In this document: in pieces, positions 1 to 64,000 of the stretch
How positions within the stretch are numbered: position 1 is the first letter of the stretch
Layout of the letters: each line of letters starts with the position of its first letter
Assembly: GCF_963921235.1 (NCBI RefSeq)
Contig: NC_086097.1
Coordinates: 13,702,001-13,766,000, forward strand
Direction: 5' to 3'
Origin: Mobula hypostoma
Lineage: Eukaryota
DNA length: 64,000 bases
Notes under the pieces: generated by a model
What the model was told of the DNA's origin: nothing
What the model saw: only the letters and a program-made list of their open reading frames with translations
Database searches by the model: none
Program-made: the position numbers and the translations under genes

Positions 1-534
1 AGCTTCTTCAGGCTCTGCTGTTTTCTGGGGGCCTTGCCCCTGTTGTAGTGGTCCGGCGGTGACACCATTTTCCAGTCTCCGTCATGCTGCTGAGGCAGTA
101 TCAACGCCAACCGTCCCTCTACCTCCACGGACACTGTCTGACCCTCTGGCCTTCTCCAGCGGTCTACTTTTAGCTCCAGATCTCAGCACTTACAGTTGTT
201 TGTGTCCCAACTATTCTCTGTTCTATGTATCTGTCACTGCCACCACACCCAGCAATGCATTCCATGCACCCATCATATTTTGTGTAAAATAAAAGAATGA
301 TTGGAGAAAAACATCAAGTGGGCTGAGGGGATGTTTTATATCCTGTGTTTCTTCACTCTTTTTCTGTCGTTTGCATGATTTGTTCTTTTCTTGTGTATGT
401 TGTGGGCTTGTTATTTTTCCATGAACAGCTTCCATATGGTTTTCTTTGTTTCATGGCTGCCTGTGGGAAGACATATCTCAGGGTTGTATTCTGCATATGT
501 GCTTTGATAATAAATGTACATAGAACTTTGAACT

Positions 535-1290
535 TTGAATGGCAAATGAAGTTTGATTCGGACGTCAGATCCTGGTCGAACATTGACAATGAGTGGAAGA
601 GTCCTGGGGAGTACTGCAGAACAGAGGGACCTTGGAGATCAAGTGTGTGATTCACTGACAGTAGTCATAGGTAGACAGGGTGATGAAGAACACTGATCTT
701 CATCCATCACCGCATTTGAATATAAAAGCTGGGAGGTCAGCATGTGGTTCTACAGGATGTTGATGCATCTGCACTTGGAGTATTGTGTTTGGAGTACCTG
801 GAAACTGTGTTTAGTTTCAGTTACACTGTTAAAGGGAAGATGTTATTAAACTAAAAAGAGTAAAGAAAAGACTTACAGGACTTTAGGCACTAAGTCATAG
901 TAGGATTTATTTCTTAGACCTAGTGGTGAATTTATAGAGATGCATAGAATCATGAGGGTGAATGTACAGTCTTTTTCTCAGGGGTGGAGAATCGAGAAAT
1001 CAAAGTCATAGGTTTAAGCTGAGATGCGAATGACTTAATAAGAACTTGAGGTGGAAATTTTTGACACAAAAGTTGGTGGAATGAGCTGTCGGGCAAAATG
1101 GTCGAGGCAGGTACAATAAGAACTTATAAAAGATAGTTGGGCAGGTACATAGATTGGAAGGAATCTTTCAGAAAGCTTTGGGCCAAATGTTTGTAGAAGG
1201 GTGCTAGCTTGGATGGGGCATCTTAGTTGGCGAGGACTAGTTGTGCCGACGATCCTGTTTCTGTGCTGCATAACTCTATGACTCTATGAA
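535..1290 (+). mobile_element. Old, degraded CR1 LINE 3' fragment
   Basis: Residual 'EWQMKF' motif, 'gcacttggagtattgtgt' (HLEYCV) and a CR1-type 3' end 'ctgtgctgcataactctatgactctatga'. Confidence 0.75.
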
Positions 1291-1294
1291 AGAG

Positions 1295-1630
1295 TTGCGG
1301 GGTGATGGAAGAGCAAGGAGGAAGGCTAAAGTCTTGAGGAGAAAGGATCAGTTGGGAGGGAAGTTTGGAACCAAATGAAGACGGAAGGAAAATGGATACA
1401 GTGGAAGAACAACAGCCAAGGAAGGGAGAGAGGAGAGATAGGTGGTGAGAAATGGAAAGGGAAAATAGGAGGGAAGGTAAATGAGCAGACAAAGATGAAA
1501 GAAGAGGTAGGGAAGGGGTGAGGAGAAGACAGAAGCTAAAAACAACAATGCAGGCTAAAAGAAGGAGGATGTTGAAAAGAGGGTTTGCCAGGGACAGAAA
1601 TGAAAAATGTAAAGGAGGGATTTAGTGGTG
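1295..1630. repeat. Purine-rich (GA) low-complexity tract
   Basis: Strong A/G bias; explains the spurious S/L/P/F-rich minus-strand ORFs. Confidence 0.65.
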
Positions 1631-2027
1631 GATGATCACTGAAAATTCCTCAAATGATGAGGAGATTCTGAGAGAGGTTTGCCCTCCAGTAAGGCTCCCA
1701 CCAGGCCACTGGAAGCTGTTAACGAGGTAGGTCATGGACACTGCACGTATAACTCCTCACCATTGATTTATTATCTCTTTCTGGAGCACACAAACCCTCT
1801 CATTGATCTGGAAAAACAAATGCTTTATTGGGGTCCTTGTTATTTTTCCAAATTTGCATTTACTTTTCAGGTAGATCATGGGATTGCTTTTTAGGAGTTG
1901 GAATTGGAATTAATTTGATATTGTCACATGTACAGAGGTACTGTGAAAAACTTAGCTTTGCATGCCATCCACAATTGCAGAAGTGTATTGAAGCAGTACA
2001 AAGTAAAGCAATACTAAAACATAGAAA

Positions 2028-2160
2028 GAGTTCTGATGAAGGGCCTCGGCCCGAAACATTGGCTCTTTATTCATTTCCATAGATGCTGCCTGACCTGCTG
2101 AGTTCCTCCAGAACGGTGTCTGAAAATTTCCAGCATTTTCAGAATCCCTTGTGTTTACAA
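2028..2160 (+). mobile_element. PLE-derived short repeat with decayed hammerhead motif
   Basis: GAGTT-CTGATGA-A-GGGCCTCGGCCC-GAAA-CAT-T-GGCTC followed by the family tail 'atagatgctgcctgacctgctgagttcctccag'. Confidence 0.75.
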
Positions 2161-2268
2161 AATGTGGAATAAAGTGTTACACTTACAGTGAAAATGCAGG
2201 AAGACAAAAAGTTGCTAGTCCATACTGAAGTCAACAGTTCATTTTACCATACCTGGGGACAAGTCTTA

Positions 2269-2936
2269 GATTAGATTATTAGATTATGAGGACACGCAGT
2301 CCTCTTTTATTGTCATTTAGTAATGCATGCATTAAGAAATGATACAATTTGTTCCTTCAGAATGATATCACAGAAACAGAAGACAAACTAAGACTAAAAA
2401 AAACTGACAAAAACCGCGTAATTATAACATATAGTTACAACAGTGCAAAGCAATACCGTAATTTGATGAAGAACAGACCATGGGCATGGTAAAAAAAAGT
2501 CTCAAAGTCTCTCGAAAGTCCCATCATCTCACGCAGACGGTTGAAGGAGAAACTCTACCTGCCATGAGCTTCCAGCGCCCCAAACTTGCCAATGCAGTAT
2601 CCTGGAAGCACTCAACCACAGTCCGACTCTGAGTCTGTCCGAAAACTTCGAGCCTCCGACCAGCCCTCCGACACCGAGCACCGAGCACCATCTCTGTTGA
2701 TCACTTCGACCCCTGCCCCGGTGACAGGCGATAGGCAAAGCCGAGGATTTGGGGCCTTCCCCTCTGGAGATTCTCGATCACACAGTAGCAGTGGCAGCGA
2801 AGCGGGCATTTCAGACGTTTCTCCAGATGTTCCTCTGTGCTTCTCACATTCATCTCCATGGCCCCTGTTTAACAAATACGATATCAATTCAGAGCTGCCG
2901 CACGCTCTGTGTCGCGCTGCCATCTTCTCCTCCCCA
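2269..2936 (-). mobile_element. Non-autonomous ORF-less retroelement (LINE-like 5' head plus microsatellite tail)
   Basis: Minus strand starts GGGGAGGAGAAGATGGC (YY1-like), has a CpG-rich body and ends 'aaatgacaataaaa...(tctaa)n'; interrupts an older Rex1-like 3' fragment. Confidence 0.6.
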
Positions 2937-3221
2937 AATATCCTTATAGCAGCAGGATAGAAGCTGTCCTTGAACCTAGTAGTATGCCTGCTTGCAGGCT
3001 TTTTTTATCTGCTATCCAATAGTGGTAGAAGACAGAATATCTGGGGGATGGGTGGGGTCTTTGTTTATGTCGGCTGTTTTACCATGGCAGTGAGAAATGT
3101 AGACAGGAGAGGCTGGTTTCCATGATGTGCAGAGCCCGTGTCCATAGCCCCAGAGCTTATTTGGGTCTCAGATAGAGCAGTTGCCCTACCAAGACATGAT
3201 ACATCCAGATTGTTTTATTTT

Positions 3222-3483
3222 ATTTTATTGAGATATAGCGCAGGAGAACTTCCGTAACCCAGCAATCCCCTGATTTAATCTGTGCCTAATCACGGGACAG
3301 TTTACAATGACCAATTATCCTAACAACCAGTATGGCTTTGGACTGTGGGGGAGAAGCTGGAGCACCCGGAGGAAACCCACGCAGTCATCGGGAGAACGTA
3401 CCAACTCCTTACAGGCAGTGACGGGAATTGAACCCAAGTTATCTGTACTGTAGAGCACTGCGCTAACCACTATGCTACCGTGT
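3222..3483 (-). mobile_element. V-SINE (tRNA head plus V domain)
   Basis: Minus strand: A box 'tagcatagtggttag', B box 'gggttcaattccc', V domain 'gcgtgggtttcctccgggtgctcc...cacagtccaaag'. Confidence 0.85.
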
Positions 3484-5179
3484 CACCCAGACCAACAGGC
3501 AGTACAGGCAATCTGGGTTAGATAGGTGCTTTCTATGGTGCATCAATAAAAATTAGTGAGGTCTTCATATATTACTTTTTCTCCCATGCAGATAATGGCA
3601 AAATCTAGCTAATGACATATCATTCTAAACTGATATATTTTAAAACAAAAAAAACTGATGTTTCTACAAATAATAATTTTCCAGAATAAAAAAAAAACAA
3701 ATGCACGATCACACACAAACAATGCTCACACATTTCAAGTTGAGCACATGAACAGACTTGGTTAATGTGCAATGTGAAAACAAGCTTCCATAAAGGAAGC
3801 TGCTTCGAATTACCTCATTGTCGTGTTACCCAGAGTAACAGGAATGTCATCCTCTGTATGAATGAATCAATGTTACTGAATATTGATGTTTCCCTCCTGT
3901 GCAGTTGATAGATGCCCGGTTTTGTTCCGGCTTAGAGTGTTTTATTGTTCTGCATCACTGAAAAAAACTGTGGTTGTACAGTGAGTGAAATTGCAGGTAA
4001 CATCTCAAAATATATTTTAAGACATTGATAGAAGGTTAAGCTAGCAAATGCAACCTAATACATTTATCCTACCCTTAGTACCTGACAAATGGTTTAAGAC
4101 CGTGTGTCACGTCAAGATGATGCTGTAGAAATCATGGTGAATTATCGGAAGTGTATTTTCTCAAAACAGAAGTAAATCAGGTTCGTATTGGATGGGTGCT
4201 AAGTTAAAAGTACTAATGAAGATCGTAGCCATTGTCAGCACTATTCATTGGGTATTCTGTTAATCTGGATCAATTATGCGCTTGGAAGGACCAAAAGATG
4301 ACTATCCTATAAACTGCTTGACCCACTACCATCTGGAAGGAATATCTGGCCACTACTGAGGTCTCCTCACTAGCACAGCAAGCTATTTACCGTATTCCTA
4401 CAGTGAGGGTCCCTACCATCCATCCCACAATCTCTTTGACCCAATACTGTCTGAAAGGAGGTACAGGACTAGGACTACCAGACTGGGTAACAACTTCTTC
4501 CCTCAGGCTGTCAGACTAATGAATACCTTGCCACTACTGAGGTCTCATTACTAGGACAGTGAGCTGTTTACTCTTTGCTGTTTACCTGTACTGTGTTTTA
4601 CTACATGCATTTTGAATTATATTTTATTAACTTATTTATAGTATAATATTTCAGTTTATGTGCTGTGTGTGATATATGTTGTGTGGGTGTACCATGGTCC
4701 AGAGGAACATTATTTTGATTGTTTGCATATATGTACAGTCAGATGGCAATAACCTTGAACTTGAAGCAAGCCATAAACTTACAGGCAGTAGTAAACTGGA
4801 AGATGGCATTCCATAATAATTTTAGAACTGGTAGAGATAGACTCAAAGAGATTTAAAATTCAGATTTTTGCATATGAATTTAAAATTGGAATAACCTTGA
4901 AAATGGAGAGATATTTTTCATCAGACTGGCCTGGAGCAGGCTATTTCCTTTTGCCAACAGACAAGGACGGCTCAGGTCCTCAAACTCCAGCACAACACCA
5001 CAATAGATACTGACTGCATGTTTCCACAAGGAAGTATATAACATAGAACGACTGAGTAACTACAACCCTCTCCCAGCACCATTACCAATGCTTGGCTCAA
5101 CCTGAACAAGTCACTTTATATCTCAGAATGAATCCCATTCCTAACATGAATCATCTTTGCAGGGTTACAAGGAGGCAGA

Positions 5180-5600
5180 CATTGGGCATCAACAGTAATC
5201 ACAGGAATATGAATATTCATTCCACGAGGTGCAGGAACAGCTATTACTCCTCAACCATCAGTCTCTTGGACTAGAGTGGATAACTTCACTCAACTTCACT
5301 TGCCTCTTCATTGAAATGTTCCCACAATCTATGAACTTGCTTTCCAGGCCTCTGCATCTCATGTTCTCAATATTAACCACTTATTTATTTATTATTATTT
5401 CTCTATTTTTGTATTTGCACAATTTGTTGTTTGCTGCACTCAGTTTGAATGCTCAAGCTGATGTGGTCTTCATTGATTTTGTTATGGATATTATTATATT
5501 ATTGATGTATTATGTATGCCCACAAGAAAATGAATCTCAGAGTTGTACATGGTGACATATATGTACTTTGATAATTAAGTTATTTTGAACTTTGAACTTC
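5180..5600 (+). mobile_element. Rex1/Babar-like LINE 3' end
   Basis: 'aggtgcaggaacagctattactcctcaaccatcag' (RNSYY) and a 3'UTR ending 'ttgaactttgaact'; homologous to 43330-43780 and 56370-57120. Confidence 0.7.
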
Positions 5601-5650
5601 AGACGCAAGATGCTGCACGTGCTGGGCATCTTGAGCAACACACACAAAAT

Positions 5651-6436
5651 TCCGATCTATTCTTTTACTTTCTTCTTCTTACTTTTTAATTTACATTATT
5701 TTTTGTGTTTTTTTCTCACGGTAACACGTCGAAGCTGCACCCTCTCTAATATGTTGGTAGAGAGAGTTTTATTTGGGTTTTCTTTAGCGCTGGAAATGGT
5801 TACATCCCGACGCGCGGGACAGAAGCAAGGTCGCATTGTGTATTCCACGGACCAACAAATTCCGGTCGGCTTAGCGAACAGAGCGGCAGACACCCCTGCT
5901 GAAATCCGGAGGAAAACACACAGAGGGGGATCACAAAGCCGAGGAAAGAGGACCGGGTCGAGACAACAGAGACTTTTGGAGAAGAGGAGTTCGGTGGGTA
6001 ATACCGTTCCGGCTGACCGGAAGTGCACTGAGAGCGGTAAGTGGCGTGAAGGAGTGGGGTGCTTACTGATCTGGCTAACAACGGATGGTGCAATCCGGGG
6101 TATATTACGATTGAGGAACGTGTTTGCAGACTGGATATTGAACTTCTTACTGTTGGACTTCGGCCACATTCCACCGTGATACAACACTTGGCGGCACGGG
6201 AGGTCGTTCCTGCCTGTGGCCATCGAACGTGCAGCTCCTCCCGTGGAGGGTCAGACACCCTGAACCAATAGACTGGTCCTGGACTTATTTTCCATCTGAC
6301 ATAGTTTGCATTTTGTTGTTTGATTGTTGGGGTTTTTCGTATTGCTATATTTACGCTCTACTCTTGGTTGGTGCGGCTGTAACGAAACCAAATTTCCCTC
6401 GGGATTAATAAAGTGTATCTATCTATCTATCTATCT
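5651..6436 (+). mobile_element. Internally deleted Rex1-like LINE (5' region plus APE fragment fused to the 3' end)
   Basis: Frameshifted APE motifs 'ADRKCTESGK...NNGWCNPGYITIEERVC.LDIELLTVGLRP' join directly to a 3' end homologous to 30473-30730; (ATCT)n tail; AAAAT TSD at 5646-5650 and 6437-6441. Confidence 0.75.
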
Positions 6437-6622
6437 AAAATGCATGAAGAGCTCAGTAAGTCAGGCAGCATCTATGGAGATGAATAAATAATTGGCACTG
6501 TAGATGAAGAGTTCCGATGAAGGGTCTCGGTTGACTTTGCTCCTCTATCGGTGCTGCCTAACTTATTGAGTTTCTTCATCATTTTGTGAATATAGAATAT
6601 TCAGCCTGTCCACTATTCATTC

Positions 6623-7020
6623 GAGTTGTGGGGTGGAGATACCCCTCCACCAAAGGAGGTGAAAGGCGCTCCTTCACTCTGCTAGCCTGAAAGTCACCCT
6701 TGGGCAAGGCGTAGCAGTTGTTTACCACCTCCCAACCCCCCCCCGACTGATCAGGGTCACGTGCATCTACGAGACTAGTGGTGAATGGTCGTATGAGCAG
6801 CTGGTGCATAACACAAGTCCTGGTTATGAGCCCAATTACATCAGGCAGACTATCTCTGAAAAGTATTGATAGTGGCTGGGGTTATCTGTCTTGTAAAGAC
6901 ACTTCCCAGAAGAAGGCAATGGCAAACTACTTCTGTAGAAAAATTTGCCAAGAAGAATCATGGTCATAGAATCATTATCACCCAAGTCATACAATATGGC
7001 ACATAATGGTGATGATGACA
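6623..7020 (+). mobile_element. RTE-related short element, copy 1
   Basis: 11-bp TSD ACTATTCATTC (6612-6622, 7021-7031); RTE/BovA-like motif 'gaagaaggcaatggcaaac'; (GAT)n tail. Confidence 0.8.
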
Positions 7021-7301
7021 ACTATTCATTCAATTCCTGATTTTTAACTCCATTTACCCACAGACTGGTTCATGTTACTTAATAATCATGCAATTCCACC
7101 ATCTTCAGTTCTGTTTGATCAATCAGAGAATGCATTGCTGCTTACACCCCTTTGAACTGCTTTATCAAAGAGCAATGTTGCAAAATAAAGTGTATTACCT
7201 TTAAATCTAGTATAGAAACATAGAAAATAGGTGCAGGAGTAGGCCATTCGGCCCTTCGAGCCTGCACCGCCATTTATTATGATCATTGCTGATCATCCAA
7301 C

Positions 7302-8495
7302 TCAGAACCCCGCCCCAGCCTTCCCTCCATACCCCCTGACCCCTGTAGCCACAAGGGCCATATCTAACTCCCTCTTAAATATAGCCAATGAACTGGCCTC
7401 AACAGTTTCCTGTGGCAGAGAATTCCACAGATTCACCACTCTCTGTGTGAAGAAGTTTTTCCTAATCTCAGTCCTAAAAGGCTTCGCCTTTATCCTCAAA
7501 CTGTGACCCCTCGTTCTGGACTTCCCCAACATCGGGAACAATCTTCCTGCATCTAGCCTGTCCAATCCCTTTAGGATTTTATACGTTTCAATCAGATCCC
7601 CCATCAATCTTCTAAATTCCAACGAGTACAAGCCTAGTTCATCCAGTCTTTCTTCATATGAAAGTCCTGCCATCCCAGGAATCAATCTGGTGAACCTTCT
7701 TTGTACTCCCTCTATGGCAAGGATGTCTTTCCTCAGATTAAGGGACCAAAACTGCACACAATAATTCAGGCGTTGTCTCACCAAGGCCATGTACAACTGC
7801 AGTAGTACCTCCCTGCTCCTGTACTCGAATCCTCTTGCTATAAATGCCAGCATACCATTCGCCTTTTTCACCGCCTGCTGTACTTGCATGCCCACTTTCA
7901 ATGACTGGTGTATAATGACACCCAGGTCTCGTTGCACCTCCCCTTTTCCTAATCGGCCACCATTCAGATAATAATCTGTTTTCCTATTTTTGCCACCAAA
8001 GTGGATAACTTCACATTTATCCACATTAAATTGCATCTGCCATGAATTTGCCCACTCACCCAACCTATCCAAGTCACCCTGCATCCTCTTATCATCCTCC
8101 TCACAGCTAACACTGCCACCCAGCTTCGTGTCATCTGCAAACTTGGAGATGTTGCATTTAATTCCCTCATCCAAGTCATTAATATATATTGTAAACAACT
8201 GGGGTCCCAGCACTGAGCCTTGCGGTACCCCACTAGTCATTGCCTGCCATTCTGAAAAGGTCCTGTTTATTCCCACTCTTTGCTTCCTGTCTGCTAACCA
8301 ATTCTCTATCCACATCAATACCTTACCCCCAATACCGTGTGCTTTAAGTTTGCACACTAATCTCCTGTGTGGGACCTTATCAAAAGCCTTTTGAAAATCC
8401 AAATATACCACATCCACTGGTTCTCCCCTATCCACTCTACTAGTTACATCCTCAAAAAATACTATGAGATTCGTCAGACATGATTTTCCTTTCAC
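7302..8495 (-). pseudogene. CR1 ORF2 reverse transcriptase C-terminal portion (397 aa open)
   Basis: YLDFQKAFDKVPH, GVPQGSVLGP and FADDTK motifs. Confidence 0.92.
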
Positions 8496-9250
8496 AAATC
8501 CATGCTGACTTTGTCCGATGTTTCACCGCTTTCCAAATGTGCTGTTATCACATCTTTGATAACTGACTCCAGCAGTTTCCCCACCACCGACGTTAGGCTA
8601 ACTGGTCTATAATTCCCCGGTTTCTCTCTCCCTTTTTTAAAAAGTGGGGTTACATTAGCCACCCTCCAATCCTCAGGAACTAGTCCAGAATCTAACGAGT
8701 TTTGAAAAATTATCACTAATGCATCCACTATTTCTTGGGCTACTTTCTTAAGCACTCTGGGATGCAAACCATCTGGCCCTGGGGATTTATCTGCCTTTAA
8801 TCCCTTCAATTTACCTAACACCACTTCCCTACTAACGTGTATTTCGCTCAGTTCCTCCATCTCACTGGACCCTCTGTCCCCTACTATTTCTGGAAGATTA
8901 TTTATGTCCTCCTTAGTGAAGACAGAACCAAAGTAATTATTCAATTGGTCTGCCATATCCTTGCTCCCCATAATCAATTCACCTGTTTCTGTCTGTAGGG
9001 GACCTACATTTGTCTTTACCAGTCTTTTCCTTTTTACATATCTATAAAAGCTTTTACAGTCAGTTTTTATGTTCCCTGCCAGTTTTCTCTTATAATCTTT
9101 TTTCCTCTTCCTAATTAAGCCCTTTGTCCTCCTCTGCTGAACTCTGAATTTCTCCCAGTCCTCAGGTGAGCCACTTTCTCTGGTTAATTTGTATACTTCT
9201 TCTTTGGAATTGATACTATCCCTAATTTCTCTTGTCAGCCATGGGTGCAC
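8492..9250 (-). pseudogene. CR1 ORF2 linker and RT N-terminal portion, frameshifted relative to the downstream part
   Basis: KSPGPDGLHPRVLK, VPEDWRVANVTPLFKKG and NYRPVSLTSVVGK motifs. Confidence 0.9.
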
Positions 9251-9559
9251 TACCTTCCTGATTTATTCTTTTGCCAAACTGGGATGAACAATTGTTGTAT
9301 CTAAAACAGAATGACGTGAAAGCAAAAATGTGCAACAGATCAAAGGTGCATGTTACTAAATTGTTTGCAGGAGTGACTGAAATAACAGTTGTCAAATCAG
9401 AAATGGTCTTGTCAACTAAATGTGTCAGATGGGCAAAGGAATATTTTTCTGCCCATCGAACTCTGAAAGGTCTTTTTAGTTTATTCATTTTAAGAACGTT
9501 TCTGTGTGAAACTTTGCACAATGTCATGCAAGAGGTTATGAATAGACTGCCCTCAATTT

Positions 9560-9805
9560 ACTTATTTTAGAGATACAGGCCCTTCTGGCCCAATGAACCA
9601 CACCACCCAGCAACCAACATAATTAACCCTAGCCCAATCACAGGACAATTTCCATTGACCAATTAACCTACCAACCAGTATATCTTTAGAAAGTGGGAAG
9701 AAACCAGATCACCCAGAGGAAACCCATGCATTCAAGGTGATGATGCCAGAATTGAACTCCAAACTGTGCCACCCCAAACTATAATAGTGTTGCACTAACT
9801 GCTGT
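9560..9805 (-). mobile_element. V-SINE, degraded
   Basis: Homologous to 3222-3483 ('ccaatcacaggacaattt...gaccaattaacc...gaggaaacccatgc'). Confidence 0.75.
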
Positions 9806-9829
9806 CCTCCAAGAGGACCACAATGTTTT

Positions 9830-10270
9830 TCTAAGGTTTGGAGGCTTGCCTCAATGACCTGGAGAGCTATGTTGGCTGGAGTCTTGACAGGGCCATCCAT
9901 GCCAAACAGGTGCAAAAGGTAGCTAAACACGAGGAATTCTGCAAATGCTGGAAATTCAAGCAACACATGTCAAATTTGCTGGTGAACGCAGCAGACTAGG
10001 CAGCATCTCTAGGAAGAGGTACAGTCTTCCTAGAGATGCTGCCTGGCCTGCTGCATTCACCAGCAAATTTGATGTGTGTTGCTCAAAGGGTAGATGCCAG
10101 GTTAGGAGGAGTCTGCCAATCATCCAGTTTTGGGGATTCAGCTCAGGGCTAACAACCCTGACTGATAAAATAAAATTGTTATGGAAACAACAATGAAGAT
10201 TCCTTCTACATCGGAGTGTGATGGTATTCCTGAGTCTCCACCTGGACCTGCAAGGCTAACAGAAGTGAAA
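9830..10270 (+). mobile_element. RTE (Expander/Rex3-like) 5'UTR fragment interrupted by a PLE palindrome
   Basis: 'gcctcaatgacctggagagctatgttggc...catgccaaacagg' and 'ggggattcagctcagggctaacaaccctgac' resemble RTE 5' regions. Confidence 0.55.
9925..10083. mobile_element. PLE-derived palindromic element (centre and HHR deleted)
   Basis: Inverted arms; near-perfect TSD caaaaggtag (9913-9922) / caaagggtag (10084-10093). Confidence 0.8.
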
Positions 10271-11584
10271 ACCATAATGGGCAGTGACTATGTAGCTGCT
10301 ATGCTACCATGGAGCCCAGTAATCTCAGGAAATTATCCTGCAAATTAAAACACCACTTCTACATCAATGTGATTTCCTATTTCTCCATCTTTCTCATACT
10401 AGCCATTTCCATTCCTTTCCTCAGTTGCCCATCTAAAAATGCTGGTGTCCTGTAAACAGTTAGAGCAATCCATTGGTCACGGCCAACAAGTCTGAACAAT
10501 TCGAAATGTAACTCTTTATATGAGCAGCACTCGATGATATGTGTAGTAAACTCAGTGTTATGTCTCTCAGTCTTTTTCTGCATTGTGTAATGAGACTCTG
10601 AAGGAAATTGAGTTTTGTATAGCAGGGGAATACTCCATTCACTTCAGTAGATAAACGGAAGTGTGATCCTGTCTATAGGAATTGTGTATCTGTTCTCTAT
10701 CAGCATTGTATTCTGTGTGGCATATTTATTATGATAGCTGGTCACATGAGTAGGGGTGTGGTAAAAGTGAAGGGAATATGTCACCTTATTCATGGCCGTT
10801 TACAAGGGGGGTGCTGACAGTTGTTGTATCTTTTGTTGACTGCTCAGTTACACTTAACTTACACTTGGGTACGCTTAAGTTTCATCGCTTCAAGATTGTA
10901 TGTTTGCTAATTGTTGATAAAGGATCGGATACATACCTTCGACTTTTAGAACAATCATTATTGGTACAAGTATAACAAATCCGTGGGGGTCGCTAGCAGC
11001 GGGCAATTTGGTTTGGTTAGAATTGGCTGCTACACAGTCTTCTGAGGAAAAACTCCTCTACACATTTACTGAATTTTCAAGATCAGCATGAGAATATAAG
11101 GAACAGAAGCAGGACTGGTCTATGCACCCACTGAGTCCATTCCATCAATCCAAGTATACTTTGCCTGGCCCACATTTTTGCCAAGTGCTAATATCGTCAA
11201 TATGCTTTGTATCCAAAAATCTATCAACCTTGGCCTTGAATATATTCAGTGTACGATCACTCACAGCAGGCAAAATCCTTCTTTCAGGTTCACATTCTTC
11301 TTAGAAATAGATTAATAATAAAAAGAAAATTGCAATTAAATTGTGCCTTTTGAGACTTGACGTCATCTTAGACACCTCATATATAATGAAGCAGTTTTGG
11401 AACAAAGCCTGTATTGAAATACAAGACAAATACCTGCCAATTAGCAATCAGAAGTTAAAGAATTATTGACCAGAAAAATTCATTTTTAAAGCTGGTTGAG
11501 GGATAAATATTGGCCAGAATGCCAGAGAAGAATCCCCTGCCTTCAAAGTAGTGTTGAACCTTCTGGAAATACTTGAAAAGTTAT

Positions 11585-11862
11585 GTATTTATTGAGATAC
11601 AGCATGGAGTAGGCCCTTTTGACCTTTCAAGCCGTACGGCCCAGCAATTCTCTGATTTAACCCTAGCCTAATCACAGGGCAATTTACAATGACCTATTAA
11701 CCTGGTAGCTGGTACTTCTTTGGCCAGTGAGAGGAGACCAGAGCACCCGGAGGAAGTCCAGAGGTAATAGGGAGAACTTACAAACTCCTTACAGGCCGCA
11801 GTGGGAAATGAGCCCAGGTTACCTGTACTATAAAGTGTTGTGCTAACCACTACGCCACCATT
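11585..11862 (-). mobile_element. V-SINE
   Basis: Homologous to 3222-3483, including the tRNA head 'ggtggcgtagtggttagcac'. Confidence 0.8.
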
Positions 11863-12240
11863 CTGCCCTAAAGACAGGACAGGACGCCAACTTAATGGCA
11901 CTCCAAAAACCAGAGGCTCCGACCATACATTATTAGACTACACTTGATCCTAAATCCAGATCTAAGGGCTCAAGGCTCTTCAGTGAGCTTACGGTCTCCT
12001 GCAGCAGAGGTAAGAGTAATCCCAACCGGGCCATTGGCTGTTATTCCGGTTGCTGACGAGTGGTGCTGATTGTAATTGTTATCTGTAATAATTTGCATGC
12101 AATTTACGTTTGAGACTGCACTGGGCGTCACAGTGGTGCGCTATTAAAACTATTGCCTCACAGGTAGATCAGCTTCAAACCGAACTTCTCGTGCTGGCTA
12201 TATGAAGTTTGGCCTTTCTCACTGTGACCAGAATCAGAAT

Positions 12241-12376
12241 CTTTTCTTTTCTCTTATTTTTTTCTTTTTTTTCAGGTAGGGATATATATGGGGGGCAGGG
12301 TTAAGAGGAGGGGGTGGGTAGATATTATCATTCTATGTAATCATTTCAAAAACTCAATAAAAATTATATTTAAAAA
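12241..12376 (+). mobile_element. L1-type 3' end fragment (polyA signal plus A tail)
   Basis: T-rich then G-rich segment, AATAAA and A tail; AGAAT TSD at 12236-12240 and 12377-12381. Confidence 0.5.
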
Positions 12377-12381
12377 AGAAT

Positions 12382-13115
12382 AAGGTGTAATATCACTGGC
12401 ATATGTTGTGAAATTTGTTAACTTTGCAGCAGCAGCACGATGAAATACACGCTAATAGAGAAAAAACTGAATTACAGTAAGTATATATTAAATAGTTACA
12501 TTAAATAAGCAGCGCAAAAACAGGAATAAAAGAAGAAGTGAAGTTCAAACACGAGGAATTCTGCAGATGCTGGAATTTCAAGCAACACACATAAAAGTTG
12601 CTGGTGAACGCGGCAGGCCAGGCAGCATCTCTAGGAAGAGGTACAGTCGACGTCTCAGCCTGAAACGTCGACTGTACCTCTTCCTAGAGATGCTGCCTGG
12701 CCTGCTGCATTCACCAGCAACTTTTATGTGTGTTGCAAGTAGTGAAGTTCATGGGTTCAATGTCCATTCAGAAATCAGATGGTAGAGGGGAAGAATCTGT
12801 TCCTGAATCACTGAATGTGGTCTTTAGGCCTTCCTGTTGGTACCAATGAGAACAAGGCATAACCTGGGTGATGGGGGTCATTAATGATGGACGCCACCAT
12901 TTTGAGGCATCACCCTTGAAAATGTTCTGGATATGATGGCTAGTGCCCATAATACGATGGCTAGTGCCCAGAATGGAGCTGACTAATTTTACAACCCCCT
13001 GCAGCTTACTTCGATCCTGTGCAGTAGCACCCCCAGACCAGATGGTGATGTAGCCATGTTCTCTTTGTGGTACATCTGTAGAAATGTTTGCATGTTGTAG
13101 GTGACATACCAAATC
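12382..13115 (-). mobile_element. Rex1/Babar-like LINE 3' fragment interrupted by a PLE palindrome
   Basis: 'ITIWSGGATAQDRSKLQGVVKLVSSILGT' is homologous to the ORF at 18526-18873. Confidence 0.8.
12547..12736. mobile_element. PLE-derived palindromic element
   Basis: Near-perfect inverted arms with a 35-nt one-sided extension; 14-bp TSD (1 mismatch) at 12533-12546 and 12737-12750. Confidence 0.85.
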
Positions 13116-13286
13116 TCCATGTCAGTTTCCTTTGGGTGCACTAATTTCTTCGCCATCCCAAAAGCATGTGGGCTGGTTTATTTGTTGGCCATGTAAATTG
13201 TTCCTCGTGCAAGTGTCTGGTAGAGTCAGGAAGCTGGGAGAGGTAGCACAAGGAAATTAATGGAATGTAGGCAGAATAATGTAGGA

Positions 13287-14044
13287 AGCAACACATGTAA
13301 AATACTGGAGGAACTCAGCAGCTCAGGCAGCATCAATGGAAATGCATAAACAGTCAATGATTTGGGTTGAGATCATTCTTCAGGAATAAGAAGGATGGGG
13401 GAAGATGCCAGAATAAAAAAGTGAGGGGAGAGAAGTAGGCTAGCTGGAATATGATTGGTGAAGCCAAGTGGAAGGGAAAGGTAAAGGGCTGGAGAGGAAG
13501 GAATCGGATAGGAGAGGAGAGTGGAGCATAGGAAGAGTGGACTCAGGAGGAAGTTGATAGGCAGGTGAAAAGAGGGAAAGGCCAGAATGGGAAATGGAAG
13601 AAGAGGGAGAGGGACCAGAAGGAGAAATTGATATTCATGCCATTGGGTTGGAGGCTACTCTGGTGGAATATAGGGTGTTCCTCCTCCACCTTGAGGATGG
13701 CCTCATCTTGACACAAGAAGAGGCCATGGACTGACAAGTCAGAACAGGAATGGGAAATCAGAATTAAAATATTTGGCTGGCAGGAAGTTCTGTTTGTGGC
13801 AGATGGAGCAGAGGTGCTCGATGAAGTGGTCCCCCAGTCTACGACAGGTCTCAACCAACGCTGTGGAGGCCGCACTGGGAGAACCAGACGCAAAAGGTGA
13901 CCCCAACAGATTTGCAGGTGAGCTGTTGCCTTACCTGGAAGGACTGTTTGGGGTCCTGAATGGAGATGAGAGAGGAGGTGAATGGGCAGGTGTAACACTT
14001 AGGCTGCTTGCAGGGATAAGTACAGGGAGGGAGATAAAATAGGT
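13287..14044 (-). mobile_element. Penelope-like element 3' fragment (GIY-YIG endonuclease, 3'UTR and decayed HHR)
   Basis: Frameshifted 'TYPCKQPKCYTCPFTSS...QSFQVRQQLTCKSVGVTFCVWFSQCGLHSVG' and 'SHSCSDLSVHGLFLCQDEAILKVEEEHPIF...LQPNGMNI'; TSD-like taatgtagga/tagtgtagga; inserted in a V-SINE. Confidence 0.85.
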
Positions 14045-14859
14045 TAGTGTAGGATTTGCGTAAAAGCATATTAATAGTCGACAGACTGAAGGGCCTATTT
14101 CTGTCCAGTATGATGCCACAAATCTGTGAGCATTATGGATGCTTAAAAGTTGTTAACAATTTTCTGGGTCTCATAAAATCACTGCCGGTATACTTTTTTG
14201 TTTTATTCTATTTTGGATACCAGCAGAGCCTGTCAGTTCCTGTGTCACAATCACAAGCTCAGAGCTATTGATGCATGATGACACTCACACAAAAGGACCA
14301 ATTTTGTTGAGAAATAATCTGTGGTTGATCTCTGGGAGTATCCGTGTTTGGTGCATTATTTTTTCCTGGGACCTCAAAGCAGATGGAGAGATGTTTGAGG
14401 TGGCTGGGTTATGATCACTCCTCAATTTCAAAGTAGCACACAATTGGGCCACGGCTATTATTTCTGCTTTCTCCTGGTTCTCACTTTGACTGTTTTTTCG
14501 AAAACGAGAGCTCTTGTGAGTTCATTGTAATGGAAATAATTATCTCTGTTTTATTGACAGCTTTTTTCCCACAAGGCATCATTCTAATTACAGAGTTTTA
14601 GAAAGACAGGTATGACTGTCATGTAAGATTTAATGCAGTGGAAAGCTTTATGTAACAAAAGAGAGACCTGTCAACAGATCTTTCCACATCCCTTTAAAGC
14701 TTGAGACCCAGGTCTGAGTTTATAATCCAACTTGAAACTCCAATGCAGGAAGTGCTTCTCTGCCAGAGATGGTGCTTTATGTGACGAGACCATAAAACAG
14801 ATTGCCTTCTGGGTCCTAGTGATCCCATTCTACTAAAGATCCCTTGATCCTGCCTACTC

Positions 14860-15335
14860 TGGGTAGAACCATTCATGAGAATAATCCTGGGACTAAACAG
14901 TTAATATATGAGAAGGGTTTGATGGTTCTGCGCCTGTACTTTCTGGCGTTCAGAAGAATGAGGGAGAATCTTATTGAAACCTAGCAAATGATGAAAGGCT
15001 GAGATAGAGTGGATGTGGAGAGCATGTTTCCTACAGTAGGAGTGTCTAGGAAGAGGAACTCAGGGGGATTTAGAACAGTCGAGAAGAAAATTTTTCAGCC
15101 AAAGGGTAGTGAATCTGTGGAATTCATTGCCACAGATGGCCGTGGAGGCCAAGTCTCTGATTATATTTAAAGAGGAGATTGATAGATTCTTGAATAGTCA
15201 GGGCATCAAAGGGTAAGAGGAGATGGATGGAGAATGGGGTTGAGAGTGATAATAAATCAGCCATTATGGAATTGTGTAGCAGAATCAGTGGATCGAATGG
15301 CAGAATTCTGCTTTTATGTCCTAGGGTCTTATGGA
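14860..15335 (+). mobile_element. Old CR1 3' fragment
   Basis: 'ttcagaagaatgagggagaatcttattgaaacc' and 'gtgaatctgtggaattcattgccacag'. Confidence 0.75.
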
Positions 15336-15549
15336 ATGCTGTCAAAGTTCAAAGTAAATTTTATTATCGTATGTGTCACCATATACATCACTGAATAGAA
15401 TAGTAACTATAACAGGAACAATGAAAGATTATCTTGGTCAAGGTTCAGATTAAAAATAGAATCATGTGATGATATAACTCATGAGCAGATGACTACTAGA
15501 TTCACAAAAAGGCGACTGCTCCTTCAATAGAGCACCCAACCATGATTTA

Positions 15550-17150
15550 CAGTGCCTATAAAATTAGTCACCCCCCCCTTAAAATTAGTCCCCCCCCCCG
15601 TGGAAGTTTTCTTGTTTTACAACATTGAATCACAGTGGATTTAATTTGGGTTTTTGACACTAATCAACAGAAAAGACTCTTTCCTGTTGAAATGAAAACA
15701 AATTTCTACAAATTTGTCTAAATTTATTACAATTATTAAGCACAAAATAATTGATTACATAATGATTCACCCCCTTCAAGTCAGGTCAGTACTTAATAGG
15801 TGCATATTTGCCAGCAATTACAGCCTAGAGTTAGTGTAGCTAGGTCTTCATTCAGCTTTGAACAACTGGATATTGCAGTTTCCCCCCATTCTTCTTCACA
15901 TAACTGCTCAAACTCTATCCACTACATGAGGATCATGAGTGAACAGCCCTTTTCAAGTCCAGCCACAAATCCAGAGCATTAACTTTGTTGTTTTTGAGCC
16001 ATTCCTGTGTAGCTTTGGCTTTATGCTTGGGGTCATTGTCTTGCTGCAAAACAAATTGTCCCCCAAGTTGCAGTTCTCTTGCAGACTGCATCAGGTTTTC
16101 CTCCAGGATTTCCCTGTATTTTGTTGCATTAATTTTGCCCTCTACCTTCACAAGCCTTCCAAGGCCTGCTGCAGTGAGGCATCCCCACAGTGTGATGCAG
16201 TCACCACCGTGCCTCACGGCAGTGATGGTATGTTTTGATGATGTGTGGTATTTGGCTTACGCCCAACATACCGTTTAATCTGATTGCCAATAAGCTCAAT
16301 TTTGGTTTCATCAGACCATATAAACTTCTTCCAGCTGACTTCAGTGTCTCCCACATGCCTTCTGGCAAACTCTAGCCTAGATTTCATGTGAGTTTTCTTC
16401 AACAGTGGCTTTCTCTTAGCCACTGTTCCATAAAGCTACGACTCATGAAGCACCTGGGCAACAGTTGTTGTAAGCACGGTCTCTCCCTACTGAGGCTTGC
16501 AACTTCTCCAGAGCTGTCACCGGTCTCTTGGTGGCCTCCCTCACTAGTCCCCTTCTTGCATCAGCTTTTGAGGACGCCTGTTCCAGGCAGATTTACAGCT
16601 GTGCCATATTCTTTCCATTTCTTGATGGTTGATTTAACTGTACTCCACGGGATACTCAATGACTTGGAAATTTTCTTGTATCCATCTCCTGGCATCTGCT
16701 TTTCGGTAACCTTGTCAAAGAGTTGTTTGGAGTATTCTTTTGCCTTCATGGTGTAGTTTTTGCCACGATACTAACTCGCCAGCAATTCGACATTCCAGAT
16801 ACAAGTGTATTTTTACTGCAATCAGTTGAAACCTTGACTGCACACAGGTCTCCAAAAACAGATTTCCATTTAACTGATTATGTGACTTCTAAAACCAATT
16901 GGCTGCACCAGTGATGATTTTGTGTGTCATATTAAACAGGGGTGAATACTTATGCAATCAATTATTTTGTGTTTTATATTTGTAATTAATTTAGATCACT
17001 TTGTAGAGATCTGTCTTCATTTTAACATGAAATAGTCTTTTACTGTCGATCAGTGTCAAAAAAGGCCAAATTAAATCCACTGTGATTCAGTGTTGTAAAA
17101 CAATAAAAACTTCCGGGGGGGGGGGGGGTGAATACTTTTTATAGGCACTG
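15550..17150 (-). mobile_element. Tc1-like DNA transposon with long IR/DR inverted repeats, defective
   Basis: TA|CAGTGCCTATAAAA...TTTTATAGGCACTG|TA; inverted repeats of about 215-225 bp; TA TSD at 15548-49 and 17151-52. Confidence 0.95.
15800..16749 (-). pseudogene. Tc1 transposase, frameshifted, catalytic E region deleted
   Basis: MKAKEYSKQL..GYKKISKSL (paired-like HTH), FIWSDETKIEL, LQQDNDPKH; the expected SPDLNPIE is missing between 'KVNAL' and 'DLWLDLKRAVH'. Confidence 0.9.
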
Positions 17151-17447
17151 TATGTGCATGGATTTTTTTCTCCTTTGTATCATGTTTGAGGTGGGAAAAA
17201 TTGGACTAATGTATTGCTTATCCCTCCTTGTATTTGAACAGAATGACATATGGGCACCACTAAGTAAAGATGGCAACTTTGCGTCAAGTACGTTCGTTTA
17301 TCATTATCATAGGCATCCATATATGGCATATAAAAGCCATGAAAATTAGCATTTCACTGCATCAGCACAGTACATTATAATCGATGGACAAGCATAAGTT
17401 TAATATAAATTAACATAAATTACACATAACAGCAACACTAATGCAAG

Positions 17448-17691
17448 CAAAACACACAAAATGCTGGATGAACTCAGCAGGCCAGGCAGCATCTATGGAA
17501 AAGAATAGAGTTGACAGGCCTTTCATCAGGAATAAAGCTCATCTTTTTTTTCCCGGTCCTGATGAAGGGTCTCGGCCCGAAACCTTGACCGTGTACTCTT
17601 TTCCATAGATGCGCCCTGACCTGCTGAGTTCCTCCAGCATTTTGTGAGTGTTGCTTGGATTTCCAGCATCTGCAGACTTTCTCATCTTAAT
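17448..17691. mobile_element. PLE-derived palindromic element with plus-strand HHR motif (17554-17591)
   Basis: CGGTC-CTGATGA-A-GGGTCTCGGCCC-GAAA-CCT-T-GACCG; TSD ACTAATGCAAG at 17437-17447 and 17692-17702. Confidence 0.85.
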
Positions 17692-18399
17692 ACTAATGCA
17701 AGATTGACAGAGGCGAAGATAATATATAGTAGGAAGTAATGATGAGGTTTTCAGGACATTTCAAGAACCTGATGGCTTTGGGCAGTAGCTGCTGTTGAAC
17801 CCTGAGGTAAGGGTCTTCAGGCTCTGGTACCTCCTGCCTCATGCAGCAATGGGAAAAGGATGTTGTCCAGATGGTTACGGTCCTAATAATGAGTGCCACC
17901 TTTCTGGCACATTGCCTCTTGTAGACTCCCTCAGTGGTGGGGAGAACTTCATCCTTGGTGAAATTGGCTAAGTCCGCCACTCTCGAAAGCTTGTTGTGCT
18001 CCTGTGTCCAGACGTGAGTTAGTTGGGATTCAGCAATGTGACAGCATTAACAATCCCAGACTGGCCCCCAGGCTTCCTTCTCCAATAATTAACTGAAGAA
18101 AGTTAGCAAAAACTCATGGGACAGGAACTTTTTTTCCTTCTCCAACATTGCTGACTTTCAAACAATAACCAACATTCCAACTTTCAAACACTGTTTCCAC
18201 ATTCCCTTCATAGCAGTGCAGCACAGTAATGTAGTTAATAGAAACATTGTCTCACATCTCCAGTGCCACAGACTTGATTCTTTCTTCCAGTGCTGTATGC
18301 GTCCAGTTTGCATGTTCTCCTTGTGAGCACATAGGTTTGTACAGGCCTACCCTTTGTTCCCTTCACACTTTCTCTGCATGGCAAAATCAATTATCCGAT

Positions 18400-19068
18400 A
18401 ATTGAGGGATCAGAAGTGGAGAGAGTGAACAGCTTCAAGTCCCTGGGTGTCGAGATCTAACCTGGTCCCAAAATATCGATGTAGTTATAAAGAAGGCAAG
18501 ACAGTGGCTATACTTTATTGGGAGTTTGAAGAGATTTGGCATGTCATCAAATACACTCAAAAACTTCTATAGTTGTACCATGGAGAGCATTCTGACAGGC
18601 AGCATCACTGTCTGGTATGGAGGGGCTACTGCACAGGACCAAAAGAAGCTGCAGAAGGTTGTAAATCTAGTCAGCTCCATCTTGGATACTAGCCTACAAA
18701 GTACCCAGGACATCTTTAGGGAGCGGTGTCTCAGAAAGGCAGCGTCCATTATTAAGAATGTCCAGCACCCAGGGCATGCCCTTTTCTCACTGTTACCATC
18801 AGGGAGGAGATACAGAAGCCTGAAGGCACACACTCAGCGATTCAGGAACAGCTTCTTCCCCTCTGCAATCTGATTCCCAAATGGACATTGAATCTTTGAA
18901 CACTATCTCACTTTTTTAATATACAGTATTTCTGTTTTTGCACGTTTTTAAAATCTATTCAATATATGTAATTGATTTACTTGCTTATTTGTCATTATTA
19001 TTTTAATTTAATTTTTTTTCTCTGCTAGGTTATGTATTGCATTGAACCGCTGCTGCTAAGTTAACAAA
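18400..19068 (+). mobile_element. Rex1/Babar-like LINE 3' fragment
   Basis: ORF 18526-18873 'ESILTGSITVWYG...HPGHALFSLLPSGRRYRSLKAHTQRFRNSFFPSAI'. Confidence 0.85.
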
Positions 19069-19202
19069 ACGCGGATGCAGGCTGACCTGCAGAGCATTTC
19101 TAACATTACCTGATTCTACCTTAAACTGGGATTTGAATCATTGTTATAAACATTAGTCAAGTTCTACAATACTACAACAGCACCATACTGGACTAATAAA
19201 GT

Positions 19203-19456
19203 GACGATGATGACGACATCGACTCAGGCCTGAGAGGCCAGCGTCGGGCATTTTCATGCCTTACAAGGCGTGGAATGAGAGACTGTGTGGCGAGCTACTC
19301 ACAGTACAATTTGTTTCTTTATTTTACGAGGTCAAGTTGCGAGCACAGCACTCAAGCAGGCACGGATGGAAAGTGTATTCAGGAACAGCCAGACTGGATT
19401 CGAACCCAGGAACCTCCATTCCGGAGTCTGGTGCTGATATCACTGCGCCACCAGCC
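19203..19456 (-). mobile_element. tRNA-derived SINE
   Basis: Minus strand A box TGGCGCAGTG and B box GGTTCGAATCC; 12-bp TSD GACTAATAAAGT (19191-19202, 19457-19468). Confidence 0.85.
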
Positions 19457-19482
19457 GACTAATAAAGTAGTACTACAATACT

Positions 19483-19864
19483 TGGGGGTGGGGTGGAGAT
19501 ACATCTCTGTCAACGGAGGTGTAAGACAATCCTTCCCTCTGCTAGCCTGCAGGTCACCCTTGGGCAAGGTGTGACGCCTGGTTAGCCACCTGATCAGGGT
19601 CATATGAAGCCATGGGAGCAGGTGGTGGATGGTCGTCTGAGTAGCTGGTGCATTTCACAAATCCTGGTTATGCCACCACTGATGCCAGGCAGACAATCTC
19701 TGAAGAGTATTGATAATGGCTGCGGTCACCCGTCTAGTAAAAGCACGGCTCAGAAAAAGGCAATGGCAAGTCACCTCTGTAGAAAACTTGGTCAAGAACA
19801 ATCATGGTGTTGGAAAGACCATAATCACCCACGTTATAAGAGACGGCACATAATGAATAAACTA
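19483..19864 (+). mobile_element. RTE-related short element, copy 2
   Basis: Homologous to 6623-7020; 11-bp TSD ACTACAATACT (19472-19482, 19865-19875). Confidence 0.8.
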
Positions 19865-21489
19865 ACTACAATACTACTGGACTAATACAATTAGTCTACT
19901 ACAATAATAGCACAATGATCTCCCAACATTAGAATGCCCAGGGATGCAGATGGTAAGCTAAGAGGTAAGATAAGCTACAAAGAGGCCATTTTCATGAGAT
20001 TAGAGCAAGATGAGGAGAAGTTTAATGTAAATGTGTAAAGCTATGAAATTCCTAGGTAAATAGGTAGAAGAATGGTCAATAAATTAAGACAACAGACCAA
20101 AGAGGGACCATGGACTTAAGGAAAAGAAGAATGATTTAGAGTTACAATATTAAAATAAGTTATTATTTGGAATGAGTCAGGTCTAACACCCACTATCATT
20201 TATCCACTCACCTAAAAGGCAATGGACAGAGTGCCACAAAGTGTCTCCTCGAATACATAGACGGGATGAACTGAAATGGCGTCCTTCAATGGCTCTACAA
20301 AACCACCACCTTCTGGATAGTGTGTGAGGAAACTGTAAATAAAAGATTAAATTAGAATTCCTGTCCTTCCATCCCACCCAAGGATTCTGCAGTATTTATA
20401 AAGCAGGAATGCTCTTCAAGGACCTCTTGCTTTGTAAGGTTAAGGTGCTTTTATGTTTCTTTATTTCTGTTCTTTGTAAATTTATGCTTGAGAGACTAGT
20501 GATTATATTTTTTATAATCCACATTTTTGAGGGTGGGGTTGGTTTACAGTCAGTGACAGTGATCCTCACCCTCAGGCCTTTATACATTTTTGAATGCCAC
20601 AATGAACTTCATCTTTTATCCACTCTGCTAGGATGATGAAAAGGGCTTTAAAAATTGCTTGTCACTCTGTCCTTCTATTTTGCTTTAGCAAAGATATCTC
20701 AGGCTGCTGTGATAAATTAACTGCATTCCTTCTTAATCCAGTGCTGCTGGAAATGGGAGAGTTAAAAAGAAAAGAGTTGTTCCTTATGGTAACTAACAGC
20801 CAAGACTTCACTAATCCACTCCCAGAAGAGAGGGACCACCCAGAATAACTCTGGAAAAAATATACGACTTTGCTGATGGACAAGGCAAAATTGGGTCTAT
20901 TGAGGTTTTATTTTGATGGAATTCAGTGATCAAAACGCAAAGGAACGTGCATTACGAGACTCACAGCCAGGACTTCTCTGCCAGAAGTGCTGCTTCTGAA
21001 AGCATGCTACTCTTTTGATGGGCAAAGGGTGCGAAATTGGGTTGAGTGATGGCTATTGTTTGGACTGGTACTTGGAGACCAAAATGCCGCCTTGGCTGCA
21101 CAGATGCACATTAATCACACTGGACGACATACCGATGAAGGTGTTTGTCCACGTGAAAGACGCATCCTAATGGCTTGTCATCTTAATTAGCAAGCATATA
21201 GAACATAGACCAGCACAGCTAAACCAGTGATTTGTCCCATGACATAGTGCCAAACTAATTAAACTAGTAATTAACCACTGAACTAAATTAATCTCTTCTG
21301 TCTACACAATAATTCTCTGTGCATTCACGTGCCTGTCAAAGAGTCTATTATATGCCTTTATTGTATCTGCCACCACACCACCCCAGGTAGTGCATTCTTG
21401 GCACATCACTCAGTGGATTGAATGGAAGAGGATTCCATTCCTTTAATGTCCATTGGGCATTCAACCTGTCAGTGCACAATATCATTGCA

Positions 21490-22320
21490 CAATACAGCTC
21501 AGTGTAGGGCATTCAGCCCATGATGTTGTGCCAGCTCTTTAACCTAATCCAAGATCAATCTAACCCTTCGCTTCACATAGCCCTCCATTTTTCATTCCTC
21601 CATATGCCTATCTAAGAGTCTCTTAAATATTCCTACTGTATCTGCCTCAACCACCACCCCGGAAGAGTGTTCCACACACCCACCACTCTCTGTGTAAAGA
21701 AACTAACTCTGTCATCTACCCCCCCCCCCGCCATCCCCCACACCTTCGTCCAATAACCTTAAAATTATGCCCTCTTGTATTAGCCTTTTCTGTCCTGGGA
21801 AAAAGTCACTGGCTGTCCATGCCATGTGTTCCTCTTATCATCTTATGCACCTCAAGTCACCTCCCATTCTCCTTTGCTCTGAAGACAAAAGCCTAGCTCA
21901 CTTAATCGATCCTCATTAGGAATGCATTCCAATCCAGGCAACATTCTGGCAAATCTCCTGTGCACCCTCTCTAAAGCTTCCATATCCTCCATACAAGGAG
22001 GTAACCGGAATTGAACACACTCCTGAAAGTTCAACCCTAAGTCCCCATTGTGAGAGGTGGAAATGGGTAAGACCAGCCAACAGGATTCTGGTGAAGCTGT
22101 AAAGGCCGATTGCCTATACAGTGAGTACCGTGGATTACAGAAATGTTGATGAACTCCACCCACACCATCGAGGAAGTGGGAAGTCATCAATGGCCCACGC
22201 TCTACTGGAGCTAAAGGCCCTAGAAGAAGAAGAGGAACTGATCAAGTGTGGTCTAGCTCGAGTTTTATAGAGCTGCAATATTACTTCTCACATCCTGGTA
22301 TCAAATCTGCTGACTTCCTT
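21490..22320 (-). mobile_element. Old CR1 3' fragment (interrupted)
   Basis: 'MEDMEALERVHRRFARMLPGLE...RLSELG'. Confidence 0.7.
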
Positions 22321-22984
22321 TTGCACCTGTTGTGATACTTTTTTGAGAGCAATGAATACCAAATTGCCATGGCTGATATGCCTGATGGCTCTGGTGTTTA
22401 ACCCACATATATATGTCACTGGCAAGCTAACAGTGGACCAAGCCCACACAACGCAATGAGCCAAGAGACAGAGTAGACAGCCAGTATCTTTCTCCCAGGG
22501 TCCAAACATTGGTGTATGCACCAGTTGAGAGGGGGTAACTTCAAAGGAAATGTGCAGGGCAAGTTTTTTTTATATAAAAGTTGGTGGATGCCTAGAATGC
22601 ATTGCCAGAGGTGCTAAATGGGTAAAATGGTGGGATACATGAAAAACTTGTCTTGCATACTGTTAAAACAGATCAATTCCTGACAGAGATGCATTGAGAT
22701 AATAGAAGTATAATAAAACCCTAGTAATTTCTAAGGTAAAGACATGTTAGGCACAACTTTGTGGGCCGAAGGGCCTGTATTGTGCTGTAGGTTTTCTATG
22801 TTTCTAAAAGGTAAAACAATAACAGAATGCAAAATGAAGTGTTACAGTACAAAGAATATGCAGTGCAGATGGACAATAAGGTGCAAAGTCATGAGTAGAT
22901 TATAAGATCAAGTGTCCATCTAATCATACTAGGGAACCATTCAATAGTCTTATAACTGTGGGACTGAAACTGTTCTTGAGCCCA

Positions 22985-23395
22985 GACATTTCGGGCCGAG
23001 ACCCTACTTCAGGGCTGGAAAGGAAGGGGGAAGACACCAGAGTAAAAAGTTAAGGGGAGGGGAAGGAGAATAGCTGGAAGGTGATAGGGGAGCCAGGTGG
23101 GTGGGGAAGGTAAAGGGCTGGAGAAGAGGGAAGGATAGGAGAGGAGAGTAGACTTGAGGAGAAAGAGAAAGAGGAGGGGACCCAAGGGGAAGTAATAGGC
23201 AGGCGAGAAGAGAAACCTATGTTCATACCAACAGGTTGGAGCAACCCTAACCAAATATAACGGTGTTGCTGCTCCACCCTGAGAGTGGCCTCATTTTGGC
23301 ACAGGAATAGAATCGAAATTAAAATTTTGGCCACCTGGAAGTTCCACTTTTGGCAAATGGAGCAGAGATGATCGACGAAGTGGCCCCGCCCAACT
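22985..23395 (-). mobile_element. Penelope-like element fragment (end of GIY-YIG domain, 3'UTR and HHR)
   Basis: 'CQNEATLRVEQQH..WLGLLQPVGMNI'; homologous to 13350-13840; ends CAGCC-CTGAAGT-A-GGGTCTCGGCCC-GAAA-TGT-C. Confidence 0.8.
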
Positions 23396-24977
23396 TATGA
23401 TGGTTCTCACTAACACAATAGATGACCTTCTAAGCTTCTGTATCTTCTGCCAGATGGGAAAGTGGAGAAGAGGGAATGTCCAGCATGGTGGCTTTTTTGA
23501 TTACGTTGGTTCCTTTACTGAGGCAGTGAGAGGTGTAAGCAAAGTTATAGAGAGAAAGCTTGTCTCCGTGATGTGCTAAGCTGTGTCCACAACTCCTTAC
23601 AGATTCTTATGGTCACAGGCAGAACAGATGCTACACCAGGTACTAATCAATCTGGATAGGATGCTTTCTGAAGTGGATCAATAAAAATTGCTGAGGACGT
23701 ACCAAATTACTTTAGCTTCCTGAGGAAGTAGAGGTGTTGGTGAGCTTTCTTGGCTGTGACATCAATGTAGTTTGACCAGCATGGGCTGTTGGTGACGTTC
23801 ACTCCCAGGAACTAGCAACTTTCAACCTTCTCGACGTCAACACCAACACCATTAATATAACCAGGAACCTCTGCACAGCCCTTTCCCGAAATCAATGACC
23901 TGCTCTTGAGTTTTCAGATTCCGATTCATTTATCACAGGTACATTGAAGCACATAGTGAATTAAAATGTGTGGTATGTGTTAACAACCAATGCACCTAAG
24001 GTTGTTCTGGGGGCACCAACCTAACATGCCTACAGTGCTCAGTAGTACAACACAACACAACAAACAACAAAACAACAACGGCAAAGCAAGTCCCTTTTCA
24101 CTCTACTCCCCCTCTCTCTCACCCACCCATACACATGGACAGTCCTCCAGCTCCAGGGAAGGCCCTCAGCCTTCAGTCTCCATTATTCAGTCTTAGCTCA
24201 TTGGGCTTTGACGTTGAATTTGCAGTCGATCTTTGATATAGATCCTGGGGTAGCCGATGACAGCACCCCACTCTTGAACTCAGGGCACACTCACTCACTG
24301 GCTGTCATGCCTTCCCGTGCCTGCAGACTCCACTGACATTGACTCCCAGGATCCGCTGACCTGGGCCAGTTCAACATCCACGGGTGTCCTTCGTCACCCA
24401 TTCACATCACTGGCTTTTGATCGTGGCCTATAATCCGGATGGCCTTTGTCACCTGTCCATGTCGCTGGAATTGGAGCACAGAGCAGAGGCCTGACCTCTA
24501 ACTCCTCCGCAGTCCTGTCCCTAAACCCTAACCTGACCCATAGCCACCCCTCTCTATCCCCAAAACCATCTCCACAAACATAAAATAAACAAGTATGTCT
24601 AAGTCATGATCGCAACAAAGACCATAGCTCGATGTAACCTTGACTGGAATGTTTTGCTGCCTTTGAGGGAAGCATATATGATAGGCACCTGACTATGCAG
24701 AAGATGAAGACATATGGACTTGTGTAGCCTGAAGGAGTTGAGTTTAGTTGTAAAGTTTTAATTACTAGTTTAATTAGTTTGGGATAAATTTGTGGATATT
24801 GAAATACTCTCTGATGCAAAAAAGCACATGGCACTCTAGTGAGTAAGGTTTTCTCTATATTATCTCTTTGCATTGTTCAAGGAAAATCTTGATGGATTGA
24901 AAATTAATCTTTTCACAGTTTGAAAACTGAGGTCAAGGGACTTTGATTAATGGTGTTGTCCACACTCCTTGAGTATG

Positions 24978-25461
24978 TTTGTGGTCTTCTGCTGCTGTAA
25001 CCCAGCCACTTCATGGTTTCGATGGGTTCATTTTGAGATGCTCTTCTACACACCATTGTTGTAATGCGTGGTTGTTTGAATTACTGTCACCTTCCTGTCA
25101 GCTTGAACCAGTCCATCCATTCTCTTCTAACTTCGCTCATTTTCAAGGCATTTTTACCCACCGAACTGCCACTCTCTAGATGTTTTTGTTGTTTTTGCAC
25201 CAATCGCTGTAAACTCTAGAGACTGTTGTGCATGAAAATCCCAGGAGATCAGCAGTTTCTGAGATACTCAAGCCACACTGTATGCCACCAACAATCATTC
25301 CATCATCAAAGTCACTTAGATCACATTTCTTCCCCATTCAAATACTTGGTCTGAACCTCTTGACCATGTCTACATGCTTTTATGCATTGAGTTGCTGCCA
25401 CATTAGATATTTGCATTCATGGCAGGTGTCCAGGTGTACATAATATAGTGGCCACTGAGTG
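24978..25461 (-). mobile_element. Tc1-like transposon fragment (second family): one TIR plus transposase N-terminus
   Basis: Terminus 'gtggccactgagtg|TA'; from the ATG at 25337 the minus strand reads MGKKCDLSDFDDGMIVGGIQCGLSISETADLLGFSCTTVSRVYSDWC. Confidence 0.85.
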
Positions 25462-26724
25462 TATGAACTGAAAGATGCATTGTGTAACACAACTGAACAT
25501 GTTGAAGTAAGCACACTGGAACATTATCATCTGAAACAGACAAGGTAAAGACCTAAGCAGCGCTTTATATAAGTGAGTAATAAATAGGCAAACATCTGGC
25601 TAGAAGATCTGTAGCTAAAGAATTTACAGAGTAATCTCCATTAAATTGACGAGTAGTTCCTGTTGAGGTTCAGAGTTCACAGTTGAATGAAAACCCTTCT
25701 ATATTTTCTAACCTTCTGCTAGGGCAAAAAGCTTTGAAATGGATTTGGAATTAATTTCCAAATATCCTAATTTTGCACAATTTTGGACAATTTGGATTTG
25801 ATAGCCTGTCTGCTTAAAAAAATAATGACTGCAGCAATAATGTGTGTCCAACGGAACGACGTTTTTTATCCATCAATCCCAAGGAGTGCAACACCATCAA
25901 TACAGAACCAGCTCATGCCTGCTGCCGGCCTTAGTTCATGGGCTCTTGCTGGGCAGCTGAGGATTAGCTGTCAACTGAGCTCTTACTTAACTATATATTT
26001 TTTTTTTCATTTTGTATCAATATCTCTCCAGTTTTCCTAATAGTTCTGGGACTGCGAAGCTGCCCAGTTTCCTTGGACGGGTCATAGGTCAAATGAACTC
26101 TTGATTCCTCAGTAATCTGATGGATCTGTGCAATTTCTTTGAAACTGTTCCAATTCCCTTGGTGTTTGATGCATCAGGATAGCGTATCCTAGTGATTGTA
26201 TAATTATAACCAGGGCTTGAATCTTCATCTCCAGTTCAGTTTGGGAGAATATGTTAGTGTTTATAATAAATTTGTGGGAAAGTTAGATATCTTAGGTTGT
26301 GAAAAAATAAACTTTAGTTAAGAGCTTCACCACGTTACGGTTTCTATAAGGCACATGCAATTTAAAATTGATAATGGTAACATGACGGAATCAGAATCAG
26401 GTTTATTATCACAGACACATGTCATGAAATTGGTTGTGTTTGTGGCAGCAGTGCATTACAATACATAAAAATTAGTTCTAAGAGTTAACCAAATAAATAC
26501 ATAATGCAAAAGGAGAATAGCAAGGCCGTGCTCATGGGTTCATTGTCCATTCAGAAATTGGATGGCAGTGGGAAAGAAGCTGTTCCTAAAACCTTGTGTG
26601 TGTGTCTTCAGGCTCCTGTACCTCCTCCCCAATGGTAGTAATGAGAAGAGGGCATGTCCCAGGTGGTGAGGGTCGTTAATGATGGATGACAACTTCTTGA
26701 AGCACAGCCTTTTGAAGATGTTTT

Positions 26725-26998
26725 ATTTATTTTAGTTATTTAATGAGATGCCATGTGGAACAGGTCCTCCTGGCTCCTCGAACTCCACCACCCAGCAAAC
26801 CCTCAATTTAATCCCAGCCTAATCACAGAACAATTTACAGTGACCAATTAACGTAACTGATGCGTCTTTTCACTGTGGGAGGAAACCAGAGCACCTGAAG
26901 GGAGAATGTACAAACTCCTTACAGACAGTGCTGGAATTGAACTCTGAACTCCGATGCTCCGAACTGTAATAGTGCCGTGTCAATGCTACTCTACCATG
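26725..26998 (-). mobile_element. V-SINE following a Rex1-like 3' fragment (26390-26720)
   Basis: V domain 'gtgggaggaaaccagagcacc' and B-box complement 'ggaattgaactc'. Confidence 0.75.
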
Positions 26999-27189
26999 GC
27001 AATGGCCCATGCCCCTATCCATGGGCTCCACCAGTAGCAGTGAAAGCAAATACAATAGAGACAGTTAAAGTCCAAAGTAAATTTATTATCGAAGTACATG
27101 TATGTCACCATATACAACACTGAGATTCATTTCATAGCAGGCAGCTGCAATAAAAGTAAAGGAACACAATAGAATTAAGGAAGGATTCT

Positions 27190-27857
27190 TTGTCCTTGTG
27201 CAGGATTCCCTAAAGATTAATTTGCAGGTTGAGTCGATGGTGACAAAGGCAATTGCAATGTTGGCATTCATTTCGAGAGGACTTCAATATAAAAGCAGGA
27301 AGGTAATGTTGAGGCTTTATAAAGCACTGACGAGGCCTCACTTGAAGTATTGTGAGCGGTCTTTGTCCCCTTATCTAAGAAAGGATGTGCTGACATTGGA
27401 GAGGATTCAAAGGCGGTTCATGAAAATGATTCCAGGATTGTCATATGAGGGCGTTTGATGGATCTGGGCCTGTACTCACGGGAATTCAGAAGAATGTGGG
27501 TGGAATGTCTCATTGAAACCTATTGAATTTTAAAAGGCCTCAATTGAGTGGATATGGAGAGCATGTCTCCTATGGTGGGGAATTCTAGGATCAATGGGCA
27601 CAGCCTCAGAATAGTGGGACGTTTATTTAGAGAGTAGTGGATCTGTGGAATTCTTTGCCACAGGCAGCTGTGGAGGGCAAGTCATCGGGTATATTTAAGG
27701 CAGAGGTTGATAGATTCTTCATTGGTCAAAGCATGAAGAGTTATGAGGAGAAGGCTGGAGACGGGCTGCAAGAGAAATGGATCAACAATGATGAAATGAT
27801 GGATCAGGCTCGATGGGCCAGATGGCCTAATTCTGCTCCTGTATCTTATGGTCTTAA
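27190..27857 (+). mobile_element. Old CR1 3' fragment
   Basis: 'AMLAFISRGLQYKSRKVMLRLYKALTRPHLKYC'; tail 'tcttatggtctta'. Confidence 0.85.
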
Positions 27858-28109
27858 AGACCACAAGACAGACGCGTGATAATGCAGGTAATGGGGGAAA
27901 ATGACTCGTATAAGCAGAAGCAAACTAGTTTAATCCAGCTCATTACAATTCATTGCCACTTATCGGTTCAACAGTCCCCTCCCACTGACTAGTGTATCCT
28001 ACTAATATATTGAGTTGGTCACTCGTCTTAAGGCGTATGCTTACGGCATAATGAATGGGCATATATGGTTGATGTTCTTCACCAGCAAGGAGTTCTGTGG
28101 GTAAAAGAA

Positions 28110-28825
28110 AAGCTTGGCATGCTTGCCTTTATTGGTCAAGGCATTGAGTTCAAAAGTTAGTAAGTTATGTTGCAACTTTATAAAGCTCTAGTTAGGCCAC
28201 ATCCAGAGTATTATATACAGTTCTGGTCCTCAATTTATAGGAAGGATGTCAGGACTTTGGAGTGGGTGCAGAAGAAATTTACCAGGAAGCTGCCTGGATT
28301 AGAAGGCATGCACAATAATGAAAGGTTACACAAACTTGGGTTGTCTTCTCTGTAGCGGTGGAGGCTAAGGGGAGATCTGAACTAGGTTTGTCAGATTATG
28401 AGAGGCATAGTTAGAGTAGACAGGCAATATCTTTTACCAAACAGCATATGTTGAAGGTGAGAGAAGGTAATTTCAAAGCAGATGTGAAAGGCAAGTTTTT
28501 TATAGAGAGTGGTGTGTGCCTGGAATGCACTGCCTAGGGTGGTGATAGAGGCAGATACATTAGAGATGTTGAGAGACGTTTAGATAGAAACATGAATGAG
28601 AGGAAAATGGAAGGATATGCACAGTGTATGAATGTGCCTCCATCAGTCAGGGTTGACTATCGATATTGTATCCTAGCTGTCTATATACACAAGCCTGGGC
28701 AATGGACGTTGTGTAGGCAGAAGAGATTAGTTTAGCTGGGCATTTGATTATGAAATTAATTGGTTTGGCACAACATTGTGGGCTGAAGGACCAGTTCCTG
28801 TGCTGTACTGTTCTATGTTCTATAC
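28110..28825 (+). mobile_element. Old CR1 3' fragment
   Basis: 'MLQLYKALVRPHPEYYIQFWS'; tail 'ttctatgttcta'. Confidence 0.8.
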
Positions 28826-30472
28826 AATAAAAAACATTTTTTTTCAAGTAGGACTTTGGGATAGTTTTTGGGATTACCATTGGTTAAAATGTTGAAGTAA
28901 AAGAAAATTCAGGCTTGTTTAGCTCAGACGTTATATTCCCTCCCCTGTCCATCCTTTCTAATTTATTTAATTCCCTGCCACCTTTGTTGCCGCAGTTCCA
29001 TTACATCTAAAGCCCCTGGCGTTCTGGCAATAACGCAGAACAATTCTGTGAGTGCCCCCGGGTGTTTTAATATGCATTTTCCTATTCCCTGGTGGTCTGG
29101 GAGCTTTTGCCGATTTCAAGCCCCGGTTCCCTGTCATACTGGAGGGCCTAATACATCCCAGCTCCTCGAAGACAGAGGAGGATTTCAACTCCTCACACAC
29201 CAGAACTACTTAACAGATTCCAGATTCAGACAATCTAGATTTTGGACTTCACTCCGAGCCTGACCTGCTACCCAGATTCACTCTCTCCTGGAGTTCCGCC
29301 ATGCCTGTTTTTCATTGGCAAGTGAGGTACGAAGGCAAGGAAAAAAAAAAATTTGATTTACAAAGTAAATAACAAGCAAAGTAAATAAACTCCAAGCAAA
29401 TTCATTTCCAGGGATTTCAACAAACGGGCAAAGCTTCTTCCAAGTCAAGACCTCCTGATGGGCCAGGCATTCAGCTCTTCTTGCCTTTCGATGTTTTGTC
29501 TAAATATTCCTGTCCAAAGGCCAATGCTGGAGTTGGCTGTCAGCCCACAAGAGCTGGGAAAAAATAGCTCTAAACTATGTGCTAGGGGAAGGGTTGGGCA
29601 GCCACACATGGAAAATGCCCAGTCGAAAGCTGTGAAGTCTCCTCTGGAAAGAGTTATGTTGTATTTGATAATGCAGTGCAGGTACTGACGCTGTCTGTTT
29701 TTGTCTGAAATAGAATCGTCCAGCAATTACCGAAGTAATTAGTTACATATTATAATACATTAAGCCGTCATAAAACAGCACTACTTTTTGGCTGTCTCTT
29801 TTTTTGACATATTGCGTGTTAATATGCTGGAGTCGATCTGCATGAGGCCCCGTCTCATTCAAAGTGAAATTTGTTTCTGCCACTGCAGATGCCAGTCAGC
29901 CAGATAAATAACGCAAGGTTAAACTTCCATCCCATTGTTTGTTTTGATACTGCAGCTCTGTCACTTGGCTTCCGTCGAACAGCATCCAGAGAGTCTCAGC
30001 AAATGTGCATCCGATACTGCACCAGCCAGGATTTAATCACACACAAGTCCACAGCACACACTGTAACAGTTGTGGGGACAAGCAATAAGCAGGCTCAATT
30101 AGTTACACATTGTGCACCTGTAAGTGCTTATTCTGCTGCTGGAGCAGTTCAGGCATTAGACACGGGGGATGACAAGTACCTTCATTTGTCCAGGGTGAGA
30201 GAAAGAGAGAACATATTCTGAGGTTGGGGTGTGGGTGGATACAAAAGTTAAAATGTACAGAAGAAAATAAACATGGGAAGTTTATTCCACCTCTTCACCC
30301 CAGAGCTGGAAGTGGATGAACATGTTCATGGAGGTACAAGTGAATGCAGATGATGGAATATGGAGCCACAGACAATCTGCTGGAGAGATTCAATGGGACG
30401 AGCAGCGTCTGTGGGAGGAAAGGAATTGATAAAGTTTCAGGACTGGCATAGTTTCAAACTGAAATGTCGACA

Positions 30473-30930
30473 ATAGTCATAGTCATACTTTATTGATCCC
30501 GGGGGAAATTGGTTTTCGTTACAGTTGCACCATAAATAATAAATAGTAATAGAACCATAAATAGTTAAATAGTAATATGTAAATTATGCCAGTAAATTAT
30601 GAAATAAGTCCAGGACCAGCCTATTGGCTCAGGGTGTCTGACCCTCCAAGGGAGGAGTTGTAAAGTTTGATAGCCACAGGCAGGAATGACTTCCTATGAC
30701 GCTCTGTGTTGCATCTCGGTGGAATGAGTCTCTGGCTGAATGTACTCCTGTGCCCAACCAGTACATTACGTAGTGGATGGGAGACATTGTCCAAGATGGC
30801 ATGCAACTTGAACAGCATCCTCTTTTCAGACACCACCGTCAGAGAGTCCAGTTCCATCCCCACAACATCACTGGCCTTACGGATAAGTTTGTTGATTCTG
30901 TTGTTCTCTGCTACCCTCAGCCTGCTGCCC
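30473..30930 (-). mobile_element. Rex1-like LINE 3' end, inserted into a PLE-derived repeat
   Basis: 'RINKLIRKASDVVG...HPLRNVLV...PRCNTERHRKSFLPVAIKLYN'; (ATGACT)n tail. Confidence 0.85.
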
Positions 30931-32439
30931 CTATACCTGTCTTTCCACAGATACATCTCGACTTGCAAAGTTTCTCCAGCAGACTGGTTGTTGCATAAAA
31001 ATGTTATTTATCGAGTTTGTGAAATGGGAAGCCAAACTTCCATATGTACGTCCTTTTCCAGTTCTAATCACAATGCCTATCTGGAAAAGTACCTCATCTT
31101 TATGACCTGTAATCAGATTGCTTTCTTAATGCTTTGGCAGTAATTGAAGGATGGACTGCTTGGGGTGTAAGTGCTTGGGACAACTGGCAGCTAAAGATTG
31201 GCAGAGATGCCCATACCCGCCACAATATATTGCACTGCTTGTGGGCAGAAGGATGGGAGTCTTGCCCTCTGCACGCTTTTGCATTCCTACTACATAGTGA
31301 TGCTTATGATAAAGGCATGTCAGCGGTTATACTTCATTAGGAGTTTGAGCAGATACGGTATCTCACTTAATACTCCAGCAAATTTGTACAGATGTTTCAT
31401 GGAGAGCATTCTGACTGGTTGCATCATCAACTAGTGTGGAGGCTCCAATGCACAACATCAAAAGAAGCATCCAGGAAATTCCTTCTTCCCACTAATACCT
31501 TCAGGCAGGAGTACAAGATGCACAGTCTGTGTTTTAGGAACAGCTTCTTCCCCTCTGCCATCGGATTTCAGAATAGTCCATAAACCCGTCAGTACCACCT
31601 CACTAGTTTGCTCTCTTTTGAACTATTTATTTTTTGTAACTTTCTTTGCAACAAATATGTCAGTGAAATTAATTCTGATTCTCTATCTTACTGCCAGGAT
31701 TATCTTTCCACCTCACCCCTCCACCACCTCCTTCCTATGATTGCCAGTCCACCCCCATTTCATAATCTTGTCCAAACCCCTGTTTCTCTGTATTATCAGT
31801 CTAATCTGCCAGCCTTTAGCCCCAATCCATCTTTCCCAGCTGAAGCTTATCAACGCATATTTTTGCTACCTGATGTAAGCTGACTCAGAAACAATGAGTA
31901 AATTTAGACTCAGGTCCCCAAGTCAAAATAAATTCTGCTCTGGGTATCTTGGCTGACTCCAGTCGAGCCAAGGTATGAGAGATGGACCTCAGGTTCCCAG
32001 GTGACTGACAAGGCAGAAAACTAAAAGTTGCGTGGGACTACTACAGATCATAGGTTAAGGGTAAAAGGTGAAAAGTATATGAGGAACATGACGGGAAATT
32101 TCTTCACTCAGAGAGTCGTGAGAGTGTGGAACGAGTTGCCAGCGCAAGTGGCGGATGTGAGCACAATTTCAATGTTTAAGAGATTTGGATTTTTACATGG
32201 GTGATAGGCATATGGAGGGCTATGGTCCCAGAGTCGATCAATGGGAGTAGGCAGTTTAAGCACAGTTCAGCATGGACTAGATGGGCTGAAGGGCCTGTTT
32301 CTGTGTCTGTACTTTTCTATGACTCTATGACACCCAACAACCAATAAATTTATTGGGTCCAAATCTAACACTAACGCAGATTAGGTAATAAACTTAATCT
32401 TATATCAGACATACAAGAAAGCTAACAACAATTTGATAT

Positions 32440-32550
32440 TTTCCTTCAGTTAGTCCTGACGAAGGGTCTCGGCCTGAAACGTCGACTGTACCTCTTCCTA
32501 GAGATGCTGCCTGGCCTGCTGCATTCACCAGCAACTTTGATGTGTGTTGC
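32440..32550 (+). mobile_element. PLE-derived single-arm repeat
   Basis: 13-bp TSD (1 mismatch) aacaatttgatat/aacaatctgatat at 32427-32439 and 32551-32563. Confidence 0.85.
32451..32488 (+). ncRNA. Minimal type-I hammerhead ribozyme motif
   Basis: UAGUC-CUGACGA-A-GGGU(CUCG)GCCU-GAAA-CGU-C^-GACUG; core intact; predicted cleavage after 32483. Confidence 0.7.
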
Positions 32551-33371
32551 AACAATCTGATATCAATGTCTACATCTTTGATTAGTGCATTCATATAATT
32601 GCTTATTAAAGAATGCACTAAAGATATAAATATTAAAAATGACAGCCTCTGCAAGATAATCTGATATGCACCATCATTGGAGATTGCTGCCGATATCGAT
32701 ACCCTTCGTCAACTGCAGAGTGAAACACTAATGCAACAATAGAGTGCTGCAGACTGAAAACTACCTAATAATATCAACTAATTCATCATGTTTTACTTTA
32801 AAATATATATCGACAGTTCTGGAGTTGAAATTTGGCACAGGATCTGCATCACTTTGGAAGTCACAGGAAAGATTAAGTAGCAAATTGAAATTAATAAAAG
32901 GGGAGGCACAGAGCCACAGGTACATTGGCGCAGTGCCACCAGTGTGCCAACAAGCTTTCACATAGAGTGGTAAGACTTGGTCTTGTGCCAAAGTTTTCTC
33001 ACATGATAAGCCCTTAGTCTTGGCAATGTATCAGACGGCAGTTCTGAGTTGAAGCTGGGCATTTCCCCAGTAAGACTGAGAGGAATACAGAGGCTGATTC
33101 AGAATAAAATTTGGTGGCTTCCATTAACCATCACTTCCCTGCCTCTGATCTCTGCTTCCACTATATCCACACTCCCATTGTCCCTATCTAGGAACAACCT
33201 GTCATGTTTGTATGGCTTTGTTGACCAGACTGTGCTTCCTGATCTATATCGGCCATGGTTAGATTGTAAAGTTCTTCACTTTGTCTTCACCTCCTATCCT
33301 CTACCATCTTCCGAACTTTTCAATCGCCTCCAGAGTTTTAACCTTCTCTGATACGTTCACTCATAAAATAT

Positions 33372-34065
33372 CAGAATCAGGTGTCATGAAATATGGTTTC
33401 CAGCAGCAGTACATGGCAGTAACATAATAATAAAAAAACGAATTACAATATATATAAATTACATTAAACAGAAGTGCAAAAAGAGAGCAAAAACAAGTAG
33501 TGAGGTAGTGTTCGTGGGTTTATCGTCCATTCAGAACTCTGATGATGGAGGAGTGAAATTGTGCTCAGAAATGTTGCGTGTGTGTCTTTAGGCTCCTGTC
33601 CCTCCTCCTTGGCGGTAGCAAGGAGAAGGAGGCATGTCCTGAAAGCTGGGAGCCCTGAATGATTGATGCCACTTTTCCGGGCATCACCTTTTGAAGGTGC
33701 TCTCAATGCTGTACAGGCTCATGCTCATGTTGGAGCTGGTTGAGTTTACAACTTTCTGCAGCTCTTTCTGATTCTGCGCAGTGGCCTCTCCATACAAGAT
33801 GCAACCCGTTAGAATGCCCTCCATGGTGCATCTGTAGGAATTTGTTAGAATCTTTGATGACATACTGATCTCCTCAAACTCCCAATGAAATATAGCCTCT
33901 GCCATTCCTTCTTTATAATTGCATCAATATGTTGAGTCCAGGATAGATCTTCAGACATGTTGACACCCAGGAACTTGACACTGCTGGTGCCACGATGAGG
34001 ACTGGTGTGTATTCCCTCGACTTTCACTTCCTGAAGTCCATAATCAATTCCTTGGTCTTACTGGC
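33372..34065 (-). mobile_element. Rex1/Babar-like LINE 3' fragment
   Basis: 'VKFLGVNMSEDLSWTQHIDAIIKK' and 'YRCTMEGILTGCI'. Confidence 0.8.
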
Positions 34066-37054
34066 TACCTGCTCATACATCAAATCAATTATTCCATCTT
34101 TGACAGTCAGAGGACTTCAGGCTTTCAACCGACAGGGGTAAATGCAAGCAGGGTTTTTTCCACTGAGGTTGGGTGTGACAACAGCTAGAGGTCATAGGTT
34201 AAGGATGAAAGGTGAAAATTGTAAGTGGAAGATGAGAGGAAACATCTTCACTCAGAGGGTTGTGAGAGTGTGGAACAATCGCCAGTGTAAGTGGTGCATG
34301 TGAGCTTGATTTCAACATTTAATCAAAGTTTGGATAGGTACATGGGTGGGAGGGGTATGGAGAGCTCTGGTCCCGGTGCAAGCTGGTGGAACTAGGCAGT
34401 TTAAATGGTTTTGGCATGGCTAGATGGGCCGAAGGGCCTGTTTCATGCTGTACTTTTCTATGACTGTATGACTCTAAACTCCCAAACTTCATCTCCAAAC
34501 CTCTCAGCCTCCTTACATCGTCAAAGATAGTCCACTGAGATAACAGCAATATTTTAACAGAACCACAGAACACAGGATGTTACAGCACACTTTGGCCCAC
34601 AATGGTGTACCAGCATTTTAACCTGCTCCAACCCTTCCCTCCTACATTACCCTCCATCTATCATCCATGTGCCTATCTAAGAGGTTCTTAAATATTCATA
34701 ATGCATCTGCCTCTACCACTACCCTGACAACATCTTATATACACCCACCACTCACTGTGTAAAAAACGTACCTCTGACATCCCTCCTATACTTTCCTCCA
34801 GTTACCTTAAAAATATGCCCCTCTTTTAGTAAATACTGCCCTGGGAGAAAGGCTCTGGCTGTCCACTCGATCTATGCCTATATCATGTACATTTATCAAG
34901 TCACCTTTCATCCTCTTTCGCCCCAAAGAGAAGCCTCAGCTTGCTCAACCTTTCCTTGTAAAACGGACTTTCCAGTTCATCTGGTAAATCTCCACAACAG
35001 TCACTCTTCAATGACTCAGCAGAAGGGTCACTCCCTTGGTTTGGGTTGAGTTGACCCTTTGTTTATGCTTGTCCACCAGTGAGAACACTGGGGAGGAACT
35101 GAGTGGTTTGGAGGACCAACCAGAGTGAGGGATCCGTGATAGGAAGGTGCAAAGCTGGGGTAGTTAGGTAACCCTTTGAGGGCAATGGTAGATGCTTGAG
35201 CAGATGGTGGCTGGAAGGGTGGTGGGCTCGCCAGTAATTAAGGATCAGGATATAGATGGGGAGAGAAAAGGAGATATTGTGGGATTCATGCAGATGACCA
35301 AATGCTGTGGGTTCTAGTTGGTGCAGTAAAATCTGGCAGATATTGGAGAGTTGGGGAAAGGTAACATTTAAGAAGGTGATGGAGCAGTCACAGGGGCATA
35401 TATCTTACTGAAAGTAAGGCTGTGGAAAATAGTTAGCAGTAGTTCATCTTGACCTTCTGGATACGTCCTATTAATCACCCTTTAACTCATTTGATACTGT
35501 CTCACTCTATCACATATATTCCCTTTGTCCTAGCTATGCCTCCTGCTGCTTCCTCTGCAACCTTATCTTATTTGTCTTCTCTTCCCAGTTCTGATGATGA
35601 GCCTCCAACCTGAAATGTTAACTTAGTTTGTCTTCTTGCAGATGCTGCCTGACCTGATGAGTGTTTCCTGCATTCTATCCTGATGGGTGCGGCCTTTCAT
35701 CGATTCTATTGTTATTCTTGGATTTACTGTGTATGTCCACAAGAAAATAAATCTCAGGGTTGTATACAGTACATGATGACATACATGTTCTTTGATAATA
35801 AATTTACTTTGAACTTTATTTCAGATGTCCAGCATCTGCGACTTTTTATTTTGATTTCCATGGAACTCTGACAGGTGCACTCTTGCACTCTGTGGAGACA
35901 CCTGCACTTTTCATAACCACTCCAAGTATTTAATAAAACAATGAAATGAACTTCTGTTCCCCACTAAATCTTCATCAATTCCTAATCTGTTTGGAAGAGC
36001 CCAAAGCAGCCATTTTATTTCAATCCAATATCTTCAGAATGACATTAAAGTTCCTTCTTGGGACACAGTGGGACTCGGGCAAAGCATTAATATTCAACGT
36101 GTGCAGACGATTAGATATAGTCTTCTTTGATCTCTATCTGTGGAGGACTGAGAGGAGCAGGAGAAGGCAGAGGTCAGATAAAGGTAGGGTGTTAGTTAAA
36201 AATAGAGGGACCTTGAGGAAGAGCACATGTTAAATAGCTTCTGGCGTTAGCATTCCATAGGTAAGAGCAATGAATATCTTTTTCAAAGGCTTTCTGCTCG
36301 TGTGTATTGTGCTTATGCAGGGGAAGCATATGAATTCAAAGCTATAATTCCCTGAGGTGGGAGGGGAGAGAGCAAGTCAGTAACCGAGTCACCTCAGCGG
36401 TGGTTCCTAGTGACTCTGTTAACTGCAGCTCCCTCGCAGTACTTCAGGAAAACAGAATCATTTCAATGAGCAAGGTCAGATTCACTGTGTAGCAGGCTTC
36501 CTTTAAACAGAACGAGTGAATGGTGTCAGTCTGCCACAGCCTGTCGTCTTGCATTGCCCTTCCATCGTAGCTCACAGTCAAGAGAGCGTAAAGGACATCA
36601 AACAGACAGGGTCGGTTTCTCCCACTGACATTGGCTCTGCTAACTTTAAATGTTCTTGGCTAGCCTCTCCGAACTGCCGCTTGTCCTCTCCAGAGCTCTC
36701 TGGAGAACATCAGTCTGCACTCTACCCTTTCAGCTCCGTGGGAAGGGAAAAAGTGATTGCGACCTGTGGAGTCTTCAGAGAAACTGTTATTGATCCGGGC
36801 GGTGTATCGACTGACAGGAGGAACCACTTCAATTCCTTTAATATGCCAGTTGACCTTTCTGTCGTCTTCCATCGCCACACCAGGTCACAGCGATCCCATT
36901 GATCCCCAGTTTCACAGCTGGATAAACATTTAGCATCAACTGGGCACGGGTGGATATGAATCTATAAACAATACTGCAGAAATGCACAGTTTAATGAGAA
37001 TATGTTTTGAACTGTAATTGATATTTTAACTTACAACCAGTAGCAGGAATCCTC

Positions 37055-37712
37055 CACAGTCAAGAATGCTGATCAGCATTCCTACTTCCTGAGGAAGCTG
37101 AGTAGCGCTGGTCTATGCACTCCAGTACCCACTACAGGTGTGCCGTGGAGAGCACCCTGACATGCTGCATCATTGGATGGCACAGAAACTGCACTGTGGC
37201 GGAGAGGAAGGCTCTGCAATGGGGAGTTAAAACTGCCCAACGCATCACCGGCTCCAGTCTTCCCACCGTCAAGAACAAGCATACAGGCAGGTGCCAGGAA
37301 AAGGTCAGCGATATCATGCAGGATTCCACCCACCCTGCTCACGGTCTGCTTGCCCCACTCCCATCAGGGAGGAAGCTACGCAGCCTCCACGCCAGCGCCA
37401 CCAGATTCAAAAACGTTTACTTCCCTCGAGCAGTCAGGCTGATCAACTCCTCCACCCAGTAACCCATTCCACAACAACCCAACCACCATATCCTCTAGCA
37501 TCACTTTATGTACATATAATCAGTCTATGTATATAACTGTTACTCGTACATTGTGTTTTATGACTGGTTTTATATTTATATTTATTGTGTTGTTTTGTTT
37601 CTTTATTATGTTCTTTATGCTTATTGTATTTTTTATGCTGTTACACTCATTTTGTTCTCCTTCACACTCATGTACTGAAGAACGACAATAAACAATCTTG
37701 AATCTTTAATCC
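37055..37712 (+). mobile_element. Rex1/Babar-like LINE 3' fragment
   Basis: 'YRCAVESTLTCCIIGW...HPAHGLLAPLPSGRKLRS...FPRAVRLIN'. Confidence 0.85.
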
Positions 37713-39380
37713 TGAGGAATGTGTGACATGCTCATCTTCATGTATCCAAGACACCTTCAAGAAGCGATACCTCAAAAAGGCGGCATCCATCGATAAGGAC
37801 CGCCATCAACCAGGACCTCCCCTCTTCTCATTGCTACCATCCGGGAGGAGGTACAGGAGCATGAAGGCATACTCTTACCAATTCAGGAATGGCTTCCTCC
37901 CCTCTGCCATCAGATTTCTAAAGAGACATTGAACCCATGAACACTACCTCACTACTTTTTCTTCTCTTTTTGCATTATTTATTTAATTGAACTTTAAAAA
38001 AATATATATACTGTGCTTCTTACTGAATTTACAGTCTATTATTATGTATTGCAATGTACTGCTGCATCAAAACTACAAATTTCACAACATATGCCATTGA
38101 TATTATGCTTGATTGTGTCTATGGTGTTTCTCTGACATCCATCCACCTGTACACGATGTTGCTCAACTTTGTTAGACCCAGCAGACAGAGACATTGGTTA
38201 AAGAGCATCTTACATCTTGGGAAACAGCATTTAAGTGTGTTACCTCAGCCAGATAGAGATGTTCACACAAAGAACGTAGCACGTAGAACAGTTCAGCACA
38301 GGAACAGGTCCTTCAGCCCACCATATCTGTGCTGTACATGATACAAATTAAACTAATTCCTTCTGCCTACACCCTACACATCATATGCCTACATAAAAGC
38401 CACCATCATATCTGCTCCCACTACCACCCTTGCCAGCACATTACAGGCACTTACCACTCACTGTGTAAAAAATAATGCCCCACCAGTCTCCCTTAAATTC
38501 TTTCCCCCACCTTCTTCAACCCATGTCCTCTAGAATTTACACTTATATCCTGGGATAAAGAATCTGGCTGTCCACCTGAGCTACACCTCTCACAATTTCA
38601 CATACTTCCATCAGGTCTCCCCTCAGTTTCGGATGCTCCAGAGAAAACAATCCAAATTTGTCCAGCCTCCTCTCATAGGGCACACTCTCTAATCCAGGCA
38701 GCATCTTGTAAACCTCTTCTGAACCTTCTCAAAAACCTCCACATCCTTCTGGTAACAGGGGTAACCAGAAGTGAAGGTAATATTCCGAGTACAGCAGAAC
38801 CAAAGTTTTAAAAGAAGCACAGATCTGAGTCAGAATCAGAATCAGGTTTAATATCACTGGCATACGTCCTGAAATTTGGAGCAGCAGTGCATCGCAATAT
38901 ATACATAAATTAATTAAGTAGTACAGAAAGAGAGCAAAAAAAGAGAAAGAAACGGTGAGGTAGTGTACATGGGTTCATTTTCCATTCAGAAATAGGATGG
39001 CAGAGCGGAAGAAGCTGTTCCTGAAATGGTGATGGGGGTCCTTAATGATGGATGTTGCCTTTTGGAGACATTATCTTTTGAAGGTGTCCTTGGTGCTGGG
39101 GAGGTTAGTGATTGGAATCCTGATGATTATAAATATAAGATGGTTCATAATAAAAGTTTTAACCACTGTATAATACGGCATCAGAAGTCTGTGTGTGGGT
39201 TTGGAATGAAGGGACTGTTTGGGCAAATGATCAAAGACCACAGTAACTGGCATTTCCTTTCTATGCACCACACAGCAGCAGCACCTCGGTCCCAATCTCG
39301 GTCACACCACCTGCAACAAACGGTAAGCAATTTACTGGAGGAACTCAGCAGGTCAGGCAGCATCAGTGGAGGGAAAGGGG

Positions 39381-39418
39381 CAGTCGACATTTCGGGTCGA
39401 GACCCTTCATCTGGACTA
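39381..39418 (-). ncRNA. Hammerhead motif, decayed (U4 to A)
   Basis: UAGUC-CAGAUGA-A-GGGU(CUCG)ACCC-GAAA-UGU-C-GACUG. Confidence 0.55.
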
Positions 39419-39616
39419 TTCCAGATTCCAGAATCTGTGGACTTTTACACCTCCATTAAAAGTGGAGCATGTTGTCACCTTCCCTGTCTGACTAAAGCAT
39501 GAAGGCCTGGGAGAAAATCAAGCAGGGTTCAATCACAAATTGTTCCATCTCATCTATCATCATCAAAAGGTAACAATAATCTATCTCAGAATCAGAATCA
39601 GGGTTAATATCACTGA

Positions 39617-39817
39617 GCAACACAAACAAAATGCTGGAGGAACTCAGCAGGCCAAGCAGCATCGACGGAAAATGTTTCCGAGTTTCGATGTTTAGAGCCG
39701 AGACCCTTCCGCTGACTGTACTGTTTTCTATAGATGCTGCCTGACCTTCTGAGTTCCTCCAGCATTTTGTGTGTGTTGTTTGGATTTCCAGCATCTGCAG
39801 AATTTCTTGTGATTGGA
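39617..39817. mobile_element. PLE-derived palindromic element
   Basis: Perfect 13-bp TSD TTAATATCACTGA (39604-39616, 39818-39830); inverted arms. Confidence 0.85.
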
Positions 39818-40672
39818 TTAATATCACTGACATATGTTGTGAAATTTGTTGATTTGAGGCAGCAATACATTGCAATACATAAAAATACCTCCAAATTCCA
39901 ATAAGAAATATATATGTAAATTAAAGTAAATATGTACTGCAAAAAGAGACCAAGAGAAATGTGGAGGTCACGTGTATGGGTTCAGTGTCCATTCAGAAAT
40001 GCAATGGTGAATCAGATCTCTGATACAGCAAATATTCAGCTGATCAGGCATCATCAGGGTCACTGTCCTGTTATATTTCTCTCTTTCTGTCTTTGCAGAT
40101 GCTTTCTAACCTGTTGAATATAGCCCATGTGCAGTGCCTTCATTCCAGGTTTCCAGCATCTGCAGTTCATTGGCTTCGAACCATTCCCCACCTGCTGGAC
40201 GACCGTTTCAGGACACCCAGTCAATCAGCTCTCCGGGGAACCAGCCCCAACCGACCGCCTGAACAGGCTGCAAATCAAGGGCGCGAAATTCACTTTCTCG
40301 GCACCTACTGTGGAAGGACCTAAAAATACTGGGAAAAAACAACACCCTACGGGAAAACTGGGCCAACTAAAACTGTGATTGATTCATGTTGTATGTCAGA
40401 GCTGTTTAGCTGCCAAAATGTTTGCTCATAGAATCTTGACTTGTGCTTGTTGGTTTTTATGTAAACTTTCTGTTCACTTCTAAACTACGGCAGAAGAGTT
40501 TGAAAGTTGCAGCAAATATACATCCAATACGACAATGCTTTATAAGTTACCCTTTGGTTCTACACACTCATATTACCCTAATGAGAAAAATGGCATCTGA
40601 GTTAATAATTGTGCAATAATGAAGGGCAGAAATCTGGCTGAGTAATTTTGAAATGAAACACACATTTAGTGG

Positions 40673-41215
40673 CTATTGTGTGCAGTTTTGGTCCCCTAAT
40701 CTGAGGAAAGACATCCTTGCCATAGAGGGAGTACAAAGAAGGTTCGCCAGATTGATTCCTGGGATGGCAGGACTTTCATATGAAGAAATACTGGATGAAC
40801 TGGGCTTGTACTCGTTGGAATTTAGAAGATTGAGGGGGGATCTGATTGAAACGTATAAAATCCTAAAGGGATTGGACAGGCTAGATGCAGGAAGATTGTT
40901 CCCGATGTTGGGGAAGTCCAGAACGAGGGGCCACAGTTTGAGGATAGAGGGGAAGCCTTTTAGGACCGAGATTAGGAAAAACTTTTTCACACAGAGAGTG
41001 GTGAATCTGTGGAATTCTCTGCCACAGGAAACAGTTGAGGCCAGTTCATTGGCTATGTTTAAGAGGGAGTTAGATATGGCCCTTGTGGCTACGGGGGTCA
41101 GGGGATATGGAGGGAAGGCTGGGGCGGGGTTCTGAGTTGGATGATCAGCCATGATCATAATAAATGGCGGTGCAGGCTCGAAGGGCCGAAGGGCCTACTC
41201 CTGCACCTATTTTTC
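40673..41215 (+). mobile_element. Young CR1 3' fragment
   Basis: ORF 40653-41135 is nearly identical to the C-terminus of 7302-8495. Confidence 0.93.
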
Positions 41216-41614
41216 TATATTTGTTGCCTCCTGAACCTAATAATGTGGCATTTGAGTATATGATAATGATCTTCTGCTGCTGTAGCCTATCATCTCCAAG
41301 GTTCAACATGTTGTGCATTTAGATGGAGCCTCAGTGAACAAGAACTTATGTCAGGAGATTACGACAGTTGTGAGTTCAGTTTTCTTCGATACATCAACCA
41401 CACACGTGTATCCACCTTGTCGATACATATAACAAAGAGGAGTGTGTATTACATAAAAATTGTGAGTGCAAAACAGAGGAGAATTATTGAACTTGCTTTC
41501 TCAGTTATTGCTCTCTCACCAACATAAAATTCACCTATGTTTAGGAGATAATTGCCAACATATCAACACAAAGAAATCTCACAGAGTTTCAATCAGACAC
41601 TGATAAGACACCTT

Positions 41615-42232
41615 ATCGAATCAAAGTATTGAGTACAGGAGATGGGATATTGTGTTGAAGTTGTATAAGACATTGGTGAGGTCTAATTTGGAATAGTGTG
41701 TGCAGTTTCAGTCACCCACCAACAGGAAAGATTTCTATAAGTTTGAAAGAGTACAGAGAAAACTTACAAGGGTGTTGCCGGGTCTGGAGAGCCCTAGTTA
41801 TATGGAACGATTGAATAGGTTTGGACCTTATTCCTTGGAACGTAGAAGATTGAGAGGAGATTTGATAGAGGTATACAAAATTACCAGGGGTATGGATAGG
41901 ATAAATGAAAGCAGGCTTTTTTCACTAAGGTTGGGTGAAACAGCTAGAGGTCATGGGTTACAGGTGAAAGGTGAAAAACTTAAGGGGAATATGAGGGAAA
42001 TCTTCTTCATTCAGGGACTCCTGAGAGCGTGGAATGAGCTACCAGCATAAATGACACATGTAAGCTCAACTTCAATGTGTAAGACAAGTTTGGAAAGGTA
42101 CATGAATGGTAGGGGTATGGAGGGATATGGTCCTGGTGCAGGTCGATGGGAGTAGGCAGAATAAACAGCTCAGCACGGACTAGATGGACTGAAAGACCTG
42201 TTTTTGTGCTGTACTTTTCTACGACTCTATGA
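41615..42232 (+). mobile_element. CR1 3' fragment (same subfamily as 32045-32330 and 34125-34475)
   Basis: 'FERVQRKLTRVLPGLE...LERRRLRGDLIEVYKI'. Confidence 0.8.
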
Positions 42233-43854
42233 TCTTGCTTTCCCAATCTTTAAAATTTTAGGCTGTGTTTTCTTTTGCATCATAATTAATGCTGAAAGGT
42301 ACATCCCAGAGATAATTTTGATATAAATTTGCATTCAAATCTAGCTAACCTTTCTGGGAAAATATGAATTTCTATTGCTTCCACTTTAAGTCAATACTGC
42401 TTGCAGAAAATTCTAGCAGTTATTTTCCAAGTCTTGCAAGTCCTTTTGGAAGCTTCTTCTCTAGATAATGTGGTGAGATTGAAGGTAAAAGCAGGATGAT
42501 TGATGCTCCTTCCCCTCATAGTGTCTTCAGGTTCTAAGTGTTCATAGTCAGAGGAAGTTGAGAATCCAAGCAGTGCACAGCGGGACAGGCAGCAGCGCAG
42601 TGGGAACAACAGGCGTTGTTTTCAGTCTTGATCTTCTGATGGTTTGGAAGCTACTGCTGTGGCGTCAGCCCTGATTAATATCATGGACACTATGAAATCT
42701 ACTTTAATCTATCGGCTCCATTCAGAAATCGACAACATCAAAAACACCTCTACCTCTACAGCAGCTTTAATGTTATAAAACATCCTGTCACCTCACAAAA
42801 TTTGACAGTAATGTACACGAGTATTAGAGCAGGGGGCCTAAACTTTGGCCAAAAAGGACCGGTTATTAATCAGAATCAGGTTTATTATCGCTGAGGTATG
42901 TCATGAAATTTGTTGTTTTGCAGCAGCAATACTGACTGATATATAAAAATTACTTTAAGTTACAAAATAAGTGTGAGAAAAAAAAGCATTGTTGATGGGG
43001 TCAATGTCCGTTCAGAAATCTAATGGCAAAGGGGAAGAAGCGGTTTTCAAAGCATTGAGCGTCTGTCTTCAGGCTCCCATACCACCAACAAAGGTAATGG
43101 ATTTGGTACAGTGTGTCATGAGTAAAGCCCTCCCAATCCTAGAACATAGAAATTTACAGCACATTACAGGCCTTTTGGCCCACAATATTGTACCGACCAT
43201 GTAACACACTCCAGAAACTGCCTAGAATTTCTCTAGCGCATAGTCCTCTATTTTTCTAAGCTCCATGAACCTCTCTAAGAGGCTCTTAAAAGACCCTGTT
43301 GTATCCTAATCATTGAATCATTGAGCACATCGACATGAAATGCTGTCATCGAAAACCAGCATCCATTATCAGAGATCCCCACCACCCCGTTGCAGTGGTC
43401 TCTTCTCACCACTGCAGTCAGGTAGGAGGTACGAGAGCCTCAGGACTCACACAGCCAGGTTCAGGAACTGTTACTACCCCTCAACCATCAGGCTCTTGAA
43501 CAAAAGGGGATAACTACACTCACTTGTCCCAGTGTAGAAATATTCCTACAACCAATTATAAAGCTTTAAGGACTAATTATGTTCTAATTATTTATTGCTA
43601 TTTATTTGTGTTTGCATTTGCACAGTGTATTGTCTTCTGCACCCTGGTTGATCTTTCATTGATCCTGTCATAGTTACTGTTCTATAGATTTGCTGAGTAT
43701 GCCCACAAAAAAAGGAATCTCAGGGTTGTAGGTGGTGACATATATGTACTTTGATAATAAAATTTACTTTGAACTTTGAACCTCCCTGATGGTAGCAATG
43801 AATAGAGGACGTGTCCCAGATGGCGAATGCTACCTTCTTAAGGCATTGCATCTT

Positions 43855-44127
43855 ACATAGAAACATAGAAACATAGAAAATAGGTGCAGGAGTAGGCCAT
43901 TCGGCCCTTCGAGCCTGCACCGCCATTTATTATGATCATGGCTGATCATCCAACTCAGAACCCAGCCTTCCCTCCATACCCCCTGACCCCTGTAGCCACA
44001 AGGGCCATATCTAACTTCCTTTTAAACATAGCTAATGAACTGGCCTCAACAGTTTGCTGTGGCAGAGAATTCCACAGATTCACCACTCTCTGTGTGAAGA
44101 AGTTTTTCCTAACCTCGGTCCTAAAAG
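43855..44127 (-). mobile_element. Young CR1 3' end
   Basis: (CATAGAAA)n tail; near-identical to 7212-7480. Confidence 0.9.
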
Positions 44128-45824
44128 GAGAAAGGAGAGCTGGAGAGAGAATTTTTAAATGTAACTTTTGTCAGCTGAAAAAAAAAGCTTTCAGAACAGG
44201 GTGCGACACAGTCAAAGTCAACAGCAGGCAGCACTGGGAGGGATTGAAATCTGGCTTGAGTTTCGGAGATCTTGCCCAGTGAGTTGATTTAATTTTCTAC
44301 CTTTATGTTAATTGTTACTTTATTTCCCGTTGTACTTGCTTCTTCCCATCGTTCTGTTCACTTCCTTCTGCTTTATTTCTCTTTGCCTGTTTATTTTCTA
44401 TCCTTGCTTTCACCTCTCGCCTTGGCTGTGACTTGACTGAAGATTGCAGCTTACGCTGACTTCCATCGCCTTGGCTGAGCCTCGGAGCAGATCGGTGCTA
44501 AAGCCAGCCATGTCACTAATGATGATGGCAAGGAAGTGTTGCTGCGCCATCGCCGCATTCTGAACGAGCTGACAGGCGGTTATCACTGAAGATGACTCGT
44601 GAAAGTTTATAAACAAACTCTTTATCTGGGGTGCCATTTTCAGCAGTGCGTTCGGGTGCTAACGATCCCCTGATGTGGCCAACATGGGGTTCTGAGGTGA
44701 ACTGCCATCTTGAGCAAGGAGAAAGGCCTCACCGTGGCACAGCGAGTGGAACTGCTGTGTCACAGCACCAGTGGTCTGGATTCGGTCCTGATTTCAGCTG
44801 TTGCATGCGTGGAGTTTGCATGTTGTCCCTGTGACTGAACAGATTTCCTCCAGTAACCCCGTTTTCCTTCCATTTCACAAGACCAAGTTTTGGTAAATTA
44901 ATTGGTCCTTGCCAATTGCCTATAGTGTATAGATAAGTGTGAGAATCTGCGAGGAATTGACGGGAATCTGGGAGAGTGAAACGGAATTAGTGTATGAATC
45001 AGAGTCAGATTTATTATCACCAGAATACGGTAAGTGTAAATGGGAAGATCCCAGTTGTGACGACGACTCATACCACTGGACCCGAATTTCTGAGTTCGAG
45101 AAAGTGACACCTCCCTAGGTCAACAGCTTTTCCACTTTAAAAACTATCCCAGTCAGGTTTCTTTATGTTTATGTTTTAAATTTATTTAGAGATACAGCAT
45201 CGGACAAGCCCTTCCAGCCCAATAACCCGTGTTGCCTAGCAACCTGCCGATTTAGCTATAGTTAAATTAGTCTAATTCGAAGATAGATCTGACTCACAGG
45301 GCCAAATAGCCTAATCCTGCTCCTATGTCTTATGGTCTTAAAGTCTAAGGACTAGCAAGTGACAGGTGGATCTAGTTGAGGAGGAGCAAGAGGCAGATGA
45401 AATAGGAAAGGTTGCAATTGGTAAAAAATGTCGAGAGGTGACGGGTAGAGACAATAAAGCATGAGATGAAGATGAGGGGAACCACTGGAAGGAGTGTGTG
45501 GGTAATGACAGTTTTCCTCCCACTTCCCAAGACCATCATCAGGCTAATTACAGCACAATCTACAATGACCAATAAATATATTACCCTATACATCTTTGGA
45601 CTGTGGGAGAAAACCCACGCGGTTCACAGGGAGAATATACAAACCCCTTAAAGACTGCACTGGAATTTAACTCCAATCCCCAGCACCCCACTGCACTGTA
45701 ACAGTGCCGCACAAACCACCTCGCTACTGACACCCTGTGTCTGTCATCATTGAATATGATGGACCACCAGATCAATTGGTGTAAATGGGAGACTGATGGT
45801 TAGTCAGGATCCATGAACCAAAGG

Positions 45825-47190
45825 GCAGTACCTCATATTCCACCTGGGAAAGCTCTGTCCGGATAGCATGAACATTGAATGCTCTAAATTCAGATAAATT
45901 GCTTCCCTTTTCTCTCTCCCCCAGATTTACCCAGTTTATTTATTTATTGAGATACAGCACAGAATAGACTCTTCTGGCTCTTTCAGCCACATCACCCAGC
46001 AAGTTTCCAGTTTAATCCTAGCCTGATCATGGGACAATTCACAATGACCAATTAACCTGCCAGCTTGTGAGAGGAAAGCAGCTCACCCGAAGGAACTCAC
46101 ACGGTCATGGGGTGAAGGTCCAAATTCCGTACAGGCAGCAGCAGGAATTGAACCAGGTTGCTGGTACTGTAAAGCGTCGTGCTAGCCACAATGCTACCGT
46201 GCTGCCCTTCCTACACTCGATCCGCATCATCCAGCTTCTTCCCCCCCTTCCAACGACTCCATTTGCTCATGAGCCTCACAATCCTTCCACAGGTTCCCCT
46301 CCCCGCCCACCTCACTTGACTCTGTGCTCCACCTTCCTTTCTGATCGGATTCCATCATCTTCATCTCATGATGTATTGTCTCCACCTGTCACCTGAATTC
46401 AAATTCCTCCATCTGCCTCTTGCTCCTTCTCAACTGATCCACCTATCACTTGCTAGTCCTTCGACTATAACACCATAAAGACAGAATTAGGCCATTCAGC
46501 CCATCGAGTCTGGTCAATCAAGTCTATATCATGACTGATTTATAATCACTCTCAACCCTATTCTCGAGTTCTCCTTGTAATCTTTGGCATCCAGACCAAT
46601 CAAGAACCTACCAATCTTCTCTTTAAATGTGCCCAATGAATTGCCCTCTTTCTATGGCAATGAATTCCACAGAATCACTACGCTCTGGCTGAAGAAATCC
46701 CTCTTCATCTCCGTTCTAAATGGATGTTCCTCTATTCTGATTCTGTGCCCTCTGATCCTAGACTCCCCCACAATAGAAACATCCTCTCCACATCCATTCT
46801 AAGTCTTTCATTATCCGATACATTTCAATGAGATTACCCCTTCATACCTCTAAACTCCAATGAACATTGGCCCAGAGCCATCAATCGCTCCTCATAAATT
46901 AACCTTTTCAATTGCGGAATCATTCTCATGATTCTCCTGTGACCCTCTCCAATGCCAGCACATCTTTTTTTAGATAAGGAACTCCAAACTATTCGTTCTG
47001 ACCTCATAAAGCAGACTTTCTGGCCTTGCCCCTTCCTCTCATGTCTTTACACTGGCTCCCTCCCCTCTATCCTTCAGGCCTGATGAAGGGTCTTGACCTG
47101 AAACACCGACAGTCCATTTCCCTCCACAGATGCTGCCTGATCCGCTATGCTTCTCCAGCATCTTCGATTCCTTTTGTTCAGGATTCTGAC
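45825..47190 (+). mobile_element. Old PLE remnant fragmented by V-SINE (45935-46205) and CR1 (46465-46990) insertions
   Basis: 45825-45897 reads QYLIFHLGKLCPDSMNIECSKFR*; pyrimidine-rich UTR pieces; decayed HHR 'CTGATGAAGGGTCTTGACCTGAAAC' at 47080. Confidence 0.55.
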
Positions 47191-47982
47191 ACAGGCAGTC
47201 TATTCTGACTCCATTGTTTCCATGCTGCATTGTTTTATGGCCTCCAAAAGATCACGGGACATCTGATTGCCTTTTTAAATTTATGTGTTCACGGTGCCTA
47301 ATTCAACATTTATCTATCATCTCTAACTGCCTTTTGACCAGACAGTTTATTGAGCTATTTCAGCGAGCAGCTAAAATTCAACCTCTTTTGGGCGTGGAGT
47401 CATATATACATCAAACTGTGCAAAGATGGCAATTGTGCTTCCCTGAAGGACATCAGTGAACAGGTTAGGTTTATATAACATTAAGTAGCCTATGGTTTCA
47501 AGTGCAGATAGCATATTTATGTTCCAGATATGTGTCATTACTTTTATTTTAGAGATACAGCATAGTAACAGACCCTTTCGGCCTAAAAAGCCTGGCCCAC
47601 CCAGTTACCCCCATGAGATCAATAAACCCACTAAACCGGTATGTCTTTGGAATTTGGGCGGAAATTGGAGCACCGGACGGAAATTCACATGGTCATGGGA
47701 GATTGTACAATCTCCTTACAAACACCAGAGGAATTGAACTTGATTGTTCGGATGATGCTTGGGTTGAAGAATGATAGCTATAAGGAGAGGTTGGAAAAAA
47801 TGGATTGTTTTCTCCGGGGTGTCAATAACTGAGGAGAAACCTCATGGAAGTATATACAATTATGAGAGGCTTAGATAGATGAAGTAGTCAGGATGGAACT
47901 CTTAATTACTAGAGGGTGTCGTTATAAAGTGAGAGGGGAACAGTTTAAAGGAGATTTGTGTGGAAATACTTTACACAGAAAG

Positions 47983-48189
47983 CCCATCACCCCTACTGAG
48001 GCATAGTCTGCCAACAGCAGCTTTGTCCTGGGCCAGTCTTTCAGGTTGTCCGCAGGCGTCGGATAAGGTCTTTGCAGCCTCAGGTTGCCGTTTTCTGTCG
48101 CACTGGGTTTTTAACTGGATGGGGTTGCTAGCCCCATGCCCAGCCCGCTTCCTTTCACAGCTTGGTTTGGCACTGTCTGTAGCGGAGTT
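47983..48189 (-). mobile_element. 207-bp non-autonomous RTE-type element with a twister-ribozyme-derived 5' end
   Basis: 8-bp TSD ACAGAAAG (47975-47982, 48190-48197) inside an old CR1; 5' end AACTCCGC...GAAAGGAAGCGGGCTGGGCATGGGGCTAGCAACCCCATC; RTE-like 3' end 'ggcccaggac...ctgttggcagactatgcctcagtaggggtgatggg'. Confidence 0.75.
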
Positions 48190-48190
48190 A
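48141..48190 (-). ncRNA. Degenerate twister ribozyme 3' cleavage product
   Basis: U^AAC-UCC-GCU-ACAG..AGUGCCAAACC..CUGU-GAAA-GGA-AGCGGG aligns to the twister pattern U^AAC-UCC-GCC..GGUCCCAAGCCC..AAA-GGA-GGAGGG. Confidence 0.55.
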
Positions 48191-49038
48191 CAGAAAGTGG
48201 TCGGTGTCTGGAATGTGCTGCCAGGGAGGGGTAGAAGGCAGAGACAAATGCAGCATTTAGGAGATATTTAGACAGGAACATAAAGAGGCAGGAGATAAAG
48301 GGCTAGGCATCAGGTGCAGGCAGAAGGGGTTAGTTCAAATTGGCATCATGTGCTGAAAGGCCTGGTCCTGTGCTGAACTGGTCCATGTTCTATGTCATCT
48401 TATTGTACATTGTACAATGCACCAGGAGAACTTGCATAATTGGCATCCACATTTTTTTCTGGATGAAGACTTCAGGATAAGAGGGGAGGTTGAGGCAGTA
48501 CACAACCCAGAGAGTATTTACTCTGTTACCCTTGAGAAGGCCGTAATGAGCCTCCTCCTGGAACTGCAGCTGTCCTGGTAATGTTATCCCCAATTTCTAG
48601 TTGCATAGGGAGTTTCAGGATTTTAATTCATCAACAGTGATGTTATTTCCCAGCTGGGAAGTTTTGTGACTTGGATGGGAATTTGTAGGTGGTGGACTTC
48701 CTATTCACCTGCTGCCCTTCTCGGTGATAGGAGGGGGGTGTGGGAGGTGCTCCCATCACGGATTTGACAGCTGCTGTGTTACACTTTGTAGACGCACAGT
48801 TCAGTTATGGTGCAGTGGCGGAGGGAGCAGTGAACATTGAGGCCACCTCTCCAGAAGGGCTACGTTACTTGCTGAAGATGGCTCACCACCAACTCACCAA
48901 AGGCAATAATGGATGAACAACAGCCCCCCCTCCCTCTCCCTCCCCCCCTCCCTCTATCTCTCCCCCCCTCTCCCTCTCTCCTCACCCTCTCCCACATTCT
49001 CCATCAAATACTCTAGGAGTATGAAAAGTCTTTTAAAG

Positions 49039-49423
49039 ATCATCATCATCATCATTATGTGCCATGTCATTGATGTGGCAGATCATGGTCTTATGACCAT
49101 AATCGTACTTGGCAATTTTTTCCACAGAGGTGGTTTGCCATTGCCTTCTTCTGGGCAATGTGTTTACAAGATGAGTGACCTCAGCCATTATCAATACTCT
49201 TCAGAGATTGTCTGCCTGGTGTCAGTGGTCGTATAACCAGGAATTGTGCTCTGCATCACCTGCTCATACAACCATCCACCACCTGCCCCAATGGTTCTAC
49301 GTGACCCTGACTGGGGGGCTAAGCAGGTGCTACACCTTGCCTAAGGGTGACCTGCAGGCTAGTGGAGGGAAGGAGAGCCTTACACCTTCTTTGGTAGAAA
49401 TGTATCTCCACCCCACCAACCAA
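49039..49423 (-). mobile_element. RTE-related short element, copy 3
   Basis: Reverse complement of the 6623-7020 family with a (GAT)n tail. Confidence 0.8.
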
Positions 49424-50710
49424 CTTATATAAAAGTAAATAATTGAAATAATGAGTGAGATCAAGCAAGATACACGGGCTGTTAGCCAGAAACCTCTAAC
49501 GTCCCCTGAAGTGAATAAAAAAGGGACAGTCTTGTCCTGGATATTGCTGAATCTTTTGAGAGCTGTTGGATCTTTAGAGATGGATCCAGTATCACTCATT
49601 TTGGATGCACCGCAACTTGATGTGGCAGCTGTTCTGTCCAAGATTACAAGAAATTGCAGAGTTGTGGGCACAGCTCAGTCCATCACAAAAACTAGCCTTT
49701 CCTCCCTGGACTCTGTCTATCTTCTCACTTCCTCTGGAAAGCAACCAACATGAAGACCCCTCGGTCTGAATGTTATTTCCTTCCATGGATTCTGCCCGAC
49801 CTGAGGAGTTCTTCCAGAATTTTGTGGGCGTTATTCAAGTTTTCCAGCATCTGCAGAATCTCTTATGCCCCTCCCACTCTGGCCATTCTCTCTTCTTTCC
49901 CCTTCTAGCAAGCCAAAAATACAGTAAATTGAGCAAACATACCACCAGCATCAAGGACAGTTCCTACCCCACCGACATGATGAACTCCTAATCATATTGT
50001 GGCCTTTGCATCATATCGTCCACCTGCACTGCACTTTGTAACTGTACCTATAACAGTATATTCTGCATTCTGTTCTTGCTTTTCCCTTTGTACTTCCTCG
50101 ATGGTCCTGGGTTTTAAAATGATCTGCATGAATGGCATGCAAGACAATATCTTCCACTGTATCTCAGTACAGGTAACAATAATAAACCACTTTCAATTAC
50201 AAAGGTCAAGATTATTCCCCAGTGCATTTTTCCATGGCACATTGATTCACATATAGAACTGGGACATCTTTCACAATCCACATGCAATTTGTCGCTGTAG
50301 TTGGTTTTGAAATTATGATTTCTGGTACATTTAGTCTATGTTCTACAAAGGAACATTAAAGCCTTAAGACAATGGAGCAGAATTAGGCCATTGGGCCTGT
50401 CAATTCCTTTCCACCATTCCATCATGACTGATTTATTATCTCTTTCAACCCCATTCTTCTGCCTTCTCAACATAAATTTGATGCCCTGACTAAACAAAAA
50501 CCTATCAACTTACTTAAATATACCCAATGGCTTGGCATCCTCATCTATATCCATTTGTGACGATGAAATCCACAGATTCACCACCCTCTGGCTAAAGAAA
50601 TTCCTCCTCTCCAGTCTAAATGAACATCCCTCTCTTGTGAGTCTGTGCACTCTTGTTAATGGAAGTGACAGGGTCGCTGGGAATCGTGGAAACAAAGAAG
50701 AGTGGATTGG

Positions 50711-50842
50711 CAAACACGAGGAAATCTGCAGATGCTGGAATTTCAAGCAACACACATAAAAGTCGCTGGTGAACGCAGCAGGCCAGGCAGCATCTCTAGG
50801 AATAGGTACAGTCGACGTTTCGGGCCGAGACCCTTCGTCAGA
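50711..50842 (-). mobile_element. PLE-derived single-arm repeat
   Basis: 'aaacacgaggaaatctgcagatgctgg...gacccttcgtcag'; same family as 12547-12736. Confidence 0.85.
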
Positions 50843-50846
50843 ATTG
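50809..50846 (-). ncRNA. Minimal type-I hammerhead ribozyme motif (intact core)
   Basis: CAAUU-CUGACGA-A-GGGU(CUCG)GCCC-GAAA-CGU-C^-GACUG; stem I is imperfect and partly supplied by flanking sequence. Confidence 0.7.
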
Positions 50847-51271
50847 GACCTGGTAAAGAGATGGAAATAGTAAAAGAGCAAAAGAATTAGCCTCTGATCA
50901 CAAATTTGGTTCGGCTGCACTTAATACGTGTAATTCTGGTCACCCCATTAGAGGAAGGATGTAGAAGGATACAGGAGAGATTTTCTAGGATGCTGGTAAA
51001 ACATTGGGTTGCTTTCTCTGGGGCGTTGGAGTCTGCAGTGGGGGATTATTAGAAAACTAGGAGAAGCAGAGATAGGGTAGATGGTCAGAATAATTCTCCC
51101 AGGGTAGAAATATCAGGTATTAAAGGGCATTCACTTAAGGTGAGAGGGGGAAAATTTAAAGGAGATGTGCAGAGCCATTGTTTTTACAGAAAGTAGTCAA
51201 TGCATGCCAGGTGGAGTGTTGGATGCAACTATGAGAGTTGTGTTTACAAAGCTTTTAGACAGACACAGGAA

Positions 51272-52208
51272 TATAGAAACATAGAAACATAGAAAATAGG
51301 TGCAGGAGTAGGCCATTCAGCCCTTCGAGCCTGCACCGCCATTTATTATGATCATGGCTGATCATCCAACTCAGAACCCCGCCCCAGCCTTCCCTCCATA
51401 CCCCCTGACCCCCGTAGCCACAAGGGCCATATCTAACTCCCTCTTAGATATAGCCAATGAACTGGCCTCAACTGTTTCCTGTGGCAGAGAATTCCACAGA
51501 TTCACCACTCTCTGTGTGAAGAAGTTTTTCCTAATCTCGGTCCTAAAAGGCTTCCCCTTTATCCTCAAACTGTGACCCCTCGTTCTGGACTTCCCCAACA
51601 TCGGGAACAATCTTCCTGCATCAAGCCTGTCCAATCCCTTTAGGATCTTATACGTTTCAATCAGATCCCCCCTCAATCTTCTAAATTCCAACGAGTACAA
51701 GCCCAGTTCATCCAGTCTTTCTTCATATGAAAGTCCTGCCATCCCAGGAATCAATCTGGTGAACCTTCTTTGTACTCCCTCTATGGCAAGGATGTCTTTC
51801 CTCAGATTAGGGGACCAAAACTGCACACAATACTCCAGGTGTGGTCTCACCAAGGCCTTGTACAACTGCAGTAGTACCTCCCTGCTCCTGTACTCGAATC
51901 CTCTCGCTATAAATGCCAGCATACCATTCGCCTTTTTCACCGCCTGCTGTACCTGCATGCCCACTTTCAATGACTGGTGTATAATGACACCCAGGTTTCG
52001 TTGCACCTCCCCTTTTCCTAATCGGCCACCATTCAGATAATAATCTGTTTTCCTATTTTTGCCACCAAAGTGGATAACCTCACATTTATCCACATTAAAT
52101 TGCATCTGCCATGAATTTGCCCACTCACCCAACCTATCCAAGTCACTCTGCATCCTCTTAGCATCCTCCTTACAGCTAACACTGCCACCCAGCTTCGTGT
52201 CATCTGCA
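51272..52208 (-). mobile_element. Young CR1, 5'-truncated, nested in an older plus-strand CR1
   Basis: ORF 51371-52267 is open from FADDTK to the stop; AATAT flanks; the host CR1 tail resumes at about 52214. Confidence 0.93.
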
Positions 52209-53039
52209 AATATGCTGGGAAGGGATGGATGTGGATCACGTACAGCAAAAGGTATTCCAGCAGACATTATGCGCCGAAGGGTCTGTTCCTGTGCTGTGCC
52301 ATTCTATATTCACAGTGGGCACTCTCAACCAGCAGATAACCCTGTTCCTGAGCCTCCAATGGCAACTTCCAACAGAAAGGATAGACACACAAAAAATCAT
52401 CAGGATAAGGTTCAATTGTGCAACACCATTGTCAAATTTCCCCGCTGACTCTGTGTCTGAGGACCTTGCATGAAGAGTGCCTGAAGGGCCTCAAAGCTAT
52501 TTGCAATCAGCAGCTTTGAAATTAAAAAAAAAATCCTGGCAAGGGAAAGTGAGGGGTCTGTGCAGAGAAGGGAGGGAAGGAAGCATTCAAATCTCTCTTC
52601 ATACATTGTGTGTTTCTGACTGACACGAAGGCTTGTCAAGGGCTCGGCCCTTTGTTGAACTCAACAACCTTTATCTGCTTTTCATTAAAAGATTCACAGA
52701 CAGAGAAAAATCAACACACAAAATAAGAATACAGCAATAGAAACCTGAACACAGGGGTTTGTTTGTCTATAAGCACTTTTGATGTAAAATATATTGGTAA
52801 AAATACAATTGTACATTTTTTATTAATTGGGAAGATACTATAATAATAAACTTGAACTGCACACAATAAACAGTCAATTAATGAATTAATCTTGGCATGT
52901 CGCCCAATTATACTGTAGTTGCTCGGATAGGCAGACAGGCTTTTATTTTTGTCAAAATGTACCCTGGTAGCATCTGGATTCTTGCATGTGTAATAAAGGT
53001 GTCCACCTCTTCTCATATATATGTCCGTCTATTCAAATC

Positions 53040-53199
53040 ACTCTCTCTTTCTTTCTCTTCTTTCTCTGCCTGTCTCCTTCTGTCTCTCCCTCTCCCTCTG
53101 TCACTGCCTTTGTCTCTGTCTTTCTCTCTCTCTCTCTTTTTCACCGTCTCTGACTCTCTGTCTGTCTATCTGTTTGTCTATCTGTCCCTCTGTCTCTCT

Positions 53200-53247
<48 letters not shown>

Positions 53248-53313
53248 CTATCTCTCCCTCTGTCACTCTCCCTATATCTATATCTGTTTCTGCCTCTGTC
53301 TCTCTCTCTCTCT
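53040..53313. repeat. (CT)n / CTGT compound microsatellite
   Basis: Directly visible. Confidence 0.95.
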
Positions 53314-54777
53314 CATACTGCTAGGGGCATGAAAAGCCCTTTTAAAGGTAAATAATTGAAATAATTAGTGAGATGGTCCAAGATACACAGGCTCCCCTTC
53401 AAGCTGGAGCTAAGGCGCTCTCCTTCTGTCAGTGTACAAATTATCCCCATATGTTGATGTCCATCGTTTTCAGCTATGATTTATTCATTATGCGTAGGAT
53501 CATGTGCCAAATGGCGCAGGCTGATTTCCTCGACAATAGTGCAGCCCCGTTGAAGCAAAATGCAAGTGTGAAGATTATCTGGATAATTAACCCTTTAAAG
53601 GTCAAGGTGCAGGATTTCACTGCTCAACTCTGCGGTGTGTTACCGCTTTAACTCTTTACTCACCGAAAGCAGATGGTGAACAAATTCTCACTGTGTTTGT
53701 TGTATTAAATATTTAAAGAAGTGCAGCTGATACTGAAAACGTGAATGAAAGATTTTACTATCTTTCGTTTCTGATTTTTACTCCCTTATTTTCTGAAATT
53801 TGGCGTTTGGTGGTGTCTGGGATTTAGAACATGTTACATAGAACATGACAATTACAGTACAGGTCTTTCAGCACACAATGTTGTACCTACCTTTTACCCT
53901 ACTCTAAGATCAATCTAACTCTTTACTCCTACATAGCCCTCTATTTTTTTCTATCATCCATTGGCCTATTGAAGAGTCTCTTAAATGTCCTGAGTGTATT
54001 GGCTTCTACCACCACCCCTGACAGAGCGTTCCACTCTCCCACCACTCTCCGTGTATAAACTTACCTCTGAAGTTCGCCCTATACTTTCATCCAATTACCT
54101 TAAAATTATGCTCCCTCATATTAACTACTTCCACTCTCGGAAAATGTCCACTCTCACTATGCCTCTTATCATCTTGTATGCCTCTATTAAGTTCATTACT
54201 TATCCTCCTTCACTCCAAACCTATGATATCAAGTTATTGACTCCCCTACTCTAAAAGAAAAACACTGTGTCTATTCACCCTATATAAGCCCCTAGGATTT
54301 TGTAAACCTCTATAAGGTCACATATCAACCTCCTTCTTTCCGGGGTTAAAAGACCCAGCCTATTCAATCCTTGCTTTTAACTCAAACTTCCAGTCCCAGT
54401 AGCATCCTTGTGAATGCTTACTGCATGCTTTCCAGCTTAACGATATCATTCCTACAGCTAGGTGAGCAGAAAAGCATATAATTATTCCATGTGTGGCATT
54501 ATCCACATCTTGTTATTTGCTGTATTCAATGTCCTAACCGACGAAGGCAAGCATGTCAAATGTCTTCCTCGCTACCCGGTCTACCTCTCTCACCTCTTTC
54601 AGGGTACCCCCATGTCCGTCTGCTCCATAACACTCCCCAGGACACTGCTACTTACTGTGCACGTTCTGCCCTGGCTTAACTTGAGAACATGCATCACTTT
54701 GCACTTGTTAATTTCCAAAAGCAGTATCAATGCCCTGACTAATATTTCTGAACTCTGACTTGGCCTAAAGTTAAATA

Positions 54778-54985
54778 TTTTTATTTATTTAGAGATACAG
54801 CAGTATAACAGGCCCTTCTGGCCAACAAGCTCGCGCTGCCCAATTACACCCATGTGACCAATTAATCTACTAAACTACACGCCATCACAGGGAGAACGTA
54901 CAAACTCCTTACAGATGCAGTGGGAATTGAACTCGTGTTGCTGGCACTGTAATAGAGTTATGCTAACCACTATACTACTGTGTCA
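54778..54985 (-). mobile_element. V-SINE, internally deleted
   Basis: Same family as 3222-3483; head 'acagtagtatagtggttagcat'. Confidence 0.75.
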
Positions 54986-55289
54986 CCCAAATATGGGACT
55001 TTCCATATTACGTGACGTTCCAGCTCATTAACTAAAACATTCAGTTCCGTAAATGCTAAACCTAAACCATTCTTTCAGCTTAGGAGACAAGAGTGTCTTG
55101 ATTAGAAAGTTACATAGCTCACTGAGAAAGCATACTTTGTGTCCCTGTTTAAATGTGTAGTGGTGGACTTGTCTCATTGGAGAAACAACCATCCAAAGTG
55201 GTTTCCCAATTCAAACAGATTTAGGAACATCTACAAAATGTTATGGAAGTTGGCTAATTTTAACATCAGTTAAGGTTAGATACTTGTAT

Positions 55290-55541
55290 ACACGAGAAAA
55301 TCTGCAGATGCTGGAAACCCAAGCAACACATATAAAATGCTGGTAGAACACAGCAGGCCAGGCAGCATCTATAGGAAGAGGTACAGTCGACGTTTCGGGC
55401 TGAGACTCTTCGTCAGGACTAGCTGAAATCTCTTCTTTCAGTCAGTCCTGACGAAGGGTCTCAGCCCCAAACGTCGACTGTACCGCTTCCTATAGATGCT
55501 GCCTGGCCTGCTGTGTTCTACCAGCATTTTGTGTGTGTTGC
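55290..55541. mobile_element. Complete PLE-derived palindrome with two oppositely oriented HHR motifs
   Basis: Arms 55323-55428 and 55436-55541; HHR motifs at 55384-55421 (-) and 55443-55480 (+); 14-bp TSD (1 mismatch) at 55276-55289 and 55542-55555. Confidence 0.9.
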
Positions 55542-55640
55542 TTAGATATTTGTATGTTCCCTCAGCAGGTTGAAAGAATCATTGGAGGCATCAATGCCAT
55601 AAGACATAGGAGTACAGTTAGGCTATTTAACTCATTAAGT

Positions 55641-55950
55641 GGGCACATGGGCAAGTGGCATTGGACTAGTGACCTGAAGGTCGTGAGTTTGAGCCCCAGC
55701 TGAGGCAACGTGTTGTGTCCTTGAGCAAGGCACTTAATCACACATTGCTCTGCGACGACACTGGTGCCAAGCTGTATGGGTCTTAATGCCCTTCCCTCGG
55801 ACAACATTGGTGTCGTGGAGAGGGGAGACTTGCAGCATGGGCAACTGCTGGTCTTCCATACAACCCTGTCCAGGCCTGCGCCCTGGAGAGTGAAGACTTT
55901 CCAGGCGCAGATCCAAGGTCTCGCAAGACTAACGGATGTCTTTAAAAAAA
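55641..55950 (+). mobile_element. tRNA-derived SINE nested in a CR1 3' end
   Basis: Head 'gggcacatgggcaagtgg...gagtttgagcccc', core-like 'tccttgagcaaggcacttaa', A tail, AAGT TSD. Confidence 0.75.
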
Positions 55951-56369
55951 AAGTCTGCTCCACCATTTGATCATGACTGATTTATTTTCTTGTTCAACCC
56001 CATTCTCCTGTCTTCCCCCCATAACCTTTGAGGTCCTTACTAATCAAGAAACAATTCTTCACTAATTTACTAACTAATCGATTAGGCCTCCTGCTCCCAA
56101 AAGAGACAAACCTATCCTGTATGGTGGAGTACAATGAGCGTTAATAAGCCAATTGCATCATCTTCATCTTCTATTCTCAGTTGTCTTGCTGGTTTCATCC
56201 TGGTTTACACTTTTCCCAGTTCCCATCTTCCTTACTTCACCTCCCAGACATACTTCCAGAGAAAATACTTCAGGGAAAAATTATGCATACATGACTCTCA
56301 TGACCAACAATGTCATTTAATTCTGTTTGTCAATATATTATAGACATAAAATGGAGGTTCATGAGTCAG

Positions 56370-57120
56370 TTCTCATTGGGGGATCTGAGTTGGAGAGGCC
56401 GAACACATAGGTGGAATTATGAAGAAAGCATGGCAGAGACTCTACTTCCTTAGAAATTTACAAAGATTCAGCATGACATCTAAAACTTCGACAAACTTCT
56501 ACAGCTGTGTGGTGGAGAGTATATTGACTGGCTGCATCATAGTCTGGTATGGAAACACCAATTCCCTTGATCAGAAAATCTACAAAAAGTAGTGGATAGG
56601 GTCCAGTCCTTCATGGGTAAAGCCCTCCCCACTACTAAGCACGTCTAGATGGAGTAATATCTCAGCATCCATCATCAGAGTCCCCCACCACCTCTCTTCT
56701 CACTCTTGTCATCAGGAAGAAGATACAGGAGCCTTAAGACTCACACCACCAGGTTCAGGAACAGTTATTGCCCCTCAACCAGCTCTTGAACCAAAGGGGG
56801 ATAAGTTCACTCACCCGATCACTGAAATGTCTCCACAACCAATGAATTCACGTTCAAGGACTCTTCAGCTCATCTTCTTAATATAGATTGCTTATTTACT
56901 TATTGTTATTACTATTTCTTTTTTTCTTCCTCTTTTTATTTGCACAGTGTGGTGTCTTTTGCACAGTGTTTGTCTGTCCTGTTGATGCAGCCTTTCATTG
57001 ATTGTATTATAATTTTTGAATTTATTGCATATGCCCGCAAGAAAATGTAACTCAATGTTGTATGTGGTGACATCTATGTACTTTGGTAATAAATTTACTT
57101 TGAACTTTGAATTTTTGAAC
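56370..57120 (+). mobile_element. Rex1/Babar-like LINE 3' fragment
   Basis: 'ggagagtatattgactggctgcatc' and 'ggttcaggaacagttattgcccctcaacc'; (TTTGAAC)n tail. Confidence 0.75.
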
Positions 57121-58769
57121 ATTTAAGAGGCATTTAGACAGCTTTGTGAATAGGCAGAGAGTGGATCGATATAGCCTGTGGGCAGGTAGGTGGAGCTGGA
57201 TTAAGTTGACATCATGATCAGCACGTTCTGTAGGCTGAAAAGCCTATGTCTTCGTTCTGCTGTTCCATTTTCTGTTATGTGTTCATAGACAGAGCAAATG
57301 GAATCTTTTGTCACTTGGAGAGTGTCAAAAAGGTTTATGATGAGAGGGAGAAGGTTTAGAAGGGATTTTGAGGTGGAAGATTCCCATATGGGGATCTTCA
57401 ACTCACTGTCGCAGGACATGGTGGAGGCACGTACATTTAAAGTATTTGATAATAATAATCCAGTATGTATACATTATACAACCTTGAGATTCATCAGCCA
57501 CAAAACAAATAAATCTGAGCCAATTAAAAAAGCAAATCATGCAAACAATAAAGACAAGCAAATAGCATTCTGAACTGGTCCACAAGGAGAGTTCATACAT
57601 GGACTTTAGTTCAGCGCAGAACCAAGTAAACCTCACTGAGGAGTGAGCTGAACCAGCTCGTCCTTTGCCTCTTGCGCTGATTTGCCAGTCGTGCTCTGCA
57701 CCCAATTCCACTTCATAGCCGTGATGCTCTGTGAACATAACCTGACAGTAGTCCGGAGCACTGGTTGACACTTGTAGATTACCCTCACCTCCATCTTCCT
57801 ATCAGCTAATAGAAACTGGACAGCTGCAAGAGGCAGATATGCTCACACAAACAGTGATTAACCATTAGCTTTGACACATGTACATCGAAACATCGAAATA
57901 TGCAGTGAAATGCGCCATTCCAATCAACGACCAGCACAGTCCAAGGATTGTGCTGGGGGCAGCCTGCACGTGTGACCACTCTCCTGGCACCAAAATCGGA
58001 TACCCATAACTCTTCACCATGCATCTTTGGAATGCGGGAGGAAACCGAAGCACCAGGAGGAAAGCCGTGTGGTCATAGAGAGAATGTACAAACTTATTCC
58101 AGATATCAATAGGAATTTAAACCCAGTCAGTGATCAGTGAGCACTGGTGTTGTAAAAGTTGCAGTAACTGCTATGCCTCCATGCTTTGGTGGGGCAGCAG
58201 AGGGAAGGTCAAAGCTTAGGTATGGACTGCCAGACATGACTCCGTTCAATGCCATTGAATCCTAGAGCTAAAAGACACTGAAACAGACCCTTCAGCCCAC
58301 CACAGACATTAGGACCATTGAGTTCCCACCTATTTACCAATACTTGGTCCACAGCATTCTGTGCCTGGGCAATTCAAGTGCTGCCTATATTCATATGCTA
58401 TGAAAATATCTGTCTTCACCAGTTCCTCAGGCAGGGTTTTCCAAATTCCATCCATTCTCTGGGTGAGAAAACTTCTTCTTCAACTCCCCTCTGAATATCT
58501 CTCCCCTTCAACTGAGTGTACACCCTTGTGTTTTACACGTCTCAGCTGTGGGGACAAACTGTCCTTGTTGCTATCCTATCTATGCCCCTTATAATTATGC
58601 ACATTCCCACTGGCTCCCTATTCAGTTTCTGTTTGCAAAGCAGGTTTGATGGTTTTCGAAGATTTTTTCTTCGGGTCCTTTGCACAGTTTGCACGTACTT
58701 ATCAAAGCACATAGATCTGCACCCTGGACATTACCTGCCTCCTGCCAGAATTACGACTTCATTATCACA

Positions 58770-58970
58770 CAAGAGATTCTGCAGATGCTTGAAATCCAGA
58801 CTAAGATATGCAAAATGCTGGAGGAACTCAACAGGTCAGGCAGCATCTATGGAAAAAAATAAAGAGTCTACATTTCAGGCCAAGACCCTGAAAAGAAAGA
58901 TCTCGGCTGGAAACGTCGACTCTTTATTCCTTTCCATCAATGCTACCTAACCTGCTGAGTTCCTCTGGCG
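58770..58970. mobile_element. Older PLE-derived palindromic element
   Basis: 'cacaagagattctgcagatgc...ggaaacgtcgactc...ctgctgagttcctc'. Confidence 0.7.
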
Positions 58971-60159
58971 CTTCTATAGGTTACTGTGAATTACAACCTC
59001 CCTAGTTTCAAAGGGAAAGCAAAAGAGGGACAGCTTCTAATTTGCTGAGCCCTCTCAGCCAAGCGAGTGGAACATTTCAAGTAGTTTCATAAAAATCTAA
59101 GGAAACATTAAGTTAGATAATAACTGAAACAAAAGAGAAGGAGAAAATAAATACAACAGCATATGTAGATCTCACCAACGGGTACTTGACATCCGTCCAA
59201 ACTTATGTCACGGAGCACAGAAGGAGCTGCTATATAAAACTTTGGTGTGAAACATGCCCCTAGTTAATATAGATCAGCTGTTTCCATTGTTCAAGAAGTA
59301 AAAAGAGCAATAAAATAAAGAAAACAGATGACATACAGGAAGAGAATTATAGTTATGGAAGGTGTGATAGGTTTGCTACTTTTAATGAGATAAAGAGTTG
59401 TGTGAAATGCGCCTGATATAGGTAGGTTAGTAACCCTGAGGAGACTGCACTTCCAGGGAGCATGTAGTTCAGAGCTGGGATCTAAATATAGCATGCGTGT
59501 CAGATTCAGCGTTACGAACATATTGCTATTATTTCAAGAAGATCTCTCTCGGTCTGTTGTGATGGAATCTTCAATTAGCTTGTTGGCTTTTGAATAGCTG
59601 GAGTCAAATCATCTTCAGATTGTTGCCTGGTCTCTCGTTGCTTCAGGACTGCAGATCAAGCCGATCAAAACTCACATCATTCCTCCCACCCAACAAAAAA
59701 ATTTTACTTTCCACTCTTTGACATCTAAGTTATGAAGTACAGTCATGGGTTTTAATCATAGAGCATCATAACAATTCCTTCCTCATGCTGAATCATCATA
59801 AATAAAAACATTTATCATGATCTTCCTGGACACTAGGAAACCATGCGCTGTCTCTTTGAAGAAGCTACTCCATTAGTCCTACTATTCTGACCTTCATCTA
59901 AGATAATACTCAATTCTTTTAAAATTTAATTTCTTTTTTTTGACGACCACCTTTTCAGGCGAAGGCCTTTTAGGAATCACAGCACACCTTCCACCTCAGT
60001 ATCCAATCCTCCTCTATAAACATTGGGTAGGTTTCTGTGCCTGTTCAGTCAGTGAGGTGCAAACCAGCTTCTGCATCTACATTCTTTCCAATGTAAAGCA
60101 CTTACAAACCAGGTTCGGTGCATGGGATACGTTCCATTGATCTGAACTGGACAACACAG

Positions 60160-60774
60160 ATCAGGTTTAATATCATAGGTATATGTCGTGAAATTTGTTG
60201 TTTTGCAGAAGCATTACAGTGCAATACATAATAAAACTAAACTACAATAATAAATATAAATAGAAACTTAAATATGCAGTGCAAAACAGAAAGCAAAACA
60301 AGAAAAAATATAGTGAGGTAGTGTACATGGATACATTGTCCATTCAAAAATCTGATGGTGGTTGGGAAGAAACTGTTCCTAAACTGTTGTAAGTGTGTCT
60401 TCAGGCTCCTATACCTCCTCCTTGACAGTAGCAACGAGAAGAGAACATGTCCTGGGTGATGTAGGTACTTAATGGTCGATACCAGCTTTCTGAGGCATTG
60501 TCTTTTGAAGATGTCCTCAATGGCCATTATGGAGTTGGCCAAGTTTGCATCTTTCTACAGTTTCTTCCAAACCTGTGCAGTGGTCCGTCCATACCAGATG
60601 GTGATGCAACCAGTTAGAATGCTCTCCAATGTACATCTGCAGAAATTTGCAAGTGTCTTGGCCTTTGGTGACATTCCAATTCTCTTCAAACTCCAAATAA
60701 ATATACCTGTTGTTGCAATTGCATCAATGTTTTAGGCCCCGGATAGAACTTCAGAGATGTTGACACCCAGAAAT
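60160..60774 (-). mobile_element. Rex1/Babar-like LINE fragment, continuing at about 63755-63915 past the CR1 insertion
   Basis: 'HHPGHVLFSLLLSRRRYRSLKTHLQQFRNSFFPTTIRFLN'; the continuation matches 33960-34065. Confidence 0.8.
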
Positions 60775-63754
60775 ATAGAAACATAGAAACAGCACAATAC
60801 AGGCCATTTGGCCCACGGAGTTGTGCCGAACATGTCCCTACCTTAGAAATTACTAGATTTACCTGTAGCCCTCTATTTTACTAAACTCCATGTACCTATC
60901 TAAAAGTCTCTTAAAAGACCCTATCGTATCCACCTCCACCACCGTTGCCGGCAGCCCATTCCACGCACTCACCACTCTCTGAGTAAAAAACTTACGCCTG
61001 ATACCTCCTCTGTTCCTACTCCTGAGCACCTTAAACCTGTGTCTTCTTGTGACAACAATTTCAGCCCTGGAAAAAAGCTGCTGACTATCCACATGATCAA
61101 TGCCTCTCATCATCTTATACACCTCTATCAGGTCACCTCTCATCCTCCGTTGCTCCAAGGAGAAAAGGCTGAGTTCACTCAACCTATTCTCATAAGGTAT
61201 GCTCCCCAATCCAGGCAACACCGTTGTAAATCTCCTCTGCACCCTTTCTATGGCTTCCACATCCTTCCTGTAGTGAGGCGACCAGATTTGAGCACAGTAC
61301 TCCAAGTGTGGTCTGACAACGGTCCTATATAGCTGCAACATTACCTCTCAGCTCCTAAATTCAATTCCACGATTGATGAAGGGCAATACACCATACACCT
61401 TCTTAACCACAGAGTCAACCTGCGCAGCTGCTTTGAGCGTCCTATGGACTCAGACCCCAAGGTCCCTCCGATCCTCCACACTGCCAAGAGTCTTACCATT
61501 AATACTATATTCTGTCATCATATTTGACCTACCAAAATGAACCACTTCACACTTATCTGGGTTGAACTCCATCTGTCACTTCTCAGCCCAGTTTTGCATC
61601 CTATCAATGTCCCGCTGTAACCTCTGACAGCCCTCCACACTATCCACAACACCTCCAACCTTTGTGTCATCAGCAAATTTACTAATCCATCTCTCCGCTT
61701 CCTCAATCAGGTCATTTATAAAAATCACGAAGTGTAGGGGTCCCAGAACAGATCCCTGAGGCACTCCACTGCTGATCGACCTCCATGCAGAATATGACCC
61801 GTCTACAACCACTCTTTGCCTTCTGTGGGCAAGCCAGTTCTGGATCCACAAAGCAATGTCCCTTTGGATCCCATGCCTCCTTATTTTCTCAATAAGCCTT
61901 GCATGGGGTACCTTATCAAATGCCTTGCTGAAAACCATATACTCTAGATCTACTGCTCTACCTTCATCAATGTGTTTAGTCATATCCTCAAAAAATTCAA
62001 TCAGGCTTGTAAGGCATGACCTTCCCTTCACAAAGCCATGCTGACTTCTCCTAATTATATTATACATCTCCAAATGTTCATAAATCCTGCCTGTCAGGAT
62101 CTTCCCCATCAACTTGCCAACCACTGAGGTAAGACTCACTGTTCTATAATTTCCTGGGCTATCTCTACACCCTTTCTTGAATAAAGGAACAACATCTGCA
62201 ACCCTTCAATTCTCTGGAACCTCTCCCGTCCCCATTAATGATGCAAAGATCATCGCCAGAGGCTCAGCAATCTCCTCCCTTGCCTCCCACAGTAGCCTGG
62301 GGTACATCTCATCCAGTCCCGGTGACTTATCCAACCTGATGCTTTCCAAAAGCTCCAACACATCCTCTTTCTTAATATCTACATATCAAGCTTTTCAATC
62401 TGCTGCAAGTCATCACTGCAATCACCAAGATTCTTTTCCATAGTGAATACTGAAGTAAAGTATTCATTAAGTACCTCTGCTGTTTCCTCCGGTTCCATAC
62501 ACACTTCCCCACTGTCACAATTGATAGATCCTATTCTTTCACGTCTTATCCTCTTGCTCTTAATATACCTGTAGAACACCTTGGGGTTTTCTTTCATCCA
62601 GCCCGTGTTCTCATGGTCCCTTCCGGCTCTCCTAATTTCCTTCTTAAGTTCCTTCTTATTAGCCTTATAATTCTCTAGATCTCTAACATTACCTAGCTCC
62701 CTGAACCTTTTGTAAGCTTTTCTTTTCTTCTTCACTAGATTTATTACAGCCTTTGTACACCATGATTCCTGTACCCTACCATAACTCCCCTGTCTCATTG
62801 GAACATACCTATGCAGAACGCCACACAACTATCCCCTGAATATTTGCCACATTTCTTCTGTACTTTTCCCTGAGAGCACCTGTTTCCAATTTAAGCCTCC
62901 AATTTCCTGCCTGATAGCCTCGTAATTCCCCTTACTCCAATTAAATGCTTTTCTAACTTGTCTGTCCCTATCTCTCTCCAATGCTATTGTAAAGGAGATA
63001 GAATTATGATCACTATCTCCAAAATGCTCTCCCACTGAGAGATCTGACACCTGACCAGGTTCATTTCCCAATACCAAATCAAGTACAGACTCTCCTCTTG
63101 TAGGCTTATCTACATATTGTATCAAGAAACCTTCCTGAACACACCTAACAAACTCCATCCCATCTAAACCCCTTGCTCTAGGGAGATGCCAATCGGTATT
63201 TGGGAAAATAAAATCTCCCATCATGACAACTCCGTTATTATGACACCTTTCCAGGATCTGTTTCCCTATCTGCTCCTTCATATCCCTGTTACTATTGGGT
63301 GGCCTATAAAAAACACCCAGTAAAGTTATTGACTCCTTCCTGTTCCTAACATCCACCCACAGAGACTCCGTAGACAATCCCTCCATGGCGTCCTCCTTTT
63401 CGGCAGCAGTGACACTATTTCTGATCAACAGTGCCACGCCCCCACCTCTTTTGCCTCCCTCCCTGTCCTTTCTGAAACATCTAAAACCCGGCACTCGAAG
63501 TAACCATTCCCGTCCCTGAGCCATCCAAGTCTCTGTCATGGCCACCACATCATATCTCCAAGTACTGATCCACGCTCTAAGCTTATCCACTTTGTTCACA
63601 ACACTCCTTGCATTAAAACAGACACATCTCAAACCTTCGGTCTGAACGCGTCCTTTCTCTATGACCTGCCTATCCTCCCCCTCGCACTGTCTGCAAGCTT
63701 CCTCTATTTGTGAGCCAGCCTCCTCTCCCCCAGCCTCTTCAGTTCAGTTCTCAC
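60775..63754 (-). mobile_element. CR1 LINE with near-complete ORF2 (APE endonuclease plus RT), disrupted
   Basis: ORF segments 62829-63632, 62379-62828, 61576-62139 and 60859-61341; (TTTCTATG) tail. Confidence 0.95.
60859..63632 (-). pseudogene. CR1 ORF2 pseudogene
   Basis: CFNARSVVNK, TETW, YRPPN, GDSDHNSI (APE); FSKAFDKVPH, GVPQGSVLGP, FADDTK (RT); stops and frameshifts. Confidence 0.92.
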
Positions 63755-64000
63755 ATGAAGCTACTTACCTTTTCCGCTTCTGATCCTTCGATGAGGACTG
63801 GTGTGTGTTTCCTTGACTTCCCCTTGAAGTCCACAATCAAACCTTTGGACTTACTGACATTGAGTACAAGGTTGCTGCTGCAAAAGCACTAACCAGCTGA
63901 CCTATCTCAATCCTTTATCTAGCTTATAGTATATGGAACTTCCCTTTGCCCACCACAGTAGCTTAAACAAGAATTCACCTTTTCCAGGTTTCAGAGGGCA

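Follow-up and report, generated by a model that had tools for sequence, protein, structure and literature searches.

RTE-clade LINEs contain one open reading frame (ORF), about 1000 amino acids (aa) long, in which an N-terminal APE endonuclease is combined with a reverse transcriptase (RT), within an element of about 3.3 kb. To our knowledge, no biological role had been confirmed for twister ribozymes before 2021, when they were linked to a single RTE element of a flatworm. According to that report (Liu et al. 2021, Nucleic Acids Res, PMC8501958), Perere-3 of Schistosoma mansoni, an APE- and RT-encoding LINE, carries a twister of the T-variant type at its very 5′ end; Perere-3 twisters cleave in vitro and in reporter constructs, the target-site duplication (TSD) adjoins the AA at the cleavage site, the flank supplies the 5′ strand of P1, and the 3′ end is (GTAA)n. 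Table 1 of that paper lists the modules P2 CUCC, L2 GC, L4 GUCCCAAGC, CCGG, G(U/G)AAA, GGAG, GAGGG and UUGG. Non-autonomous partners of ribozyme-bearing LINEs have also been described. The R2 SIDEs (Short Internally Deleted Elements) of Drosophila, as presented by Eickbush and Eickbush (2012, Mob DNA, PMC3414825), join a 5′ ribozyme to the 3′ end of the LINE and rely on the LINE reverse transcriptase, co-transcription and self-cleavage; their ribozyme is HDV-like, and they are rare and site-specific in rDNA. In Trypanosoma cruzi, the LINE L1Tc and its short partner NARTc have a common head with an HDV-like ribozyme, the same 77 nt of which double as an internal promoter (PMC3185411 and PMC3383444).

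We analysed a 64-kb stretch of a 3.48-Gb animal genome (hereafter, the window), which contains an insert of 207 bp. We consider it highly probable that this insert is a dead, non-autonomous, non-LTR short internally deleted element, headed by a twister and built from both ends of an RTE-type LINE, with the life cycle proposed below. That twisters occur at RTE 5′ ends, which the original prediction for this locus gave as established, has been published for Schistosoma Perere-3 (PMC8501958). As in Perere-3, the predicted twister forms the extreme 5′ end of a LINE with APE and RT coding, the TSD is directly adjacent to the AA at the predicted cleavage site, the flank supplies the 5′ P1 strand, and tandem repeats of a short unit close the element (GTAA in Perere-3, GAA and GTAA in the present family). 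Both have identical CUCC, GC, GUCCCAAGC, CCGG, GGAG, GAGGG and UUGG modules. Unlike in Perere-3, a short continuous stem (CAUGG.../...CUGUG) takes the place of the P3 hairpin here, which leaves a predicted ribozyme of only about 50 nt, and the host is not Schistosoma; cleavage was shown there and is predicted here. The dominant form here is an internally deleted derivative of ~255-275 bp, which the consulted parts of PMC8501958 do not describe. R2 SIDEs are likewise non-autonomous, with a LINE 5′ ribozyme-type end and 3′ end (PMC3414825), whereas the present elements have a predicted twister, occupy varied sites and number in the thousands; the head common to LINE and short partner recalls L1Tc and NARTc. 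Bonytongue and cyprinid twister variants in the PMC8501958 supplement have ...GGTCCCAAGCCCGG(A/G)TAAAGGAGGAGGGTTGGGC(A/G)TGGGG in common with this family, so bases beyond the ribozyme match as well, and one catfish entry also lacks P3. In that supplement, the vertebrate entries are motif matches only, given with no element structure, and no entry names shark, Callorhinchus, Rhincodon or Latimeria.

The locus was found to have the anatomy of a retrotransposed copy (see the table). The claim of a 207-bp insert with a perfect 8-bp TSD (ACAGAAAG) was confirmed, and the minus strand reads AACTCCGCTACAGACAGTGCC... from base 48189, as had been stated; it is the sole copy of its family in the window. 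The left flank is part of an older repeat (79 first-look candidates), and the uninterrupted site was present in three of five fetched paralogs of this host repeat (L128, L129 and L130), in which the left flank passes straight on to the right flank and the junction holds ACAGAGAG/CCAGAGAG only once; paralog L127 diverges past the 8-mer, and L126 is too diverged for judgement. Alignment with 29 other copies revealed that these end in ...GATGGGCTTAAG, after which (AAG)n or (TAAG)n is found, and the first three duplication bases on the element strand (CTT) could hence be the element's own 3′ end, which makes the true duplication 5 to 8 bp. The window copy has two internal deletions relative to typical copies of ~255 bp, and an internal deletion in its tail takes out the RGLWR codons. 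A single frame without stops spans the element; its translation, ...QPERLAQD..KAAVGRLCLSRGDGL, is what remains of a LINE C-terminus. A start-to-stop gene is absent, in agreement with the earlier statement that there is no ORF. The stated lack of a tRNA A/B box also held: ARAGORN found no tRNA in 47700-48500, and an Rfam scan at E<=10 gave nothing beyond a weak match to twister-P1 and two lncRNA matches that are due to chance. Neither search found a tRNA, 7SL or 5S head, and the element is thus not a classical SINE with a Pol III head derived from one of these RNAs.

Features of the insert and its borders (window coordinates)
Feature	Position	Strand	Evidence
Short internally deleted retroelement, 207 bp, decayed	47983..48189	-	Aligned with 29 other copies
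Degenerate P3-less type-P1 twister head (predicted), element nt 1-50	48140..48189	-	RF03160 21.4 bits, E=0.11, over 48194..48140
Segment from LINE 5′ UTR and ORF start, element nt ~51-129	48061..48139	-	Alignment with other copies and LINE 5′ ends; junction with tail approximate, +/-10 nt
Tail: last LINE ORF codons (...ERLAQD...AVGRLCLSRGDGL) and 3′ end	47983..48060	-	Translation; match to LINE 3′ ends
Target-site duplication, element-3′ side, ACAGAAAG on + strand	47975..47982	.	Same 8-mer at 48190-48197; single in L128, L129, L130
Target-site duplication abutting the 5′ A of the element	48190..48197	.	Identical 8-mer; uninterrupted paralog sites

The family of short elements comprises ~2,200-2,400 first-look candidates in the genome. 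Scoring 40 of 2186 first-look candidates gave 45 matches, and the window copy is 69-89% identical to other copies. In 67 non-redundant heads, nt 1 is A in 57, nt 2 is A in 62, and 43 start with AAC, while positions -12 to -1 have no consensus and the upstream flanks are unrelated; as anticipated by the original prediction, 5′ ends gather on the AA that follows the predicted cleavage site. An exact duplication of at least 8 nt adjoins base -1 in 8/67 copies vs 0/67 when the anchor was placed 18 nt upstream, and the 5′ ends and target duplications of the family coincide with the predicted N-1/A1 cleavage bond. Flank bases able to rebuild P1 were not enriched among the copies. As a side observation, T occupies position -1 in 23/57 copies compared with about 16 expected (flank T content 27.6%), a deviation of about 2 sd from which no conclusion is drawn.

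Judged by sequence, the LINE and its short derivatives begin with a P3-less type-P1 twister of ~50 nt. The majority of 66 aligned heads gives the restored twister core AACTCCGCCATGGACnGTCCCAAGCCCGGCTGTGAAAGGAGGAGGGTTGG, the outcome on which the original prediction had staked its reading. All modules in Table 1 of PMC8501958 are found in the majority sequence except the P3 hairpin, with ACG in the 5′ strand of P4 vs CCG in that table. The loop nucleotides that are conserved in twisters (the AA that follows the cleavage site, GC, GUCCCAAGC, AAA and GAGGG) are present in the majority sequence and also in copies L010, L032, L034, L035 and L036. P2 (CUCC/GGAG) is paired in 84.6% of cells; P4 is CG/CG alone, with an A.G mismatch as the first pair in the majority where the model has C-G, and continues into a stem of 5 bp, CAUGG/CUGUG, in which some pairs are G.U. 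Nucleotides that we assign, by assumption from the twister fold, to the two pseudoknots (CCC with GGG, and GC with GC) are complementary in the majority, and the CCC-GGG pairs are kept in 50-55/66 copies and the GC-GC pairs in 37 and 45/66. A 35-nt core pattern allowing <=2 mismatches had 557 matches in the genome, 17 of them exact, vs 0 for the reversed pattern.

The original prediction had proposed a comparison with the Rfam twister models. Searching the genome with RF03160 (twister-P1) yielded nine matches from 62 scored candidates, the best with 46.9 bits (E=3.7e-6); intact copies score ~37-47 bits (L010, 38.2; L004, 36.7), and three LINE 5′ ends score 26.0-28.3 bits. No scored copy, however, reaches the gathering threshold of 67.2 bits. 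In the alignments, the whole P3 hairpin of the model is deleted and P1 is mostly unpaired, and part of the shortfall arises because P3 is missing and the P1 strand is random. A control on 14 well-known genomes, none of them animal, gave no match. Across the 66 heads, the proposed pairs hold in 74.3% of cells compared with 34-47% when the register is slid. Covariation among these heads gave no signal (73.8% paired after shuffling, with 77/500 shuffles as high); neutral decay of the copies would lead one to expect this, and the structure consequently rests on likeness to known twisters. Apparent compensatory changes from CGG/CCG to CAG/CUG were rejected as two independent CpG decays, since their co-occurrence is inconsistent. 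The minimum-energy fold of L031, whose flank happens to supply P1, is the nested P1/P2/P3-P4 arrangement, and the twister helices were not obtained in the folds of L010 and L036. Folding z-scores are unremarkable, at -1.6 to +0.6, and nested folding cannot model pseudoknots.

Base 1 of the window copy (48189) is the A directly 3′ of the predicted cleavage site. Ten of its 50 head nucleotides differ from the majority (nt 9, 11, 12, 19, 24, 27, 28, 41, 43 and 47); the changes fall in the T1 C-run, L4 AAGC, the P4 3′ strand, P2 and GAGGG, and the copy reads GUGCCAAAC and GCGGG where twisters have conserved loop nucleotides. The pairings proposed from the window copy alone fared unequally. UCC/GGA stands as three of the four P2 pairs, and ACAG/CUGU does pair, but its assignment to P4 does not stand: intact relatives have it as a downward continuation of the P3/P4 stem, and the real P4 (CG/CG in intact copies) has been destroyed here. 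The window copy has lost P4, a pair each of T1 and T2, and some of GAGGG, and cannot be active. At 21.4 bits vs 38-47 for intact copies, it is an inert, dead fossil, as the original prediction of a degenerate and probably inactive copy implied.

An RTE-type LINE sharing both ends, for which that prediction had proposed a search, was found in the same genome. This parent LINE is rare and degraded, with APE and RT coding pieces and 37 internal-fragment candidates; every sampled copy is broken, and no intact ORF was found in this twister-bearing subfamily. The head of the short element is present in 6 of 12 predicted LINE 5′ windows (L114, L116, L117, L119, L120 and L122); the six without it may be 5′-truncated or mispredicted. 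Five of the six head-bearing 5′ ends start with AAC or AAT after unrelated flank, all six have the segment following the twister in common with the short elements, and APE-domain coding lies downstream of the head in three (L116, L120 and L122) within the fetched stretch. At the other end, eight fetched LINE 3′ ends with no head in the stretch (L089-L091, L094 and L096-L099) are 76-86% identical to nt ~145-252 of the short element and carry further LINE coding upstream; L096 is part of an intermediate of ~415 bp, the head of which lies upstream. The 3′ UTR is very short and ends in tandem repeats, not poly(A), as in the RTE clade.

Nt 1-~143 of the short element align to LINE 5′ ends and nt ~145-262 to LINE 3′ ends, and in the short form seen most often LINE nt 1-~143 are fused to the last ~118 nt. 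Over the family, the first ~140-195 nt of the LINE are joined to its last ~75-120 nt, that is, a 5′ ribozyme-type end and the 3′ end of one LINE are directly joined, as in SIDEs. Intermediates of ~415 bp also occur (L092, L093, L095 and L103+L096); such longer forms keep ~63 C-terminal codons, and the whole forms a nested deletion series. The RT coding of one LINE copy (C12, L102+L094) shares 44-52% identity with the RT portion of the intact L088 ORF described below. A word-indexed protein search with the tail peptide P0001 among longer proteins gave no match, and an exhaustive profile search was therefore needed; with a profile of tail peptides, it found proteins ending in ...KMGYTWNQLERMAQDRGLWRSVVDGLCPKRGDGHK, one of them with RVT_1. 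Three leads to the LINE were discarded: a 213-bp extra segment in L033 proved to be an unrelated repeat of ~220 bp (2092 candidates), and an L019-type middle segment and a tail-only DNA query led to short elements alone (30/30 loci and 6/6 fetched loci, respectively).

A related family (L088, L112 and L113) was examined as a possible parent and rejected. L088 contains the only intact RTE ORF found, an APE+RT ORF of 988 aa with Exo_endo_phos, RVT_1 and DUF6451, and its stop codon lies ~13 nt before (GAA)n. The best relatives of this ORF (54-61% identity, ~1000 aa) come from snails, Schistosoma species, amphioxus, lungfish and bichir, the Schistosoma ones being presumably Perere-3-like. The 5′ UTRs of the family are 67-81% identical to the short element over parts of nt 40-116, and no twister was detected at E<=1 in L088 or in the 5′ regions of L112 and L113; the tail of L088 is unlike that of the short element. 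A group with 41-45% APE identity (L104-L111) was rejected too, with no twister at E<=1 in its 5′ regions. The highest-scoring LINE C-termini, L100 and L101, have only 18 nt in common with the short-element tail.

These data support the original reading of a promoterless head-plus-tail parasite that would be cut out by twister and mobilised by an RTE. In the proposed life cycle, the element, in which no promoter is recognisable, would be transcribed within a longer host transcript. Cleavage by the twister would fall at the bond joining the flanking base to the first A, and almost all of the ribozyme would stay with the downstream RNA. The LINE reverse transcriptase may then recognise the common 3′ end, composed of C-terminal coding and (GAA)n/(GTAA)n, and copy the RNA into a nicked target by target-primed reverse transcription. 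A full-length cDNA would start exactly at AAC, with a short target duplication on both sides, as follows from a twister cut combined with target-primed reverse transcription. The 5′ strand of P1 would never be carried along, so each new copy would have a random one.

It is also conceivable, though quite unlikely, that the head is a twister fossil and that the sharp 5′ end reflects transcription start from an internal promoter in the first ~150 nt, with cleavage irrelevant. Internal promoters occur in the 5′ region of many LINEs, and Pr77 of L1Tc is such a case. A defined 5′ end is common to all full-length retroelement families, a fixed transcription start being enough to produce it, and the failure of every copy to pass the Rfam cut-off and the missing covariation fit such a fossil; such elements apparently can do without a twister, because the L088 family keeps the downstream 5′ UTR with none detectable. 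However, the first base of the family is the exact twister cleavage position, one among ~50 of the motif, and the majority sequence and the 17 exact genomic cores retain every sequence module of the twisters that have been tested. Moreover, no Pol III-type head was found in the window copy by Rfam (E<=10) or ARAGORN, and the same arrangement cleaves in Perere-3 (PMC8501958). That the twister likeness itself is due to chance or to a convergent GC-rich hairpin region in an ordinary LINE-derived short repeat might be suspected from the weak match of the window copy alone (E=0.11). This idea is already refuted as far as sequence evidence reaches, and we give it hardly any credence: the majority sequence and many copies match twister modules over ~45 nt, the genome-wide E-value and the reversed-pattern control speak against it, and teleost twister variants in the PMC8501958 supplement have the same downstream bases GGAGGAGGGTTGGGCATGGGG.

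Mobilisation by another RTE, such as the L088 family, or by another LINE through (GAA)n/(GTAA)n, with the twister-bearing LINE as a donor of parts only, is unlikely in our judgement. It would accommodate the scarcity and broken state of the twister-bearing LINE beside thousands of short copies, and L088 has both an intact ORF and a (GAA)n end. Nevertheless, the short elements have a tail of ~110 nt in common with the twister-bearing LINE, whereas (GAA)n alone is common to them and the L088 3′ end. Short copies and LINE copies are also similarly diverged, at 69-89% and 70-80% identity (the latter over the longer matches). The twister-bearing LINE itself probably mobilised the short elements.

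The locus and its family suggest that a Perere-3-like arrangement, in a smaller P3-less form, is present in a 3.48-Gb animal genome, extending a mechanism already known in a flatworm, with cleavage predicted here. This arrangement supports a highly successful non-autonomous parasite made from just the two LINE ends. If cleavage is confirmed, 5′ processing by twister would generalise to RTE elements beyond flatworms, the family would provide a natural twister of ~50 nt working from any upstream context, and a ribozyme-headed type would join the short interspersed elements sought by repeat annotators. More tentatively, and with more doubt than confidence on our part, twister-headed internally deleted RTE derivatives may be overlooked promoterless "SINEs" of large animal genomes, in which a P3-less, P1-independent mini-twister of ~50 nt frees the element from any read-through transcript, so that the short form outnumbers the LINE ~50:1. 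Hammerhead satellite transcripts cut themselves into monomers; by the same speculative extension, head-to-tail arrays of the family could be twister satellites with transcripts self-cut in this way. Such an array is present in L083, where a unit of 54 nt is repeated 11.6 times.

The original prediction described a 207-bp insert with a perfect 8-bp target-site duplication, and both were confirmed. The left flank lies in an older repeat, for which the genome has 79 first-look candidates. Of five fetched paralogs of this repeat, three (L128, L129, and L130) have an empty site in which the flanks are contiguous and the 8-mer is single, and the other two are diverged or too decayed for the site to be read. 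These empty sites establish the insert as a genuine insertion that duplicated its target. The duplication measures 5-8 bp, since on the element strand its first three bases may instead belong to the end of the element. In minus-strand orientation the insert begins AACTCCGCTACAGACAGTGCCAAACC... from 48189. ARAGORN found no tRNA in it, in line with the predicted lack of a tRNA head, and at E<=10 the one Rfam match worth noting was twister-P1 (RF03160; 21.4 bits, E=0.11, 48194..48140, minus). The copy is shorter than typical copies because of two internal deletions, and it differs from the majority head at ten of 50 positions, in the L4 loop, the P4 3' strand, P2, and GAGGG. It is a dead, inert fossil; the original prediction had judged it probably inactive from its core substitutions.

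Coordinates of the insert, its surroundings, and related loci (L numbers, loci fetched from the same genome; G000:C, their contig coordinates)
Feature	Position	Strand	Remarks
Short retroelement insert, 207 bp	47983-48189	minus	flanked by ACAGAAAG on both sides
Target-site duplication ACAGAAAG	47975-47982 and 48190-48197		identical 8-mers
Older repeat around the insertion	47830-47982 and 48198-48290		69-86% identity; paralogs with empty site
Intact ORF, 988 aa, related RTE-type family	L088 357-3323 (G000:C36:131598900-131603100)	minus	Exo_endo_phos + RVT_1 + DUF6451
Repeat within a short element	L033 1226-1438 (G000:C67:21823302-21826352)		interrupts the short element
Open frame, head through tail	L030 1365-1517	minus
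Open frame, head through tail	L068 1367-1624	plus
Open frame, head through tail	L080 1426-1722	minus
LINE 3'-end hits	G000:C1:98007762, 98080799, 98157093		~75 kb apart; 88.9-89.1 bits, 64% identity each
Tandem array	L083 206-832 (G000:C45:3894770-3895670)		11.6 units of 54 nt, 96% matches
Tandem array	L069 1710-3099 (G000:C45:878299-881397)		~40 units of 34-35 nt

The genome (3.48 Gb, 200 contigs) yielded 2186 first-look candidates with the insert as query (40 scored; 69-89% identity to other copies) and 2362 with the tail only, both counts being rough. Copies typically measure ~255 bp (L015 type) or ~275 bp (L019 type), and their 3' end reads ...GATGGGCTTAAG with (AAG)n or (TAAG)n after it. 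From the loci then fetched, 67 non-redundant heads were extracted, and their 5' ends clustered at the AAC start, as anticipated: A occupied position 1 in 57 and position 2 in 62, AAC began 43, and the twelve positions upstream had no consensus. In 8/67 heads, a stretch of at least 8 nt abutting base -1 recurred exactly downstream; with the anchor moved 18 nt upstream, this held for 0/67. One short element (L033) is broken by a different, unrelated repeat of ~220 bp, which is probably another short interspersed element and for which there are 2092 first-look candidates. In three copies, a frame open from head through tail resembles an in-frame fusion of the first and last LINE ORF codons, which may be due to chance.

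For 66 aligned heads, the aligner printed the majority sequence AACTCCGCCATGGACnGTCCCAAGCCCGGCTGTGAAAGGAGGAGGGTTGG. For the twisters of Schistosoma, Table 1 of Liu et al. 2021 (PMC8501958) gives the modules L1 UAA, P2 CUCC, L2 GC, a P3 hairpin, P4 CCG, L4 GUCCCAAGC, CCGG, GUAAA or GUGAA, GGAG, GAGGG, and P1 UUGG. The consensus restores the twister core, as the original prediction had supposed, containing all these modules except the P3 hairpin and the first P4 pair: in place of the hairpin, CAUGGA faces CUGUG, and the two can pair as a 5-bp extension below P4, and the first P4 position has A.G, a mismatch. By its module content, the head of the short-element family is a predicted twister. With Infernal, twister-P1 scored 38.2 bits in L010 and 36.7 in L004, two further copies, and 62 candidates scored genome-wide gave 9 matches. 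The best (L031; 46.9 bits, E=3.7e-6) has a 4-bp P1 supplied by chance from its flank, and given this P1, its minimum-energy fold is the nested twister structure. No scored copy reached the Rfam gathering score of 67.2 bits for twister-P1, and the printed alignments account for part of the shortfall: they lack the entire P3 hairpin, and few of the P1 bases are paired.

A 35-nt core pattern allowing <=2 mismatches had 557 matches genome-wide (277 forward, 280 reverse; 17 exact), and the reversed pattern, used as a control, had 0. The proposed pairs, including both pseudoknots, were held in 74.3% of cells versus 34-47% in slid registers. Covariation among the aligned heads did not rise above shuffles (77/500 shuffles as high); since copies decay neutrally once inserted, this result is not taken as informative. 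Flanks rebuilt P1 no more frequently than in shifted controls, and T at -1 was mildly enriched (23/57 copies versus 27.6% T in flanks).

The tail corresponds to the last part of a LINE ORF, and one of its frames reads ...KMGYTWGQLERLAQDRGLWRAAVGSLCPSRGDGLKKK. A word-indexed protein search with one tail peptide gave zero matches; an exhaustive profile search with tail peptides gave 37 proteins, several of which end ...RRWRWIGHTLRKP...ITRQALTWNPQGKR.RGRPRNTWRRDL...KMGYTWNQLERMAQDRGLWRSVVDGLCPKRGDGHK, one with an RVT_1 fragment. Used as queries on their own genome, these proteins found many LINE fragments, including L088, whose stop codon lies ~13 nt upstream of a (GAA)n run. Relatives of its ORF, ~1000 aa long and 54-61% identical, occur in snails, several Schistosoma species, amphioxus, lungfish, and bichir, many on 3.2-3.7 kb contigs. 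Head nt 40-98 have a homologous stretch in the L088 5' UTR, which keeps the segment after the twister of the studied family, but no twister was detected in L088 at E<=1; two other 5' ends of the L088 family (L112 and L113) likewise keep this segment, with the twister undetectable.

Thirteen C-terminal LINE matches were fetched. Eight (L089-L091, L094, and L096-L099) share 76-86% DNA identity with short-element nt ~145-252 and, within the fetched stretch, are headless with more LINE coding upstream; L096 is part of a ~415-bp intermediate whose head lies further upstream. Three (L092, L093, and L095) are intermediates with head and tail ~155 nt apart, and two (L100 and L101) have 18 nt alone in common with the tail. 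The ~415-bp intermediates (L092, L093, L095, and L103+L096) retain ~63 C-terminal codons. The C12 copy of the LINE (L102+L094) is truncated at ~residue 293. Identity between its RT pieces and the L088 ORF is 44-52%, and across the whole genome there are just 37 candidates for its internal DNA.

When the expected 5' ends of twelve such LINE copies were predicted and those windows fetched, six (L114, L116, L117, L119, L120, and L122) carried the head. The genome contains a LINE that shares both ends with the short element. APE-domain coding follows the head in L116, L120, and L122, five of the six begin with AAC or AAT after unrelated flank, and three score 26.0-28.3 bits for twister-P1. No head was found in the other six windows, which may be 5'-truncated or mispredicted. 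With head and tail mapped to the LINE ends, the commonest short form therefore corresponds to LINE nt 1-~143 plus the last ~118 nt, and the L019 type to ~195 nt of the 5' end plus ~75 nt of the 3' end. Every sampled copy of the twister-bearing LINE subfamily is broken, and LINE-copy divergence (70-80% for longer matches) is similar to that of the short copies. Three LINE 3'-end hits on contig C1, with near-identical scores and regular spacing of ~75 kb, suggest a recent segmental triplication that includes a LINE 3' end.

The analysis shows how the element is built, where its 5' end falls, its target duplications, and a parent LINE with both ends. As to mechanism, Liu et al. 2021 (PMC8501958) showed that the twister cleaves both in vitro and in reporter constructs; they also reported its co-transcription with Perere-3, target duplications adjoining AA, and a flank that provides the P1 5' strand. 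On this precedent, we infer a similar cycle for the short-element family: read-through transcription would be followed by twister self-cleavage leaving almost the entire ribozyme on the 3' product, the shared 3' end would be recognised by the LINE reverse transcriptase, and target-primed reverse transcription would yield a full-length copy beginning at AAC.

Among the systems described in the sources consulted, the Perere-3 twister is the closest known case and R2 SIDE of Drosophila (PMC3414825), a fusion of a 5' HDV-like ribozyme with a LINE 3' end, is the closest architecture; the L1Tc/NARTc pair is a further analogue. The supplement of PMC8501958 lists twister variants from teleosts and snakes, with no element structure given there; its bonytongue and cyprinid entries have even post-ribozyme bases in common with the short-element family, and one catfish entry is P3-less, like the head studied here. 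Literature searches (full-text for twister with retrotransposons, SINE/RTE, or shark; another for self-cleaving ribozymes in non-autonomous non-LTR elements) and a term search of the supplement for four fish names turned up neither a twister-headed short derivative nor elements of this kind in cartilaginous fish. The family may already be named in curated repeat libraries.

Head units also occur in tandem. The L083 array lies directly upstream of a short element, and each unit, on the element strand, is one whole twister-like head (AAC start, ...GGGTATG end) with its core already changed; the array looks like a satellite of ribozyme units. The L069 units comprise the head 5' half only (AACTTCACCATGG.CAGTCCCAGGCCCGG...).
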